Part shown: positions 1 to 64,000 of the stretch, piece after piece
How the letters are laid out: the number at the start of each line of letters is the position of its first letter
Position numbering within the stretch: position 1 is the first letter of the stretch
Source of the DNA: an uncultured Bacteroidales bacterium
Lineage (GTDB): Bacteria; Bacteroidota; Bacteroidia; Bacteroidales; ML635J-15
Assembly (NCBI GenBank): GCA_937899245.1
Contig: CALDKB010000047.1
Span: 8,884 to 72,883 of the forward strand
Direction: 5' to 3'
Length of the DNA stretch: 64,000 bases
Program-made: the position numbers and the translations under genes
The notes under the pieces: model-generated
Databases searched by the model: none
What the model saw: only the letters and a program-made list of their open reading frames with translations
What the model was told of the DNA's origin: nothing

Positions 1-1190
1 TCAGCCATTGTGACATCAAGCGACGAAAGGAAACGGCTTCTAACATCGGGAAGCGTATCCACTTCTTGCTTTATCTTGTAGCCCGTTCGCAGTCTGTAGC
101 GCGAATGTGAAATGCCAGCCGACAGGAATGTCTTGCTGCCAAGTATGCGCTTGTATTGTACCGATGCCATCACATTCCCCCACATATAACCAAGACGGAA
201 CTGCTGTGGATTCACATAATAACCTGTTTGCTTTTTGCTTCGCAATCCAAGGTAGTCGTCACCGATATAAAGGTTTACAGTAAGCTTGTCCTTGTCGGTA
301 GAACTCCACGAAAATTTTCCGTTTAGGTCGTAGAAACCATATCCGATAAGATAGTTCTGGTCGGCTAGATAAGATGCAAAGAGCAACAACGCGCCAATCA
401 TAGTCTTTCGTGCGCATACTATATAGCTTGAGTTTTTCAGTCCGGCAGGACCTTCAGCCGTAGCCGAAATGTCAGTAATACCGACATGCAGCGAACCGCA
501 ATGCTTGTTCTTGTTGCCTTCCTTCTGGGTTATGTCAACAATCGACGACAATTTGCCACCGTATCTTGCAGGGAATCCGCCCTTGTATATGCGTATGTCG
601 TTTATTATGTCGGGGTTGAAGGTTGAGAAAAATCCACCGAGATGATTTACATAAATGATAGGAACATTGTCGAAAAGGTACATGTTTTCGCCAGGATTTC
701 CACCTCTTACATTCAATACGCTTGTGCCTTCGCGCTGGGTGCTGATTCCTGGCAAAAGCGACATTCCCTTTGCAATGTCGGGCTTGCCACCCATTGATGG
801 AAGTTCGGATATTTCCTTTATGCTCATTTCCGACACATTACCGCCCTGCTTTCTGCCCTGCGCCATAACTGTTACCTCTCCTAGCATCTGCCTGTCGGGT
901 GCAAGCGAAATTCTGAGCGGAAGTTTTGTTTTTGCATCTACCGTAAGCCTTTCGGTTGCATAGCCTATGAACGATACCGAAACTTTTGCAGGCAACATGG
1001 TATGAAGGCAGAAATATCCAGAATTGTCGGTTACGCTCCAGCTATTTCCTGCGCTATCCACCACATTCGCACCAATAAGCACCTCGCCGGTTTCGGCATC
1101 GGCGACTATACCCGAAACCGAAACCTTGTTCTGGCAGATTGCAGCCAAGGTAATGCACGATAAAATCAATATTGCGATTAGCTTTCTCAT
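1..1190 (-). CDS. TonB-dependent receptor, N-terminal part only (gene runs off the left edge)
   Basis: Absent from the ORF track because there is no stop in the window. My minus-strand translation from the ATG at 1190-1188 gives MRKLIAILILSCITLAAICQNKVSVSGIVADAETGEVLIGANV... (signal peptide plus carboxypeptidase-regulatory-like domain). A plug-like stretch follows: PSMGGKPDIAKGMSLLPGISTQREGTSVLNVRGGNPGENMYLFDNVPI...IYKGGFPARYGGKLSSIVDI. Both parts are collinear with the 948-aa receptor at 2771-5617. The start overlaps the upstream stop (ATGA). Confidence 0.8.
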   Translation of the reverse strand, partial: MRKLIAILILSCITLAAICQNKVSVSGIVADAETGEVLIGANVVDSAGNSWSVTDNSGYFCLHTMLPAKVSVSFIGYATERLTVDAKTKLPLRISLAPDRQMLGEVTVMAQGRKQGGNVSEMSIKEISELPSMGGKPDIAKGMSLLPGISTQREGTSVLNVRGGNPGENMYLFDNVPIIYVNHLGGFFSTFNPDIINDIRIYKGGFPARYGGKLSSIVDITQKEGNKNKHCGSLHVGITDISATAEGPAGLKNSSYIVCARKTMIGALLLFASYLADQNYLIGYGFYDLNGKFSWSSTDKDKLTVNLYIGDDYLGLRSKKQTGYYVNPQQFRLGYMWGNVMASVQYKRILGSKTFLSAGISHSRYRLRTGYKIKQEVDTLPDVRSRFLSSLDVTMA

Positions 1191-2095
1191 CGTTGCCATA
1201 TATTTGGTGGATAAATTGTGTCGGTATGCTCGGTATATGCCGCAAATACTCCTAAACCGTTTTCAACATTCGAGTAAACGTTGAACACTACTGGATTGTC
1301 GATAATACCTTCGGAGTAGCGACCTTCATAATATAGGTAGTGCATTCGAGTGAACTTGTAGTAGTTCTCGTCAACAGCACGGAATCTCACAAGCAATGGA
1401 CGGATTATTTGGACTAGAGTATCGTTGTAAACTGCCCCGCCATGGACATGAGTCATAAACTTGAGCGTGACGGAGAAGTTTTCACCAGAAGCTAATTCGT
1501 TGGAGAACAGCGGCAACGGCAGTCCTTCGTTCTTGATAATCGGGTCGGTTATATCCAGAAGAGATGTCCCACCATAATGATCATATCCTTCTACTGTATA
1601 AATCTTTATCTCGTAATATTTGCGCTGATTTTTAATATTGCCGATAGTAGTAACAACTCCTTGCAAAAGTTCTCCAGAATCATCAACTCCCGCATTTGCA
1701 ATATATTCGAAACCGAGTGGAATTTCTTTCTGTGGCACTATGCAATGACACCTGGCGGTATCGCCATTATATGCAACCACACATTCAAGGCTATCGTTCT
1801 CGTTGGCTACAACAGTAGAAACATAATAGCCGTCGCCTTCGTAGCTTAAAGTTTCGGCAAGGTTTCCGTTTATATACAGATTAACCGCTGCATTATCTAC
1901 AAAGGCAAGGGTTGAATCGTTTATGTTACCCGTGAGCGAAACATTTACCAACAGCGGCTCGCCGGCCTTCGCTATTGAGTTTACCGTTATCTTCTGCGGA
2001 TAGTCGGGAAACTTGTCGGTTACGACCTTGCGGCAGGAGGATAATCCTGCAGCAAGTATGGCAACAATAAATATGTAGGGTACAAAGTTCTTCAT
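1187..2095 (-). CDS. DUF4249-family outer-membrane lipoprotein (302 aa)
   Basis: Lipoprotein signal (LAAGLSSC). The C-terminal signature YSNVENGLGVFAAYT is what I associate with DUF4249. Paralogous to 5614-6585. 4-nt ATGA overlaps on both sides. Confidence 0.7.
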   Translation of the reverse strand: MKNFVPYIFIVAILAAGLSSCRKVVTDKFPDYPQKITVNSIAKAGEPLLVNVSLTGNINDSTLAFVDNAAVNLYINGNLAETLSYEGDGYYVSTVVANENDSLECVVAYNGDTARCHCIVPQKEIPLGFEYIANAGVDDSGELLQGVVTTIGNIKNQRKYYEIKIYTVEGYDHYGGTSLLDITDPIIKNEGLPLPLFSNELASGENFSVTLKFMTHVHGGAVYNDTLVQIIRPLLVRFRAVDENYYKFTRMHYLYYEGRYSEGIIDNPVVFNVYSNVENGLGVFAAYTEHTDTIYPPNIWQR

Positions 2096-2649
2096 TTTGT
2101 CAGGAATCTAAAGCATAAGCCGAAATTTATAACATTCTGGAAATTACTTCTTTTAGGTTTGCCCGTAAGCATAAAGCCCCACCTGTATTCAAGATTAAGT
2201 CCTATGTGCTTTGCAAAATAAATGGAGGCTCCCAATCCGATGTCATCGCAGAGGTAGTAAAACACTCCATACGACTTAAAATAAATAAGGTTTACGGAGA
2301 AAACATCCGTTACATATACGCAAACGCGGAAAAACCTATTGTCTGGCTTTATGAAAAACGGCAATATGTGGAAATTGTTCTTGATTCCTACGAAATGTGT
2401 GCCTCTACCTAATGATTCTTTGCTTAGGCTATAGTACAATCCTGGTTCCCAGAATTTAGTCACACCATAGCAAGCCGACAGCGAAAAAGCATCTCTTCTT
2501 ACCCTTTGGACTTCTTCGTTCATTAAATCTCGTTTCTGCAGTGTGTAAGAAACATCAAAATAAAGTCTATCCTTAATATAGGCAGACTTCTGTGCAAAAG
2601 CCAACACGCTAATAGTGCTAAGAAAATATAGTAAGAACAAATGTTTCAT
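2092..2649 (-). CDS. small predicted outer-membrane beta-barrel-like protein (~185 aa)
   Basis: The ORF track gives 2092-2676. The internal Met at 2649 (MKHLFLLYFLSTISVLAFAQK) yields a clean signal peptide with Gln at +1. Alternating aromatic/hydrophobic strands and a C-terminal ...NFGLCFRF. Distant paralog of 6582-7178 and of the tail of the 948-aa receptor. Confidence 0.5.
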   Translation of the reverse strand: MKHLFLLYFLSTISVLAFAQKSAYIKDRLYFDVSYTLQKRDLMNEEVQRVRRDAFSLSACYGVTKFWEPGLYYSLSKESLGRGTHFVGIKNNFHILPFFIKPDNRFFRVCVYVTDVFSVNLIYFKSYGVFYYLCDDIGLGASIYFAKHIGLNLEYRWGFMLTGKPKRSNFQNVINFGLCFRFLTK

Positions 2650-2673
2650 ACCATCTTGTTTATTATTACCTAG

Positions 2674-2681
2674 CAAAGGTA
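2674..2681 (-). promoter_or_regulatory. candidate Bacteroidota -7 box (TAccTTTG on the minus strand) for the second cassette
   Basis: The plus strand reads caaaggta, which matches TAnnTTTG on the minus strand. It lies 25-32 nt upstream of the ATG at 2649. Confidence 0.35.
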
Positions 2682-2770
2682 AGTATAATATTGCACAGAA
2701 AAAAATATTTCGTAAGATTTATTTTGTAGATGGGGTGTCAACTTCGTTTATTTCAACTGGCGCAATAGTC

Positions 2771-5617
2771 TCAGAAATTCACATTCATTCTCCACGTCAA
2801 CACGTGATACTTGTTGTCGATGATTTTGCGTGGCGAGAACTTGTAGAAGAAATCCAACGAAATTCGCTTGCGGAACATGTTTACCGAAATACCCGGAGCG
2901 GCATAACCCGAGAAATAATCCGACTTTTTGATTCCCGCATTTGCGCCAGCGGTTTCCTCCTTTACGTGTCCATAGTAGGCAGACACTTCAAGGAACGGAT
3001 GGAAGTATTTCAGATATGGATATTTTACACGGCACAGCAGTCCGTAACGGGTATCGAATGTAGTCCTTGATACTTTGGTGTTTAGTTTGCCATTATCGTA
3101 GAAACCCGAGAACTCCGCACCTACCGACAAGTAATCGAATATTCCGTAGGTGTATCGTCCAGCAAAAACCAATGGCTTATAGAATTTCATGTCACCGAGA
3201 TAAGGATTTATCTGGAAACCAATAGAATGTCTGTGGAAAATTTCCTGAAATTCCTTTCGTGATTCCAAATATGGTCTTACGCGTTCGAGTAAACTTGCAG
3301 TGTTGAAATTTACACTATACGATATTGCTGGCATGAAGGGGAATATACTTAACTGATGCATATTGCCACCATAATCAATATAGTACAGATATGGATTCTT
3401 TCTATTATAAGCATTTATTACACTAAGAGTCAAAGTTCTTTCACCCCAGTGCAACGACTTTACGAAATTGAAACCAAGATCGAGACGATGATAAGGCTTC
3501 ATCCTGTAATTATAAATTTCATCATATACATAAGAAAACCTTCCGTCTTCGTTGTACATATATCCAACGGGAACGGTTATAGGCGCACCTGTTGCTATTG
3601 CCCAGTTTGCCGAAATTGAGAACTTGTTGCTTATCGCCCAGTTGAGCGAAATGCTGAAACTGTGCGTGCGGTCGTTGTCGGCAAGGAAGTACTCGCCTTT
3701 GTTTATTCCTTCGAACTGCCTTCTGTTTCGCGATAGCGAATATCCCATGAAACCTGTGAGACTTCCGCGAGTCTTGGTTAGCAAAAATTCTATTCCCATT
3801 GCCTTTCCATTACCTCCGGTAGCAAGCAGGTCGAGGTCGGTGATGTTTTCGATCATGCCTTCAACCGAAATATTACGCTTCATCATGGCAAGGTTCGACA
3901 TCTTCTTGTAGTAGGCTTCGATTGATGTTTCGAGCATTCCGTCAAGGAAACTGCGGGCTATGCCAATATCAAACTGGTCCGACTTTGCCGGCTGAAGTTT
4001 TCCAGTCGAAACTATCCATCGGTCGGCATAAATGTTCATCACATTGCCAGTAACGCATTGTATGTTCTGGTGTATCCGCGAATATGCCAGTTTTATTGTG
4101 AATACCTTTGGAATACTGAACGTTACTAAAGCGCGTGGTTCGGGCTGCCAGTACGACTTTTCCCCACCGATGTCGTAATAGTGCACCATGCGGAATCCAA
4201 TATTAGAAGATACGTATTTCCCGAAATACATTTCGCCAAGAATATATGCCGATGTTTCGTTGGAATAGATGTGAGATGCATGCTTTTTGTCATAGTACAC
4301 AAGCGAATCGTTTACATAACTTTGCAACTTTGTGCTATATGGCATCGACACGAAAAACGATTCGGAAATTCCAGCACGGAGCACCGATTTCCCCCACATT
4401 TTCCAACTTATGTCGGCAGCAAGGCGGACATCCATTATGTTTACCGCATTTTTGAACACAATAGAAGATATTGAATCGTGGTTATATGTGTCGTTGAACT
4501 TTGCAAGGCTCGTGCTGTGGTAGTCGGTGAGGCTAAGATTTATGCGGCTGGTGGTTCGGTCGTCGAACTTGTGGTCCCACTTCAGCGATGCCATCTTGTT
4601 GCCACCCGAAATTCGAAAACGCGAAACATCACGTTTCCCATAAACATCGTTACCGATTTTGTAGATGTCATCGCCAATGTAAGTTCCGAAACGCAAAGTG
4701 TTCTTATCGTTGAACTTATGGTTTATCTTGAAGTTTAAATCCCAGAATGTGTAGGCTATTTTCTGGTCGTGAAGAAACAGCGAAGAGGCAGGATACATAA
4801 TGAGGTCGTACATAAAACGGCGGATGGAAAACAGCATCGAGGTCTTTTTGTTTTTCAATGGACCACCGAGGCTCAACTTGCAGTCGAGCAGACCGATGGT
4901 AAGGTTTCCGCGCGTCATGTCCTCCACATTGCGTGTCTCCACCTCCATAACTGATGACAACCGTCCTCCATAATTGGCAGGAAATCCGCCTTTTATCAGG
5001 TTGGCGCTTTCAACAATGTCGGCATCGAATGTCGAAAGGATTCCACCAATGTGGTTTACGCTGAAAAGCGGAGTTCCGTCGAGGATGTAAAGATTTTGAC
5101 CGAAGTCGCCACCACGCACGCTTATGCCAGCACGACTTTCGTTACCTGCACCTACGCCCGGCATCATCTGGAAAGCTCGCATTATATCTGGCTCGCCACC
5201 TATGGAAGGAATGTATTTTATCTGTTCGCCTGTTAACCGCATTGTACTCACTTCCAGACGTTTTTCTATCGGCACTCTTTCAATTACAGTAACTTCCGAC
5301 AAGGTATGCCCCTGCTTCATTATTATGTCGAAATGCGTGTTTTTGTTGAGTTTCAGTGCGAACATCGTTTCGGTATAGGAAACGTGCGATACGTTTATCA
5401 GTACGCTGTCACCATTTTTGAAATACATTTCGTAGTAGCCGTATTCGTTTGACGAAGTGCCCTTGCCCGAATACACGTCGCTGAGGTTTGCATCGGCAAT
5501 ACGGTCGCGCGAACCTTCGCACACAACATATCCCGACAATTTCACGTCCTGCGCCGATGCTAGACAGCAAAACATTATCAGCATTGCCAATGTCAATATG
5601 TGCTTTACTTTTTTCAT
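2771..5617 (-). CDS. TonB-dependent receptor (CarboxypepD_reg + plug + barrel) with an extra ~177-aa C-terminal small-OMP-like domain
   Basis: 948 aa. Signal peptide ...CLASAQD, CarboxypepD_reg-like N-terminus, and plug motifs (IPSIGGEPDIMRAFQMMPGV, VRGGDFGQNLYILDG, GGFPANYGGRLSSVMEV). A canonical barrel terminus ...PAISYSVNF is followed by 177 more residues that resemble the 198-aa protein. Confidence 0.85.
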   Translation of the reverse strand: MKKVKHILTLAMLIMFCCLASAQDVKLSGYVVCEGSRDRIADANLSDVYSGKGTSSNEYGYYEMYFKNGDSVLINVSHVSYTETMFALKLNKNTHFDIIMKQGHTLSEVTVIERVPIEKRLEVSTMRLTGEQIKYIPSIGGEPDIMRAFQMMPGVGAGNESRAGISVRGGDFGQNLYILDGTPLFSVNHIGGILSTFDADIVESANLIKGGFPANYGGRLSSVMEVETRNVEDMTRGNLTIGLLDCKLSLGGPLKNKKTSMLFSIRRFMYDLIMYPASSLFLHDQKIAYTFWDLNFKINHKFNDKNTLRFGTYIGDDIYKIGNDVYGKRDVSRFRISGGNKMASLKWDHKFDDRTTSRINLSLTDYHSTSLAKFNDTYNHDSISSIVFKNAVNIMDVRLAADISWKMWGKSVLRAGISESFFVSMPYSTKLQSYVNDSLVYYDKKHASHIYSNETSAYILGEMYFGKYVSSNIGFRMVHYYDIGGEKSYWQPEPRALVTFSIPKVFTIKLAYSRIHQNIQCVTGNVMNIYADRWIVSTGKLQPAKSDQFDIGIARSFLDGMLETSIEAYYKKMSNLAMMKRNISVEGMIENITDLDLLATGGNGKAMGIEFLLTKTRGSLTGFMGYSLSRNRRQFEGINKGEYFLADNDRTHSFSISLNWAISNKFSISANWAIATGAPITVPVGYMYNEDGRFSYVYDEIYNYRMKPYHRLDLGFNFVKSLHWGERTLTLSVINAYNRKNPYLYYIDYGGNMHQLSIFPFMPAISYSVNFNTASLLERVRPYLESRKEFQEIFHRHSIGFQINPYLGDMKFYKPLVFAGRYTYGIFDYLSVGAEFSGFYDNGKLNTKVSRTTFDTRYGLLCRVKYPYLKYFHPFLEVSAYYGHVKEETAGANAGIKKSDYFSGYAAPGISVNMFRKRISLDFFYKFSPRKIIDNKYHVLTWRMNVNF

Positions 5618-6585
5618 CTGCGCATTATCGTGTCAGTCATTGTGGAATATGAAGCAAAGATGCCATATCCGTTTTCGATGTTTGAGTATATGTCAACAGG
5701 AATAGAGGAAAGGGTCTCTCCGTTTGCTAAATCTTCGAAAAAATCCTCTTCATGATATTCCTGCATCATACGGCTACGACGATATTCGTAGTACGATTCA
5801 GAAATGGACTTCACGGTGATTTCAAGGTCATATTTCGCCATTGCAACGTACATCAAGTAGTTATATATGACTTCCAAATTGTGGTTGCCGCTGCTGAAAT
5901 AGTCGTCAGTAAAAAGCAGTACTCTGTTGTTAAAAGGTAGACATTCGCTTTGCGTAAGCACCTTGTCGGTATTACGAGAACTATTGAAATAAATCCATTC
6001 ATATTCAACATCGTATTTGTCGCTTACAGCCCTGCAACTCATCTCATAAAAATTTCGCGATGGGATAGTGTCTTTTATCGTGAGGCTTAATCTTGACAAT
6101 GGATAACCTTCTTCGTCAACGGTAACAGTATCGCGAAAACTCATGTTGCTGAGCACAGGCATGTTGTACAATGTTGTTGTCGCCTTACATTCCTTATAGC
6201 CCGGAGCATTTACCACTAGTGTATATGTTGAACCGACCTTGGGGTATTTGTCCGAAACATAATAACCTTCGCCTTCATATTCTAGAGAACAGAGTAACAC
6301 ACCATCCTCGTATATCAAAACAGAAGCATCTTCGATACAATACTTTGGCTTTGGCACATGCAGGGAATATATATCCCCATTTTCTTGGGTATCATTCACC
6401 ACGTTATATGATTCTGGTGCAATTGGCATTACAGCGGAGATACTCACGCTAATAGGCGATTCGGGAGTAATTATAGAGTTTATTACTATGGCAGGCTCCA
6501 CATCGGGAAAGTCAAACTCGATTTCCCGATTGCAGGAGGAGAGCATTGCAAGCAAAAAAAACAATATTGAAATCCTTATTTTCAT
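5614..6585 (-). CDS. DUF4249-family outer-membrane lipoprotein (323 aa)
   Basis: Lipoprotein signal (LAMLSSC). C-terminal YSNIENGYGIFASYS signature. ATGA overlaps with both neighbours. Confidence 0.7.
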   Translation of the reverse strand: MKIRISILFFLLAMLSSCNREIEFDFPDVEPAIVINSIITPESPISVSISAVMPIAPESYNVVNDTQENGDIYSLHVPKPKYCIEDASVLIYEDGVLLCSLEYEGEGYYVSDKYPKVGSTYTLVVNAPGYKECKATTTLYNMPVLSNMSFRDTVTVDEEGYPLSRLSLTIKDTIPSRNFYEMSCRAVSDKYDVEYEWIYFNSSRNTDKVLTQSECLPFNNRVLLFTDDYFSSGNHNLEVIYNYLMYVAMAKYDLEITVKSISESYYEYRRSRMMQEYHEEDFFEDLANGETLSSIPVDIYSNIENGYGIFASYSTMTDTIMRR

Positions 6586-7178
6586 TTGCTGTTGAAGTTA
6601 TAGCCGATACGCCATGAGAAATATATCTTATGCTCTCCGATATTGCCACGATTCGAAAAATTGCACATTAAATCGAGTTGCAGATGATTCTTGAACATGT
6701 GAAAAGATATGCCAGGTGCGCCATAAATGCAAAATGAGTTAGTAATGGAACATTGGTTTTCAGAACCATAACAACCTTTGTTGTATTGTGTCCAATACTC
6801 ATATCCGACGAACAGTTCGACAAATGGGCGCACATAGTAAAAGCGATTTAATGAAGCCTTTCCAAATATTCCCGAAGTTATGCTATGCGATAAAGTAGTC
6901 CGTTGCTTCCATGTCCAAGCATAAATGTTAGCCCCGACACAAATATTTTTGTGTACTTTATAATTGTAACTTAACCCGAAATCGTAGGCATATCCGTTGT
7001 TATAAAAGAATTTATGATAACCCCTGATGTTCTTGGCTTTAGTGATGAAGTGGGGATTAAACCTTATACTGATATTGTGCTTGTATTCAAATTTTTCGTG
7101 TTGCTGCTCTTGTGCAAATGATACATTTGCAACAAGAATCAGCAACAAAAAAATGATATTTCTCATGCCTATTTGCAT
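6582..7178 (-). CDS. small predicted outer-membrane beta-barrel-like protein (198 aa)
   Basis: Signal peptide ...NVSFAQE (alternative start MRNIIF at 7166). Aromatic-rich alternating strands. The C-terminus GAPGISFHMFKNHLQLDLMCNF...YFSWRIGYNF parallels the receptor tail AAPGISVNMFRKRISLDFFYKF...LTWRMNVNF. Confidence 0.5.
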   Translation of the reverse strand: MQIGMRNIIFLLLILVANVSFAQEQQHEKFEYKHNISIRFNPHFITKAKNIRGYHKFFYNNGYAYDFGLSYNYKVHKNICVGANIYAWTWKQRTTLSHSITSGIFGKASLNRFYYVRPFVELFVGYEYWTQYNKGCYGSENQCSITNSFCIYGAPGISFHMFKNHLQLDLMCNFSNRGNIGEHKIYFSWRIGYNFNSK

Positions 7179-8215
7179 AAATTAGGATTACATGTTAGGT
7201 TAACTCGACCAGTACTCGGTGTACTTGCCCAAGAATCTATTGAGCCAATATGCATCTGTGGAGCTACTGTAACGTTCCATTTTTGGTGGTATATCAAATC
7301 ACCCTCTAACTTAGAGTCAAGAGTTCCTGAATTTGCGTAATGTCCTGTTTGATATGACCAAGTACCCATACAATACATATCAGCTCTGGCATTCAAGTCA
7401 CAACTTATTGTTCTTGAGCACCAAAACCATGCACCCGTCTTTTTTAGCGGTCTAATTAAATAGTGAACAATAAATAAAGCTGTTTGGCTTTGGCAATATA
7501 ATTCTTGGTAAACTTGTATACGGGTTTTATTATTTCCATTAATAACTTCGTTTTCCATCCCAGTTCCACAATTATATGCCGCATCTCTAATTTGTTCCGT
7601 TTTGTGATAAAACAATCTTTTGTACTTTGCTGTATCTTCCAAATATTCGACAAGATTAAGTGTTGTTATGTTCTTCATTTCGTCTTTTAAAGAAACATCT
7701 CCAATTATATAGTCGTTTCCGATATATTTGTACAAATCATTATCAATCTGAAACATCATATCCTTGTTCAGAAAACAACTGAAAGGAATGGCATCTGATT
7801 TAACATCCATTACATAGTCGCCTGCACTATCTTTTGACATTACTATATAGTCACTATATGTTTCTGCAATGTTTCTAAATTCTTCAACTGTATTAAAACT
7901 CTCAAAATCAATAGATTTGTACAGTTCTTCGCAAGTGCGCGCATACGAACAGAAATTTTTCCCTTTTTCATATTCGGCTTTTTCTTCCTCCGACAAACTA
8001 TAGTATTCTTTTAGCTGTTTTTGAAAATCTTCTATATTTTCAAATTTAAAAATGTTGCTAGATGCTGTAACTAGCTTTTTTGTGTCTAAGCTTTCTTCTT
8101 TTTCACAACTACAGTTAAACATTGTTAATGCACACACTACCATTACGTAAATGGCAACCTTTAATAAATCAATTCTTCTCATATTATTAATATGTTTTAA
8201 ATTAAACACACACAA
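7169..8215 (-). CDS. hypothetical Cys-rich secreted/lipoprotein (348 aa), first gene of the cassette array
   Basis: Long ORF, visibly AT-rich. The N-terminus (likely true start MRRIDLLK at 8182) has a hydrophobic segment ending FNCSC. About ten Cys in the mature part. No family recognised. Confidence 0.55.
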   Translation of the reverse strand: MCVFNLKHINNMRRIDLLKVAIYVMVVCALTMFNCSCEKEESLDTKKLVTASSNIFKFENIEDFQKQLKEYYSLSEEEKAEYEKGKNFCSYARTCEELYKSIDFESFNTVEEFRNIAETYSDYIVMSKDSAGDYVMDVKSDAIPFSCFLNKDMMFQIDNDLYKYIGNDYIIGDVSLKDEMKNITTLNLVEYLEDTAKYKRLFYHKTEQIRDAAYNCGTGMENEVINGNNKTRIQVYQELYCQSQTALFIVHYLIRPLKKTGAWFWCSRTISCDLNARADMYCMGTWSYQTGHYANSGTLDSKLEGDLIYHQKWNVTVAPQMHIGSIDSWASTPSTGRVNLTCNPNLCK

Positions 8216-8463
8216 AACTAATCAATAATCCAATACAAACAAAATGTTTTATAACATATAATTTTAATATCTGTTATAATATTCATTTTGTGCTTTTTTG
8301 CTGTTAAAGGCACCAATGCATGTCGTTGTCTCTGCCATGCTGAGCGATTTGTACTGAGCATAGCCGAAGAAAGTCGAAGCGCAGCCTACGACATTGCACT
8401 TCCAGAGCTCCTGCCTTGACAATATTCTGCTAATTGTCAATTTTTAATTGATTGGTCCGCAAA

Positions 8464-11082
8464 TTAGCGTTTTTTAAGTTTCAGCTGCTTGTTAAACTCT
8501 TGCTTCGAAATCGATGTGCGGACTAACACTTTCTTTTCTACGTTCGGCAAAAGGTCGAAATAGTTGTCGCTGAAGAAGTTGTCGATTCCGTTTATGCTTA
8601 GGAAAACGCCACGGGCAAAGGTCTTGCTGCAGAGGGTAACAAGTATTCCGCCGTCAACCTTTTCCGATTTCCATTTTATGTTTGCCTTCGGGAAGCGCAT
8701 TTCCTTGTTAGTGCAAAGGAAGTAAATGTTGTCGGCAATTTGCTTTGAATCATTGCTTTGCAGGGTGGTATAAATGAAAATATCGTTTGGCGACTTGCCA
8801 TTGAGAATTTCGAAAACAGGTCGCGAAAAATGAATTTCGCTTGCGTTGGCCTTAATGCTAACGTGTGATTCTTCGTTGAAAATTACGTTGCCGCGGAAAT
8901 CCATAATGCTAACTGTTAGGCAGCCGTCGAAAGTGGCGAGCGAGTCGGAAACGGCAAAGACATACAGGGTGCTATCCTTTACGATTGGCGATACCAAAAT
9001 GTTACGGTAGGCCTTGCGAGCAAAATAGTGCTGAGCTTTCCAGCGTCCGTAAAAATCGCGGCTCGACCACGAGGCGACAGGCCAGCAGTCGTTGTGCTGC
9101 CAGAAAAGCGTGCCCATACAGTAAGGTTTGTCGCGTCGGTGTGCTTCGATGGCTATTTTAATTGCGTCGCCTTGCATAAGCTGGCTAAGATATAGCGTCT
9201 CTTCAAAGTTTTTCGGCTTGCCGTATTCGCTTTCCATATACCACATTATTCGCGAGTTGGCATTCTGCCCGCCACGCTGGTGCGACATCATAACTTCCGA
9301 ATAAATGTTGTGGTCGTTTTTGTCAGGTGCAAATTGCATTACCGACTGGTAGTCGGCGAAAGACTGGAAGCCGTACTCGGAGAAAAAGCGGCAACGTATG
9401 TCGTTGAAAGTGGACAATTTGCCTTCTGTTTGCCAAACGCCCCAGTAATGTCCGTCGCCATCGGGATTCCAGAGCGAATCGCCAGTTTCGGGACGTCCGT
9501 AAGGGTCGCCGTTGTATGGCGATGACGGAACATAGTCGCGTGTGTCGTACTTTTCGACCACTTCGGGTAGGGTTACAAAATAGCAGTCGTAGAACTGTTT
9601 CCAGATCTTTTCGGAAATGCCGTTGCCCATCTGGTCGTACTTGCGCTTGTATCCCCAGCCGTACCAGGCCGCCTGACATTCGTTGTTGCCGCACCACAAA
9701 GCAATGCATGGATGGTTTCGTAGGCGTTTTACGTTGTCGATGGCTTCCTGACGCACGTTTTCGAGCATTTCGCCTTCGGTGGGATAAAGACTGCAAGCAA
9801 ACATAAAGTCCTGCCAAACAAGGATTCCGTACTTGTCGCAAAGGTCGTAGAAGATGTCGTTTTCGTAAATTCCGCCGCCCCACACGCGAAGCATATTCAT
9901 ATTGGCGGATACGGCATCGAGAATTGTGCGTTCGTACATCGAATCGGTGACCTCGGTAAGAAAACTGTGTTGCGGGATGTAGTTGGCGCCTTTCATAAAG
10001 ACGTTTACACCGTTGAGCTGGAAATAGAAGGATGTGCCGTACTGGTCTTTATCGCGAACAAGCTTTAGGTTGCGAAGACCGACGTTTGTCTTGATTTCCT
10101 GTGGGGTACATCCTTGTAGTGTCGTGGCGCGCTCTACAAGGTCTGGATTATTGTTTTCAATCCGAAGCGAAGCGGTAAATTCGTAGAGGTTGGGTTCGCC
10201 AAGTCCGTTGCACCACCATAGTTTTGGCTTTTTAATGATTATTGGAATTTCGATGATGTTGGTTCCGGGAACAAGCTGGCGGGTTATGTTGGCCGTGGCT
10301 GAATTGACATTTTCGTTAGAAGCAGAAATGGTAATGTTTGCCTTGCAACTGCTTGACGCATCGACTTCTATGACGGCATTGATGGCGGCCATATCGTCGC
10401 CGACTTTTATCTGGTCGTACTTTACGTTGCTGATTCTGGCATTGTCCCAAGCATTGATTTCTACTGGTCGCCATATTCCGCTGGTTACAAGTCGCGGTCC
10501 CCAGTCCCAGCCGTAGTGGTAGCCGGCCTTGCGAGCAAAAATTCCCACCTGCTTGTCGCCAATGCCACCGATTTGCGACTGGTCGTTGTCGGAAGCATAG
10601 TGAAAATCAAGTGCGTCGAACTTCGGTATGTCGGTTGTTATTGGCGAGTGAAAATAAATGCGAAGTTCGTTGCCTTTTTGTTTTGCAATGCCTTTTATGT
10701 CGATTTTCCATGTGCGGAACATATTGTCGGCTTGGAGAATAAGACTGTCGTTGAGGTAAACGTCGGCATACGTGTCGAGTCCGTAGAATGTTATTTCAAT
10801 GTTCTGCTTGGAAAACATTTCTTCGTTGAGGTCGAACGTGTTTTTGTACTCCCAGTCTTCCTTGTCAACCCATTGCACGTCGCGTTCGTTCAGACGGAAG
10901 AATGGGTCTTTTATAATACCGTTGTGAATGAGGTCGGTGTGGACAAGACCGGGAACTTCGGACGGCAGCCATTTTTCTGTACCGACCTGACGAAAAGTCC
11001 AATTTGTCGTTATCGTACAAGTCTGTGCAATTGCGAAAATGGAAATAATTACGAATAGTATTGTTGTAAAAAGTGATTTCAT
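8464..11082 (-). CDS. beta-mannosidase, glycoside hydrolase family 2
   Basis: 872 aa. The N-terminus NWTFRQVGTEKWLPSEVPGLVHTDLIHNGIIKDPFFRLNERDVQWVDKEDWEYK is typical of GH2 beta-mannosidases. Signal peptide ...FAIAQT. Confidence 0.9.
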   Translation of the reverse strand: MKSLFTTILFVIISIFAIAQTCTITTNWTFRQVGTEKWLPSEVPGLVHTDLIHNGIIKDPFFRLNERDVQWVDKEDWEYKNTFDLNEEMFSKQNIEITFYGLDTYADVYLNDSLILQADNMFRTWKIDIKGIAKQKGNELRIYFHSPITTDIPKFDALDFHYASDNDQSQIGGIGDKQVGIFARKAGYHYGWDWGPRLVTSGIWRPVEINAWDNARISNVKYDQIKVGDDMAAINAVIEVDASSSCKANITISASNENVNSATANITRQLVPGTNIIEIPIIIKKPKLWWCNGLGEPNLYEFTASLRIENNNPDLVERATTLQGCTPQEIKTNVGLRNLKLVRDKDQYGTSFYFQLNGVNVFMKGANYIPQHSFLTEVTDSMYERTILDAVSANMNMLRVWGGGIYENDIFYDLCDKYGILVWQDFMFACSLYPTEGEMLENVRQEAIDNVKRLRNHPCIALWCGNNECQAAWYGWGYKRKYDQMGNGISEKIWKQFYDCYFVTLPEVVEKYDTRDYVPSSPYNGDPYGRPETGDSLWNPDGDGHYWGVWQTEGKLSTFNDIRCRFFSEYGFQSFADYQSVMQFAPDKNDHNIYSEVMMSHQRGGQNANSRIMWYMESEYGKPKNFEETLYLSQLMQGDAIKIAIEAHRRDKPYCMGTLFWQHNDCWPVASWSSRDFYGRWKAQHYFARKAYRNILVSPIVKDSTLYVFAVSDSLATFDGCLTVSIMDFRGNVIFNEESHVSIKANASEIHFSRPVFEILNGKSPNDIFIYTTLQSNDSKQIADNIYFLCTNKEMRFPKANIKWKSEKVDGGILVTLCSKTFARGVFLSINGIDNFFSDNYFDLLPNVEKKVLVRTSISKQEFNKQLKLKKR

Positions 11083-11266
11083 TTGAATTGTAATTATGAT
11101 GCAAAGGTATGAAAATAAAGAGTTGAAAGGATTAAAAAATTAAGGGTTTAATGCTAGCTATGGCGATTTTTCATTAACCGTCCCTTCGGCTACTGCTTAC
11201 TTCGATAGGCTCAGTGCACCGCAGAGTGCGTATCATTGTCCTCGCGGCTCGAGCGGAACCCCCCCC

Positions 11267-12493
11267 TTATTCTGTATAGATTTTGATTTCATCACCAACA
11301 TGTATGACATGCTCTTCGGACATTTCGTTCCATTTTCTAATTTCGTTAATAGAACAGTTGTATTTCATTGAAATGCGGAAAAGATTGTCGCCCGAAACTA
11401 CCTTGTGGATAATCAGGTTGTCTTTCTTGATAGTTGTTGGTAGTTCCTGTGTGGCAATTATAGAGTCGTTTACCTGTGCCGGAATGCTTGCAATCTCGTT
11501 CTGATGGGAAATGAAGACATTGGTTTTGTCGAACGGCATTGTCAGCACGTGGTATTCTCCATCGTTGGGGATGTATGCCTGAGTGTAAGTCGGATTCAGG
11601 AATTTTAGTGTTTCGTAGTCGGTGCCTGTGGCTAACGCAACATTTTTCAGGTGTAGAGGACCCTTTACGTGAAGTGTGTCGGTCTTCGTGTATTCGATGA
11701 AATTATTGTTTGGAAACAAATTGTGTTCTGCGTGATACTGAAGCAGATATTCCATTGCAATGAATGCGCCGACGTAGTTTTTCATTTGATCGGTGAAGAA
11801 AGGCAGCAGCTCCCAGTGGTTGGTTTTTCCGCCGCTACGTTCGATGGCGTTCTTTACTGTCCCCTGACCGCCGTTGTATGCCACGAGCGCAAGTTGCCAG
11901 TCGTTGAAAGTCTCGTAGAGGTATTTCAAATATCTGCAGGCGGCGTCTGTCGACTTGCGAACGTCGCGTCGTTCGTCGATATATGTGCTGACTTTCAGTC
12001 CCATAACATCGGATGTCCCTTTGAGGAATTGCCATAGGCCAACGGCACCCGATTTTGAAATGGCATTCGGGTCGAGCGACGATTCCACGGCAGCAAGATA
12101 TTTAAGTTCAAGCGGTAGGCCGTATAGCGACAAATATTCTTCGAATATAGGGAAGTAGTAGGCCGAAAGTCCAATAATTTTCTGCATTTTCGGACGGTTG
12201 CGCAGTCCGTAGGCGTTGATGTATTTCTGTACCACTTCGTTGTATTCCAACTTGATAGTGGTTAGTTCGTCCAGATTCTCAATTCGTTTCTGGTAGATGA
12301 TTTCGGGGTAACTCGGCGCCGGCAGACGTAAAATGCTGTCGGAAACCGATTTTGGCGAGCGCCACCATACGTTGACAGAGTCGCTCATTCTGGCAATCGA
12401 TGCGTTGATATGGTTGACTATGCTGTCGTTCCTTTGCGAAAACGCAATCATCGAACAAGTTGTGGCTATAAATATGAAAACAAATTTCTTCAT
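11267..12493 (-). CDS. membrane-bound lytic transglycosylase (SLT domain) with C-terminal LysM
   Basis: SLT motifs AAVESSLDPNAISKSGAVGLWQF and AYNGG. C-terminal LysM (HKVVSGDNLFRISMKYNCSINEIRKWN). The ORF track starts at 12580, but the Met at 12493 (MKKFVFIFIATTCSMIAFSQ) gives a proper signal peptide. Confidence 0.85.
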   Translation of the reverse strand: MKKFVFIFIATTCSMIAFSQRNDSIVNHINASIARMSDSVNVWWRSPKSVSDSILRLPAPSYPEIIYQKRIENLDELTTIKLEYNEVVQKYINAYGLRNRPKMQKIIGLSAYYFPIFEEYLSLYGLPLELKYLAAVESSLDPNAISKSGAVGLWQFLKGTSDVMGLKVSTYIDERRDVRKSTDAACRYLKYLYETFNDWQLALVAYNGGQGTVKNAIERSGGKTNHWELLPFFTDQMKNYVGAFIAMEYLLQYHAEHNLFPNNNFIEYTKTDTLHVKGPLHLKNVALATGTDYETLKFLNPTYTQAYIPNDGEYHVLTMPFDKTNVFISHQNEIASIPAQVNDSIIATQELPTTIKKDNLIIHKVVSGDNLFRISMKYNCSINEIRKWNEMSEEHVIHVGDEIKIYTE

Positions 12494-12684
12494 CTTTACG
12501 AAAATACGGCGCGAATATCGGCATAAAAATAGCTCAGTGTATAGCAAAAATATAGAAAGTATCAACAAGTGACTTTTCATTAGTGCCGCAACTGACTAAT
12601 TGGTGTTAATTAAAAATAGCAAATATCTTTCAAGTTATGAAAAAACTTGTTATTTTTGAAGATTGAATAAAAAGTCTTCGGTCG

Positions 12685-15351
12685 ATGATTAGCAAAGTGT
12701 TGGCAAAATCTCTTTTTTTTGTGGTGCTGTGCGCTGCTATGCTTGTGTCTTGTAAGAAGAGCAAAGTGGCGGATGTAGATGTCTTTGATGCCGTTCCCGA
12801 GCATACTTCGTTGGTTGTCAGGACTGATAATGTTGATTCTGTGGCTAAGATTGTCGGTTCCGACAATCCGTTGCTTAAGATGTTCTACAATCAGAAGACC
12901 GAAATTGGCTTGCCGTTGTGCCGTTGCGTTGATAGCTTGAAGAATGCCGGTTTGTTTGGCGGGCATCTCGGTGCAAATGCAGTTTTTGCAGTTCGAAAGG
13001 ACGGGACCTGCGGACTTTGCCAGCTATATGTGTGCAAAACCGATTTGCGAGCAAAAGGCGATATCGGCAGTGCTGTCGATTCAATCATGCAGAATGAAAA
13101 TTTTTCTAAACGCTTATTTGGCGAGTTCGAAGTCCTGACATATTCTATGCAGGGGAGAGGTTCTCTGTCGATAAGTTTTGTTGATGGACTAGCAATCGTA
13201 TCTTCTTCGTCAAAATATCTAGAGGATGCGTTGACCTGTTATGCTGGAAACGGAAAGCGGCTGTCGGCGGATGAAAAGTTCTGCAAGGCGCTTGAAGCTT
13301 CAGGCAAGAACGAGTTGGCCAACGTGCTTGTTGATGTCAAGTCGTTTGCAGACATCTTTTCATGCGAACTTTTTGAGGATAATCGTCTGGTAAAGGTTGT
13401 GAGAGGTTTCGACTGCTGGCTGGCGCTGGATATCCTTGAGGGAAATCCATTGTCGTTTTCGGGTTTCGAGTATCCTATGTCCGATTCGGCCACTTTTTCG
13501 GCTTTGGTTAAGTCGCAACCGTCGATTGAGTTCAATGTGCTGGAGATGATTCCGGAAAAATCGGCGGCTTATCTCTTGGTTTCTTATGGAAATCCGCAGG
13601 GCTATGACGAGGCGATTGGGAAAAGTGCAGAACGCGAGGAGCGAATTGCGGCAATGAACAAGGCATTCGGCTGTGATGCTGTCGAAAGATTCCGTTCGCT
13701 TGTAAAACGTGAATTTGCCTATGTTGTTTCTGAATGCAGTTCCGATCAGGAAAAGGGCGCTTTTGTTATCTGCGGTTTGCAGTCGCAGTCGGCGGCGGAA
13801 CTGGAACTGCAGAAAATGTTGCCACAGCCGGAGGCTCAGATTCTCGACGAGGGGTCGTCGGTTAAGGTTTACCAAATGCCTTACGACGATATTGCAGCAG
13901 CCCTGTTCGGCGATTTGTTCGCTAACTGCAGGGGAAATTTCGTGAGCTTCATCGGCAATTATATGATTTTTGCAAATTCCGTTTCCGACTTGCGTTCGCT
14001 TAATGGCGATATAAAACTTAACAATACGATGAGGGCTAGTATGCAGCATCAGGAGTTTAGGAAAAAGTTCTCAACCACATCGTCGGTATTCGCATATTTC
14101 TCGTTTGGAAAGGGCATCGAAATGATGAAAAGGTTCTTTTCGCGCCAGTATTCGAACGATTTGGGACAAAATGCTTCTGCTTTTGCCGGAATGGGAATGT
14201 TCGGCATTCAGTTGAAACGATTGGACGAACAGGTGTATTGCAACGTGTCGTTCTTGAAGAATGATGTGTCGGCAGTCGCAAGCATGGAGACCGAATGGGA
14301 GACTAATGTGGGCACAACTCTTGCGGGAAAACCTTATGTCGTTTCCAATCATGATACTGGGGAAAAGGAAATAATTGTGCAGGATAAAGACAACAAAATC
14401 TATTTGTTCAATTCAAAAGGGCAGGAGTTGTGGCATATCGGTATTGACGGCCGAATAATAAGTCAGATAGTTCAAGTTGATGCATATAAGAATGGCAAGA
14501 AGCAGTATCTGTTCTCCACAGATGAAAAAATTTATCTTGTCGATAGGTTGGGCAATAACCTTGAGAAATTTCCGCAAACCTTGAGGTCGAAGTCGGTAGC
14601 TCCAATTGCAGTTTTCGACTACGACAAGACACTCAACTATAGGATTGCGGTGCCCTGTGAAGACCGCAAGGTTTATATGTACGACATAAAGGGTGATTTG
14701 CTGAAGGGCTGGACTTTCGAGACTACTGAAAATATTGTCAACTCCGAATTGGTTCACTATGTGCTTTCGTCAGAGGATTTCATAGTCTTCCACGATAGCT
14801 ACAAGGCATATTTTATTGCTCGCAATGGATCTGCAAAGATGGTTTTTCAGACCAATTTCAAGTACTCCGACAATAAATTCTACTGCGATTCAACGTCGTC
14901 GCCTAAATTTGTCACAACAGACGAAACCGGAACCGTACGCCGGCTGTTCAAGAACGGTTCTCAGGATTCGCTGAAACTTGGCGATTTTTCTGCAGGACAT
15001 CATTTTGCTATGCGCGATTTGGATGCCGATGGTCGTCCGGAATACATATTTACTGACTCGACGAAGATTTTTGCCTATGCGGCCGACCAGCGACTGCTCT
15101 TCGACTATGATTTTGGCGCCGAAGCTTCTGCGCCTACATTCTATAGTTTTGGCGGTCAGACAAGGATTGGAATAACCACAAGCGATAAAAAAATATATCT
15201 TTTGAATTCAAACGGATCGTTGTACGAAGGATTCCCGCTGGAAGGAGTAACTCCATTTAGCATCAGCGAACTGAAAGCCGATTCAGACCATTATGATTTG
15301 ATTGTTGGACTTAGCCGTGGACGTTTGGGTAATTATAGGATTGTAAAATAA
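12685..15351 (+). CDS. large lipoprotein of unknown function with a C-terminal beta-propeller-like repeat region (888 aa)
   Basis: Lipoprotein signal (AAMLVSCKK). The C-terminal ~300 aa carry about six repeats of the form K(I/V)Y(L/M)xxxxGxxLxGFP, plus an FG-GAP-like DLDADGRPEYIF. Confidence 0.6.
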   Translation: MISKVLAKSLFFVVLCAAMLVSCKKSKVADVDVFDAVPEHTSLVVRTDNVDSVAKIVGSDNPLLKMFYNQKTEIGLPLCRCVDSLKNAGLFGGHLGANAVFAVRKDGTCGLCQLYVCKTDLRAKGDIGSAVDSIMQNENFSKRLFGEFEVLTYSMQGRGSLSISFVDGLAIVSSSSKYLEDALTCYAGNGKRLSADEKFCKALEASGKNELANVLVDVKSFADIFSCELFEDNRLVKVVRGFDCWLALDILEGNPLSFSGFEYPMSDSATFSALVKSQPSIEFNVLEMIPEKSAAYLLVSYGNPQGYDEAIGKSAEREERIAAMNKAFGCDAVERFRSLVKREFAYVVSECSSDQEKGAFVICGLQSQSAAELELQKMLPQPEAQILDEGSSVKVYQMPYDDIAAALFGDLFANCRGNFVSFIGNYMIFANSVSDLRSLNGDIKLNNTMRASMQHQEFRKKFSTTSSVFAYFSFGKGIEMMKRFFSRQYSNDLGQNASAFAGMGMFGIQLKRLDEQVYCNVSFLKNDVSAVASMETEWETNVGTTLAGKPYVVSNHDTGEKEIIVQDKDNKIYLFNSKGQELWHIGIDGRIISQIVQVDAYKNGKKQYLFSTDEKIYLVDRLGNNLEKFPQTLRSKSVAPIAVFDYDKTLNYRIAVPCEDRKVYMYDIKGDLLKGWTFETTENIVNSELVHYVLSSEDFIVFHDSYKAYFIARNGSAKMVFQTNFKYSDNKFYCDSTSSPKFVTTDETGTVRRLFKNGSQDSLKLGDFSAGHHFAMRDLDADGRPEYIFTDSTKIFAYAADQRLLFDYDFGAEASAPTFYSFGGQTRIGITTSDKKIYLLNSNGSLYEGFPLEGVTPFSISELKADSDHYDLIVGLSRGRLGNYRIVK

Positions 15352-15366
15352 ATTTAATAATAAAGT

Positions 15367-17070
15367 ATGAGAAAGACATGTAAATTATTAGTGCTTGCCA
15401 TTATTGTCATGACGATAGCTTTGCCATCGTGCGTAAAGGACAATTTTGATATGGACAGATTGTCCGATGAGGTTACATACACTGGAAGTTTCGCATTGCC
15501 TCTGGCATATAGCGATGTGTCGTTTTACAAGGTTATGGACTTGCTTGATACGTCAATATCGTTAAGAGACAATGATGAGGGGTATTTATCTTTGTACTAT
15601 CAATCTTATGTCGAGTCAAATCCTGTGCAGGAATTGTTGAATGTCGGAGACCAGACGATGACTAAGACCATCAGCTTGTCGGACCTGACATCGCGAGGTC
15701 TGATGGGAGAGACTTCGCTCCGTTATACTGCAGTTGAAAACATTACTTTCGACCTGTTCAATAGCGATGCCGAAATCGACTCTATTATGCTGAAGTCAGG
15801 TACTTTCGACTATGAGATTAATACAACTTTTGGCAAAACAACACGAATGGTAATAGAATTTCCTTCAATAACTAAGAACGGCAGGGCGTTCAAGGATTCC
15901 GTAACCTTCATGTCGTCCGATTCGCATTACCAGATAAGCTTGCCGCTTGATGAATATAAGATTGACTTGACAACTACATCTCGCCACTTTAACGAAATAC
16001 CGGTGAAGTTGACAGTTAGTCTTGCATTCCCTGATTCCGATCCTCCAATGTCTGGCGGTATCACTGTTACGATGGGAATTAAAAATATTCACTACAAGCG
16101 TATGTTCGGATATTTTGGCTACAACGAGCTGTTCTTCCAGAGCGATACAATTGATATTTCGTTGTTTAAGGATAATCCAAAATATTATATGGAACGATTC
16201 TTCTTCAACAATCCAAAGCTCACAGTTCACTATTGGAATTCATATGGTGTGCCTTCAATGTTCTACTTTACCGAACTCGACACTTATCTAAAGACCTTGG
16301 ATCAGGTTTGGGATATCGCATCTAGCAATGAGAACTTCCCGATGTCGTCGTCAAATCCATACTATGTAAAGCATTCTTCGAGATACGGATACGAGGCTGA
16401 GGATTCCGTTCAACTTAACAAGGAAAATTCCAACCTCGATCAGATTGTTCCAAACCGTCCACGATGGATTCATTTCAAGGCGTTGGCTGCAACAAATCCA
16501 GGCGTACACAACCACGATAACTTCATTACTGAAGATTCAAAATTGAGATCTAAGATTGATATTGAGTTCCCGCTGTGGGGATATCTTTACAATTTCTGCT
16601 ATACGGATACAATGGATGTTGACCTAAGCAATATAGTAGGTAAGTATCCGGTAAGCCGACTGGCAGTTCTGCTGTCGATAGAAAATGGTATGCCAGCTGA
16701 AGCATTTGCACAATTCTATCTGGTCGATGAAAATTATCACGTTCTCGATTCTCTTATTTCAAACCCTGGTCAGATGGTTCTCGATGCTGCTTCTGTTGAC
16801 GCCAACGGACGAATCTTAAAGCGAACAAAGACAGAAACGAAGGTAGAGCTTACTCCGGCGCAAATCAGTAAACTTAGGAATAGCAAGCACTTGCTGATGA
16901 AAGCCCACGTAAACACCGATGATGCAATGAATGGCCGTCTGATGAAGATTTATCGCGACTATGGCTTCAAGGTTAATGTCGGTGCTGAGGTCGACCTCGA
17001 TGTGGAGGGAAGTGTTGACTCGCTGATTGACAATGTGAGCAGTAAGAACGTTATTCTTAAATCTAAATAA
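15367..17070 (+). CDS. hypothetical lipoprotein (567 aa)
   Basis: Signal plus lipobox (IALPSCVKD). 15-nt gap from the upstream gene. No family recognised. Confidence 0.6.
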   Translation: MRKTCKLLVLAIIVMTIALPSCVKDNFDMDRLSDEVTYTGSFALPLAYSDVSFYKVMDLLDTSISLRDNDEGYLSLYYQSYVESNPVQELLNVGDQTMTKTISLSDLTSRGLMGETSLRYTAVENITFDLFNSDAEIDSIMLKSGTFDYEINTTFGKTTRMVIEFPSITKNGRAFKDSVTFMSSDSHYQISLPLDEYKIDLTTTSRHFNEIPVKLTVSLAFPDSDPPMSGGITVTMGIKNIHYKRMFGYFGYNELFFQSDTIDISLFKDNPKYYMERFFFNNPKLTVHYWNSYGVPSMFYFTELDTYLKTLDQVWDIASSNENFPMSSSNPYYVKHSSRYGYEAEDSVQLNKENSNLDQIVPNRPRWIHFKALAATNPGVHNHDNFITEDSKLRSKIDIEFPLWGYLYNFCYTDTMDVDLSNIVGKYPVSRLAVLLSIENGMPAEAFAQFYLVDENYHVLDSLISNPGQMVLDAASVDANGRILKRTKTETKVELTPAQISKLRNSKHLLMKAHVNTDDAMNGRLMKIYRDYGFKVNVGAEVDLDVEGSVDSLIDNVSSKNVILKSK

Positions 17071-18539
17071 TGGAGGGCTTGGCTATGAAGAAAATAGGAT
17101 TAATTATCGTTTCGCTATTGGTGCTTAGCTCAATGTCGGTTATTGCCCAGCAGGCAAATACATTGTATTATATGGACCGCGTATTCCAGGCTCAGACAGT
17201 CAACATCTCCCAGATGCCAGCTAATAAGGTGCAGGTGAGCGGACTTATTGTGCCGGTCTTCGGACAGTTGCCTCCTATGTTGTATTTCAACTACGGAAAT
17301 AATTCATTCAAGTACAATCATATTATTCACAAGGGCGAAGGTTACAGAGCCGACAGCCTTGTTACCGACTTGCCGTTGCTTATGAGCAAGGTGCGTAAGA
17401 CAACTAGCATAAGGAACGAACTGCGCCTCGACTATATAAATGTGTCGGTACGTTCTAAAAATAATTCGGTAATTAACGTAACACTTGCGGACAGGATTCT
17501 TTTTGGCTTCGGATTGCCATACGATTTTTTCGAGTTCGTTATTAATGGTAACCGACCCTATATGCTTGAGGGCAAGCCGCATGACTTGTCGAAACTTTCG
17601 ATTAATGCAAGTTATTTCCATGAATTGGGCGTTGGCTTCACCTCTCAGCTGGGAGAGAAATTCTCTGTCGGCGGTAGGTTGAAATTGTTGTTTGGCGTTG
17701 CTGACATCAGTACTGATGTAACAACATTGGAACTTGAAACCGATCCGCAGAATTACTTCATTACAGCAACTGCTAACATGAAGATAAGAAAGTCAACAAA
17801 CTTAATGAATATTGTCACTAGAGGTGATAGCACAAGTGTAGAAACCGATTTTTCGACAGAAGCACTAAAGGCAGCCTTGACATCTTTCGGTAATTTCGGT
17901 GTAGGCCTTGACTTGGGTTTTACATATAACATTACTCCAAAGATTTCTGTTTCGTTCTCGGCAACAGACCTTGGCTTTATCAACTGGAACCAGAATGCAA
18001 CAGTTGCATCAGCTAAGGGAGACTATACATTCGAGGGCGTTGAACTTGAATTCAACAAAGGTGATGACGATAAGGTTGGCTTTGGCCTCGATACCTTGCG
18101 TTATACTACCGAGCACATTATTGATACGGTTGTCGATTTGTTCGATATGAATATTGCCGACAAGAATTATATGTCATGGTTGCCTTCAAACATTTACCTT
18201 GGCGCAACCTACCAGCTTCACGAAAAGATTGGTTTCGGCGTGTTGTATCGCGGCGAATTCTACAGGAAAAACTATATACAGGCATTGACAATCTCGGCAA
18301 ATTCAAACATTACGCACTGGTTGTCGTTGCATGCAAGCTGGTCGTACATGAACAATACTGCGGCTAATTTCGGCCTCGGCTTTTCGGCACGACTTGGATG
18401 CTTCACATGGTATATGGTTACCGATGACCTTATTGGTATGATTTTCCCGCAAAAAGCCAAGACTCTTAACATTCACATGGGCTGTAACATGACATTCGGG
18501 CACCCGAAGAAGCAGCTTAAGACTCAGACCAGATTGTAG
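17070..18539 (+). CDS. predicted outer-membrane beta-barrel protein (489 aa)
   Basis: Start overlaps the upstream stop (TAATG); MKKIGL at 17085 is an alternative. Signal peptide ...SVIAQQ. Alternating-strand composition with Gly/aromatic-rich segments. Confidence 0.55.
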   Translation: MEGLAMKKIGLIIVSLLVLSSMSVIAQQANTLYYMDRVFQAQTVNISQMPANKVQVSGLIVPVFGQLPPMLYFNYGNNSFKYNHIIHKGEGYRADSLVTDLPLLMSKVRKTTSIRNELRLDYINVSVRSKNNSVINVTLADRILFGFGLPYDFFEFVINGNRPYMLEGKPHDLSKLSINASYFHELGVGFTSQLGEKFSVGGRLKLLFGVADISTDVTTLELETDPQNYFITATANMKIRKSTNLMNIVTRGDSTSVETDFSTEALKAALTSFGNFGVGLDLGFTYNITPKISVSFSATDLGFINWNQNATVASAKGDYTFEGVELEFNKGDDDKVGFGLDTLRYTTEHIIDTVVDLFDMNIADKNYMSWLPSNIYLGATYQLHEKIGFGVLYRGEFYRKNYIQALTISANSNITHWLSLHASWSYMNNTAANFGLGFSARLGCFTWYMVTDDLIGMIFPQKAKTLNIHMGCNMTFGHPKKQLKTQTRL

Positions 18540-18553
18540 GGTAATTTTTTGTA

Positions 18554-20107
18554 ATGCGACAGAAGGTACATTCATACATATATCTCGCTGGACTTTTGAT
18601 TGTGGCATTTTTCATGCCACTGTCGATGTTTGTCACAAACGCGGCAATACTGATGATTGTCGCCAACTGGTTTGTGGAGTGTAACTACAAGGAAAAATGG
18701 CATCGCCTGAAAGAAAACAAGGGCGTACTGATTTTCTGTGCATTGTTTGCCGTTCATATAGTTTGGCTCGCAAATACCTCCAATTTCGACTATGCGGTTA
18801 GCGATATACGTATTAAGTTGCCTTTGCTGGCGATTCCAATTGCATTGGGTACTTCGTCGGTAATATCGACAAAAAAGCTTAATCTTATCCTGCTTTCTTT
18901 TGTCTCTGGCGTCCTATGTGCATCGTTGATAGGTTTTTTCTATAAGATTTTTGGTAATAGCGTTGGTTTCAGGTCGCTTTCCTTGTTTGTTAGCAACATC
19001 AGGTTTTCGCTAATGCTTTGCCTCTCGCTGTTTATCCTGTTGTATTTCGCTGTAAAAAAGATTTTTTTCACGCGGCGGACGACCTGGATAGCGGTGCTTG
19101 TCGGTCTGTGGTTCCTCGTATTTATGTCGATGATCCAAACAATTACAGGATTCGTTTGCTTCTTGTTCGTGCTTGAAATTTTGCTAGTCGTTTATGGCGT
19201 TAAGCAATGGAAAGCGATGCGAGGAAAGCTATCTGTTGCTTTAGCGATAATTATTCCGTTGGCAATTGCAGGTGCTGTCTTATGTTTTGTCCACGATTTT
19301 TATACGCCTACATGCGACAACGTACAGCTGGCAACAACAGCAAATGGCATCCCATACGACGTAGTGAAATCAGACGGGTCAATAGAAAATGGTAATTATG
19401 TATGGATTAACGTCTCAAGGTCGGAACTGGAGGCATCGTGGTCAAATCGAAGCAGCTACCCTCTCGATAGTCTTGACAATAAAGGTCAGAGCATTTATTC
19501 GACGCTAGTGAGATATATGACGTCGCTGGGGCTTACGAAAGATGCCGAGGGAGTTTCTGCGTTAACCGATGCCGATGTGGCAAATGTCGAGAATGGAGAA
19601 ACCAACTGTAGGTTTGTTGGCGGACGTGGCATTTTGAATCGAATATACGTCATTATTTGGGAGTTTGATGTTTACAGGAAAACAGGTGAGTGTAACGGTC
19701 ATTCAGTCATTCAGCGCATCGAGTACCAGAAGTATGGATTCGAACTTGTTCACCGAAATATTCTTACTGGTATAGGCGTCGGGGATGTGGAAGACGAGTA
19801 TCAGGCCTTATACGAGGAGGATGATTGCCCCCTGGCGCTTGAGAATAGACATCGTGCTCATAATCAGTTCTTGACATTTCTGATTACTTTCGGAATCTTT
19901 GGATTCCTGATATGCCTGTTCGCATGGTTTTATCCTGCATTATCAGGGTTGACGCAACAAGATTATTATTTTGGAGTATTTTTCTTGATTGCAACATTGT
20001 CAATGTTTTCTGATGATACGTTGGAAACATCTACGGGTGCGGTTTTTGTGGCTTTTTTCTATTCTCTGCTGATGTGGTCGGCAAGTAAAAAAGAAAAATT
20101 GAAATAA
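18554..20107 (+). CDS. O-antigen ligase/polymerase-like (Wzy_C-type) integral membrane protein (517 aa)
   Basis: About ten hydrophobic helices, a large loop (aa ~250-420), and an HRAHNQFLTFLITFGIFGF segment resembling the Wzy_C/WaaL motif. Confidence 0.6.
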   Translation: MRQKVHSYIYLAGLLIVAFFMPLSMFVTNAAILMIVANWFVECNYKEKWHRLKENKGVLIFCALFAVHIVWLANTSNFDYAVSDIRIKLPLLAIPIALGTSSVISTKKLNLILLSFVSGVLCASLIGFFYKIFGNSVGFRSLSLFVSNIRFSLMLCLSLFILLYFAVKKIFFTRRTTWIAVLVGLWFLVFMSMIQTITGFVCFLFVLEILLVVYGVKQWKAMRGKLSVALAIIIPLAIAGAVLCFVHDFYTPTCDNVQLATTANGIPYDVVKSDGSIENGNYVWINVSRSELEASWSNRSSYPLDSLDNKGQSIYSTLVRYMTSLGLTKDAEGVSALTDADVANVENGETNCRFVGGRGILNRIYVIIWEFDVYRKTGECNGHSVIQRIEYQKYGFELVHRNILTGIGVGDVEDEYQALYEEDDCPLALENRHRAHNQFLTFLITFGIFGFLICLFAWFYPALSGLTQQDYYFGVFFLIATLSMFSDDTLETSTGAVFVAFFYSLLMWSASKKEKLK

Positions 20108-20108
20108 T

Positions 20109-20576
20109 ATGGAGAAAGAAGATTTTATGCGACTGGCAATTGAAAAGTCGCGGACAAGTGTTGAAAATGGTGGCGGGCCATTTGGCTCTGTTGTCGTTAA
20201 GGATGGAGAAGTTATTGCTATTGCATCGAATTCGGTAACTATAGATAACGATCCTACGGCTCACGCCGAGGTTAATGCCATACGTATGGCTTGCAAGAAA
20301 CTTGGGACCTTCGACTTGTCGGGCTGTGAGATTTATGCCTCATGCGAACCATGTCCAATGTGCATGGCTGCAATATATTGGGCGAGAATCGACACACTGT
20401 ATTATGCTAACACAAGGATGGATGCGGACAGCATTGGCTTTAGTGATAACTTTATCTATGAAGAGTTTAACAAACCGGAGTCAGATCGTTCAATAAAGAT
20501 TGTTCCTATGCTTCGCAACGAGGCAATCAAGGTTTTTGATGTGTGGAAATCAAAGCCAGACAAGAAACAATATTAG
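20109..20576 (+). CDS. CDA-fold nucleoside/guanine deaminase (155 aa)
   Basis: Zinc motifs HAE(VNAI) and CEPCPMC. Size and N-terminus resemble GuaD/TadA-like deaminases. 1-nt gap from the upstream gene. Confidence 0.8.
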   Translation: MEKEDFMRLAIEKSRTSVENGGGPFGSVVVKDGEVIAIASNSVTIDNDPTAHAEVNAIRMACKKLGTFDLSGCEIYASCEPCPMCMAAIYWARIDTLYYANTRMDADSIGFSDNFIYEEFNKPESDRSIKIVPMLRNEAIKVFDVWKSKPDKKQY

Positions 20577-20674
20577 TATTAAGGTTCAAAAAAAAACTTT
20601 GAATAGAATACTTAAAAAGAAAACTCTGTTTTTAAAATAATCTTACTACTTTAGTACCATTATTTGGGAAAGAG

Positions 20675-23020
20675 TTGAGTAACCGTTTTTGCATATTGTT
20701 TTTGCTGATAATCAGCATGATATGTGCTACATTGGCTTCTGGACAAACCGTAGGTTTGGTGTTGAGCGGAGGTGGCGCAAAGGGATATGCCCATGTCGGT
20801 GTCATTAAGGCGCTCGAGGAACATGGCATTCCGATTGATTATGTGGCAGGAACTTCGATGGGAGCTATTGTTGGCGGAATGTATGCGGCAGGTTATTCGC
20901 CCGATGAGATGGTCAAGATTTTCAAAAGCGAACAGTTCAAGAATTATTATAAGGGGGCTATTCCTGCCAGATATCTCGATTATTTTAGATATGAGCAGCC
21001 CGACGGATCGCTTGTACGTGTTGACCTTCGTCGCAAAAGCAAAAAAATTTCGCTTGCATTGCCAACAAACCTAATTGCCACTCAGCCGATGGATTTGGGA
21101 TTTATCGATTTGTTCGGTAGAAGTTCCGCCGCCGCAAGAGGTAATTTCGACAACCTATTCGTTCCTTTTAGGTGCGTCGCTTCCGATGTGCACCACAATC
21201 GCGAGAAAGTATTTGGCAGTGGCGATCTTGGAACTGCTATTCGTGCTTCGATGACATATCCGATGCTTTTTCGGCCGGTAGAACTCGACAGCACTCTTTA
21301 TTTTGATGGCGGCATATATAATAATTTCCCAATCGAAACCATGCAGGAAGTCTTTAACCCCGACATTATCATCGGCGTTTATGTGTCGTCTGTTGTGAAT
21401 ACGCCACCTCCAGATTCCGATGATTTGTTCGCTCAGATAGAAAGCTTGGTGATGGGAGAGCAGAAGTCTGTTGATGTGCCCGAAGACAAAGGTTTCATTC
21501 TCGGATTTAAGTTTAAGGATGTCGGTGTTATGGATTTCCAGAAACTTGACTATGTTGTAAATATAGGTTACGATCATTGTGATGAAAAGATTGATAGCGT
21601 ATTGACTCTTATCGAGCGCCGTATTTCACCGGAAGAACTGTCAAACCGGCGAAAAGCTTTTCGAGACTCTCTGCCCGAACTGAAATTCAACGACATTATA
21701 GTTGAGGGAAATCTGAAAAAATCAGAAAAGGAATATGTAGAAAACTCTCTGAACTTAAGAAGAATTAAGAGGCATACTTCGGACTCGTTGCTGGATTTCA
21801 GAACCGTAGAGTCTAATTATTATAAGCTTATATCCGACTACCAGATAAATTTGGCTACACCGCTTGCTGTCTATAACGATTCGGCAAAATGTTTTGATTT
21901 GAAATTGAAGGTGAAGAAAGACAACAGGTTGACTTTGGGTGTAGGTGCAGCGGTGTCAAGCGGTTCGTCAAGCATGGCTTCCATTGGTGCTACGTATAAG
22001 TTGCTCGGCAGGGTTTCGTCGCTCTTCCGTACAAATTTTTATTATGGTAAGTTCTATACGTCGTTTACCGTTGGCGGACGACTTGATATACCAACCTACC
22101 AGCCGATATCGTTGGACCTTTCCGGAACATTAAATCGCTACGACTTCTTCAAGGGCAGTTCGCGCGTCCTTTCCATGACTTATCAGCCGCCATATATCAT
22201 CGACTATGAAAACAATATCCGACTGGATATTTCAACTCCGGTGACAAGACATTCGGTTGCTAAGGTGGGATTTGCTACTGGTGAACATAAGTATTCGTAT
22301 TTCCAGGTATCGTCATATCAGTCGTCTGATACAGCGGACATTACAAGTTTCAAATATATCTCCACCCGTTTGGCATACGACTACAACACATTGAATTATA
22401 TAATGTATCCGACCAGCGGCAATAATTTCGTCGTTGACTTGCGTCATGTAATGGGCACAGAAACCAATGTTCCGGGTTCAACAACCGCACTTTCCGACAT
22501 GTATATGTTGCATCATAGCTGGTTCCAGTTGAATCTTATTGCCGACTCCTATGTTCGCGTTTTCAAGCATCTGACAATTGGAGTGTATGCTCAGCTTTTT
22601 ATAAGCAACAGGACATTATTCCGAAATTATTCTTCAAGTATGCTTGCTGCTCCGGCTTTTGCCCCAGTGATGAATTCAAAGACGCTAATTCTTTCAAATT
22701 ATAGGGCCAATAACTTTGCAGCCGTGGGATTGAAGCCAATTGTGAATATTACCGACCGCCTGAGTCTCCGTACCGAAGTGTATTTCTATCTGCCATACCA
22801 GAAGATTTTGAGGGAGGAGTCATCTTCGGGCGTATATACCCCGCAGTATGCGGAGAAATTTTCATATAAATATCTTATGGGTTCAATGGCTTTGGTGTAT
22901 AATACCAGAATTGGTCCGTTGGGGCTCAGCGTAAACTATCTTGATGACGAGAATGTTGACTGGTATTTTATGTTCCATCTTGGATTTATGCTATTCAACA
23001 AGAAAGGCCTTGACTATTAG
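20675..23020 (+). CDS. patatin-like phospholipase with a C-terminal Omp85/surface-antigen-like beta-barrel (781 aa)
   Basis: GGGAKG oxyanion motif, GTSMG nucleophile elbow, DGG catalytic Asp. The C-terminal half is beta-strand-rich and ends ...MFHLGFMLF. TTG start in the track. Confidence 0.85.
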   Translation: MSNRFCILFLLIISMICATLASGQTVGLVLSGGGAKGYAHVGVIKALEEHGIPIDYVAGTSMGAIVGGMYAAGYSPDEMVKIFKSEQFKNYYKGAIPARYLDYFRYEQPDGSLVRVDLRRKSKKISLALPTNLIATQPMDLGFIDLFGRSSAAARGNFDNLFVPFRCVASDVHHNREKVFGSGDLGTAIRASMTYPMLFRPVELDSTLYFDGGIYNNFPIETMQEVFNPDIIIGVYVSSVVNTPPPDSDDLFAQIESLVMGEQKSVDVPEDKGFILGFKFKDVGVMDFQKLDYVVNIGYDHCDEKIDSVLTLIERRISPEELSNRRKAFRDSLPELKFNDIIVEGNLKKSEKEYVENSLNLRRIKRHTSDSLLDFRTVESNYYKLISDYQINLATPLAVYNDSAKCFDLKLKVKKDNRLTLGVGAAVSSGSSSMASIGATYKLLGRVSSLFRTNFYYGKFYTSFTVGGRLDIPTYQPISLDLSGTLNRYDFFKGSSRVLSMTYQPPYIIDYENNIRLDISTPVTRHSVAKVGFATGEHKYSYFQVSSYQSSDTADITSFKYISTRLAYDYNTLNYIMYPTSGNNFVVDLRHVMGTETNVPGSTTALSDMYMLHHSWFQLNLIADSYVRVFKHLTIGVYAQLFISNRTLFRNYSSSMLAAPAFAPVMNSKTLILSNYRANNFAAVGLKPIVNITDRLSLRTEVYFYLPYQKILREESSSGVYTPQYAEKFSYKYLMGSMALVYNTRIGPLGLSVNYLDDENVDWYFMFHLGFMLFNKKGLDY

Positions 23021-23110
23021 TGTGTTTGATAATAAGGCACATATATTCTCGGCTGAAATTTTTTTCCGTAGAAAGATTCGGTATGTTTAAAAATGTGCCG
23101 GCAGACACAT

Positions 23111-23146
23111 AAAAAAAGCAACCGCATATTTGCGATTGCTTTTTTT
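23111..23146. terminator. bidirectional rho-independent terminator between convergent genes
   Basis: A-run, hairpin agcaaccgc/gcgattgct (one mismatch), then T-run. Confidence 0.65.
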
Positions 23147-23165
23147 GTATTGTGACAACTATTGA

Positions 23166-24608
23166 TTACGGAAGAGCGTCAAGGTTTGTTCCTTCATCGT
23201 AGTGAACATTGTTGTATTCGCCTTCGTATTCAAGGTGAACGTTTGCTTCGGTGCAGTTGCTGAATGTGTTGCCACTATGAGTTACATTGCCCCAAGTGTT
23301 GATATCTTCAATCCATACACCATAGAAACTCTTGTTGAATTCACAGTTGGTAAGAGTTAATTTTGCTGCGTCATCAATGAAAAGCAAGCTGCTATTGTCC
23401 CAATCGTTTCTGATGCCGCCGTCGCTGATATTGCAGTAGTTCATAACATTGCCGGTTCTGTTGCTTCTGAATTCAATGCCTCTCCAATGGTTTTCCGGAT
23501 CTTGAGCCTTGAAAGTAATAGGATTGGATGCTGTACCGTCTGCTACCAAAATTGCATCGTTGTCAATCTTAAAGTATGTGTCGTATGGGAACAACATTGT
23601 TGTACCAGCTTCAATTGTGAGTTTTCTATTTCCAGCTATAGTGACTGAATTTTTAAAATAGTATGGGATGCTTAAACTCTTGATTGTATAGTTTTCGTTG
23701 GGTTCATAATATCCACCAGTAACAATAGCGTAGTTCTTGACATTATTTGTATATGTGTTATTGCCGTCAGGAATGCTGAACAAAGATTCTGCTTCTTCAA
23801 TGATGATAGGAGATCCTGCACAGTTCTTGATTGTGTTATTCTCAAAGGCAGTTAGAATACTTCCATATTCCAAGCACATGCCGTTATTAAGCGAACCGTC
23901 AATAGTGCAGTTCTTCATGGAAAGTTTTGCACTTTCAAGGTCAACAACAGGAGACCATATCCCTTCGTCCGCACCACCGCGAATAAATTCTACATATTCC
24001 CATTGGTTGTCGCTTCGTTTAGATTTCAGTACGATTCTGTTCCAAGAGCCGTTGTTAGGATTGTTTGTAGGGCCAACGAATTTAATCGGTTTTGCAGCAG
24101 TACCTACCATCTTAAGTCCAGCATTTTCGCAGATTTCCATGCCGCCATCGACACCTGTGAACATAATAGTTACACCCGGTTCGATAGTAAGAAGTGCATT
24201 GCCTTCGATACGTAACCAGCCATTAATGTAGTAGTCAACAGCAAGACCTCTATCCGGCCATGTTGTGTTTTCGCTAATATTTCCGCTGAAAGTGTAATCT
24301 TCAGGGTCGCCTTCGCCGCCTTCGCCATTAGGATTGTTAGAGAAAATAGCAGTGTAGGTTGCGTCTTCGGTTACGGTAATGGCGCGTGGGTTGTCGGTAT
24401 TGCCGTCTTCCCATTTTATAAAGAAGTATCCTTCTTTTGCTATTGCAGAAATTTGAATTTCACTTCCGTCAGCGTATGTTCCTGTGCCAGAAACCGTTCC
24501 CCATTCAGCATTGTTAGATACTACAGTAATTGTGTATTCCTTTGAACACGAGTTTAGGAATATCATGCCTGTCAGACACAAAATTCCGATGAATAATAAT
24601 TTTCTCAT
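23166..24608 (-). CDS. lipoprotein with an N-terminal Listeria/Bacteroides-type repeat and right-handed beta-helix repeats (480 aa)
   Basis: Lipobox FLNSCSK. TITVVSNNAEWGTVSGTGTYADGSEIQISAIAKEGYFFIKWEDGNTDNPRAITV matches the InlB B-repeat-like pattern. Periodic NxxI/GG turns downstream suggest a beta-helix. Confidence 0.6.
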   Translation of the reverse strand: MRKLLFIGILCLTGMIFLNSCSKEYTITVVSNNAEWGTVSGTGTYADGSEIQISAIAKEGYFFIKWEDGNTDNPRAITVTEDATYTAIFSNNPNGEGGEGDPEDYTFSGNISENTTWPDRGLAVDYYINGWLRIEGNALLTIEPGVTIMFTGVDGGMEICENAGLKMVGTAAKPIKFVGPTNNPNNGSWNRIVLKSKRSDNQWEYVEFIRGGADEGIWSPVVDLESAKLSMKNCTIDGSLNNGMCLEYGSILTAFENNTIKNCAGSPIIIEEAESLFSIPDGNNTYTNNVKNYAIVTGGYYEPNENYTIKSLSIPYYFKNSVTIAGNRKLTIEAGTTMLFPYDTYFKIDNDAILVADGTASNPITFKAQDPENHWRGIEFRSNRTGNVMNYCNISDGGIRNDWDNSSLLFIDDAAKLTLTNCEFNKSFYGVWIEDINTWGNVTHSGNTFSNCTEANVHLEYEGEYNNVHYDEGTNLDALP

Positions 24609-24712
24609 ATTTTTGATGTTAATTTGTTCGCAAAATTAACAAAAAAATCTCAATTTGTTTAAATGCGGCGTAATATTTATGCTACATGATTTGTTAATAA
24701 TATATTGACCTG

Positions 24713-25444
24713 TTATTTTGAGGCAGCCTCTATTTTACTTATTACATCTATTTTGCCAACGTCAAGCACTTGGTTATTGTCGTGGATGTATCCGCCAATG
24801 TGATTCTGCTTTGATATTTTAAGCAATTCGGGAATAATCGGGAAGGACCCTTCATTGTCGATAAGGTCGAAAATACGGTAGTTGCATACATAAATTCCGC
24901 TGAATGCCATTTCGTTGTAGCTTTCGCGTTCGATTGTGATTATTGACTTGTCGTTTTTTAGATCTTTCCATCCGCAAAGGCGATTTTCGGTATCGAACAG
25001 CAGATGCTTTGAACTTTCGCGGTGCATGACGGCCAATGTCGCAACATTATTGCTGGAGCAATGGTAGTCGTAAAGTTTTTTTAGGTCTATGTCGGAGAAA
25101 ATATCCACATTGTGAATCAAAAAGTTGTCGCCTTCGTTGAAAAAGCGTTTTACGTTTTTTAGTCCGCCACCAGTGTTCAGCAGAAGGTCGCTTTCATCCG
25201 AAATCTCTATCTGTACGCCAAAATCGTTATTCTTTACGAAATCAATTATCTGGTTCGCAAAATGATGCACATTTACAACTATGTAGTTGCAGCCAAAACT
25301 GCGCAATTTCTCTATTTGGTGCTGTAGCATTGGTTTCCCGCTAATAGGAACCATTGCCTTGGGCATTGTGTTGGTTAGTGGAGCCAGACGAGTTCCAAGT
25401 CCGGCGGCAAATATCATCGCTTTCATAATCGATATTTTTTGCAA
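24713..25444 (-). CDS. sugar-1-phosphate nucleotidyltransferase (MurU/GlmU-N-like NTP_transferase)
   Basis: MKAMIFAAGLGTRLAPLTNTMPKAMVP is the G-x-G-T-R-L signature. The probable true start is MKAMIF at 25426, with a TAatTTTG box at 25442-25449. Confidence 0.8.
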   Translation of the reverse strand: MQKISIMKAMIFAAGLGTRLAPLTNTMPKAMVPISGKPMLQHQIEKLRSFGCNYIVVNVHHFANQIIDFVKNNDFGVQIEISDESDLLLNTGGGLKNVKRFFNEGDNFLIHNVDIFSDIDLKKLYDYHCSSNNVATLAVMHRESSKHLLFDTENRLCGWKDLKNDKSIITIERESYNEMAFSGIYVCNYRIFDLIDNEGSFPIIPELLKISKQNHIGGYIHDNNQVLDVGKIDVISKIEAASK

Positions 25445-25736
25445 AATTACTCAAAATGCTGAATTTTTAAGATAAGAATTTAGTGGCGTTTTGGGAAATA
25501 TTTGGACATCAGATTACGACGGTGAGTGATCGACGTGCTATATTCCAAATGAAGTGCTTATCCAAAATGAGCATGAGGAAATTGCCGACAAGACCTCGAT
25601 GATGCAAGCGTTTTACTTACTTTATTATGATATGGTCAGTGGCTATGTGTTGAACTGGTTGCCCAATATGATATTTCGTAAGGCCGAAAGCCTAAGAAAA
25701 TTGGATAATTCACAATGAATGATTTGTAATTGAAAG

Positions 25737-25767
25737 AAAAAAGGCTACCATTTGGCAGCCTTTTTTT
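25737..25767 (-). terminator. rho-independent terminator after the decarboxylase operon
   Basis: ggctgcc/ggtagcc hairpin (G-U wobble on the minus-strand RNA) flanked by A- and T-runs, 18 nt after the stop at 25785. Confidence 0.65.
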
Positions 25768-25784
25768 GTATTCTGGATTATTTA

Positions 25785-27224
25785 TTATCCAAGGAAGCTT
25801 AGCAACAGACCTGCTGCGATAGCTGAACCTAAAACGCCGGCAACATTCGGTCCCATAGCGTGCATGAGGAGGAAGTTGCTTGGGTTTTCCTTCTGTCCGA
25901 CAGTCTGTGAAACGCGAGCAGCCATTGGAACAGCTGATACACCTGCCGAACCGATAAGCGGATTGATCTTTTCTTTCAAGAATAGGTTCATGAACTTTGC
26001 CATGAGAACACCACCAGCAGTACTGAAGCTGAAAGCTACAACACCGATGATAACGATTTCGATGGTCTTCAATGTGAGGAATGAATCTGCAACTGCAGTA
26101 GCACCAACAGAGATGCCAAGGAATACGGTTACAATATTCATAAGTTCATTCTGAACGGTCTTGCTTAGTCTTTCGGTTACGCCGCATTCCTTAAGAAGGT
26201 TACCGAACATCAGACAGCCGATAAGTGAGCCGGCCGATGGAATAATCAGAATGGCAACCAAGGTGATAACAATTGGGAAAACGATTTTTTCCTTTTTGCT
26301 AACGTCTCTCAACTGCTTCATGGAGATCATACGTTCTTTCTTTGTAGTGAGAGCCTTCATGATAGGCGGCTGAATAACAGGAATCAAAGCCATGTAAGAA
26401 TAAGCTGCGATTGCGATAGGTCCCAATAGTTCTGGTGCTAGTTTTGTTGTTAGGAAGATTGCTGTTGGACCGTCGGCACCGCCAATGATTCCGATTGAAC
26501 CTGCCTCGTTTGGTGCGAAACCAATACCGATTGCACAAAGGAAGGTAATGAAGATACCAAATTGCGCTGCGGCGCCAAGAAGCAAGCTCTTAGGATTTGC
26601 GATTAGTGGACCAAAATCAGTCATGGCACCGATACCTATGAATATTAAGCAAGGATAAAGACCAAGCTTTACGCCCATATACAATACGTCGAGAAGTCCG
26701 CCCTCCTTTAGGATTGTGCCATAGCTATGATAGTTAGGACTGTTTTCGTCGAGGAACGAAACCCAAAGGTCGTTGTGGAACATTTCGGCGCCCGGAAGGT
26801 TTGAAAGCAACATTCCGAAGGCGATAGGGAGGAGAAGAAGCGGTTCGTACTGCTTTGCTATTGCAAGATAAATCAAGAAACAGCTGATGATTAGCATTAA
26901 TAGGGCTTTCCAGTTGCCAGTTACAAGGTCGGTGATTCCGCTTGTCTTGCAGAACTTTACAACTTTATCCCATGAGGAAGCGTTTTCTGGTTCTGTTTCT
27001 TCGGTTTCAGAAACCACTTCTTGGGCTGCTTCTGTCGTTGTTTCTGCACAAGTTTTTGCACTTGTGTCTGCATTTACTTGTTCCGTAGCACCTGTTGTTG
27101 CTGCGACTTCGGTATTGTCAGCATTTGCATTGTCGGTCTGGACGTTTGCAAACAGCTTCGGTGAAGTCAGCATCGTGAGGATGAATACGAAACTTAAAAG
27201 CAGATATTTTTTTATAATATCCAT
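25785..27224 (-). CDS. mmdB: Na+-translocating methylmalonyl-CoA/oxaloacetate decarboxylase beta subunit, with an N-terminal extension
   Basis: OadB-type core ([30 protein letters not shown], many TM helices). Preceded by about 88 aa comprising a hydrophobic helix and a Thr/Glu-rich linker. Confidence 0.85.
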
Positions 27225-27245
27225 GATTCTACTTTTTTTAGTTTA

Positions 27246-27668
27246 TTATTCGAGTTCAACAAGTGCGTCGCCCAAAGCAACGGTTCTACCAACTTCAACG
27301 AAAACAGCCTTAACTGTAGCGTCCTTGTCGGCCATGATGTTGTTTTCCATCTTCATTGCTTCCATAACAAGAAGAGTGTCTCCGCGCTTAACGGCTTGTC
27401 CTGGAGTTACAAGAATCTTAACAACCTGACCTGGCAATGGAGCTTTAAGAGCAGATGCTGAAGCAGGAGCCTTTGGTGCTGCGGCTGCAGCTGGTGCTGG
27501 TGCTGCCTTTGGTGCCGGCTTTGCTACCTTGGTAATTACTGGTTCTTTTTCCTTTTCAATTTCTACTGTGTACGACTTGTCGTTTACCTTGACATTGGCG
27601 ATGTTGTCGTTTACGTCAACTTCAACGGCGTACTTTTTTCCTTCTATTGTAAGATTATACTTTTTCAT
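27246..27668 (-). CDS. mmdC: biotin carboxyl carrier subunit of the decarboxylase
   Basis: Ala/Pro linker plus the biotinylation motif EAMKMEN. Confidence 0.85.
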   Translation of the reverse strand: MKKYNLTIEGKKYAVEVDVNDNIANVKVNDKSYTVEIEKEKEPVITKVAKPAPKAAPAPAAAAAPKAPASASALKAPLPGQVVKILVTPGQAVKRGDTLLVMEAMKMENNIMADKDATVKAVFVEVGRTVALGDALVELE

Positions 27669-27673
27669 ATACC

Positions 27674-28012
27674 TTAATTATTTAACCACGGAGAATAATT
27701 CTGTGATACGTTCTTAATTGTTAAAACATTTGACTCCTTGTCGTGCTCTCCGCCGAAATACAGGTGCAGTGCAGTTGCAATTGCTGCGTAGTCGGCATCG
27801 TCAATCTTGCCGGTTGACTTAACTTCTGCTGCTGGTTTTGGTGCATCAGCCTTTGCTTCGGACTTCTTGCCCTTTTTTGCGATAGCGCCGAAAAGCATCA
27901 TAATCAGTACGAAGAAAGCCATGATAAGAAGCACGATGGAGAAACAGATTCCCACCAATGCCCAGGTTTCGCCCCAGGTGGTTCCTTCTACTATTAATAA
28001 TACGTTACTCAT
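27674..28012 (-). CDS. small membrane-anchor (OadG/delta-like) decarboxylase subunit
   Basis: 112 aa, a single N-terminal TM helix, in the expected position between the carboxyltransferase and the biotin carrier. Confidence 0.6.
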   Translation of the reverse strand: MSNVLLIVEGTTWGETWALVGICFSIVLLIMAFFVLIMMLFGAIAKKGKKSEAKADAPKPAAEVKSTGKIDDADYAAIATALHLYFGGEHDKESNVLTIKNVSQNYSPWLNN

Positions 28013-28023
28013 AGCAAAATGAT

Positions 28024-29583
28024 TTATAGAGGAATATTATTGTGCTTCTTTGCAGGACGTGTATCCTTCTTGGTGGCAAGTGCTGCAAGAGCGCGGATGA
28101 TTCTGAAACGCGTGTTGCGCGGTTCGATTACATCGTCAATGTAGCCGTATTTTGCTGCCTGATAAGGATTTGCGAAAGCTTCCTTGTATTCTGCTTCCTT
28201 TTCTGCAATGTATTTTGCCTTTTCTTCCGGATCTTCGATTGCCTTGATGCCCTTTGCATAAAGAACTTCGATTGCGCCCGAAGCACCCATTACTGCGATT
28301 TCTGCAGATGGCCATGCATAGTTGAAGTCGCCCTTAAGCTGCTTTGAGCTCATAACGTCGTGTGCTCCGCCGTAAGACTTTCTCAGTGTTACAGTAACTT
28401 TCGGAACTGTTGCTTCTCCGTAGGCGTACATAAGCTTTGCTCCGTTGGTGATGATGCCACCATATTCCTGGTTGCTTCCTGGCATAAATCCCGGAACGTC
28501 TACCAAAGTTACAAGCGGAATGTTGAAGCTGTCGCAGAAGCGGATGAAGCGTGCACCCTTGCGTGACGATTCTATGTCGAGGCAACCTGCAAGGAATGAT
28601 GGCTGGTTGGCAACGATACCTACGGACTGTCCGTTGAAACGTGCGAAACCTACAACTATATTCTTAGCATAATCCTTGTGAACTTCTTCGAATTCGCCAT
28701 TGTCGACGATAAGTCTGATGATGTCTTTTACATCGTATGGCTTGTTCGGGTTGTCGGGAAGAATACTGTTCAGGGCGTCTTCCATTCTGTCGATCGGGTC
28801 GGTGCATTCAACGCGAGGTGTCTGTTCCTTCCAGTTCTGTGGCATGTAGGAGATGAGGCGCTTGATAGTTGCAAAAGCATCTTCTTCGTCGTGTGCTACA
28901 AAGTGTGCAACACCAGACTTGGAAGCGTGAACATTTGCACCGCCAAGGTCGCTTTCGGTGATAACTTCACCGGTAACAGTCTTTGTTACCTTCGGTCCGG
29001 TTACGAACATGTAGCTATTGGTTTCCGACATGATGATGTAGTCGGTAAGAGCCGGAGAATAAACAGCTCCGCCGGCACATGGGCCTAGGATTGCGGAAAT
29101 CTGTGGAATTACACCGGAAGCTTCGATGTTGCGCTGGAAAATTTCAGCATAGCCCGACAAGCTGGTAACGCCTTCCTGAATACGTGCACCACCGCTGTCG
29201 TTCAAACCGATAACCGGAACGCCGGCTTTCATTGCCATGTCCATTACCTTGCAGATTTTCTTTGCGTTTGTCTCTGACAGGGAGCCACCGCTAACTGTGA
29301 AATCCTGTGAGAAAACGTATACCATTCTGCCGTCTATTGTTCCGTAACCAGTAACAACACCGTCGCCGAGATATTGTTCCTTCTCGATGCCAAAATTGTG
29401 ACATCTGTGGGTTACGAACATGTCGATTTCTTCGAAACTGCCTTCGTCGAGAAGCATGTTGATTCTTTCGCGAGCAGTATATTTTCCTTTTTTATGTTGT
29501 GATTCGATGCGCTTTTCGCCACCGCCCATACGGGCTTCTGCACGCATGTCAACAAGCTTTTTAATTTTTTCTTCTAAAGCCAT
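28024..29583 (-). CDS. mmdA: methylmalonyl-CoA carboxyltransferase (decarboxylase alpha subunit)
   Basis: 519 aa. Carboxyl_trans family sequence throughout ([29 protein letters not shown]-like GGAHDVM). Confidence 0.9.
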
Positions 29584-29595
29584 TGTGTTTAATTT

Positions 29596-30006
29596 TTACT
29601 TGTTTTTATTTTCGCATAATTCAGTAAGTACACCGAAACTGGTTTTCGGGTGCAAGAAAGCGATGCTAAGTCCTTCTGCTCCGTTGCGAGGAGTCTTGTC
29701 GATGAGTCTGGCACCTGCAAGTTCTGCTGCCGATAAGCATGTTTCAATGCCATTAACGCAAAATGCGATGTGGTGCATGCCTTCGCCCTTGTTTTCAATG
29801 AATTTTCCAACAGGACTGTCGGCTTCTGTCGGTTCCAAAAGTTCGATTTTTGTCTGTCCAACCTTGAAGAATGCTGTCTTAACTTTCTGTTCCTTAACTT
29901 CTTCGATTGCATAGCACTTAAGACCAAGAACGCCTTCGTAGTACTTTTTTGCCTCGTCGATTGACTTTACGGCAATACCGATGTGTTCGATGTGTGATAT
30001 ATCCAT
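29596..30006 (-). CDS. methylmalonyl-CoA epimerase (VOC/glyoxalase fold)
   Basis: MDISHIEHIGIAVKSIDEAKKYY...GEGMHHIAF pattern. The ORF-track start at 30039 would include the predicted promoter, so the Met at 30006 is preferred. Confidence 0.8.
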   Translation of the reverse strand: MDISHIEHIGIAVKSIDEAKKYYEGVLGLKCYAIEEVKEQKVKTAFFKVGQTKIELLEPTEADSPVGKFIENKGEGMHHIAFCVNGIETCLSAAELAGARLIDKTPRNGAEGLSIAFLHPKTSFGVLTELCENKNK

Positions 30007-30036
30007 ATTTTTTTGAATTTTTGAAAAATTTTTGGG

Positions 30037-30044
30037 CAAAGTTA
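30037..30044 (-). promoter_or_regulatory. candidate -7 box (TAacTTTG on the minus strand) for the epimerase/decarboxylase operon
   Basis: The plus strand reads caaagtta, 31 nt upstream of the ATG at 30006. Confidence 0.4.
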
Positions 30045-30384
30045 CAAAGTATTTTTGAAGAAAACTAATATTTTTTGATAGTGGTATGTCGTGTGCTAAT
30101 GAATTGTATGTTAGGCGTTTATATGCGCTTTTGCGTCTGTTTGTTACTGGTTTTCAAATATGTTTTCTAACATGTTTTTGGGGGCTAATTTTTGTGCGAT
30201 TCGCCGTAAAATGTATTTCGTAGTTTTTATATATATAATAGGTGTTGATATTTTGCGTTAGTTGTGTGGTCGTAATGATAACAAATAAGCAGCAACTTAT
30301 GTTTGTAAAATGTCGTTGAAAATGAGTGTGATATTTTTTTGTAAAATGGTCTAAAAAAAATTTTATGGGGAAATAAAAATGTAT

Positions 30385-30392
30385 TACTTTTG
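30385..30392 (+). promoter_or_regulatory. candidate -7 box (TActTTTG) for rplM-rpsI
   Basis: Matches TAnnTTTG, about 64 nt upstream of the rplM start. Confidence 0.4.
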
Positions 30393-30455
30393 CAGTCCGT
30401 TTGGTCATCCAGCCTAAGGAAATTAATTTATTAATTTTAAAGAAAGATTTTTAAA

Positions 30456-30911
30456 GTGAAAACATTGATGTACAGAACAATATCGGTAAACAAGGAAACT
30501 GCAAACAAGCAGTGGTACGTTGTTGATGCCGAAGGTGAAGTTCTCGGTCGTTTGGCAGCAAAGGTTGCCTTGGTTTTGAGAGGTAAGCACAAACCGGAAT
30601 ACACTCCGCATGTAGACTGTGGCGATAACGTTATTATTATTAACGCAGAAAAGGTTCGCTTGACAGGCAATAAGCTTGCTGACAAGAAGTATATTAGACA
30701 TTCTGGTTTCCCAGGTGGACAGAGCAAGGAAACACCTGCCGAAATGTTGGTTAAGTACCCAGAACGCATTATCGAACATGCAATTAAGGGAATGTTGCCA
30801 AAGAATCGTCTTGGTAGCGAATTATTCAGAAATTTGAAAGTTTACGTTGGTAGCGAGCACAAGCACGAAGCTCAGAACCCGACAAAGTTGGATTTAAACA
30901 CAATTAAATAA
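30456..30911 (+). CDS. rplM: 50S ribosomal protein L13
   Basis: KQWYVVDAEGEVLGRLAAKVALVLRGKHKPEYTPHVDCGD is classic L13. Confidence 0.95.
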   Translation: MKTLMYRTISVNKETANKQWYVVDAEGEVLGRLAAKVALVLRGKHKPEYTPHVDCGDNVIIINAEKVRLTGNKLADKKYIRHSGFPGGQSKETPAEMLVKYPERIIEHAIKGMLPKNRLGSELFRNLKVYVGSEHKHEAQNPTKLDLNTIK

Positions 30912-30913
30912 GC

Positions 30914-31300
30914 ATGGACGTATTTAACGCATTAGGTCGTAGAAAGGCCGCTGTTGCAAGAGTTTATCTTAGCGAAGGTAAAGGAAACATCACGGTTAAC
31001 AACCGTAAAATGGAAGAATACTTCCCGGTTATGCAGTACCAGTATATCGTAAAGCAACCATTCTTGACATTGGACAAGATGGAATGCTATGATGTAAAGG
31101 CAAACATCGACGGCGGTGGAGTAAGAGGTCAGGCTGAAGCTTTGCGTCTTGGTATCTCAAGAGCATTGTTGAAGGTTGATGCTGAATACAGAGCAAGCTT
31201 GAAGCCATGCGGTTTCTTGTCTCGCGACTCCAGAGTTGTTGAAAGAAAGAAACCTGGTCAGAAGAAAGCTCGTAAGAGATTCCAGTTCAGCAAACGTTAG
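30914..31300 (+). CDS. rpsI: 30S ribosomal protein S9
   Basis: GRRKAAVARVYL...GGGVRGQAEALRLGISRAL...KKARKRFQFSKR. Confidence 0.95.
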   Translation: MDVFNALGRRKAAVARVYLSEGKGNITVNNRKMEEYFPVMQYQYIVKQPFLTLDKMECYDVKANIDGGGVRGQAEALRLGISRALLKVDAEYRASLKPCGFLSRDSRVVERKKPGQKKARKRFQFSKR

Positions 31301-31413
31301 TATTTTATTCGAGAATTATAAACAGAGTTTAGTATCTAAATCGTGGAGATGGTCTCTTATGGGATTCTACTTCACGATTGTTACTACAGAAAGTAAACTT
31401 AAATTAAATTAAA

Positions 31414-32226
31414 ATGTCAAGATTAACATTTGATCAATTGTTAGAGGCAGGTGTTCACTTTGGTCACCTCCGTCGCAAATGGAATCCAGCAATGGCTCCT
31501 TATATCTTCATGGAGCGCAATGGTATCCACATTATCGATTTGCATAAGACTGTAGCAAAGGTTGACGAAGCTGCAGAAGCAATGAAAAACATCGTTAAGT
31601 CAGGTAGAAGAGTTTTGTTCGTAGCTACTAAGAAGCAGGCTAAGGACATCGTGGCTGAAGAAGTAACTAAGGTTGGAATGCCTTTCGTTACAGAACGTTG
31701 GCCTGGTGGTATGTTGACTAACTTCCCGACTATTCGTAAGGCTGTTAAGAAAATGCAGTCTATCGATAAGATGAAGTCAGATGGTACTTTCGATGCACTT
31801 TCAAAGCGTGAACAGTTGCAGATCGACCGTCAGAGAGCTAAATTGGAAAAGAACCTCGGTTCTATCGCTGATTTGACTAGATTGCCAGCTGCTTTGTTCG
31901 TTGTTGACGTATTGAAGGAAAAAATCGCCGTTCACGAAGCTCAGAGATTAGGTATTCCTGTATTCGCAATGGTTGATACTAATTCTGATCCTAAGTCTGT
32001 TGATTTCCCAATCCCAGCAAACGATGACGCTTCAAAGTCAATCCAAATTATCATAGCCGCTATGTGCGAAGCTATTAAGGAAGGCTTGGACGAAAGAGCT
32101 GTTGAAAAGGAAAACACTGCAAAGGATGGTGAAGAAGTTGAAGAAGCTCCAGTAGAAAAGAAGAGACCAAGAAGAACTTCTGCTAAGAGAGAACATGTTG
32201 AAGAAGCTGTTGCTCCAGAAGAATAA
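31414..32226 (+). CDS. rpsB: 30S ribosomal protein S2
   Basis: LLEAGVHFGHLRRKWNPAMAPYIF...GIHIIDL, with an acidic C-terminal tail. Confidence 0.95.
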   Translation: MSRLTFDQLLEAGVHFGHLRRKWNPAMAPYIFMERNGIHIIDLHKTVAKVDEAAEAMKNIVKSGRRVLFVATKKQAKDIVAEEVTKVGMPFVTERWPGGMLTNFPTIRKAVKKMQSIDKMKSDGTFDALSKREQLQIDRQRAKLEKNLGSIADLTRLPAALFVVDVLKEKIAVHEAQRLGIPVFAMVDTNSDPKSVDFPIPANDDASKSIQIIIAAMCEAIKEGLDERAVEKENTAKDGEEVEEAPVEKKRPRRTSAKREHVEEAVAPEE

Positions 32227-32246
32227 TAATTTAAAAAATTGAAACA

Positions 32247-33248
32247 ATGGCAAATATTAGTGCTGCTGACGTAAAGAAACTTAGAGATATTACCGGAGCT
32301 GGTATGATGGACTGCAAGAAGGCCCTCACAGAAGCTGATGGTGATTTCGAAAAGGCAAAAGATAAAATTAGAGAAAGAGGTTTGGCTATCGCTAACAAGA
32401 GAGCAGACCGTGAAGCTAGCGAAGGCGTTGTTCTTGCAATGGCTGCAAAGGGCAATACTGCTGGTGTAGTTATCTCATTGAGCTGCGAAACCGACTTTGT
32501 TGCTAAGAACGATGATTTCGTAAACCTTGGCAAGGCAATCTTGAATGTGGCTGCAGAAAATCTTCCAGCTGACCTTGAAGCTCTTAAGGCTTTGAATCTT
32601 GATGGAAAGACTGTTGCTGAAGCTGTTGCTGAAAGAAGCGGTGTTACTGGCGAAAAGATGGAATTGACTTACTACGCTAAGATGGAAGCTCCTTACGTAG
32701 TTGAATACATCCACAACGGTAATAAACTTGCAACTGTTATCGGTTTGAATAAGGTTGTTGACCGTCAGATTGGTCGTAACATTGCAATGCAGGTTACTGC
32801 TATGAACCCAATCGCTGTTGACGAAAATTCTGTTTCCGACGAAGTTAAGGAACACGAATTCGCAGTTAACGTAGAAAAGACTAAGGCAGAAGAAATCATA
32901 AGAGCCGTTGACATTGCTCTTAAGAAGGCTGGCCTAAATCCAAATCTTGTAGATAGCGACGAACACATCGAATCTAACATGTCTAAGGGTTGGTTGACTG
33001 CTGACGAAGCTGCTAAGGCTCGCCAGATTAGAGAAACCGTTACCGCTGAAGCTACTGCAAACCTCGACAAGCAGGCAAAGAAGATCGAAATGATCGCTCA
33101 GGGTCGTTTGCAGAAATTCTTCAAGGAATCTACCTTGATGAATCAGGAATGCATCTTCGAGTCTAAGGTTTCTATCGCTCAATATCTTGAGAGAGAAGAA
33201 AAAGGCTTGTTGGCTACTGGTTTCGTAAGATTCGGATTGAAAAATTAA
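32247..33248 (+). CDS. tsf: translation elongation factor Ts
   Basis: ISAADVKKLRDITGAGMMDCKKALTEADGDFEKA is the UBA-like N-terminus of EF-Ts. The gene follows rpsB. Confidence 0.95.
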   Translation: MANISAADVKKLRDITGAGMMDCKKALTEADGDFEKAKDKIRERGLAIANKRADREASEGVVLAMAAKGNTAGVVISLSCETDFVAKNDDFVNLGKAILNVAAENLPADLEALKALNLDGKTVAEAVAERSGVTGEKMELTYYAKMEAPYVVEYIHNGNKLATVIGLNKVVDRQIGRNIAMQVTAMNPIAVDENSVSDEVKEHEFAVNVEKTKAEEIIRAVDIALKKAGLNPNLVDSDEHIESNMSKGWLTADEAAKARQIRETVTAEATANLDKQAKKIEMIAQGRLQKFFKESTLMNQECIFESKVSIAQYLEREEKGLLATGFVRFGLKN

Positions 33249-33267
33249 TGATTTCATAATTCTATCT

Positions 33268-33299
33268 AAAGGGTGTCGTTTTTGCGACACCCTTTTTTT
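33268..33299 (+). terminator. rho-independent terminator after tsf
   Basis: gggtgtcg/cgacaccc hairpin followed by T7. Confidence 0.75.
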
Positions 33300-33347
33300 G
33301 TTAGTAGTGACAAGTTTTAATATATTTGTAAAAAGATTTTTTTTGAT

Positions 33348-34202
33348 ATGATAGCAATAGCAGATAGTGGTTCTACCAAGACGTCGTGGATTTTGGCCGA
33401 CGGAAAAGAAATAAAATATTCGTTCAAGACAATCGGTTTCAATCCGTATTTTGTAACATACGACGAAGTTGTAAAATGTATTTCAGAGGCATTTCCAAGC
33501 AATGCCAATGCACAGGCTATCACAGAAGTGTTCTTTTATGGCTCTGGTTGTTCCAATTGCGACAACTTCAGACATCTGCAAGATGCTTTGAAAACAGTGT
33601 TCGGCAAGGCGACTATAAATATTTTTTCCGATATGCTTGGTACCGCCCGTGCTGTATTGAAACGTGAGTCTGGCGTGGCTGCAATTCTTGGTACAGGATC
33701 AAATTCATGTTTCTATAATGGCGACCAGATAGAGAAAAATGCTGTATCGCTTGGTTATGTCCTTGGCGACGAGGGCAGTGGTGCCACTATTGGAAAGATG
33801 TTTGTCAAGCGTTACCTGGAAGGCAAGTTTGATGAAAAACTTACAGCTCAGATAGCAGCGGAAACTGGCGAAAACATCACAACAATCTTAAATGCTGTCT
33901 ATAAGCAGGATCATCCGAATAGGTTCCTTGCCAATTTTACTCATTGCATTGCCAACCATCTCGACCATCCTCAGGTTCAGGACTTGATGCGCAAGGCCTT
34001 TGGCGATTTCTTTGAAAATTATGTGTATATATATCCGCAATATCGCAATTATAAGATTGGGTTCTGCGGGAGTATTGCTTATTATTTCAAGGATATTCTT
34101 TTGGAAGAACTGTCAAAAATTGGGTATGATAAGAACAACGTGTTGATAATCAATAATGTCTTGCCAGAATTATTGAAATATCATGTTGGTTATTTATTGT
34201 AG
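33348..34202 (+). CDS. BadF/BadG/BcrA/BcrD-type ATPase (N-acetylglucosamine kinase-like)
   Basis: MIAIADSGSTKTSW and AILGTGSNS phosphate-binding motifs. The stop abuts the stop of the convergent gene (tag/cta). Confidence 0.75.
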   Translation: MIAIADSGSTKTSWILADGKEIKYSFKTIGFNPYFVTYDEVVKCISEAFPSNANAQAITEVFFYGSGCSNCDNFRHLQDALKTVFGKATINIFSDMLGTARAVLKRESGVAAILGTGSNSCFYNGDQIEKNAVSLGYVLGDEGSGATIGKMFVKRYLEGKFDEKLTAQIAAETGENITTILNAVYKQDHPNRFLANFTHCIANHLDHPQVQDLMRKAFGDFFENYVYIYPQYRNYKIGFCGSIAYYFKDILLEELSKIGYDKNNVLIINNVLPELLKYHVGYLL

Positions 34203-35927
34203 CTAAAGCTTGGAGAATTTGCAAGTGTATGCTTTTTCTCCGTTGTACATCCTGACAAAGTAAAGTCCAGCAGCTATGTCAGAAATATCTATGTAGCCGC
34301 CTTCCCATTTTGATGACGCATCTGTACTTATAGATTTTACTGTGGAACCTTGCTGGTTGATGATTTCAATTTTATAGTTTCCATCATCTACATTGTTCGA
34401 GATGAAGTAAAGTATTTCAGTAGCAGGGTTCGGGAAGCACTTTATGTATCCGTTTCCGACTGTGAAACCATTGGTGTTAACAGGATTCTCGTCTTCGCTT
34501 ATTACAAATACATGTGGATCTGGTTCTCCGATGAATGGATGTGTTTGAATCTGTCCGAATTCTGTTTCCGCCTTTATGTAGTAAGCAACAGTTTGCCCAT
34601 GTTGCAGGCCTTCAAAAGTAAAAGAATATTGGTCTTCGGCAGTATTTGTCATGTCGGCGGAGATAAATTCCATGCTGTCGATGCTGAAGAATATCTTTGC
34701 ACTTGTGATGGCGCCGCCTCCATTGAAAGTGTAAATTTTAGCATCTATGGTATATTCATCGGCATAATCAACAGTGTCGAGAATAGGGAAGTGTGCGATT
34801 CTTAGCATATCGAAACGAGGAACCTCGTGAGTGCGGCAGTGCAAGGCGTCTGTGCTTTCCCATGAGTTTGAGTTGGGCGTAAAGCCAATGACTTCATATC
34901 CTGGCATAGCGGCTTCGTAGACGGCCTTAGCGTTGGCGTTGTTGGTGGCATCGTTGTTCGGGAATGCAAGATAAACCTTGTTGTTAAGAATAAGCGAGTT
35001 GGAATAAGGCTGTCCGTTGGGACTATATGTTCTGAAAACCTGATACTTGTTTCCGTAAGAACTAGTTTGATTTGCCCAGTAGTCGGCCATTGCCTCGTAG
35101 TCGGCATAGTGTGAATTGGATGCAGGGACCTTTGTAATCAAGACTTTGTCAACATCGAGGAATTTTCCCCAGCAGTCGATATGAGCAATGTAGTCGGCAA
35201 GCGGATCGTCGAGGTGCATATAGTTTGTAATGCCGAGGTATTCTTCGAATATTTCATCGAGTTGTGCTTGTGTGTAATTGTAGTTCTCCTGATTTTCAAC
35301 ATCGAGTGAAGCGGAACACGATGCAGCAACACCAAGTCCGTCGGTCATGTAGTTTCCGCCAGTATGAACAACCTGCATTCCAAAAACCGATTTGTCAAAA
35401 TACGAGCCGAAGATGTTTGTTATTTCATCGTCGTTTGGACGAGGCCGATTGTAAACGTAGTCAATCATACCAACTTGCTTGTCACCGTATTCGATGAACC
35501 ATGGACTGTAGTCGCGACACCAGTACGAGTCGATAGATGAGTTTACAAATTTAAGGTGGTTCATGTTGACGCCGTTGTTTTGCAATGTTGTTCTAACATT
35601 TGCTTGTAGGTTTGATGCGCAAATAAGGTAAACTGTGTCGTCCTCAGAAAGTTCTGCAATAAGCGAGTACGGAATTCCAAAATCGACACTGCCTCCATAC
35701 CAGCTTGATGGAGCGGCGACAATTACACCTTGGTTCGGTTCAAATTCAGCTATGCTTCTCGGATTCTCGGGTGGAGCAGTCACTATTAAGTCGCGAGTGT
35801 TCTTTCGCTCCGATAGCTCTTCCCAACGTAAAGCGTGGTATTTGCCTTGTAGCTCGTGCGGAATCTCTTGTGCTAACATAAATGTTGCACATAAAGTTAT
35901 GATTGATGTGATGAGTATTTTTTTCAT
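34203..35927 (-). CDS. Porphyromonas-type peptidylarginine deiminase (PPAD)-like enzyme with a T9SS C-terminal domain (574 aa)
   Basis: PAD_porph/agmatine-deiminase motifs DSYWCRDYSPWF, YNRPRPNDDE, TGGNYMTDG, HIDCWGKFL, QPYSNSLILNN and DALHCRTHEV. These are followed by an Ig-like region (HPFIGEPDPHVF) and a T9SS CTD (CFPNPATEILYF...GLYFVRMYN...KFSKL). Confidence 0.8.
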   Translation of the reverse strand: MKKILITSIITLCATFMLAQEIPHELQGKYHALRWEELSERKNTRDLIVTAPPENPRSIAEFEPNQGVIVAAPSSWYGGSVDFGIPYSLIAELSEDDTVYLICASNLQANVRTTLQNNGVNMNHLKFVNSSIDSYWCRDYSPWFIEYGDKQVGMIDYVYNRPRPNDDEITNIFGSYFDKSVFGMQVVHTGGNYMTDGLGVAASCSASLDVENQENYNYTQAQLDEIFEEYLGITNYMHLDDPLADYIAHIDCWGKFLDVDKVLITKVPASNSHYADYEAMADYWANQTSSYGNKYQVFRTYSPNGQPYSNSLILNNKVYLAFPNNDATNNANAKAVYEAAMPGYEVIGFTPNSNSWESTDALHCRTHEVPRFDMLRIAHFPILDTVDYADEYTIDAKIYTFNGGGAITSAKIFFSIDSMEFISADMTNTAEDQYSFTFEGLQHGQTVAYYIKAETEFGQIQTHPFIGEPDPHVFVISEDENPVNTNGFTVGNGYIKCFPNPATEILYFISNNVDDGNYKIEIINQQGSTVKSISTDASSKWEGGYIDISDIAAGLYFVRMYNGEKAYTCKFSKL

Positions 35928-35940
35928 TTGCTTATTTTAT

Positions 35941-35972
35941 GAAAAATGGCATTGCAGTATGTGCAATGCCAT
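35941..35972 (-). terminator. hairpin terminator between the protease and deiminase genes
   Basis: Perfect 11-bp stem atggcattgca/tgcaatgccat. On the minus strand it is followed by a U5 run, 20 nt after the protease stop. Confidence 0.55.
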
Positions 35973-35992
35973 GAGATTTTTTTTATTCGTAA

Positions 35993-38900
35993 TTATCTGA
36001 TAACTGATAGGTTGCGGCAAATCGTATTGTCACCGATGTTTGCTTTAACGATGTACATGCCGGCATTAAGCGATGATGTTTCAATCAAAATGTAGTTCTC
36101 ACCCGACTTAAGAGCGATATTGCTTATTGTCTTGACAAGCTGACCAACAGAATTGTAGATGTTGATAGAAACATTGCTGTCGTCTGTAAGGTTAAGGTTA
36201 ACGTACGCGTTTTTGTTTGCCGGATTTGGGAAGACACCCATGGAGATTTCAGCAAAATCCATGTCGGTATGAATGCTTGTAACAGAATTGCTGTGAGCCG
36301 GAAGTTTTATGTTGTCGATCCAAGCGCAGTCGCTGCCGCCTGTTGTGCTGTAGTCTTTTTCGTACGACCATTTTAAGGTGTGAGAGCCAGCGGTTACAGG
36401 GTACGTCTGTAGGCTCCAAGTGTCACTTGTTCCTGCCCATTGATCTTTCATCGTCTCGTCGATATAGAAAGCAAGGAAGTCGTAGTATGAAACTTCGTCG
36501 CTATACCATCCGGAGCCAGGATTTTCGCAAGAAACCTTCTTGTAGAATTCTACGTTGTCGTTGTTTATAACGTCAATAGTTATGCTTAATTCAGTCTTTG
36601 TATTGGCAGAGTATGTGCCATTTCCGATTGCACCGGACTTTGCACAGTAGTTGCCGTCGTAAGCTTCGCTGCCGGAAACAATTCTCCAAGGGGTCGAACT
36701 GTTGTTTTCCCAAGCGTAACTGTCGAAGCTGTTGCTTTCCCAGTCTTCAATTTGCAGACCGATAGCAAGGTTGATGTTTGTGCTTGCGGAATACATTCCT
36801 GCATTAAAGTTAACCGAGAAACTTGCGCTTGTGCCTATTTCCGCAGTTTCGCTAACCGAGGCTTCAAATGTTACAATTCTGTTGTTGCCAGCAGAAAGTG
36901 TATTTACCGAAGCTTCATCGGTTAACAAGGATATATTTCCGGAATTGCTTGAGAGTATAGCATTGCCATTTCCCATAGAAGCATGACCGTTGTTGGATAT
37001 TCTGAATTTAAGCTTTACGGTTTCTCCCGGGTCAAGCATTCCGTTGTTGTTTCCGTTTTCGGAATCGTCAATGTTAACGAATTCGACTGCTGGCTTGGGC
37101 GCGTTGGCAGTAATGTTGAACACACCTGTGTGGGAGTCGCTGTTGCTGCAAGTAATGCTATAGTCAAATTGAATTACAGACTGGTCAACGATGCCATTTC
37201 GGATGTTCATTTCAAATGCATTGTCCTTTGTTAGGGAATTGTCTGCAGCGATTGTGCCAAACGATTCGCTGTTGTCGCTTATTGTTATGTCGCTGTTCGT
37301 TGACGAAATTGTCATGTTGACATCATTGGCATTTTCGACGCCTACATTATTCAATGTCATGTTCAGCTTAAAAGTTTCGTTGTAGTCGGCAGTTCCGTTA
37401 TTATTGCTTTCGCTGTCGTTGATGGTATAGTTGCCAAAAGTTACGTATGGACCTTCAGGGACAATAACGGTAATGTCTGCCTGATAAGTTACCTTGTTGT
37501 ATGCCGTTGCTGTTAATTTTAACGTGCAAGGTTCTGTAATAGCTGCGTGTGAAATTTCGGCGGTTCCGTTTGACGCGTATGCGTATCCAAGGATAACAAC
37601 CTGTCCGTCAACAGTTCTAGTTAAAGCTATTAGTGCATCATTGGCATCGCAGTTAACGGTAAATGTTGTTTGTCCGACAGTCTGTACGCTTGGGTGTGTT
37701 ATTGTCATTTCCTGAGGAGTCTTGCTGCGGAACATAGTAGATGGTTCTCCGAAGATTGTCCATGTGTCGGCAGTGTTAGGTCCGTCGCCAGAGTTGCTGT
37801 TGCTTGGATAGTCCTGAATCATTCTGAAATAACCGTTGAAAGAGATTCCGCCGATTGTTCTCTTGATGTTGTTGTCGATAGATTCGACGATTATGTCAAT
37901 CATTTCGTCCTGAGCGGTCATAGGTGGTTCCCAGTCCTGATTGATGGTGGAGCCGAGGAAAGCAATGGAGCCTGTTGGGTTTCCGTTTTTGCTGGCTCTT
38001 GCCCAAGCTTCCGCAAAGCAGGTGTTTCCGTTGAAATCGCCGTTTACACACGCAACACTAATGACATAAGGAAGTTTATATGTGTTTGTAAGTGAATTTA
38101 CATGAGAGTTATTGTAGCCGGTACTGTACCATTCTTCAATGTCTCCATGTCCGATATAGCAAGCAACACCGACACCGGCATTGAATGCGGCAGAAGTTGC
38201 GGAAACATCGGATGTATATCCAGAAGAAGCCTGGTTTACACGGGTAACAGAGTATCCGTAGTTTTCCAAGTCGGTTTGTATGTAGCCCATGTGTGCCATG
38301 TCGCTTTCGTTTCCGTTGCCTTGGTTATGTCCGTTTGAGCCGCCACCTTCGTTTGATGCGCTGCCGTAGGCATTGGTCAGCCAAGTGGCGTCTGTATCAA
38401 GTTCCTTTTCATAATTTATAACCTTGCGAACTTGATTTTGGATATTAGCGACCGATTCTCCAGAAAAACGTCCGATGAAAGCATCTGCATAGTGGTCGTT
38501 TCCAACAAGGTATGCGTATTGGTTGTCGGAAGTCTTGGTTTCTGCCCAATAGCCCGAGCCTGAGGTCGTAATGTTTGAAGGAACGTCAGCTGCATCTCCA
38601 ACAAGCAGGATGTATGCAAGGTCGCTATGTGCATTGAAATAGTTTGTAATATAGCTCTGAACGTTTGCTGCTGTTGTACCGACTGTGCTCATTAAAGCCA
38701 TCTCGGTTTCAATGCCTTTTTCGCGTTTCCATGTAATAAAATCGTTCATTGCAGAAGAGTATGTGTCCTTGCAGATAATGAGCATTCTGCCCGGATGTCC
38801 ATCTTGAAGCTGCGTGTAACGGGTGTTTTTCTTGTCGTAGTTTATGAAGAAACGACTGTAAATCGATTCAAAATCATCGACTTTTGTGTATGATTCGTTG

Positions 38901-46563: not shown

Positions 46564-46716
46564 AGTTGTAAGTATTAAATTTTGTAATGTAAAATTATAA
46601 AAATTGTGCCAAACCTTGTCTGTGTTTACCGATTGAAGATGTTTAAATTTTTTTTAACTTTTTCAGGTTGACTCCTTTTTTGTTGTGAAATGCTTATTTG
46701 CTTTATAATCAACTTG

Positions 46717-47589
46717 TTATTTTAAAATCATCAGTTTCTTGTCGAAATCAAATATTACAGGCTTGTCGAAGAATGGAATCCCAAGAAAACCAAGTTGTGA
46801 TATGTTTTGCATTTTGTCGGTTATACCGATAGAACTTTTTTCGAAAATCTTGCCGCAGATGCACAGTTTTTCTGCATATATTCCTTGTGCAACAACGTCT
46901 CCTTTGGAGTTATAGGCGTCATTGATGGTTAAAATGCCATCTTGTATAGCTTTTGATAGGTTTTCGTTATGTTTCATGAGAAAGAGTGGGAGGGGATTCC
47001 CGAAATCAACAATCAAATTGCCATGTAGTTCTGCAGTTCCAGAAGGAGTTTCAATTTGTATTTCAGCGGATATTATCGGAAAGCCAAATTGCGAATCGAA
47101 CGATAGAGGAAATGATTTTCCTTCAGAGTCATTTGTTTTTTCTCTGGACATGACCGAAAAGCGGTTTCGCTGTATGTCGATTTCAATTATTGAACTGCTA
47201 TCTGCGGGGTGGTGAATGTTTTGTATTGGCATGCTGATGCCGTCATAGCCATTGACAATGAAAATAGGTCCATCATATATGAAGGATTCAATGCTTATTC
47301 TGCCAGTAGCTTTATAATCAATTGAATATACACTGTTGAGCAGGCGAATCTTTGATTGAGATGCTTCTATGGCAAGTCCTGAATCTGACATATATTTGTC
47401 ATAAATAGTTCTGCCAATCAGTAATGCAGGAATGCCAGATTCCAACATAATTTCAGAATTGATTCCGGCAATTTGGGCAGAAAAATATAAATGGCCATTT
47501 TCTTTTTTCAAATCAAGGTCCAGCCGTTGCTGTGCATTGATTGTCAATACAAAAGAAATGAAAAGTATCAACGATAAGACGTGCTTCAT
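46717..47589 (-). CDS. secreted hypothetical protein, possibly a two-lobed retropepsin-like fold with degenerate active-site motifs (290 aa)
   Basis: Signal peptide ...LTINAQQ. Two internally similar halves have ESGI (IMLESGIPALLIG) and DFGN (LIVDFGNPLPLFL) where aspartyl proteases carry D(T/S)GA. C-terminus GIPFFDKPVIFDFDKKLMIL. Confidence 0.4.
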   Translation of the reverse strand: MKHVLSLILFISFVLTINAQQRLDLDLKKENGHLYFSAQIAGINSEIMLESGIPALLIGRTIYDKYMSDSGLAIEASQSKIRLLNSVYSIDYKATGRISIESFIYDGPIFIVNGYDGISMPIQNIHHPADSSSIIEIDIQRNRFSVMSREKTNDSEGKSFPLSFDSQFGFPIISAEIQIETPSGTAELHGNLIVDFGNPLPLFLMKHNENLSKAIQDGILTINDAYNSKGDVVAQGIYAEKLCICGKIFEKSSIGITDKMQNISQLGFLGIPFFDKPVIFDFDKKLMILK

Positions 47590-47684
47590 TAGTCCATGTA
47601 ATTTAGAGCAAAGTTAGCATATTTTGCAATATATCCTGTCGTTATTTAAGTAGTGTGGAGCCGGTTAACTCAAGTACATTGGTT

Positions 47685-47718
47685 AAAAAAAAGGGCATTA
47701 GTAGAAACCAATGCCCTT
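47685..47718 (-). terminator. rho-independent terminator after dnaK
   Basis: aagggcatt/aatgccctt 9-bp stem followed (minus strand) by T8. Confidence 0.75.
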
Positions 47719-47743
47719 TAATATCTGAAGTTATAAGACAGTC

Positions 47744-49669
47744 TTACTTAACCTCCTCAAAGTCAACGTCGGTTACTTCGTCGTCGCCTTTTTTGCCACT
47801 GTCGTTGCAGTTGCAGTTTTGGTTGTTGCCACCGCAGTTGCAGTTAGGATCGGCCTGAGGACCAGCACTTGCGTTCTTATACATATCTTCAGAAGCTGCG
47901 TGGAATGCGTTGTTGAGCTTTTCCATTGCCTTATCAATAGCTGCAACGTCCTGGTTCTTGTGAGCTTCCTTAAGTTCACTCAATGCAGATTCGATAGGTG
48001 CCTTCTTGTCAGCTGGAATCTTATCACCCAGTTCCTTAAGCTGCTTTTCGGTCTGGAAAATCATTGAGTCGGCCTGGTTGATCTTGTCGATGCGTTCCTT
48101 TGCTGCCTTGTCGGCATTTGCATTGGCTTCTGCTTCAGCTTTCATGCGCTTGATTTCGTCATCGCTCAAGCCCGAAGATGCTTCGATACGGATGCTCTGT
48201 TCCTTGCCAGTTCCCTTATCCTTTGCAGATACCTTAAGGATACCGTTTGCGTCGATATCGAAAGTAACTTCAATCTGAGGTACGCCACGAGGAGCAGCTG
48301 GGATTCCATCGAGGTGGAAACGACCGATAGTCTTGTTGTCGTTTGCCATTGAGCGTTCGCCCTGAAGTACGTGGATTTCAACTGATGGCTGGTTGTCGGC
48401 AGCTGTTGAGAACACTTCCTGCTTCTTGCATGGTATTGTTGTGTTCGATTCGATGAGCTTTGTCATTACGCCACCCAAAGTTTCGATACCAAGAGACAAT
48501 GGAGTAACATCAAGAAGAAGAACGTCTGTAACATCGCCAGTGAGAACACCACCCTGAATAGCAGCACCTACAGCAACAACTTCGTCTGGGTTAACGCCCT
48601 TAGAAGGAGCCTTGCCAAAGAACTGCTTAACCTTTTCCTGAACAGCTGGGATACGAGTAGAACCACCTACCAAAAGAACTTCGTCGATGTCGGCAGCTGA
48701 GAAACCAGAATCCTTAAGTGCCTGCTGGCATGGAGCTATTGTTGCGTTGATTAAGCGGTCTGCCAATTGTTCAAACTGAGAACGAGTCAATGTTTTTACC
48801 AAGTGCTTTGGAACACCATCAACTGGCATGATGTACGGAAGGTTGATTTCCGATGATGTAGAAGAAGACAATTCGATTTTTGCCTTTTCTGCTGCTTCTT
48901 TCAAACGCTGAAGTGCGATAGAATCCTTGCGGAGGTCAACACCGTTTTCCTTCATGAATTCGTCTGCCAACCATTCGATAATTACGTGGTCGAAATCGTC
49001 GCCGCCAAGGTGAGTATCACCGTTTGTTGATTTAACTTCGAAAACGCCGTCGCCAAGTTCGAGGATTGAGATATCGAAAGTACCACCACCAAGGTCGAAT
49101 ACAGCAACCTTCATTTCCTTGTTCTTCTTGTCAAGGCCGTATGCCAAAGCGGCTGCAGTAGGTTCGTTGATGATTCTTTTAACCTTGAGACCTGCAATTT
49201 CGCCGGCTTCCTTAGTTGCCTGACGCTGAGAGTCGCTGAAGTATGCTGGAACGGTAATTACAGCTTCTGAAACTTCTTCACCTAGATATTCTTCTGCTGT
49301 CTTCTTCATTTTTTGGAGAACGATGGCTGAAATTTCTTGTGGGGTGTACATTCTGCCTTCGATTTCGACGCGTGGTGTATTGTTGTCGCCTTTTACAACT
49401 TTATAAGGGACACGTTCAATTTCCTTTGATACATTATCGTATCTTTCGCCCATGAAACGCTTTATTGAAAAGACTGTATTCAATGGGTTTGTTATTGCTT
49501 GACGTTTTGCCGGATCACCAACTTTGCGTTCTCCGTCCTTTAGGAAGCCAACGATTGATGGTGTTGTTCTGTGGCCTTCGCTATTGGTAATAACAACAGG
49601 TTCGCCACCTTCCATTACAGCTACACATGAGTTTGTAGTACCTAAGTCAATTCCTATTATTTTGCTCAT
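47744..49669 (-). CDS. dnaK: molecular chaperone DnaK (Hsp70)
   Basis: [23 protein letters not shown] and the full-length Hsp70 pattern. Ends DVDFEEVK, preceded by an unusual [14 protein letters not shown] stretch. Confidence 0.97.
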
Positions 49670-49993
49670 AGTTTTATTTATTTTTTATGTTTAACAAGTT
49701 TTGTTTTCAATTGTTTGTCGTCTGTGTATGTCAATCGTTGTGCCATTGTATATGAAAAAATTATGGTAATATTTGATTGGTATTGTATAATGTGTTGTTA
49801 TTCAATGTATTGTTGCGACGTAAAAAATTATCTAAGCGTTTTGGTACTGTCGTATCATATTATTCAAAAGTGATTATTTGGCATATTTCCTTTCCAGAAT
49901 CAATATTTTGATGTCAGTATATGTGACATATTGTCATAACAAGTATTGTCCGCTAATATATATAGGTGTTGTTTTCCAAATGATATATAGATA

Positions 49994-50027
49994 CAAAAAA
50001 AGCCACTCGCATGAGTGGCTTTTTTTA
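49994..50027 (-). terminator. rho-independent terminator after the hydrogenase operon
   Basis: agccactc/gagtggct stem flanked by A7 and T7. Confidence 0.75.
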
Positions 50028-50042
50028 TTTGCGTAATAGGAA

Positions 50043-50522
50043 TTAGTTGTTGTATTCAGCAATAATTTCCTTTACCTTGTCAGGAGTAAGACGGCCGTAA
50101 ACCTTGCTGCCAACCATAGCAACAGGAGCAAGACCGCAAGCACCAACGCAACGGAGGCAGTTCAAAGAGAACTTGCCGTCTGGAGTTGTTTGACCAACTT
50201 CGATGTTTAATTGACGCTTAAATTCGTCCAATACCTTTTCTGCACCACGTACGTAGCAAGCAGTACCCAAGCAAACGTCGATTGGGAATTTGCCTTTAGG
50301 CTGCATGGTGAAGAAAGAATAGAAAGAAACAATACCGTAAACTTTTGCTACTGGCATATTGAGTTCGTGAGCAACAAGTTCCTGAACTTCAACTGGAAGA
50401 TAGCCAAATTTACCCTGAACTTGGTGAAGTACATTGATAACTTCGCCTGCCTTGTTACCGAAAGACTTGCAAATGTCCTTGATAACGTCTATTTTATCCT
50501 GTGATATTTTAATTGTAGCCAT
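50043..50522 (-). CDS. hydC: NuoE-like [2Fe-2S] subunit of a multimeric [FeFe] hydrogenase
   Basis: 159 aa. Cys pattern CLGTAC...CLRCVGACGLAP is typical of NuoE/HndA/HydC. Confidence 0.85.
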   Translation of the reverse strand: MATIKISQDKIDVIKDICKSFGNKAGEVINVLHQVQGKFGYLPVEVQELVAHELNMPVAKVYGIVSFYSFFTMQPKGKFPIDVCLGTACYVRGAEKVLDEFKRQLNIEVGQTTPDGKFSLNCLRCVGACGLAPVAMVGSKVYGRLTPDKVKEIIAEYNN

Positions 50523-50539
50523 ATCTTAAAGTTTTAAAA

Positions 50540-52330
50540 TTATTTTTGTGCATCAACCTTATCGGATTTGTCGAAATAGTGTGTGTGAAGTTGTTCGTGA
50601 GACTTGTGTCCGCATGGTTCACCGTAGTATTCCTTGTATATAGCGATGATATCAGGATTTTCGTGAGACTTACGGATTGGTTTGCCAGCATCTTCACGGT
50701 ATGTAGCTTCCATTCTCTTTTGGATGATGTCGCTGTGACCATGGTGATATGGTTGACCAGCACCACCGATACAACCACCTGGGCAAGCCATAACTTCGAT
50801 GAAGTGGTAGCCGTTAGGATTTCCGTTGCGAACTTCTTCCATCAACTGGCGAGCATTAGACAAGCCGTAGCAAACAGCTACCTTAACTGCCAAACCGTTG
50901 AAATCAACAGTAGCTGTTCTTACGCTGTCGCCGTAGATGCCACGAACAGCTTCGAGGTCGATCTTTGGTAATGGCTTACCGCAGAATACTTCGTATGCTG
51001 TACGAACTGCTGCTTCCATAACACCACCAGTAGCGCCGAAGATAACTGCAGCACCAGTAGACTGACCCAATGGGCTGTCGAAGTCTTCTTCTGGAAGGTC
51101 GTTGAGGTTAAGGTTGCACTGTTTGATCATGTGTGCAAGTTCACGAGTTGTGAGTGAGAAGTTAACGTCTGGATCACCGTTTACCTTGAATTCGTCACGT
51201 GCACATTCGCTCTTCTTGGCCAAGCAAGGCATGATAGATACAACTACCAAGTCTTCGCGCTTAACATTGATCTTTTCTGCGAAGTAGTTCTTAGCAACTG
51301 CACCAAACATCTGCTGTGGAGATTTTGCTGTTGACGGGTAGTCTAACAAATCTGGGAAGTTCTTCTCGTAGAATGTAACCCAACCTGGGCAGCAAGAAGT
51401 GAATAGAGGAAGGTGAGTTGGCTTGCCAGCGATGAAGTCCTTGATACGACCAAGAAGTTCTGTACCTTCTTCCATGATAGTCAAGTCAGCAGACCAGTCT
51501 GTATCGAATACGTAGTCGAAACCTAAGCGGCGGAGAGCAGCAGCCATTTTGCCAGTTACGATAGTACCTGGTTCCATACCGAATTCTTCACCCAAAGCAA
51601 CACGTACAGCAGGAGCAGTTTGAACAACAACCTTCTTAGTAGGATCAGCGATAGCCTTCATAACGTCGCCGATGTTGTCAACCAAAGTCAAAGCGCCAAC
51701 AGGACATACCTGAACGCACTGACCGCAGTTAACACAAGAGCTTTCGCTCAAATCCTGTTCGAATGCTGGAGCAACAACAGCGTCGAAACCACGGTTTACA
51801 GCGCTCAAAGCACCAACGCTCTGGAATTTGTTACACATAGTTTCGCAACGGCGGCACATAACGCACTTGTCCATATCGCGTTCAACCGACAAAGTGTGAT
51901 CCTTGCGGTAAGTTGACTGAGCGCCCTTGAATGGGATTTCCTTAATACCTAATCTCTTTGCCAAAGCCTGAAGTTCGCAGTCGCCATTCTTTTCGCACTG
52001 CAAGCAGTCATTTGGATGGTCGGAAAGGATAAGTTCAACAACAGTACGACGTGCGTTGATAACGCGTGCGCTGTGTGTAAGAACTTCCATACCTTCAACA
52101 CAGTCGGTAGCACATGCCGGAGCAAGGTTACGACGAGGACGACCGTTGAAATCTTTAACAACTTCGACAACACAAACACGGCATCCGCCCGGTTTGTTTT
52201 CAAATTTCATTCCCTGCAGTTCGAAGTAGCATAATGTAGGGATGTCGATACCAGCTTGACGGGCAGCCTTCAAGATTGTTGTACCCGGTTCAACCTGTAT
52301 AGGTTTGTTATCTATGATTACGTTTATCAT
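50540..52330 (-). CDS. hydA: [FeFe] hydrogenase catalytic subunit
   Basis: H-cluster motifs FTSCCPGW, MPCLAKKSE and EVMACPGGCIGGAGQP. N-terminal 2Fe-2S and 4Fe-4S ferredoxin modules. Confidence 0.92.
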   Translation of the reverse strand: MINVIIDNKPIQVEPGTTILKAARQAGIDIPTLCYFELQGMKFENKPGGCRVCVVEVVKDFNGRPRRNLAPACATDCVEGMEVLTHSARVINARRTVVELILSDHPNDCLQCEKNGDCELQALAKRLGIKEIPFKGAQSTYRKDHTLSVERDMDKCVMCRRCETMCNKFQSVGALSAVNRGFDAVVAPAFEQDLSESSCVNCGQCVQVCPVGALTLVDNIGDVMKAIADPTKKVVVQTAPAVRVALGEEFGMEPGTIVTGKMAAALRRLGFDYVFDTDWSADLTIMEEGTELLGRIKDFIAGKPTHLPLFTSCCPGWVTFYEKNFPDLLDYPSTAKSPQQMFGAVAKNYFAEKINVKREDLVVVSIMPCLAKKSECARDEFKVNGDPDVNFSLTTRELAHMIKQCNLNLNDLPEEDFDSPLGQSTGAAVIFGATGGVMEAAVRTAYEVFCGKPLPKIDLEAVRGIYGDSVRTATVDFNGLAVKVAVCYGLSNARQLMEEVRNGNPNGYHFIEVMACPGGCIGGAGQPYHHGHSDIIQKRMEATYREDAGKPIRKSHENPDIIAIYKEYYGEPCGHKSHEQLHTHYFDKSDKVDAQK

Positions 52331-52358
52331 TTCTAGTTAATTTTTAACGTTCAACAAT

Positions 52359-54233
52359 TTATTTTACAGAAATTGCACCAAATTTACATCCGCTGATACA
52401 AGCACCGCACTTCAAGCACTTTTCAGTGTTGATTTCCATAGAAGCCAACTTGTGACCTTCTGGAGTGTAGTTTGTACGTGTGATAGCTTCAGCAGGACAG
52501 CCCTTCTGACATTTTCCACAACCGATACACTTTTCAGGATCGATAACGTAGTTCATGAGTTTCTTGCAAACACCAGCGCGGCATTTCTTGTCAACAACGT
52601 GTTCTACATATTCATCCCAGAAGTTATCCAAAGTAGAAAGAACTGGGTTTGGAGAAGTTTGACCAAGACCGCAAAGAGCAGAGTCCTTGATTACTGCTGC
52701 AAGGTTGCGTAGTTCGTTAAGGTCATCCATAGTTCCGCGTCCGTCTGTAATCTTTTCAAGGATTTCGCATAAGCGCTTGTTACCGATACGGCATGGAGAG
52801 CACTTACCGCAGCTTTCTTCGCAAGTAAATTCAAGGTAGAATTTAGCGATAGCTGGCATACAAGAAGTTTCGTCCATTACAACCATACCGCCAGAACCCA
52901 TCATTGAACCAGCAGCTACAAGAGAATCGTAGTCGATTGCTGTGTCAAGGTGTTTTTCAGTCAAGCAACCTCCCGAAGGACCACCGGTCTGAACAGCTTT
53001 GAACTTACGTCCGCCCTTAATGCCACCACCGATTTCGTAAATGATTTCACGAAGAGTGATACCCATAGGAACTTCGATAAGACCAACATTGTTAATCTGA
53101 CCTGCCAATGCGAATACCTTAGTACCCTTTGACTTTTCAGAACCGATTGTGCTGAACCATTCTGCACCCTTATTGATAATAACAGGAACGTTTGCGAAAG
53201 TTTCAACATTGTTTACGTTAGATGGTTTTGCCATGTAACCGCTTACTGCTGGGAATGGTGGTTTCAAAGTAGGTTCACCACGCTGACCTTCCATAGAGTG
53301 GATAAGAGCAGTTTCCTCACCGCAAACGAATGCACCAGCACCGTAACGGAGTTCGATATCGAATTCGAAGTTAGTTCCGAAGATATTCTTTCCAAGAAGA
53401 CCATATTCGCGAGCCTGGCTGATAGCAACCTGCAATCTGTGGATTGCTAATGGATATTCAGCACGGATATAGATCAAACCCTTTGTTGCGTTGATAGCGT
53501 AACCGCAGATAGCCATAGCTTCGATGATTCCGTTCGGGTCACCTTCAAGAATTGAACGGTCCATGAATGCACCTGGGTCACCTTCGTCAGCGTTACAGAT
53601 AACATATTTCTGGTCAGCAGCGTTCTTTGCGCAAAGTTCCCATTTCATACCAGTTGGGAAACCTGCACCACCACGACCGCGAAGGCCAGAAGCCTTAACA
53701 ACTGCTATAGTGTCCTGTGGGGTCATTGTAGTAAGAACCTTTGCCAATGCAGTGTAACCATCGTGAGCGATAGAATCTTCGATGTCTTCTGGATTGATCA
53801 AACCACAGTTACGCAAAGCGATACGAGTCTGCTTCTTGTAGAATTCCATGTGTTTAGAGTCGCTTACGTGTTCCTGAGTCTTCGGGTCAACGTAAAGAAG
53901 ACGTGTTACCTTGTTACCTTTTACAACATGTTCTGCAACGATTTCCTTTGCGTCTTCAGGGGTAACCTGTGTGTAGAAAGTGTTGTCTGGCAATACTTTT
54001 ACGATAGGTCCTTTTTCGCAGAAGCCAAAGCATCCAGTAGGAACTACCTTTACTTCATTTGACAAACCATTTGCAGCGATTTCATCTCTCAACTGCTTCA
54101 TGATTTCAGTGCTCTTAGATGCTGTACAGCCTGTACCACCGCATACCAAGAGGTGCATCTTGTACTTCATCGATTTGCCTTGCATACTTTCTTTAATCTT
54201 TGTTAAGTCTGCAAGATTCTGAATTTTATTCAT
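52359..54233 (-). CDS. hydB: NuoF-like NAD(P)H/FMN-binding subunit of the [FeFe] hydrogenase
   Basis: GRGGAGFPTGMKW, GEETALIHSMEG, ESCGKCSPCR and C-terminal 2x[4Fe-4S] motifs (CIGCGKCQKGCP, CLKCGACISGC). Confidence 0.9.
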   Translation of the reverse strand: MNKIQNLADLTKIKESMQGKSMKYKMHLLVCGGTGCTASKSTEIMKQLRDEIAANGLSNEVKVVPTGCFGFCEKGPIVKVLPDNTFYTQVTPEDAKEIVAEHVVKGNKVTRLLYVDPKTQEHVSDSKHMEFYKKQTRIALRNCGLINPEDIEDSIAHDGYTALAKVLTTMTPQDTIAVVKASGLRGRGGAGFPTGMKWELCAKNAADQKYVICNADEGDPGAFMDRSILEGDPNGIIEAMAICGYAINATKGLIYIRAEYPLAIHRLQVAISQAREYGLLGKNIFGTNFEFDIELRYGAGAFVCGEETALIHSMEGQRGEPTLKPPFPAVSGYMAKPSNVNNVETFANVPVIINKGAEWFSTIGSEKSKGTKVFALAGQINNVGLIEVPMGITLREIIYEIGGGIKGGRKFKAVQTGGPSGGCLTEKHLDTAIDYDSLVAAGSMMGSGGMVVMDETSCMPAIAKFYLEFTCEESCGKCSPCRIGNKRLCEILEKITDGRGTMDDLNELRNLAAVIKDSALCGLGQTSPNPVLSTLDNFWDEYVEHVVDKKCRAGVCKKLMNYVIDPEKCIGCGKCQKGCPAEAITRTNYTPEGHKLASMEINTEKCLKCGACISGCKFGAISVK

Positions 54234-54304
54234 ACTTATCCTCCAAAGTTAAATTTGAAATTATTTGTACTTAATATTGTTGTCTCCTAATTAAAATTAG
54301 ATGG

Positions 54305-54312
54305 CAAAATTA
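54305..54312 (-). promoter_or_regulatory. candidate -7 box (TAatTTTG on the minus strand) for the hyd operon
   Basis: The plus strand reads caaaatta, about 75 nt upstream of the ATG at 54233. Confidence 0.3.
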
Positions 54313-54642
54313 CTTCTTTTTTTCTTCTTTCCCCTATGTTTTAAAGCACCGTTTTTATGCCGATTGCTATTTTTAATAAATCAGGTAAAAAAATAACGTT
54401 GATGACTTGTTCAGTATGTTGATTATTAAGAATATATGAACGATATGCTTGGCGTGCAAATAATATTTCCATGTTGTTAAACATATAATCCATTGATTTT
54501 TAAATATGTTTAAAAATGTATATATGTGTTGTTTAACAACAACCTAAAGCGTTTTTTTTGATATGAAAATTTGTCGATTGAATAAATGTAGACTTTTTGT
54601 GACTGGAGTTGTCGCGATTGATTTCTAAAAAATCTTGTAATG

Positions 54643-54710
54643 AAAAAAAGTGCGTAAATCAGCGGAAGGTGGAAAAATAAATAGGTTCCCGCAAGTTTAC
54701 GCACAAAAAA
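54643..54710 (-). terminator. long hairpin terminator downstream of the islet gene
   Basis: Perfect outer stem gtgcgtaaa (54650-54658) / tttacgcac (54696-54704) with an inner gcgg/ccgc pairing, flanked by A7 and A6 runs. It lies 39 nt after the stop at 54743. Confidence 0.6.
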
Positions 54711-54742
54711 TGAAACTGAATAATAGGAATATTTCGATTCGG

Positions 54743-56319
54743 TTATTTCATCCTTTCGACAACATAACGACCGATTATTTTCTTTAATTCTGTAAAAACG
54801 CTGTTGTCGTTAATAGAACCCCAATGTTTTTCAAAAATTGGATTGTTTCTGTCGAATATGCCTCTTTCTTTTCTGTAGATTATTAAACGCTCCTTATCGC
54901 ATAAAGCCAATATGCTGGCTGACATCATTTTGCAATAAGATAATGCTTGGTTGAATGCATTTGTCTTTTCTGTCATATTTCGCATATCGAATTTTGCTTC
55001 AAGTACGAATGGCGCATTTTGAAAATGTTCTTCTCCGTATGGGAAAAATACGAAATCGGGAATTGCTTTTAGCCCACGACCTGCTTTTGTGATAATTGTC
55101 TGTTCCAGTCGTGCTCGGAATATCCAAGTTTTTCAAGCAATGGTATCAGCAATTTTTCTTCAACATCCTTTTCGTTTTTTACAGTTATATTGATGTCTAA
55201 ATTGGGACTGTAAAGTTGTGGTAATGTAGATGTGTCAAATCCTTTTTCTCGTATTAATCTTTGTATTTCGGTATAGTCTTTTGCTGTAAGTTTAACTCCG
55301 TATATTCCTTGAAGATTTTTCCGAACAATTGGAATGTTTGATGTATATGCGTCTGATTTTAGTTCAGAAAAATGAATAGGCTCAACTTTTATCCCTTGAG
55401 TAACGTATGTCCTGCAATAATAGTAATCGAATGGATTGATGACTCCATCGTATTTTGCTCTCCAAATAGAATGAATGCAGCTGTATGGTGTTCTGCAATA
55501 AAGTACAATGATATCGCCTTTTTTTGTTTCTTCGTTTCCTGCCCAAAGAAGTCCCTCATTTGTACCGTTAAATTCTTCTAAATCTTTATAGTCTTCTTTG
55601 CTTCCTCCTGTTAGCCAAATGTTTGTCGGTTCAGGCAATTCTTTATTTGTTTGTTTCTCTTCAAACATCGAAGCGTAATCATATAGGCAGGCACAAAATT
55701 CTCCACTTGTTAAATTGTTTGCCTTTTGATATTTTTCAAAAGCTTCACATATGTCACAGTAGTACATTATTCTAGCTTTGTGATTGTTTCGTGGCGGAAT
55801 TGGTGGTAGGTTTATTCCTAATATATCGCAGTGTTTGATAATAATGTCAAAATGATCGGCAACAAGAATTGGTTTGAATAAATCGGGACGTTTTAAATAC
55901 AATAATGTGCTGACAATATGTATGTAATTGCCAATGTTTCTATATTCACCTTTTTTATAGTATGACCATGTTTCTGAAAATGAAAATCCTCTTTCTTTGT
56001 CTTCTTCTTTGTCAGGTTTTATTAATCCGTAAATATTAGAATTATCAATAAGCCACTCAAAAAATGTTCTTACATCAGATATTTCATTATAGTTGATTTT
56101 TAGTAGTTTATAATTTTCATTAGCGTACCAGACATCGTCTCTAAAATTATTTTTTGTCTTTTCTATTGTGTCATTTCCTATTATATAATATTTAGCAAAA
56201 GGCTCAAACATACTTTCTGTATCAACATATTTCTTTGTTTTATACACATTTTCATAAGTATCAATTGCTTTCTTGCCTCTTTCCGAAGCCTTGTACATTT
56301 CCCAAACTTGCTTATACAT
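54743..56319 (-). pseudogene. frameshifted gene: unknown N-terminal domain + PUA-like (EVE/ASCH-type) domain + PD-(D/E)xK (HsdR-N/Mrr-like) nuclease domain
   Basis: The ORF track splits it into 55069-56319 (416 aa) and 54743-54985 (80 aa). The frame of the 80-aa ORF is actually open from 55132 and reads ...TKAGRGLKAIPDFVFFPYGEEHFQNAPFVLEAKFDMRNMTEK.... Adding one A to the A4 run (plus-strand T4 at 55085-55088) joins ...LLEKLGYSEHDWNRQLSQK to AGRGLKAIPDF.... The region is visibly AT-rich relative to its neighbours. Confidence 0.7.
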
Positions 56320-56395
56320 AAAATTGTGGTTTATTGATTGTTACAAAAGTAAATAATCATTTTAAATATAGGTCTGTTTATCAGCCAAAATTCAT

Positions 56396-56403
56396 TACTT
56401 TTG
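56396..56403 (+). promoter_or_regulatory. candidate -7 box (TActTTTG) for valS
   Basis: Matches TAnnTTTG, 36 nt upstream of the ATG at 56439. It lies inside the ORF-track N-terminal extension, which argues for the later start. Confidence 0.45.
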
Positions 56404-56438
56404 CAGACTTTTTAATTAATAGGAATAAAAGTTTCAAT

Positions 56439-59060
56439 ATGGAATTATCAGCTAAATACGAACCTCAAGAAATCGAGAAGAAATGGTACGACTACTGGAT
56501 GGAACACAAGCTTTTCCATTCGGAGCCAGACGGACGTGAACCATACGTTGTTGTTATCCCACCACCAAATGTTACGGGAATTTTGCACATGGGGCACATG
56601 CTTAACAATACAATTCAGGACATTCTTGTCCGTCGTGCCCGTATGACCGGCAAAAATGCAGTTTGGGTTCCCGGTACCGACCACGCTTCAATCGCTACAG
56701 AAGCTAAGGTTGTAAATAAGTTGGCTCAGCAGGGTATCAAGAAGACCGATCTTTCGCGTGATGAATTTTTGAAGCATGCTTGGGATTGGACCCACGAGCA
56801 CGGAGGAATCATTCTTCAGCAGTTGCGCAAGCTTGGCGCTTCGTGCGACTGGGACCGTACGGCCTTCACAATGGACGAAGAACGTTCGAAGAGCGTTATC
56901 AAGGTTTTCTGTGATTTGTACGACAAGGGCATGATTTACCGCGGTGTCCGCATGGTAAACTGGGATCCGCAGGCAAAGACGGCTCTTTCAGATGAGGAGG
57001 TTATCTACAAGGAACAGAATGGAAAGTTGTATTACCTCCGCTATAAGATTGAGGGCGAGGACGGCTATGCAATTGTCGCTACAACTCGTCCGGAAACTAT
57101 CATGGGTGATACGGCAATGTGTATCAATCCTAACGATCCGAAGAATGCTCACCTGAGGGGCAAGAAGGTAATTGTTCCACTTGTAAACCGCGTAATTCCG
57201 GTAATCGAGGATGAATATGTAGATATCGAATTTGGTACCGGTTGCTTGAAGGTAACTCCTGCGCACGACGTAAATGACTATATGCTTGGTGAAAAATACA
57301 ATCTTGAAAGCATTGATATCTTCAATGACGATGGTACTTTGAGCGAAGCTGCCGGAATGTATGTCGGCATGGACCGTTTCGATGTCCGCAAGCAGATTGA
57401 GATTGACTTGCAGAATGCAGGTCTTCTCGAAAAGGTTGAAAGCTATACAAATAAAGTGGGCTATTCAGAACGTACAAATGTCGCAATAGAGCCGAAGCTT
57501 TCGATGCAGTGGTTCCTTAAGATGCAAGATCTTGCTAAGCCAGCTCTTGATGCTGTAATGAACGACAATATCAAGTTCCATCCGGCAAAATACAAAAATA
57601 CATACAAGCACTGGATGGAAAACGTTAAGGACTGGTGCGTAAGCCGTCAGTTGTGGTGGGGACATCGCATTCCAGCATATTTCTTGCCGCAGGGCGGATA
57701 TGTAGTTGCCGAAACTCCGGAACAGGCTCTCGAAAAGGCAAAAGCAAAAACAGGAAACCAAAACTTGACCCTAAACGACTTGCGTCAGGATTCCGATTGC
57801 CTGGATACATGGTTCTCTTCGTGGTTGTGGCCTATTTCGCTTTTCGATGGCATAAACAACCCTAACAACAAGGAAATAAGTTATTACTACCCAACTTCAG
57901 ACTTGGTTACAGGTCCTGATATCATCTTCTTCTGGGTTGCACGTATGATTATGGCAGGTTATCAGTATATGGGCGATATGCCGTTCAGGAACGTATATTT
58001 TACTGGTATTGTTCGCGATAAGATTGGCCGTAAGATGTCGAAGTCGCTCGGAAATTCACCGGATCCAATTGAATTGATGGAGAAATATGGTGCTGATGGT
58101 GTTCGTATGGGTATGATGCTTTCGGCTCCTGCAGGAAACGATATTCTTTTCGATGAGGCATTGTGCGAGCAGGGACGTAATTTCAACAACAAGATCTGGA
58201 ATGCTTTGCGTCTTGTAAAGGGATGGGAAGTTGCCGATGCGGAGCAGCCAAAGGCAGCTGCTATGGCGATAGAATGGTTTAACTCGAAGTTGAGCCAGAC
58301 AATCAACGAGCTGGAAGAGGAATTCTCGAAGTATCGTATTTCCGAGGCCCTTATGACCGTTTACAAGTTGTTCTGGGACGAATTCTCGGCATGGTATCTC
58401 GAACTTATCAAGCCAGTTTACGGACAGCCTATCGACCGCAAGACTTTTGATGCAACCATTGGATTCTTCGAGAAGTTGACATTGCTGTTGCATCCGTTTA
58501 TGCCTTTTATCACCGAGGAAATATGGCAGTCGCTGGCAGACCGTAAGGAAGGTGAGAGCATTGTTGTTGCGCCAATGCCTAAAGCAATGCCTGTTGATGA
58601 AAAATTGCTAGCAGGTTTTGAACTTACAAAGGAAATCGTTGCAAATATCCGTACTGTCCGCAAGGAAAAAAATATTCCACAGAAGGAAGCACTTACAATG
58701 TCGGTTATCAAGCACGAAACATATAACGAAAACCTCGATTGCATAATCATGAAGCTATGCAATATGACAGCTATTGATTTCGTGGCAGAAAAACTTCCGC
58801 TTTCGGCAGGCTTCATCGTTAATAAGAACGAATATTTCATTCCTGTTGGGAATATGATTAACAAAGAAGAGGAATTGAAGAAGCTGTATGACGAGTTGGA
58901 TTATGCACAAAAGTTCCTTGCGTCGGTAAAGAACAAGTTGGCTAATGAGAACTTTGTTGCACATGCACCAGCTGCCGTTATCGAAAAGGAACGTAAGAAA
59001 CAGAGCGATGCAGAAACTAAGATTAGCATTCTGAACGAGCAGATTGCTGCTTTGCAGTAA
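56439..59060 (+). CDS. valS: valine--tRNA ligase
   Basis: [20 protein letters not shown] start, HIGH-type motif ([10 protein letters not shown]), KMSKS, and a C-terminal coiled coil. The ORF-track start at 56334 adds 35 non-conserved residues. Confidence 0.95.
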
Positions 59061-59077
59061 TATTTTGAAATAGATCT

Positions 59078-59117
59078 AAATCCCATTTTCGTTTTTCGAA
59101 AATGGGATTTTTTTTTG
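59078..59117. terminator. bidirectional terminator between valS and the sigma factor gene
   Basis: Perfect 14-bp stem aaatcccattttcg/cgaaaatgggattt followed by a T-run. Confidence 0.8.
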
Positions 59118-59164
59118 CAACGTTGCAGATTGTTGTCTGCGACGAGTGTAATGAAAGAAGAGGC

Positions 59165-59662
59165 TTACTTAAAATCCTTCAGCTTGTCGGAAACGATTTT
59201 CCGTGCCGAGAAAATTCTGCTTTTCACTGTTCCTATTGGCAAGTGCGTGACATCTGCGATTTCTTTGTATTTGTAGCCGTCGATGTACATAGTCAGTGGA
59301 ACGTTGTAATCTGCATTTAGTGATGATAGGGTGGTCGTGATGTCGTTAGTGTCGATTTCCATTTCGGCATTGTCGTTGTGTCCCCATTTGTTTTTTAGCA
59401 TGTCGTCGTTGTCGAGCATGTTGTGATCTGTCTTTTTAGCCGAAAGTTTTGAGATGCTGTTGAGGTATAGATTGTGGATGATAGTCATCATCCATGCTTT
59501 GAAGTTGGTGTCTTGGTAAGCATCACGGCAAAGTATTGCCTTTAGATATGCTTCCTGCACAAGGTCTTTTGCGTCATCATGATTTCTGGTTAATGTTAAA
59601 GCATAAGCCAATAGGCTTTTCTCACAGCCAATGAGGCTGGAATTAAAATCGTTCGTGTCCAT
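59165..59662 (-). CDS. ECF-type sigma-70 family RNA polymerase sigma factor
   Basis: Region 2 (DDAKDLVQEAYLKA...FKAWMMTIIHN) and region 4 (YKEIADVTHLPIGTVKSRIFSARK). Confidence 0.85.
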   Translation of the reverse strand: MDTNDFNSSLIGCEKSLLAYALTLTRNHDDAKDLVQEAYLKAILCRDAYQDTNFKAWMMTIIHNLYLNSISKLSAKKTDHNMLDNDDMLKNKWGHNDNAEMEIDTNDITTTLSSLNADYNVPLTMYIDGYKYKEIADVTHLPIGTVKSRIFSARKIVSDKLKDFK

Positions 59663-59694
59663 TTTATCATTTTGTTAATTGGTTTATTCATTTG

Positions 59695-59702
59695 CAAATA
59701 TA
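59695..59702 (-). promoter_or_regulatory. candidate -7 box (TAtaTTTG on the minus strand) for the sigma factor gene
   Basis: The plus strand reads caaatata, 33-40 nt upstream of the ATG at 59662. Confidence 0.35.
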
Positions 59703-59808
59703 TTCGTAGTTTCGAAAAATAAGGAAAAGTTTTAGTTAAATTTTTGTGAAATTTTAATTTGTATTAGTTCTTTTTTTGAAGCTATGACTTTGTTAGACAG
59801 GGAGTAAC

Positions 59809-59844
59809 AAAAAAAACGGCAGGAAACCCTGCCGTTTTTTTTTT
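59809..59844 (-). terminator. rho-independent terminator after the RND operon
   Basis: acggcagg/cctgccgt stem flanked by A8 and T10, 14 nt after the stop at 59858. Confidence 0.8.
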
Positions 59845-59857
59845 AGAATGAAAAAAA

Positions 59858-60151
59858 TTAAATCATTTTTTCGATGTCCCATACAAAAGCTTTGACTCCG
59901 ACTTCTCTGTTTCTGTTGTCAAGTTTCTTGACAGTGTCTAGCAATTCGGGAACTTTTTCGTTGGGCACAACTGTAATTATAGCAGAGTTCATTTCTGGCC
60001 ATGTATGTGTTCCTCTGCGAGGTTCACCGTCTTTAGTTCCTCTGCCCTGAACGTTTTCCCAATATGTGAAGCCTCTAATTTCCAATGTGTCGAGAATATA
60101 TTCTACACGTTCTGTATTTGCTTGGTTATATACTATGAATACTGCTTTCAT
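59858..60151 (-). CDS. small P-II/CutA-like transporter-associated protein (97 aa)
   Basis: The beta-alpha-beta pattern MKAVFIVYNQANTERVEYILDTLEIRGFTYWENVQGRG resembles DUF3240/PG0541-type proteins found at the 3' end of RND operons. The start overlaps the RND stop (TAATG). Confidence 0.5.
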   Translation of the reverse strand: MKAVFIVYNQANTERVEYILDTLEIRGFTYWENVQGRGTKDGEPRRGTHTWPEMNSAIITVVPNEKVPELLDTVKKLDNRNREVGVKAFVWDIEKMI

Positions 60152-63100
60152 TATTCAATGTTTTTAGGTTGAACATTAGTGTTAGCTGAGTCGATTCTAT
60201 TGCCGTCTTCGTCGTAGTCATCGTTGTTGATGTCCATGAATACGAATTGTTTGCGAATCTTCTTCTGGTCATCCTTTTCGTTCTTGCGGCAGAATATACC
60301 ATACAATACAGGAACTACAACCAAGGTAATGAACGTAGAAACGGTAAGACCACCGATAACTACGATACCCATGCCTTGCCACATTTCGGAACCTTCGCTG
60401 GTACTCATTGCCATTGGCACCATACCGAGGATTGTTGTGAAAGCGGTCATAAGTACTGGTCGAATACGTGACTGTCCCGACAGTGCGATAGCTTCATTAA
60501 GTTCGTAGCCTCTGTCTCGCATTAAGTTGATGTAGTCAACAAGCACGATACCGTTCTTAACTACAATACCGATAAGTAATATCAAGCCAAGTGCACCCAT
60601 CATGTCAAGAGTTGCTCCAGTGATAAGCAAGGCAACGATTGTACCGGTGATTGCAAATGGGATAGACATCATGATGATGAACGGCTTTGAGAATGATTCA
60701 AATTGCGATGCCATTACGATGTAAACAAGCATCATGATCAGGAGTGCGAGAGTAATCATGTCGCCGAATGTTTCCTGCTGTTTTTCGTACGAACCACCCA
60801 TACGTGTTGTAATGCCTAATGGGATTGTGGTTTTGTCGACAACGCCTTGAATATCGTTTGCAAGTTCGCCAAGGGATGCGTTGTAAGGGGTTACGCTGAT
60901 TGTCAAGTAACGCTGGCGGTTCTTTCTTTCGATGTTAGGCGGGCACCAGTATTCGTTGATATCGGCGAGTTCCTTCAGTTTGATTTTTTCTCCACGAGGA
61001 CTCATTATAGTAAGTTCCTCAATGTCGGTAATACTGTTGCGGAATTCTTCTTTAAGACGAACAACGATGTCGTATTCTTCTCCGTCTTCCTTTAGGTATC
61101 CTGCGGTCATTCCGTTTACACGGTATCTTACGTATGCTGCAGCAGTGGATGTGCTCAATCCATGTCGAGCAAGTTTTTCTTTGTCGAAATTAATCTGAAG
61201 TTCGGCGCGGTCCTCTTCACGGCTTATGGTAACGTCGCGTGCTGATGGCAGGTCCTGAATCTTGTGCTTAAGTTCTGTAGCAAGAATATTTGTCTGGTCG
61301 AAATCGTATCCATAGACTTCGAGCGAAACATTATTGCTTGACATACCGCCCTGGCTGCTGGTTGATACCGAGTAGTTGATGATTTCAGGATATGTTTTAA
61401 GTTCTTCACGGATAACTTCGGCAATTTCGAAGATAGTACGTTCACGTTCGTATTTCTTTGATGTACGGACGGTCATGTTAATCTTGTTGTTTGTTGTCGA
61501 TGCGAACAAAGCAGAAACGCTAGATTCGTCGTTCGAGCCTGCCGAGGTTGAAATAACCTTTGTTTCGGGAACCAGTTCGTGAATTCTGCATTCTATCTGG
61601 CGTGCTGTCTTCAAGGTTTCTTCGATGCGGGTACCGCGTTGCAGTTCTATCTTGATGCTCAAGCTACCATTATCCTGCTGTTGCATGAAGTCGGTACCAA
61701 TGCTTCCGTTTGTAAATGGGATAAGAGAAAGTCCGAAAACACCAAAGGCAATAAGCATTGTGATAAGTTTGTGATTCAAGCAAGTACGAAGTAATTTTGA
61801 GTACCATAAATCAACCCAGTCGAATAAGCGTCCCAAGGTGTTCTTGTGTGAGAATATTCTTTTTCTCTGCTTTTCGAGATAAGCGGCTTCTTCGTCCTTG
61901 TTAACGAAGAATTTTCTTGCCTTCAATATCTTTGAGCAAAGCATAGGGATAAGTGTGATTGCAGTTGCAGTAGAAGTACATACAACCAAAGTTACAATCC
62001 ATCCGAGTTCCTTGAACATAACGCCTGCCATACCGGTAAGCATTGTCAATGGTACGAAAACTGCAACGATAACCAAGGTTGTGGCGATAACAGAAATCCA
62101 AACTTCGTTGGTTGCATAGATTGCTGCTTCGCGCGGGTTGGAACCTCGTTCGATATGCTTTGTGATATTTTCCAGGACAACGATGGCATCATCCACAACC
62201 ATACCGATTGCCACGGTAAGTGATGCAAGTGATACGATGTTCAGCGAACTGTCGGTAAGCATCAGGTATAGGAACGATACGATAAGCGAGATTGGGATTG
62301 TCAAGCTGATGATGACAGTTGAACGCCAGTCGCCAAGGAAAACCAGAACTACCAAAACAACGAACAGTAATGCGTAGAAGATTGATTCTGCCAGACCATA
62401 GATGGCGTTTTTGATTTCGATAGAACCATCGCGGATAACAGTACATTTGATGTCGGGAGGCAATGTTTTCATGATCTTTGCCATTTCCTCGTTGATTTCC
62501 TCGCAAATCTGTACAGTATTAGCTCCGGTTTGCTTGGTTATCTGGATACGAGCACCTTCACGGCCAAGGATTTCCTGTCCGTCTTCGAGGATGCTGATTC
62601 TTTCATCAAGAGAGAGGTCTTTAATTGTATCGCGTACAGTTGCAAGGTCTCTTACGAAAACTTGTTTGCCGTCGGCGGTTGTTGTAACAACAATGTTGTT
62701 GATTTCTTCGCTTTCCTTGTATTCGCTTTCGACGCGAAGCTGATATTGCTCTTTACCCATCTTGACGGTACCGGAAGCAAGGTTGAGGTTGTTGCCAGAA
62801 ATAGCCGAGCCGACAGTTTCAACAGACAGGTTGTATGCGTCGAGCTGGTTAGGGTCGAGGTCGATGTATATGTAGCGGTCGGGAGCACCGGTAAGCGAAA
62901 TGTTACCGATACCATCAACACGGTTTAATACGTTGACTACATTATCATCGAGGATTTTTTCCAGTCCGGCATAACTTTCCTCGGCGGTGAAACCGAGCTG
63001 CATGATTGGCATCTGGCTTGAACTCATCTTGAGGATCATAGGACGGCTGACACCATCTGGCAGGTTGTCGTATACGAAGTCGACGTATGTGCGGACATCG

Positions 63101-63417
63101 TTCATTACCTCGTCGAGGTTGGTGCCCCATTCAAGTTCCAGTGTTACAACCGAAATGTTATCCTTTGATGTCGAGTACAAGTACTTAAGACCATCAACAG
63201 AGTTAAGAGAGTTTTCGAGGATTTTACTAACGTTTGTTTCTATTTCGCTGGCATTTGCACCCGGATAAGTTGTCATTACGCTGATATAAGGCGGGTCCAT
63301 TTCCGGGAACTGGTCGATTGGCAGTCGCGACAAGGCGAACAGACCGAGCACCATCACAGCGACAAATACCAGACCTGTCGTGATAGGCTTTTGTATGGCG
63401 GTTTTATAGATACTCAT
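60151..63417 (-). CDS. RND efflux transporter permease (AcrB/CzcA family, 1088 aa)
   Basis: 12-TM plus two large periplasmic loops. The family-typical N-terminus (AIQKPITTGLVFVAVMVLGLFALSRLPIDQFPEMDPPYISVMTTYPGA) and the VVDDAIVVLENI motif. Confidence 0.9.
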   Translation of the reverse strand: MSIYKTAIQKPITTGLVFVAVMVLGLFALSRLPIDQFPEMDPPYISVMTTYPGANASEIETNVSKILENSLNSVDGLKYLYSTSKDNISVVTLELEWGTNLDEVMNDVRTYVDFVYDNLPDGVSRPMILKMSSSQMPIMQLGFTAEESYAGLEKILDDNVVNVLNRVDGIGNISLTGAPDRYIYIDLDPNQLDAYNLSVETVGSAISGNNLNLASGTVKMGKEQYQLRVESEYKESEEINNIVVTTTADGKQVFVRDLATVRDTIKDLSLDERISILEDGQEILGREGARIQITKQTGANTVQICEEINEEMAKIMKTLPPDIKCTVIRDGSIEIKNAIYGLAESIFYALLFVVLVVLVFLGDWRSTVIISLTIPISLIVSFLYLMLTDSSLNIVSLASLTVAIGMVVDDAIVVLENITKHIERGSNPREAAIYATNEVWISVIATTLVIVAVFVPLTMLTGMAGVMFKELGWIVTLVVCTSTATAITLIPMLCSKILKARKFFVNKDEEAAYLEKQRKRIFSHKNTLGRLFDWVDLWYSKLLRTCLNHKLITMLIAFGVFGLSLIPFTNGSIGTDFMQQQDNGSLSIKIELQRGTRIEETLKTARQIECRIHELVPETKVISTSAGSNDESSVSALFASTTNNKINMTVRTSKKYERERTIFEIAEVIREELKTYPEIINYSVSTSSQGGMSSNNVSLEVYGYDFDQTNILATELKHKIQDLPSARDVTISREEDRAELQINFDKEKLARHGLSTSTAAAYVRYRVNGMTAGYLKEDGEEYDIVVRLKEEFRNSITDIEELTIMSPRGEKIKLKELADINEYWCPPNIERKNRQRYLTISVTPYNASLGELANDIQGVVDKTTIPLGITTRMGGSYEKQQETFGDMITLALLIMMLVYIVMASQFESFSKPFIIMMSIPFAITGTIVALLITGATLDMMGALGLILLIGIVVKNGIVLVDYINLMRDRGYELNEAIALSGQSRIRPVLMTAFTTILGMVPMAMSTSEGSEMWQGMGIVVIGGLTVSTFITLVVVPVLYGIFCRKNEKDDQKKIRKQFVFMDINNDDYDEDGNRIDSANTNVQPKNIE

Positions 63418-63430
63418 TTTCTACTCCTTT

Positions 63431-64000
63431 CTACTTGTTGGAAATGTTTAGTTTAACGCCGTTGACAAGTTTAGCTTCACCAACGGTAATAAGTTCGTCG
63501 CCTTCCTTCAGTTCGTCCGATATGATTTCAATTTTATCGTCGAAACGTTTGCCCATTGTAACAACAACACGCTTTGCGAAGCCGTCGTTATTGATGAAGA
63601 CGTATCTTTCGTTTGCACCCTGGAGTTTCAATACTGCCTGGTAAGGAACTATGATTGCGTCAACATTGTCGAGGTCGATTTCTACGCTCATGTACATACC
63701 CGGACGAAGTTCTTCCTTTGCATTCGGAATCTTAACCTTTGCCTGGAATGTGTGTGTGTTGGCATCGATTGTAGGGTAGATGATTTCGATTGTGCCTTCA
63801 AATTTACGGCCTTCGTAGATGTCGCTGGTGAGCTGTACTTTGGTTCCTTTTTCAATTAGCGGGAAGTATGCCTCGGGAATATTTACTATTGCCTTCAGGG
63901 TGTTAATCTGGATAAGCGTAAGTATTGGTGCTCCGCTGTAAAGTTCGCCTTCTTCGAAGTTCTTTGCAGATATCACACCAGAATATTCTGCTTTAACGTA
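63431..64000 (-). CDS. RND periplasmic adaptor (membrane fusion protein), C-terminal part; gene continues beyond the right edge
   Basis: Beta-barrel/MP-proximal domain pattern (PGMYMSVEIDL..., IIVPYQAVL, YVFINNDGFAKRVVVTMG). The frame stays open upstream of the track's Met, up to position 64000. Confidence 0.8.
   Translation of the reverse strand, partial: YVKAEYSGVISAKNFEEGELYSGAPILTLIQINTLKAIVNIPEAYFPLIEKGTKVQLTSDIYEGRKFEGTIEIIYPTIDANTHTFQAKVKIPNAKEELRPGMYMSVEIDLDNVDAIIVPYQAVLKLQGANERYVFINNDGFAKRVVVTMGKRFDDKIEIISDELKEGDELITVGEAKLVNGVKLNISNK

Follow-up and report, generated by a model that had tools for sequence, protein, structure and literature searches.

Two DUF4249-receptor cassettes with predicted small-barrel partners in the outer-membrane gene repertoire of an uncultured Bacteroidales bacterium

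The DUF4249 protein BT2173 was proposed to act as the lid of the transporter BT2172 on the basis of cofitness and AlphaFold-Multimer modelling (Price et al. 2023, bioRxiv 10.1101/2023.03.17.533168). The statement of an earlier, sequence-only reading of the present DNA that receptor/DUF4249 pairs have no assigned mechanism is superseded by this proposal; term searches of that preprint returned no mention of a small barrel or of the lipoprotein LP described below. Multi-barrel proteins of the 22-8 type have been published as a family of 99 proteins from Proteobacteria, mostly Rhizobiales (Solan et al. 2021, bioRxiv 10.1101/2021.02.17.431615; PMC8346858).

The window analysed here is a stretch of 64,000 nucleotides from contig CALDKB010000047.1. 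Between positions 1 and 8,215, its minus strand carries all seven ORFs at the coordinates given by the sequence-only reading (Table 1). The two cassettes are not equivalent: cassette A (LP, SB198, DUF4249_A, receptor A) has a leading LP and a receptor with a C-terminal SB198-like domain, that is, a second, fused SB-type barrel, and cassette B (S194, DUF4249_B, receptor B) is without LP. Receptor B is indeed truncated by the window edge; its full ORF of 781 aa was read from the contig, and no C-terminal extension or fusion was found in it. The GC content of the LP region is 0.32-0.34, versus approximately 0.44 in the cassettes.

Table 1. Features of the two cassettes and their leaders (window positions).
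Feature	Position	Strand	Description
TAGTTTTG	8213..8220	-	Bacteroidota -7-box-like (TAnnTTTG), 31 nt upstream of LP ATG 8182, in LP leader; pattern scan
LP	7169..8182	-	337-aa lipoprotein (348 aa in the ORF list, from TTG 8215)
SB198	6582..7178	-	198-aa small outer-membrane protein, SB family, predicted 8-stranded OmpA/OmpX-like barrel
DUF4249_A	5614..6585	-	323-aa lipoprotein, lipobox LSSC, putative lid of receptor A
Receptor A, residues 1-769	3311..5617	-	Signal peptide, CarbopepD_reg_2, TonB-box-like LSEVTVIE, plug, 22-strand-type barrel ending ISYSVNF
Receptor A, inter-barrel linker	3233..3310	-	NTASLLERVRPYLESRKEFQEIFHRH, ~26 residues; alignment of 19 fused homologues
Receptor A, fused C-terminal small-barrel domain	2771..3232	-	Residues 796-948 and stop; SB198 paralogue
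TACCTTTG	2674..2681	-	-7-box-like, 25 nt upstream of S194 ATG 2649; in 121-nt gap before cassette B (94 nt to listed TTG start)
S194	2092..2649	-	185-aa small secreted protein, S194-like family; listed as 194 aa from TTG 2676
DUF4249_B	1187..2095	-	302-aa lipoprotein, lipobox LSSC
Receptor B, first 399 residues	1..1199	-	Pfam domains; 781 aa on contig, ends outside window at C47:7737

Gene starts and junctions were examined by sequence scan. The true start of LP is likely ATG 8182, and that of S194 is likely ATG 2649, as in homologue P0004; close S194 homologues begin at the equivalent ATG. Exact ATGA overlaps were found at 6585/6582, 5617/5614 and 2095/2092, DUF4249_A having one at both ends. 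Of five such overlaps described earlier, four can be retained, the one at 1190/1187 on the proviso that receptor B begins at its second ATG; the LP/SB198 junction instead overlaps by 10 nt or, should the second ATG be the start, leaves a gap of 2 nt. Translational coupling may be read from these overlaps, and the genes of each cassette would be co-transcribed. The TAccTTTG box described before the second cassette lies at 2681-2674, with the S194 ATG 25 nt downstream. The pattern TAnnTTTG occurs three times on the minus strand in 8.5 kb, versus approximately four occurrences expected by chance (our own base-composition estimate). Since this count does not exceed chance, TAGTTTTG is regarded as a candidate promoter only; it is the placement of the two motifs in the two intergenic leaders that is suggestive of promoters.

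The DUF4249 assignment was borne out for both genes by Pfam PF14054 (E 3.1e-28 for DUF4249_A, E 1.9e-19 for DUF4249_B). The call of CarboxypepD_reg receptors likewise agrees with the Pfam matches to CarbopepD_reg_2 and Plug (E 3.8e-7 and 1.2e-8 in receptor A, E 5.4e-13 and 1.7e-8 in receptor B), and downstream of the N-terminal domain a TonB-box-like motif can be read in each (LSEVTVIE in receptor A, LGEVTVMA in receptor B). The cassettes had been described as tandem paralogues; this holds for the DUF4249 proteins (27% identity, E 1e-22) and for the receptors (30% identity, E 4e-44), and fails for the small proteins, which belong to different families.

SB198 is confidently predicted to be an 8-stranded barrel: the AlphaFold2 (AF2) model (pLDDT 86) has eight strands and is matched by Foldseek to the OmpA transmembrane domain 1bxw (E 8.5e-6, TM 0.60-0.69), OmpX, Ail and NspA. 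No Pfam model matched SB198 or S194, even at E 10; PF13505 (OMP_b-brl) is matched by 22 of 54 members of the SB family, which comprises 85 clusters among 1.84 billion representatives, and by six of 13 S194-like members. The AF2 model of S194, built from seven sequences, is all-beta and, with a pLDDT of 39.7, uninformative as to the fold; S194 is assigned to a second, putative small-barrel family by way of the PF13505 matches of its relatives. Neither family is large, and both are restricted to Bacteroidales. SB198 and S194 are not recognisable as the paralogues they had been taken for (BLASTP E 0.71; hhalign probability 9-13% with shallow profiles, rising to 50%, E 1.6e-4, when the profile is deeper); they are two different sequence families, with no more than a remote relationship through the OMP_b-brl superfamily.

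In receptor A (948 aa), the C-terminal 150 residues are the true paralogue of SB198 (BLASTP E 2e-10 over 180 residues). Besides receptor A itself, SB-type fused receptors form 19 clusters, namely 17 clusters of 947-958 aa together with P0030 and P0062, in which identity falls to 36-46%; the length of the linker is conserved among these homologues, its sequence less so. The fused domain is conserved to 62% vs 65% for the receptor barrel in P0025 and to 47% vs 46% in P0030, and evolves at the same rate as that barrel. An S194-type fusion was found in the G125 receptor (981 aa, barrel domain at residues ~813-980), and fusion to the receptor C-terminus arose in two independent lineages, SB-type and S194-type. 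Gene fusions may also join proteins that have only a pathway in common. Every fused-receptor lineage examined retains one to four free SB genes upstream, and some cassettes contain two tandem barrels; given this varying copy number, a simple 1:1:1 machine does not fit.

Three independent neighbourhood surveys of 401 Bacteroidales genomes were seeded with the SB family, the S194 family and LP, and nearly all matches adjoin a DUF4249-receptor pair. Strong matches to the SB seed were found in 10 other genomes (seven with the barrel gene immediately before DUF4249 and/or a receptor, two with it alone, one cut by a contig end), and all 10 S194 loci outside the source genome adjoin such a pair or a receptor fragment. 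Distant S194 homologues also all lie beside DUF4249-receptor pairs, one being fused to the receptor C-terminus. The barrel precedes DUF4249 in 15 cases, follows the receptor in eight, or is fused. Neither barrel nor LP was found in a control set of 19 ordinary DUF4249 pairs (18 loci). The surveys, the controls, the SB198 fold and the DUF4249 call thus support the earlier proposal of a conserved small-barrel third partner distinct from SusC/SusD.

In LP, the lipobox FNCSC precedes an acidic stretch, EKEES, similar to a surface-export signal, and the protein may be surface-exposed. Its profile weakly matches PDB 4lb8_A (E 1.7e-5) and DUF4848. Homologues occur in 17 of the 401 genomes, none from the same genus, and nine of the 11 that could be assessed head a DUF4249-receptor(-barrel) cassette; judged by its gene neighbourhoods, the LP family is a recurrent fourth cassette component and no orphan. 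With this fourth component, and with at least two barrels in cassette A, one free and one fused, the description as a three-component machine is too simple.

A maximum-likelihood tree was prepared from 39 receptors, 22 of them unlinked to barrels. All barrel-linked receptors but one fall into one clade (support 100/99), outside which all 22 unlinked receptors are placed; the exception is the SB-linked receptor of G049. The clade contains receptor A, SB-linked branches and an S194-linked subclade (100/100) that includes receptor B. Each receptor subclade pairs with its own barrel family, and receptors A and B belong to different, anciently split subclades. A same-genus genome has the two cassettes on separate contigs. 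In G219, a genome of the same genus, the counterpart of the SB198 gene (97.3% identity) is located in cassette B, the flanks being 86-93% identical; SB genes change position between genomes. The different barrel families, the split subclades, the separate contigs and the relocated SB198 contradict the idea that the small barrel was duplicated in tandem with the pair.

We consider it fairly probable that both cassettes belong to a separate and rare branch of the lid-type TonB transporters, restricted to Bacteroidales, in which one or more small-barrel subunits are obligatory and LP is present in about half of cases. The transporter would import a (probably) small substrate, powered by TonB, and DUF4249 would cap its outer face by analogy with BT2172/BT2173. 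The small barrel would sit in the membrane beside the 22-strand barrel, in contact with it, as an accessory subunit, probably providing a platform on which the lipoprotein(s) are held or positioned; in the fused forms, a periplasmic linker of ~25 residues would keep it in place. If true, a known system of nutrient uptake would have, in one of its branches, an undescribed extra subunit.

LP and the small barrel might alternatively form a separate two-part surface module, in which the barrel anchors or exposes LP and which is often co-encoded and co-regulated with the DUF4249-receptor pair without entering a single complex. LP lies directly upstream of a barrel in the window, on contig C51 of the source genome and at eight further loci, and on C51 and possibly at one of these eight the LP-SB pair has neither DUF4249 nor receptor nearby; such pairs, and lone genes without either (one SB, in G057, and LP at two loci), count against the main reading. 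About half of the complete cassettes, however, have a barrel without LP (eight loci and window cassette B), LP and barrel stand at opposite cassette ends at three loci, and barrel fusions are to the receptor, never to LP, all of which makes this module unlikely. A role of the small barrels as variable surface proteins (such as adhesins, or phage or immunity decoys), swapped as cassettes and hitch-hiking in transporter operons for expression, is improbable too. Such exchange would accord with the four tandem SB paralogues of G090, the mobility of SB198, the mosaic fused alleles (74% in the barrel against 92% in the C-terminal domain for P0014, 94% against 73% for P0022), the nearest folds being those of OmpX, Ail, NspA and similar 8-stranded barrels, and the proposal of Bacteroides/Prevotella poly-8 barrel proteins as adhesins (Solan et al. 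2021). It leaves unexplained, however, why each of two barrel families goes with a receptor subclade of its own, why barrels are absent from ordinary DUF4249 pairs, and why fusion to the receptor arose twice and has been maintained with a constraint equal to that on the receptor; moreover, the extracellular loops of SB198 are predicted by AF2 to be short, one of ~19 residues excepted.

It is very improbable, and nearly refuted by the surveys, that the small ORFs encode generic outer-membrane proteins whose place beside the operons is accidental or due to inertia of local gene order within one lineage. In its favour, the barrel families are of limited size and do not extend beyond Bacteroidales, and at six loci where the SB profile weakly matches other OMP_b-brl proteins (E 1e-6 to 1e-13) there is no linkage to DUF4249; the association nevertheless spans more than 20 genera-level lineages, with differing gene orders and independent fusions. 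For a 3.5-Mb genome with ~3 copies of DUF4249, a copy number taken from the surveyed genomes, our own estimate puts the chance of a gene lying ≤3 kb from one of them at well below 1%. Since DUF4249 is present in 344 of the 401 genomes and barrel and LP are absent from the control pairs, chance adjacency cannot explain the association.

Compared with known systems, SB198 resembles the OmpA transmembrane domain, OmpX, Ail, NspA, OmpW and PF13505 in its predicted fold, signal peptide and C-terminal aromatic strand, and differs in that the window proteins have no periplasmic OmpA_C domain; to our knowledge, strict linkage to a transporter operon is no feature of those families. SusC/SusD (RagA/RagB) systems share a Bacteroidota TonB-dependent transporter, an N-terminal CarboxypepD_reg-like domain and surface lipoproteins, and the role of LP could be like that of the extra surface glycan-binding lipoproteins of the SusC/SusD utilisome. 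In contrast to these, the window cassettes are without a SusD-like gene and the receptor barrels are ~200 residues shorter; against TIGR04056 (SusC), receptor B scored 67.7 bits vs a cut-off of 368 and receptor A gave no match. We know of no integral-membrane small-barrel partner in SusCD systems. Receptor A and its 19 homologous clusters have the architecture of the 22-8 proteins (Solan et al. 2021): one chain in which an 8-strand barrel comes after a 22-strand barrel of the TonB-receptor type. They are set apart from the published set, by its description, through their occurrence in Bacteroidales, and also by the free-standing barrel homologue in the same operon and by fusion having occurred twice, from two barrel families. 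BT2172/BT2173-type pairs, which the source genome also has in ordinary form on contigs C48 and C50, are alike in combining a non-SusC TonB-dependent transporter with a DUF4249 lid lipoprotein. They differ in gene order (the receptor gene comes first in 18 of the 19 control pairs, the inverse of the order in the window and other barrel-linked cassettes, where DUF4249 leads) and in receptor ancestry, the barrel-linked receptors being a separate clade; and here a small barrel is always present, LP often, and a second barrel on the receptor in some lineages.

Barrel-linked cassettes, that is, DUF4249-receptor gene pairs accompanied by a small outer-membrane barrel, are a distinct branch of the transporter system in which a DUF4249 lipoprotein is proposed to cap a TonB-dependent transporter as a lid. 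The branch is monophyletic (genome G049 apart), has an inverted gene order, and always comes with small OMP_b-brl-type barrels of two co-diversifying families. The barrel has been fused to the transporter C-terminus twice independently, and a lipoprotein of a further family (LP) often heads the cassette. In the window, cassette A comprises LP, the 198-aa barrel protein SB198, DUF4249_A (323 aa), and receptor A (948 aa); cassette B comprises the 194-aa protein S194, DUF4249_B (302 aa), and receptor B.

The source assembly comprises 2.98 Mb in 62 contigs, and all ORFs listed by the sequence-only reading for the minus strand of positions 1-8215 were found. Its DUF4249 assignment was borne out by Pfam PF14054 (gathering cut-off 28.5 bits), which the 323-aa protein matches at E 3e-28 with 99.5 bits and the 302-aa protein at E 2e-19 with 70.8 bits; their N-termini, read by eye from the translations (...AMLSSC and ...AGLSSC), correspond to a signal peptide and lipobox cysteine. 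CarbopepD_reg_2 and Plug (PF07715) domains were confirmed in receptor A and in receptor B, each the same-strand neighbour of its DUF4249 gene. Receptor B is indeed truncated by the window edge: the contig ORF is complete at 781 aa and ends in ...SYKVYFGRK without extension. The 348-aa and 194-aa ORFs are present, but the likely true starts give proteins of 337 and 185 aa, respectively, the latter matching its homologues. Of the ATGA overlaps that had been proposed, four were located; the LP/SB198 junction is instead a 10-nt overlap, or a 2-nt gap counted from the second ATG. The overlapping genes may be co-translated. NCBIfam gave no meaningful names for the cassette proteins.

The TAccTTTG box noted before the second cassette is present, a TAnnTTTG motif also occurs in the leader before LP, and a third lies within the LP gene. 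Because three such motifs on one strand per 8.5 kb do not exceed our own chance estimate from base composition, they count as candidate promoters only, and transcription might start at the two leader boxes. A scan for sigma-70 promoters and terminators gave no more matches than in shuffles, and no minus-strand terminator was found in the region. The same-strand GH2-like gene upstream (beta-mannosidase type) shows no sign of cassette membership, and its adjacency to the cassette is not kept in relatives.

Positions of the features discussed (window coordinates unless a fetched locus, L, or a genome and contig, G:C, is named)
Feature	Position	Strand	Remark
GH2-like gene	8464-11082	-	872 aa; 248 nt upstream of the LP ORF
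TAnnTTTG motif	8220-8213	-	leader before LP
LP, likely start ATG	8182	-	
LP gene and leader	7001-8500 (low-GC stretch)	-	GC 0.32-0.34
SB198	6591-7173 (stretch aligned with SB205)	-	
ATGA overlap	6585/6582	-	
ATGA overlap	5617/5614	-	
Receptor A (fused)	2771-5617	-	
TAnnTTTG motif	2681-2674	-	leader before cassette B
S194, likely start ATG	2649	-	
ATGA overlap	2095/2092	-	
ATGA overlap	1190/1187	-	if receptor B starts at its second ATG
SB205 of G219	L034 7952-8534 (stretch aligned with SB198)		
Tandem SB genes of G090	L035 10941-13712 (G090:C1)		
Three cassettes in a row	L078 1-17681 (G273:C1:2076001-2096000)		
Other upstream genes	L089 2044-4523		
Other upstream genes	L035 13837-15276		
Split small-barrel gene	L038 3504-4081		G145
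Split receptor	L051 2357-4658		G342:C50
Split DUF4249 gene	L089 5978-7001		P0018 locus
LP-SB pair of own genome	G000:C51:53459-55446		outside the window

The two small proteins had been taken for homologous beta-barrels and for paralogues of each other. The barrel fold stood for SB198: the AF2 model (54-sequence alignment) is a confident 8-stranded antiparallel barrel (pLDDT 86, pTM 0.75), and its top PDB matches in Foldseek were the OmpA transmembrane domain (1bxw, E 8.5e-6), OmpX, Ail, NspA, and OmpW, with E values of 1e-5 to 1e-4 against OmpA, OmpX, Ail, and NspA. For S194, with only 7 close sequences in the alignment, the AF2 model was all-beta but of too low confidence to be informative (pLDDT 39.7). 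The claimed homology found no pairwise similarity (E 0.71), and shallow profile-profile comparison gave a probability of 9-13%; plain paralogy was rejected on these comparisons, and a remote relationship at the level of OMP_b-brl was kept. An alignment of 13 S194-like sequences, built after distant members of that family had turned up, matched the SB family over its full length with 50% probability (E 1.6e-4, profile-profile). When members were scanned singly, PF13505 (OMP_b-brl) was matched by 6 of 13 S194-like and 22 of 54 SB-family proteins; the 198-aa protein, the 185-aa protein, and the fused domain had no Pfam match at E up to 10. No PDB sequence matched DUF4249_A, receptor A, or the S194 profile. 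We are confident that SB198 is a divergent OMP_b-brl-type small barrel; S194 is probably another, of a separate family.

Linkage of the small barrels to DUF4249-receptor pairs was assessed in 10-20 kb fetched around matches, with home-made ORF and HMM annotation. A search of 1.84 billion representatives gave 85 SB-family clusters at E≤1e-3; 3 are fused, and nearly all are stand-alone proteins of 170-230 aa. Among 401 Bacteroidales genomes, strong SB matches occur in about 11, S194-like matches in 12, and LP homologues in 17; DUF4249 occurs in 344. With SB as seed, the genes adjoin DUF4249 and/or a receptor in 7 of 10 other genomes, stand alone in 2, and are cut by a contig end in 1; with S194-like proteins as seed, all 10 adjoin a DUF4249-receptor pair or a receptor fragment; LP heads such a cassette in 9 of 11 assessable loci. 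None of 19 ordinary DUF4249 pairs (18 loci), picked as controls from the best-scoring DUF4249 matches and not randomly, has a small barrel or LP, so the proposed enrichment of small proteins next to such pairs was upheld for both barrel families. The order is receptor then DUF4249 in 18 of the 19 controls and DUF4249 then receptor in all barrel-linked cassettes, including both in the window; the barrel gene precedes DUF4249 in 15 cases, follows the receptor in 8, and is otherwise fused. Among 390 further Bacteroidota genomes no match to the S194-like profile was found at E≤1e-8, the sole match being the window's own genome. Weaker SB-profile matches (E 1e-6 to 1e-13) in 55 genomes were discarded as linked barrels, six fetched loci (L041-L046) carrying other small outer-membrane proteins unlinked to DUF4249.

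An IQ-TREE phylogeny of 39 receptors places every barrel-linked receptor except that of G049 in one clade (support 100/99), and all 22 unlinked receptors outside it. S194-linked receptors, including receptor B, form a 100/100 subclade within it, from which the SB-linked receptors, including the fused receptor A lineage, branch apart. Each receptor lineage thus has its own barrel family, the pattern expected of co-diversifying partners. The cassettes had been described as a tandem duplication that included the small barrel. DUF4249_A and DUF4249_B are old paralogues, 27% identical (E 1e-22), and so are the two receptors, which are 30% identical (E 4e-44); these values, the differing receptor subclades, and the separation of the cassettes in G090 speak against that claim and rule out a recent whole-cassette tandem duplication.

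Receptor A carries a small barrel of its own. Its ordinary barrel terminus (...ISYSVNF) is followed by a linker of about 26 residues and a second domain, residues ~785-948 of 948, that aligns with mature SB198 (E 2e-10); by this homology it would be a single chain in which an 8-strand barrel comes after a 22-strand receptor barrel. Word-searching the C-terminal region brought up 17 fused clusters, each of 947-958 aa, and an exhaustive profile search added two more distant ones (P0030 and P0062). The C-terminal domain is conserved as well as the receptor barrel in all fused clusters (receptor barrel and C-terminal domain, respectively: P0025, 62 and 65% identity; P0026, 67 and 64%; P0030, 47 and 46%; P0062, 36 and 36%). 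A read-through or assembly artefact is ruled out by this equal conservation and by the 19 independent clusters (944-958 aa). An independent S194-like fusion is found in the 981-aa receptor of G125, with the barrel domain at residues ~813-980. In the more distant fused lineages P0026 and P0018, DUF4249 is still preceded by one or two free SB genes, so the fusion supplements the free barrel and does not replace it. The fused-receptor alleles (receptor A and homologues P0010-P0026) are mosaic: identity is 74% in the receptor barrel versus 92% in the fused small barrel of P0014, and 94% versus 73% in P0022, which suggests that alleles have recombined in or close to the linker.

The free barrel genes appear to be mobile. 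SB198 is 97.3% identical in DNA to SB205 of G219, flanking cassette DNA being 86-93% identical, and SB205 belongs to the other cassette, where S194 and DUF4249_B flank it; both points indicate that the SB gene was moved or exchanged as a unit between positions. One homology junction lies in the conserved 3' end common to SB paralogues, and exchange probably took place through recombination in such conserved gene ends. The full order in G219 is SB220, DUF_A, fused receptor, S194, SB205, DUF_B, receptor B. In G090, four tandem SB paralogues (mutually 35-72% identical, one of them interrupted by a TAA stop codon in the genome search) precede a single DUF_A gene and fused receptor, and S194, DUF_B, and receptor B lie on another contig.

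Other loci vary in further ways. Three transporter cassettes stand in a row in L078, each near an LP-family paralogue; one reads LP, barrel, barrel, DUF4249, receptor, and another has LP ahead of a pair arranged in the ordinary way, with the receptor first and DUF4249 second. In L089 and L035 the small-barrel genes are immediately preceded on the same strand by genes for a small lipoprotein with a CarboxypepD_reg domain and for a radical-SAM/SPASM protein, joined in L089 by one for an FGE-sulfatase-domain protein; in the window LP and the GH2 gene occupy this position. Cassette decay is seen as a split small-barrel gene, a split receptor, and a split DUF4249 gene in one locus each.

LP was joined by jackhmmer to a 353-aa lipoprotein of the same genome (contig C51). 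The family shares a lipobox followed by C-x-K-E-(D/E) in the alignment, which we take to resemble the Bacteroidota signal for surface export of lipoproteins. Over the N-terminal half, its profile has a weak match to the uncharacterised protein PDB 4lb8_A (E 1.7e-5), and 2 of 12 members weakly match DUF4848 (PF16140, E 0.012). On C51 the 353-aa protein is followed by a 211-aa SB barrel, 65% identical to one G090 tandem copy; neither DUF4249 nor a receptor lies within 10 kb of this free-standing pair. An LP homologue is absent from the three same-genus genomes searched, and GC is lower over the LP gene and leader than in the cassettes (0.39-0.47, about 0.44) and the GH2 gene (0.48-0.51); from this absence and low GC, the LP gene was probably acquired recently.

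We consider it rather probable that the small barrel is an accessory subunit positioned alongside the barrel of the transporter. It would then lie next to the 22-strand barrel, joined to it in fused forms by a periplasmic linker of about 25 residues; such a linker fits the topology, since both barrels have even strand numbers. The barrel may hold or position lipoproteins, and, judging from other non-SusC lid systems, the transporter substrate would be small. The varying copy number of free barrels, their mobility, and the LP-SB pairs that stand alone fit poorly with a tidy 1:1:1 machine. The same three observations keep alive two other readings, one in which the small barrel belongs primarily with LP and one in which it is a variable surface protein.

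A bolder reading, which we hold to be very improbable, would make the barrel a private device for mounting lipoproteins, LP and/or DUF4249 being tethered through or along the docked or fused barrel. In E. coli, RcsF is displayed through OmpA/OmpC/OmpF, and the route proposed here would likewise lead a lipid-anchored N-terminus, that of LP or DUF4249, via an 8-stranded barrel. Were this true, the cassettes would carry their own factor for lipoprotein exposure and positioning and would offer a tractable way to study how complexes of surface lipoproteins and barrels are put together in Bacteroidota.

Gut and rumen Bacteroidota take up nutrients mainly through TonB-dependent transporters with lipoprotein lids, and to our knowledge the partners of lid-type transporters known so far are all lipoproteins. 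A clade with a small integral-membrane barrel as obligatory companion adds a new subunit type to this class of machine. Three unannotated protein families (SB, S194-like, and LP) are defined by genomic context, and the natural 22+8 proteins bear on the question of BAM assembly. The immediate biological reach is modest because the clade is rare, occurring in about 5% of Bacteroidales genomes and, by the S194-like profile, in 0 of 390 other Bacteroidota sampled.

DUF4249-receptor pairs had been said to have no assigned mechanism; this no longer holds, as Price et al. (2023, bioRxiv 10.1101/2023.03.17.533168) proposed DUF4249 protein BT2173 as the lid lipoprotein of the non-SusC transporter BT2172, on the basis of conserved adjacency, cofitness, and AlphaFold-Multimer. 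A term search of that paper found no passage on a small-barrel partner, and a full-text literature search on DUF4249, on DUF4848, and on small barrels as partners for transporters in Bacteroidota returned nothing describing this cassette. Both window cassettes resemble the BT2172/BT2173 type in having a DUF4249 lipoprotein beside a same-strand, non-SusC TonB transporter with plug; they differ in the order DUF4249 then transporter, the reverse order being typical of that type, not strictly defining. The proposed distinction from SusC/SusD was sustained: with the SusC model TIGR04056 (NCBIfam, cut-off 368 bits), receptor B reaches 67.7 bits and receptor A has no match, so the receptors are not SusC-type, and no receptor neighbour has a SusD-type Pfam match. 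SB198 is like OmpA- and OmpX-type OMP_b-brl barrels in its 8-stranded model and in the PF13505 matches of its relatives, and unlike them in that the window proteins themselves lack such a match. Multi-barrel outer-membrane proteins have been predicted before; one group of them, the "22-8" family, has 99 members, most of which come from Rhizobiales (Solan et al. 2021, bioRxiv 10.1101/2021.02.17.431615; PMC8346858). Receptor A has the same 22-then-8 layout, kept in all its fused clusters, and its occurrence in a different phylum from the published proteobacterial family suggests an independent origin.

Follow-up and report, generated by a model that had tools for sequence, protein, structure and literature searches.

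The window analysed here, a stretch of 64,000 nucleotides of DNA from an uncultured Bacteroidales bacterium, carries on its minus strand an open reading frame of 948 aa (window 2771-5617) in which a TonB-dependent transporter (TBDT) is continued, with the frame open and no stop until 2771, by what is elsewhere a separate small outer-membrane protein. Public records name the fused proteins just 'TonB-dependent receptor', and the second barrel carries no annotation. The features of the locus are listed below by window coordinates, strand and the evidence on which each assignment rests.

3..1199, minus: second, unfused TBDT, N-terminal 399 aa (781 aa in the genome, C47:7737-10082)
1187..2095, minus: DUF4249 lipoprotein of the second cassette, 302 aa (Pfam PF14054, E = 1.9e-19)
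2092..2676, minus: small secreted protein of 194 aa, in the mini-barrel slot of the second cassette (open reading frame; orthologues in the slot)
2771..5617, minus: whole fused gene, 948 aa (list of open reading frames)
2774..3232, minus: predicted 8-stranded mini-barrel, aa 796-948, ending ...WRMNVNF (AF2, Foldseek)
3233..3304, minus: linker, aa 772-795, about 25 residues (DSSP and pLDDT of the AF2 model, family alignment A2)
3305..5617, minus: TBDT part, aa 1-771, ending ...SYSVNF (invariance of F771 and ends of unfused relatives)
5614..6585, minus: DUF4249 lipoprotein, 323 aa, putative transporter lid (Pfam PF14054, E = 3.1e-28)
6582..7178, minus: stand-alone mini-barrel paralogue, 198 aa, with signal peptide (BLASTP against the extension, E = 2e-11)
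7169..8215, minus: Cys-rich lipoprotein (lip348) of ~348 aa, first in the operon (open reading frame)

The gene for the 323-aa DUF4249 lipoprotein runs 4 nt into the start of the fused gene in the same orientation, and its own start shares 4 nt with the gene for the 198-aa mini-barrel. In the second cassette, the unfused TBDT (TBDT781) is 30% identical to the fused one and ends in ...SYKVYFGRK, while orthologues of the 194-aa protein fill the same slot in four other genomes (G021, G003, G019 and G011). The 194-aa protein, which the preliminary description had put forward for alignment with the end of the fused protein, was considered as a member of the mini-barrel family and rejected because it displays no detectable similarity by BLASTP (E = 4.5), hhalign (probability 2%) or a shuffle test (z = 0.3).

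The transporter and its C-terminal extension

The 948-aa protein consists, in this order, of a signal peptide, a CarboxypepD_reg-like domain, a plug, a predicted 22-strand barrel, a linker and a predicted 8-strand barrel. Pfam recognizes CarbopepD_reg_2 (E = 3.8e-7) and Plug (PF07715; E = 1.2e-8, 35.8 bits compared with a cutoff of 23.9). NCBIfam gives no match to the SusC/RagA model (TIGR04056), and the product of the neighbouring gene is a DUF4249 protein, not SusD. The full-length AF2 model has a mean pLDDT of 80.4 and is matched best by Foldseek to PirA, FpvA and FecA (E~1e-21) and also to FhuA (to 1e-20), with a probability of 1.00. It is thus predicted to adopt the 22-strand barrel fold of TBDT, the figure of 22 being that of the fold and not a count made from coordinates. 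After ...FMPAISYSVNF, whose last residue is F771, another 177 residues follow in frame, confirming that the receptor reaches a canonical barrel terminus before continuing. In the alignment, the F771 column is the C-terminal end in 44 of the 45 unfused relatives, and all 65 aligned sequences have a Phe there. The terminal β-signal ...SYSVNF771 is therefore present and invariant, yet internal in the 948-aa protein, unlike in the usual TBDT. This internal terminus is the sole departure of the fused protein from the TBDT family, the remaining TBDT being complete.

The parallel drawn in the preliminary description between the extension (aa 772-948) and the 198-aa protein is borne out by BLASTP, which aligns them across the entire mature length (E = 2e-11, 24% identity), and it is well beyond what random sequence would give, with a Smith-Waterman score of 122 compared with 34 ± 6 for shuffled sequences (z = 14.6) and 0/1000 shuffles scoring as high. 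An exhaustive phmmer search with the extension retrieved 63 representative clusters, 3 of them fused and ~58 consisting of stand-alone proteins of 180-230 aa. These stand-alone relatives, about 190 aa in length, bear signal peptides. The extension has none of its own, as had been proposed: the highest 12-aa Kyte-Doolittle mean in its first 30 aa is 0.04, compared with 3.18 in the 198-aa protein, and its alignment with the family begins just past the signal-peptide cleavage site of the stand-alone members. Family motifs include IGxQxNPY, PFxExSxYY, YxAPGIS and SLDLMYKFS. Neither the extension nor the 198-aa protein matches a Pfam family, PF13505 (OMP_b-brl) included. Weak matches to PF13505 (E ≤ 1, best 2.1e-7) are found in 23 of 58 family members, and the mini-barrel is best described as working like, and being distantly related to, PF13505 proteins, without being a member by the curated threshold. 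A sequence-profile search of the PDB with the family produced no matches, fold comparison alone being successful, and a class-wide genome search in which 8 candidates per genome were scored produced few, weak matches.

Folded alone on family alignment A2, the extension is modelled as a helix and eight strands, with a pLDDT of 91.7 and a pTM of 0.81. The same linker helix and mini-barrel elements follow the TBDT fold in the full-length model, which was folded on TBDT alignment A3 (a composite alignment, A4, in which the short sequences were scattered along the TBDTs, was left unused). The two barrel-like modules anticipated in the preliminary description are thus predicted as separate structures. 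Foldseek relates the mini-barrel to the transmembrane domain of OmpA, OmpX, Ail and NspA (E 2e-7 to 1e-4, TM about 0.55-0.65), and the model is OmpA-like in having eight antiparallel strands, both termini on the periplasmic side and a terminal Phe. Long protruding hairpins are also shared with the structures of the OmpA transmembrane domain (1BXW, 1QJP), OmpX (1QJ9), Ail (3QRA) and NspA (1P4T). However, sequence identity to these proteins is 10-15%, the family has motifs of its own and there is no periplasmic OmpA_C domain. Variability in the mini-barrel is greatest at the tips of hairpins L2 and L3, which point outward (conservation of 0.50-0.54), while the periplasmic turn T2 and the linker are conserved, a pattern that is topology-like. 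A single merged 30-strand barrel was also considered and rejected in view of the helix and separate strand sets in the AF2 models, the complete TBDT and the long linker. The chain contains two complete, non-overlapping OMBB domains, each homologous to single-barrel proteins.

The linker is devoid of any hydrophobic stretch and lies where the stand-alone homologues have their signal peptide. In the model, it consists of a low-confidence stretch (773-780, pLDDT <50) followed by a predicted α-helix (780-794). Among the fused proteins, conservation is 0.91 at aa 772-779 (consensus NKVSLIER), which is higher than the mean column conservation of the TBDT barrel (0.84), and 0.82 in the helix. An unstructured stretch that is so well conserved would be compatible with a processing site, and each barrel retains its own terminal Phe, which raises the idea of a polyprotein-like precursor with a single signal peptide that would be cleaved in the linker to release two separate outer-membrane proteins, the fusion ensuring only co-export and 1:1 supply. 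This seems improbable since there is no recognizable protease site or family, conservation of the linker would be equally expected if it docked on the transporter or on the β-barrel assembly machinery (BAM), and the multibarrel proteins with similar linkers (median 22 ± 13 residues) that have been found by computation are read as covalent (Solan et al., 2021; PMC8346858). A covalently linked pair of barrels is the reading retained below.

Gene neighbourhood of the mini-barrel family

The order mini-barrel, DUF4249, TBDT is found in five genomes of the genus (G018, G021, G002, G008 and G022), and a mini-barrel gene lies directly upstream of DUF4249/TBDT genes in four of the five informative distant metagenomic contigs (L048, L050, L051 and L052). 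Stand-alone mini-barrel genes occur as 1-5 tandem copies upstream of such DUF4249-TBDT pairs. Most fused-gene loci also retain stand-alone mini-barrel genes, up to four of them upstream, indicating that the fused copy is not a simple replacement of the free one. In G011, a free member is located upstream of the genes for the 194-aa protein, DUF4249 and TBDT781, which is the position of the fused domain here. A distant family member (P0125, on contig L044) has no TBDT or DUF4249 gene nearby, and the nearest relatives of the DUF4249/TBDT pair in other taxa (contigs L054 and L055) are found without any mini-barrel. The shared gene order upstream of DUF4249-TBDT pairs speaks for a functional link, separately from the fusion itself. 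The preliminary description had regarded the fusion as direct evidence that the two components act together. While joint action is corroborated by synteny, 'direct' is too strong a word, because the fusion of neighbours demonstrates compatibility and co-localization, not physical contact.

Another possibility is that the mini-barrel truly partners the Cys-rich surface lipoprotein of ~350 aa or else the neighbouring cassette, in which case the fusion would be an accident of gene order that reveals little about TBDT function. Homologues of lip348 precede mini-barrel genes in G018, where such pairs recur, in G003 and on contig L051 (E = 7e-35). On another contig of the same genome (C51), a 353-aa open reading frame with a lipoprotein-type N-terminus like that of lip348 (tblastn at 1e-3 detects no similarity between the two) immediately precedes a third mini-barrel gene, with no TBDT present. 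In view of this last pair, the mini-barrel may primarily partner the lipoprotein and not the transporter, while the free member upstream of the second type of cassette in G011 would be consistent with a link to that cassette. Nevertheless, G002, G008 and L056 retain the fused domain although no second cassette follows it there, the mini-barrel genes of L048 and L050 precede DUF4249 (in L048 also a TBDT) in the absence of any lip348-family lipoprotein, and the long covalent link to one TBDT clade argues that closeness to the transporter is probably exploited and, at the very least, tolerated. An accidental fusion of this kind is therefore unlikely, and a partnership with the transporter is preferred.

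Distribution and descent of the fusion

A search for other fused and split examples, which the preliminary description had proposed, identified the fused form in 21 protein clusters drawn from ENA, JGI, NCBI and Logan assemblies (18 with 62-91% identity in the extension, together with P0022, P0023 and P0124), alongside the ~58 stand-alone clusters. Among the 39 genomes of the genus, the fusion is intact in 12 independently assembled species genomes, and it is found in 0 of 18 genomes of sister genera. In phylogenetic trees, the TBDT parts of the fused proteins group into a single clade (support 100), as do their mini-barrel parts (SH-aLRT 98), and the monophyly of both halves fits a single old fusion. 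When the source of the fused domain was sought among the free paralogues of the genus, no free member was found nested in the fused clade. Divergence inside this clade extends to 47% identity (G001, P0022/P0023) and to ~37% overall for P0124. With synonymous divergence saturated, dN/dS is 0.06-0.20 in the mini-barrel and 0.07-0.11 in the TBDT part, and both F771 and F948 are invariant among the fused proteins. From this single origin, the fusion has been maintained by purifying selection within a clade of transporters of Bacteroidales.

It could be argued that the two genes were joined by a deletion and that the product is a neutral or decaying read-through, whose tail has ceased to fold or to matter and is carried along as a tolerated passenger. 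Multibarrel fusions are indeed frequent events, each confined to a lineage (Solan et al., 2021; PMC8346858), and the fused form is restricted to a minority of the genomes of the genus and absent from those of its sister genera that were covered. However, this scenario is already contradicted by the selection data, as dN/dS is low over saturated synonymous divergence, and is rendered very improbable by the invariance of the terminal β-signal Phe and of the family motifs, the retention of a single origin down to about 37-47% identity and the confident barrel model. As for an artefact or a missed stop separating what are really two genes, which might be suspected because separate neighbouring genes of both kinds occur in the same loci, it is effectively refuted by the presence of the same open frame in all these independently assembled species genomes and clusters, by a junction that is kept at the codon level with differences that are synonymous, and by a second part that has no remaining signal peptide or start codon context. 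The fusion is genuine and natural, as initially described, and not an assembly error.

Known systems and a proposed role

The view that an outer-membrane protein with two barrels would be unusual stands, although such a protein is not unprecedented. The computational study of Solan, Pereira, Lupas, Kolodny and Ben-Tal (Solan et al., 2021, PNAS; PMC8346858) catalogued 34 multibarrel architectures, among them a 22-8 family of 99 proteins, mostly from Rhizobiales and four other proteobacterial orders. The protein described here resembles that family in having a 22-strand and then an 8-strand barrel in one chain with a linker in the range of about 22 residues, and it resembles multibarrels generally in being a lineage-specific fusion of barrels that are also found singly, with a terminal signal recognizable in each barrel. 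It differs from the published 22-8 family by its Bacteroidales host and by the presence of free homologues in the same operon. Since multibarrel families are endemic to single phyla, common descent is unlikely and the Bacteroidales fusion is almost certainly an independent event. The seed-based search of Solan et al. would probably have missed it because Pfam does not recognize the 8-strand part. A further parallel is the PagP-LptD fusion reported in the same study, in which two different barrels thought to share one process are joined in a Rosetta-stone link, although the barrels and the phylum are different and the process in that case is LPS biogenesis.

The closest comparison for the transporter itself is the BT2172/BT2173 pair from Bacteroides thetaiotaomicron, which consists of a non-SusC TBDT and a DUF4249 'lid' lipoprotein. 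That this lid binds the outer face and is required in transport is known from AlphaFold-Multimer and cofitness data only (Price, Deutschbauer and Arkin 2023, bioRxiv 10.1101/2023.03.17.533168). In both cases, a non-SusC TBDT composed of CarboxypepD_reg, plug and barrel is encoded next to a co-oriented DUF4249 lipoprotein gene, and by analogy the 323-aa DUF4249 protein may be a lid of the fused transporter. The two systems differ in gene order, DUF4249 preceding the TBDT here, and in that no mini-barrel has been described for BT2172/BT2173, whereas 1-5 mini-barrel genes stand before DUF4249 in the present family, with one fused to the TBDT.

We consider it likely that the fused gene encodes one polypeptide comprising a complete TBDT and an OmpA/OmpX-like mini-barrel, which derives from a single old fusion and functions as an accessory subunit of a lidded transporter. 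A likely origin would be a deletion that spanned the junction of two adjacent genes, probably within a tandem array of cassettes, and removed the stop codon of the TBDT, the intervening spacer and the signal peptide of the mini-barrel. With both ends of the linker predicted to be periplasmic, the two barrels would be inserted next to each other in the outer membrane, and the invariance of the internal ...NF771 suggests separate recognition and folding of each barrel by BAM. We infer that the mini-barrel probably packs laterally against the 22-strand barrel, with its variable protruding hairpins L2 and L3 and its conserved L1/L4 loops exposed at the surface, where they might either let the DUF4249 lid or the ~350-aa lipoprotein dock or act as a first substrate-binding site. 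Fusion would fix one mini-barrel at a 1:1 stoichiometry beside the transporter. A more ambitious proposal, possible but on balance doubtful, is that Bacteroidota possess a class of uptake machines combining a TBDT and a DUF4249 lid with at least one 8-strand barrel, and that the mini-barrel is their obligate, so far undescribed third subunit, which would be packed on the transporter and hold or position the lid or the lipoprotein. On this view, the natural fusion, with an internal β-signal that has stayed invariant through long divergence, would show BAM folding both barrels successively. If true, this would answer the question raised by Solan et al. of how multibarrels insert.

The fusion represents a new, independent Bacteroidales case of a two-barrel architecture already catalogued by computation in Proteobacteria. 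It ties a family of small outer-membrane proteins with no above-threshold Pfam or NCBIfam assignment to the DUF4249-lidded, non-SusC TonB transporters of Bacteroidota. Although the function of the mini-barrel is inferred, the fusion and the conserved gene order together argue for a barrel-type accessory subunit beside the lipoprotein lid. In addition, the 22+8 chain is a natural substrate for asking whether BAM makes use of internal β-signals and assembles barrels one after another.

The receptor and its extension

The window (C47:8884-72883) belongs to a Bacteroidales-type assembly of 2.98 Mb, and adjacent genes of the locus overlap by 4-10 nt.

Genes of the locus
7169-8215, minus: Cys-rich lipoprotein (lip348), 348 aa, first gene of the operon
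6582-7178, minus: small outer-membrane protein (OMP), 198 aa, with signal peptide
5614-6585, minus: DUF4249 lipoprotein, 323 aa (PF14054, E=3e-28)
2771-5617, minus: fused 948-aa ORF with CarbopepD_reg_2 and Plug domains
2092-2676, minus: small protein (omp194), 194 aa, after a spacer of ~100 nt
1187-2095, minus: DUF4249 protein, 302 aa, second cassette
Start at 1199, extending beyond the window, minus: unfused TonB-dependent transporter (TBDT), 781 aa, second cassette

As the preliminary description had proposed, the receptor's canonical terminus (...FMPAISYSVNF771) is not the end of the ORF, which stays open for another 177 aa and closes with ...WRMNVNF948. The F771 column is the exact end of 44 of 45 aligned unfused relatives (770-830 aa) and holds Phe in all 65 aligned sequences. 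The parallel drawn between this extension (aa 772-948) and the mature 198-aa protein also held, over the full length (BLASTP E=2e-11; z=14.6 in a shuffle test, with none of 1000 shuffles scoring as high). Omp194, which the preliminary description had put forward for the same comparison, shows no detectable relationship to the mini-barrel family, by which we mean the extension and its stand-alone relatives. When 1.8 billion representative proteins were searched exhaustively with phmmer, the extension matched 63 clusters, of which three are fused (948, 944 and 954 aa) and ~58 stand-alone; the latter measure 180-230 aa, carry a signal peptide that ends in ...A-Q and have a C-terminal Phe. No hydrophobic leader was found in the extension, in line with the earlier observation that it lacks a signal peptide, and its alignment begins just past the point where signal peptides of the family are cleaved, which puts the linker in the former place of the signal peptide.

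An AF2 model of the extension built on the family alignment (pLDDT 91.7, pTM 0.81) shows a helix followed by eight strands, with the OmpA transmembrane domain, OmpX, Ail and NspA as best PDB matches. Pfam OMP_b-brl weakly matches 23 of 58 mini-barrel relatives, and the extension itself has no Pfam match. The full-length model (pLDDT 80.4) has a TBDT fold (Foldseek PirA, FpvA and FecA, E ~1e-21), followed by residues modelled with low confidence (773-780), a helix (780-794) and the eight strands already seen in the extension model, separate from the first barrel.

Two barrel-like modules in one protein had been thought unusual, but there is a precedent. A computational survey described 34 multibarrel architectures, 27 with an 8-strand barrel, among them one 22-8 family counting 99 proteins, chiefly from Rhizobiales, usual linkers being 22 +/- 13 residues long (Solan et al. 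2021; PMC8346858). The fused gene shares the 22-8 architecture but occurs in a different phylum, which makes an independent origin almost certain; the seed-based search of that survey would probably not pick up its 8-strand part. We found no paper joining 'TonB-dependent' with 'multibarrel'.

Distribution and age of the fusion

Fused proteins of 944-958 aa form 18 clusters (extension identity 62-91%), and there are further fused clusters P0022 and P0023 (47% overall) and P0124 (~37%). The fused frame is intact in 12 of 39 genomes of the genus and in none of 18 genomes from four sister genera, four of which carry free mini-barrels only. Since the TBDT parts of the fused proteins are monophyletic (support 100), as are their mini-barrel parts (98), a single old fusion event is the simplest reading; none of the closest unfused TBDTs exceeds 36% identity. 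With dN/dS at 0.06-0.20 in the mini-barrel and 0.07-0.11 in the TBDT part (some pairs being near synonymous saturation), the conserved frame and the clades, the fusion can, for practical purposes, be neither an assembly error nor a dead tail.

Divergence within the fused gene (2771-5617; compared with L031, L033 and L036) is mosaic. Relative to the genome studied, dS is 0.36 in the TBDT part and ~1.0 in the mini-barrel part for G021 and G003, and 1.40 and 0.43, respectively, for G019, differences which point to recombination, its breakpoint lying close to the junction.

Gene neighbourhood of the mini-barrel

A recurrent order is seen in the genus, (lipoprotein of ~350-385 aa), one to five mini-barrel genes, DUF4249 and TBDT, the last being an unfused 792-aa protein in G018 and G022 and fused in G021, G002 and G008. 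Five contigs were informative for distant family members. The order mini-barrel, DUF4249, TBDT recurs in L048 (TBDT784), L052 and L051 (with a lipoprotein gene ahead of two mini-barrels), and L050 has a mini-barrel and DUF4249 before the contig stops; neither TBDT nor DUF4249 neighbours the L044 mini-barrel. The association therefore rests on synteny as well as fusion. A role for DUF4249 as the lid of non-SusC TBDTs has been proposed from BT2173/BT2172 cofitness (Price et al. 2023, bioRxiv 10.1101/2023.03.17.533168). The association does not hold everywhere: relatives in L054 and L055 are DUF4249/TBDT pairs without a mini-barrel, and in the window's own genome contig C48 has only a TBDT followed by DUF4249 and contig C51 a mini-barrel gene without a TBDT. 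The distant fused protein P0124 lies downstream of a tandem run of four DUF4249 genes and lacks a free mini-barrel immediately ahead of it. The functional link read from the fusion is supported, by synteny too, but calling it 'direct evidence' was too strong.

On L056 (2042-8865), P0124 (954 aa) follows DUF4249 genes of 300, 301, 302 and 322 aa, and a 265-aa ORF further upstream, ending in ...NFSIKYNF, resembles a TBDT C-terminal fragment. The L054 cassette (1058-11150, a Flagellimonas record), DUF4249 then TBDT and a close relative of the family studied here, has a phage-type integrase at one flank and, at the other, a resolvase and reverse transcriptase, and may lie on a mobile element. Tandem mini-barrel arrays of 4-5 copies occur at G448:C50:15413-18330, G443:C20:50508-53119 and G451:C1:1047953-1050700, the latter two upstream of a fused transporter; one G451 copy has an in-frame TAA.

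The place of the mini-barrel before DUF4249 is taken by omp194 orthologues in G021, G003, G019 and G011. The TTG listed as the omp194 start probably lies too far upstream; the signal peptide begins with the ATG at 2649 (MKHLFLL...). About 25 nt upstream of this ATG, in the spacer that follows the fused gene, TACCTTTG (2674-2681, minus), read by eye, fits the Bacteroides -7 promoter consensus, TAnnTTTG; the second cassette may thus have its own promoter. On L052 (1258-2603), two small proteins (227 and 221 aa) with signal-peptide-like N-termini and barrel-like C-terminal ends lie between lipoprotein and mini-barrel gene and give no match to the mini-barrel profile. More than one family fills the small-protein slots of these operons.

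A deletion spanning the boundary of neighbouring genes probably created the fusion, and a tandem cassette array would be the simplest setting for it. In G011, a free mini-barrel lies upstream of omp194, DUF4249 and TBDT781, the slot of the fused domain in the window; the fused domain is kept without a second cassette downstream in G002, G008 and L056.

Possible arrangement and role of the two barrels

A TBDT barrel ends, and an 8-strand barrel starts, on the periplasmic side, so a periplasmic linker is topologically consistent. This helix-containing linker would connect two barrels lying next to each other in the outer membrane. [quoted passage not shown] (PMC8346858). Among fused proteins, conservation is highest in periplasmic turn T2 (0.94) and the linker (0.91), and lowest at the outward hairpin tips L2 and L3 (0.50-0.54). 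One main rival has the conserved linker cleaved, giving a polyprotein-like supply of two proteins.

The other main rival makes the lipoprotein, not the TBDT, the primary partner of the mini-barrel; contig C51 of the window's genome has a mini-barrel gene and a lipoprotein-type ORF (lip353) with no TBDT in the neighbourhood. Such ORFs (~330-385 aa) precede mini-barrel genes in the window (7169-8215), on C51 (53459-55446), on L051 (1704-2702) and elsewhere. BLAST found relatives of lip353 in G018 and L051 (E=7e-35) and of lip348 in G003 (E=4e-23); the two show no similarity to each other (tblastn, 1e-3), and no Pfam or NCBIfam family was assigned to these ORFs.

With the caveats on omp194, on directness and on precedent, the initial interpretation of the fusion is supported. 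As an accessory subunit of the transporter, the mini-barrel would dock the lid or surface lipoprotein, or offer surface loops for substrate capture.
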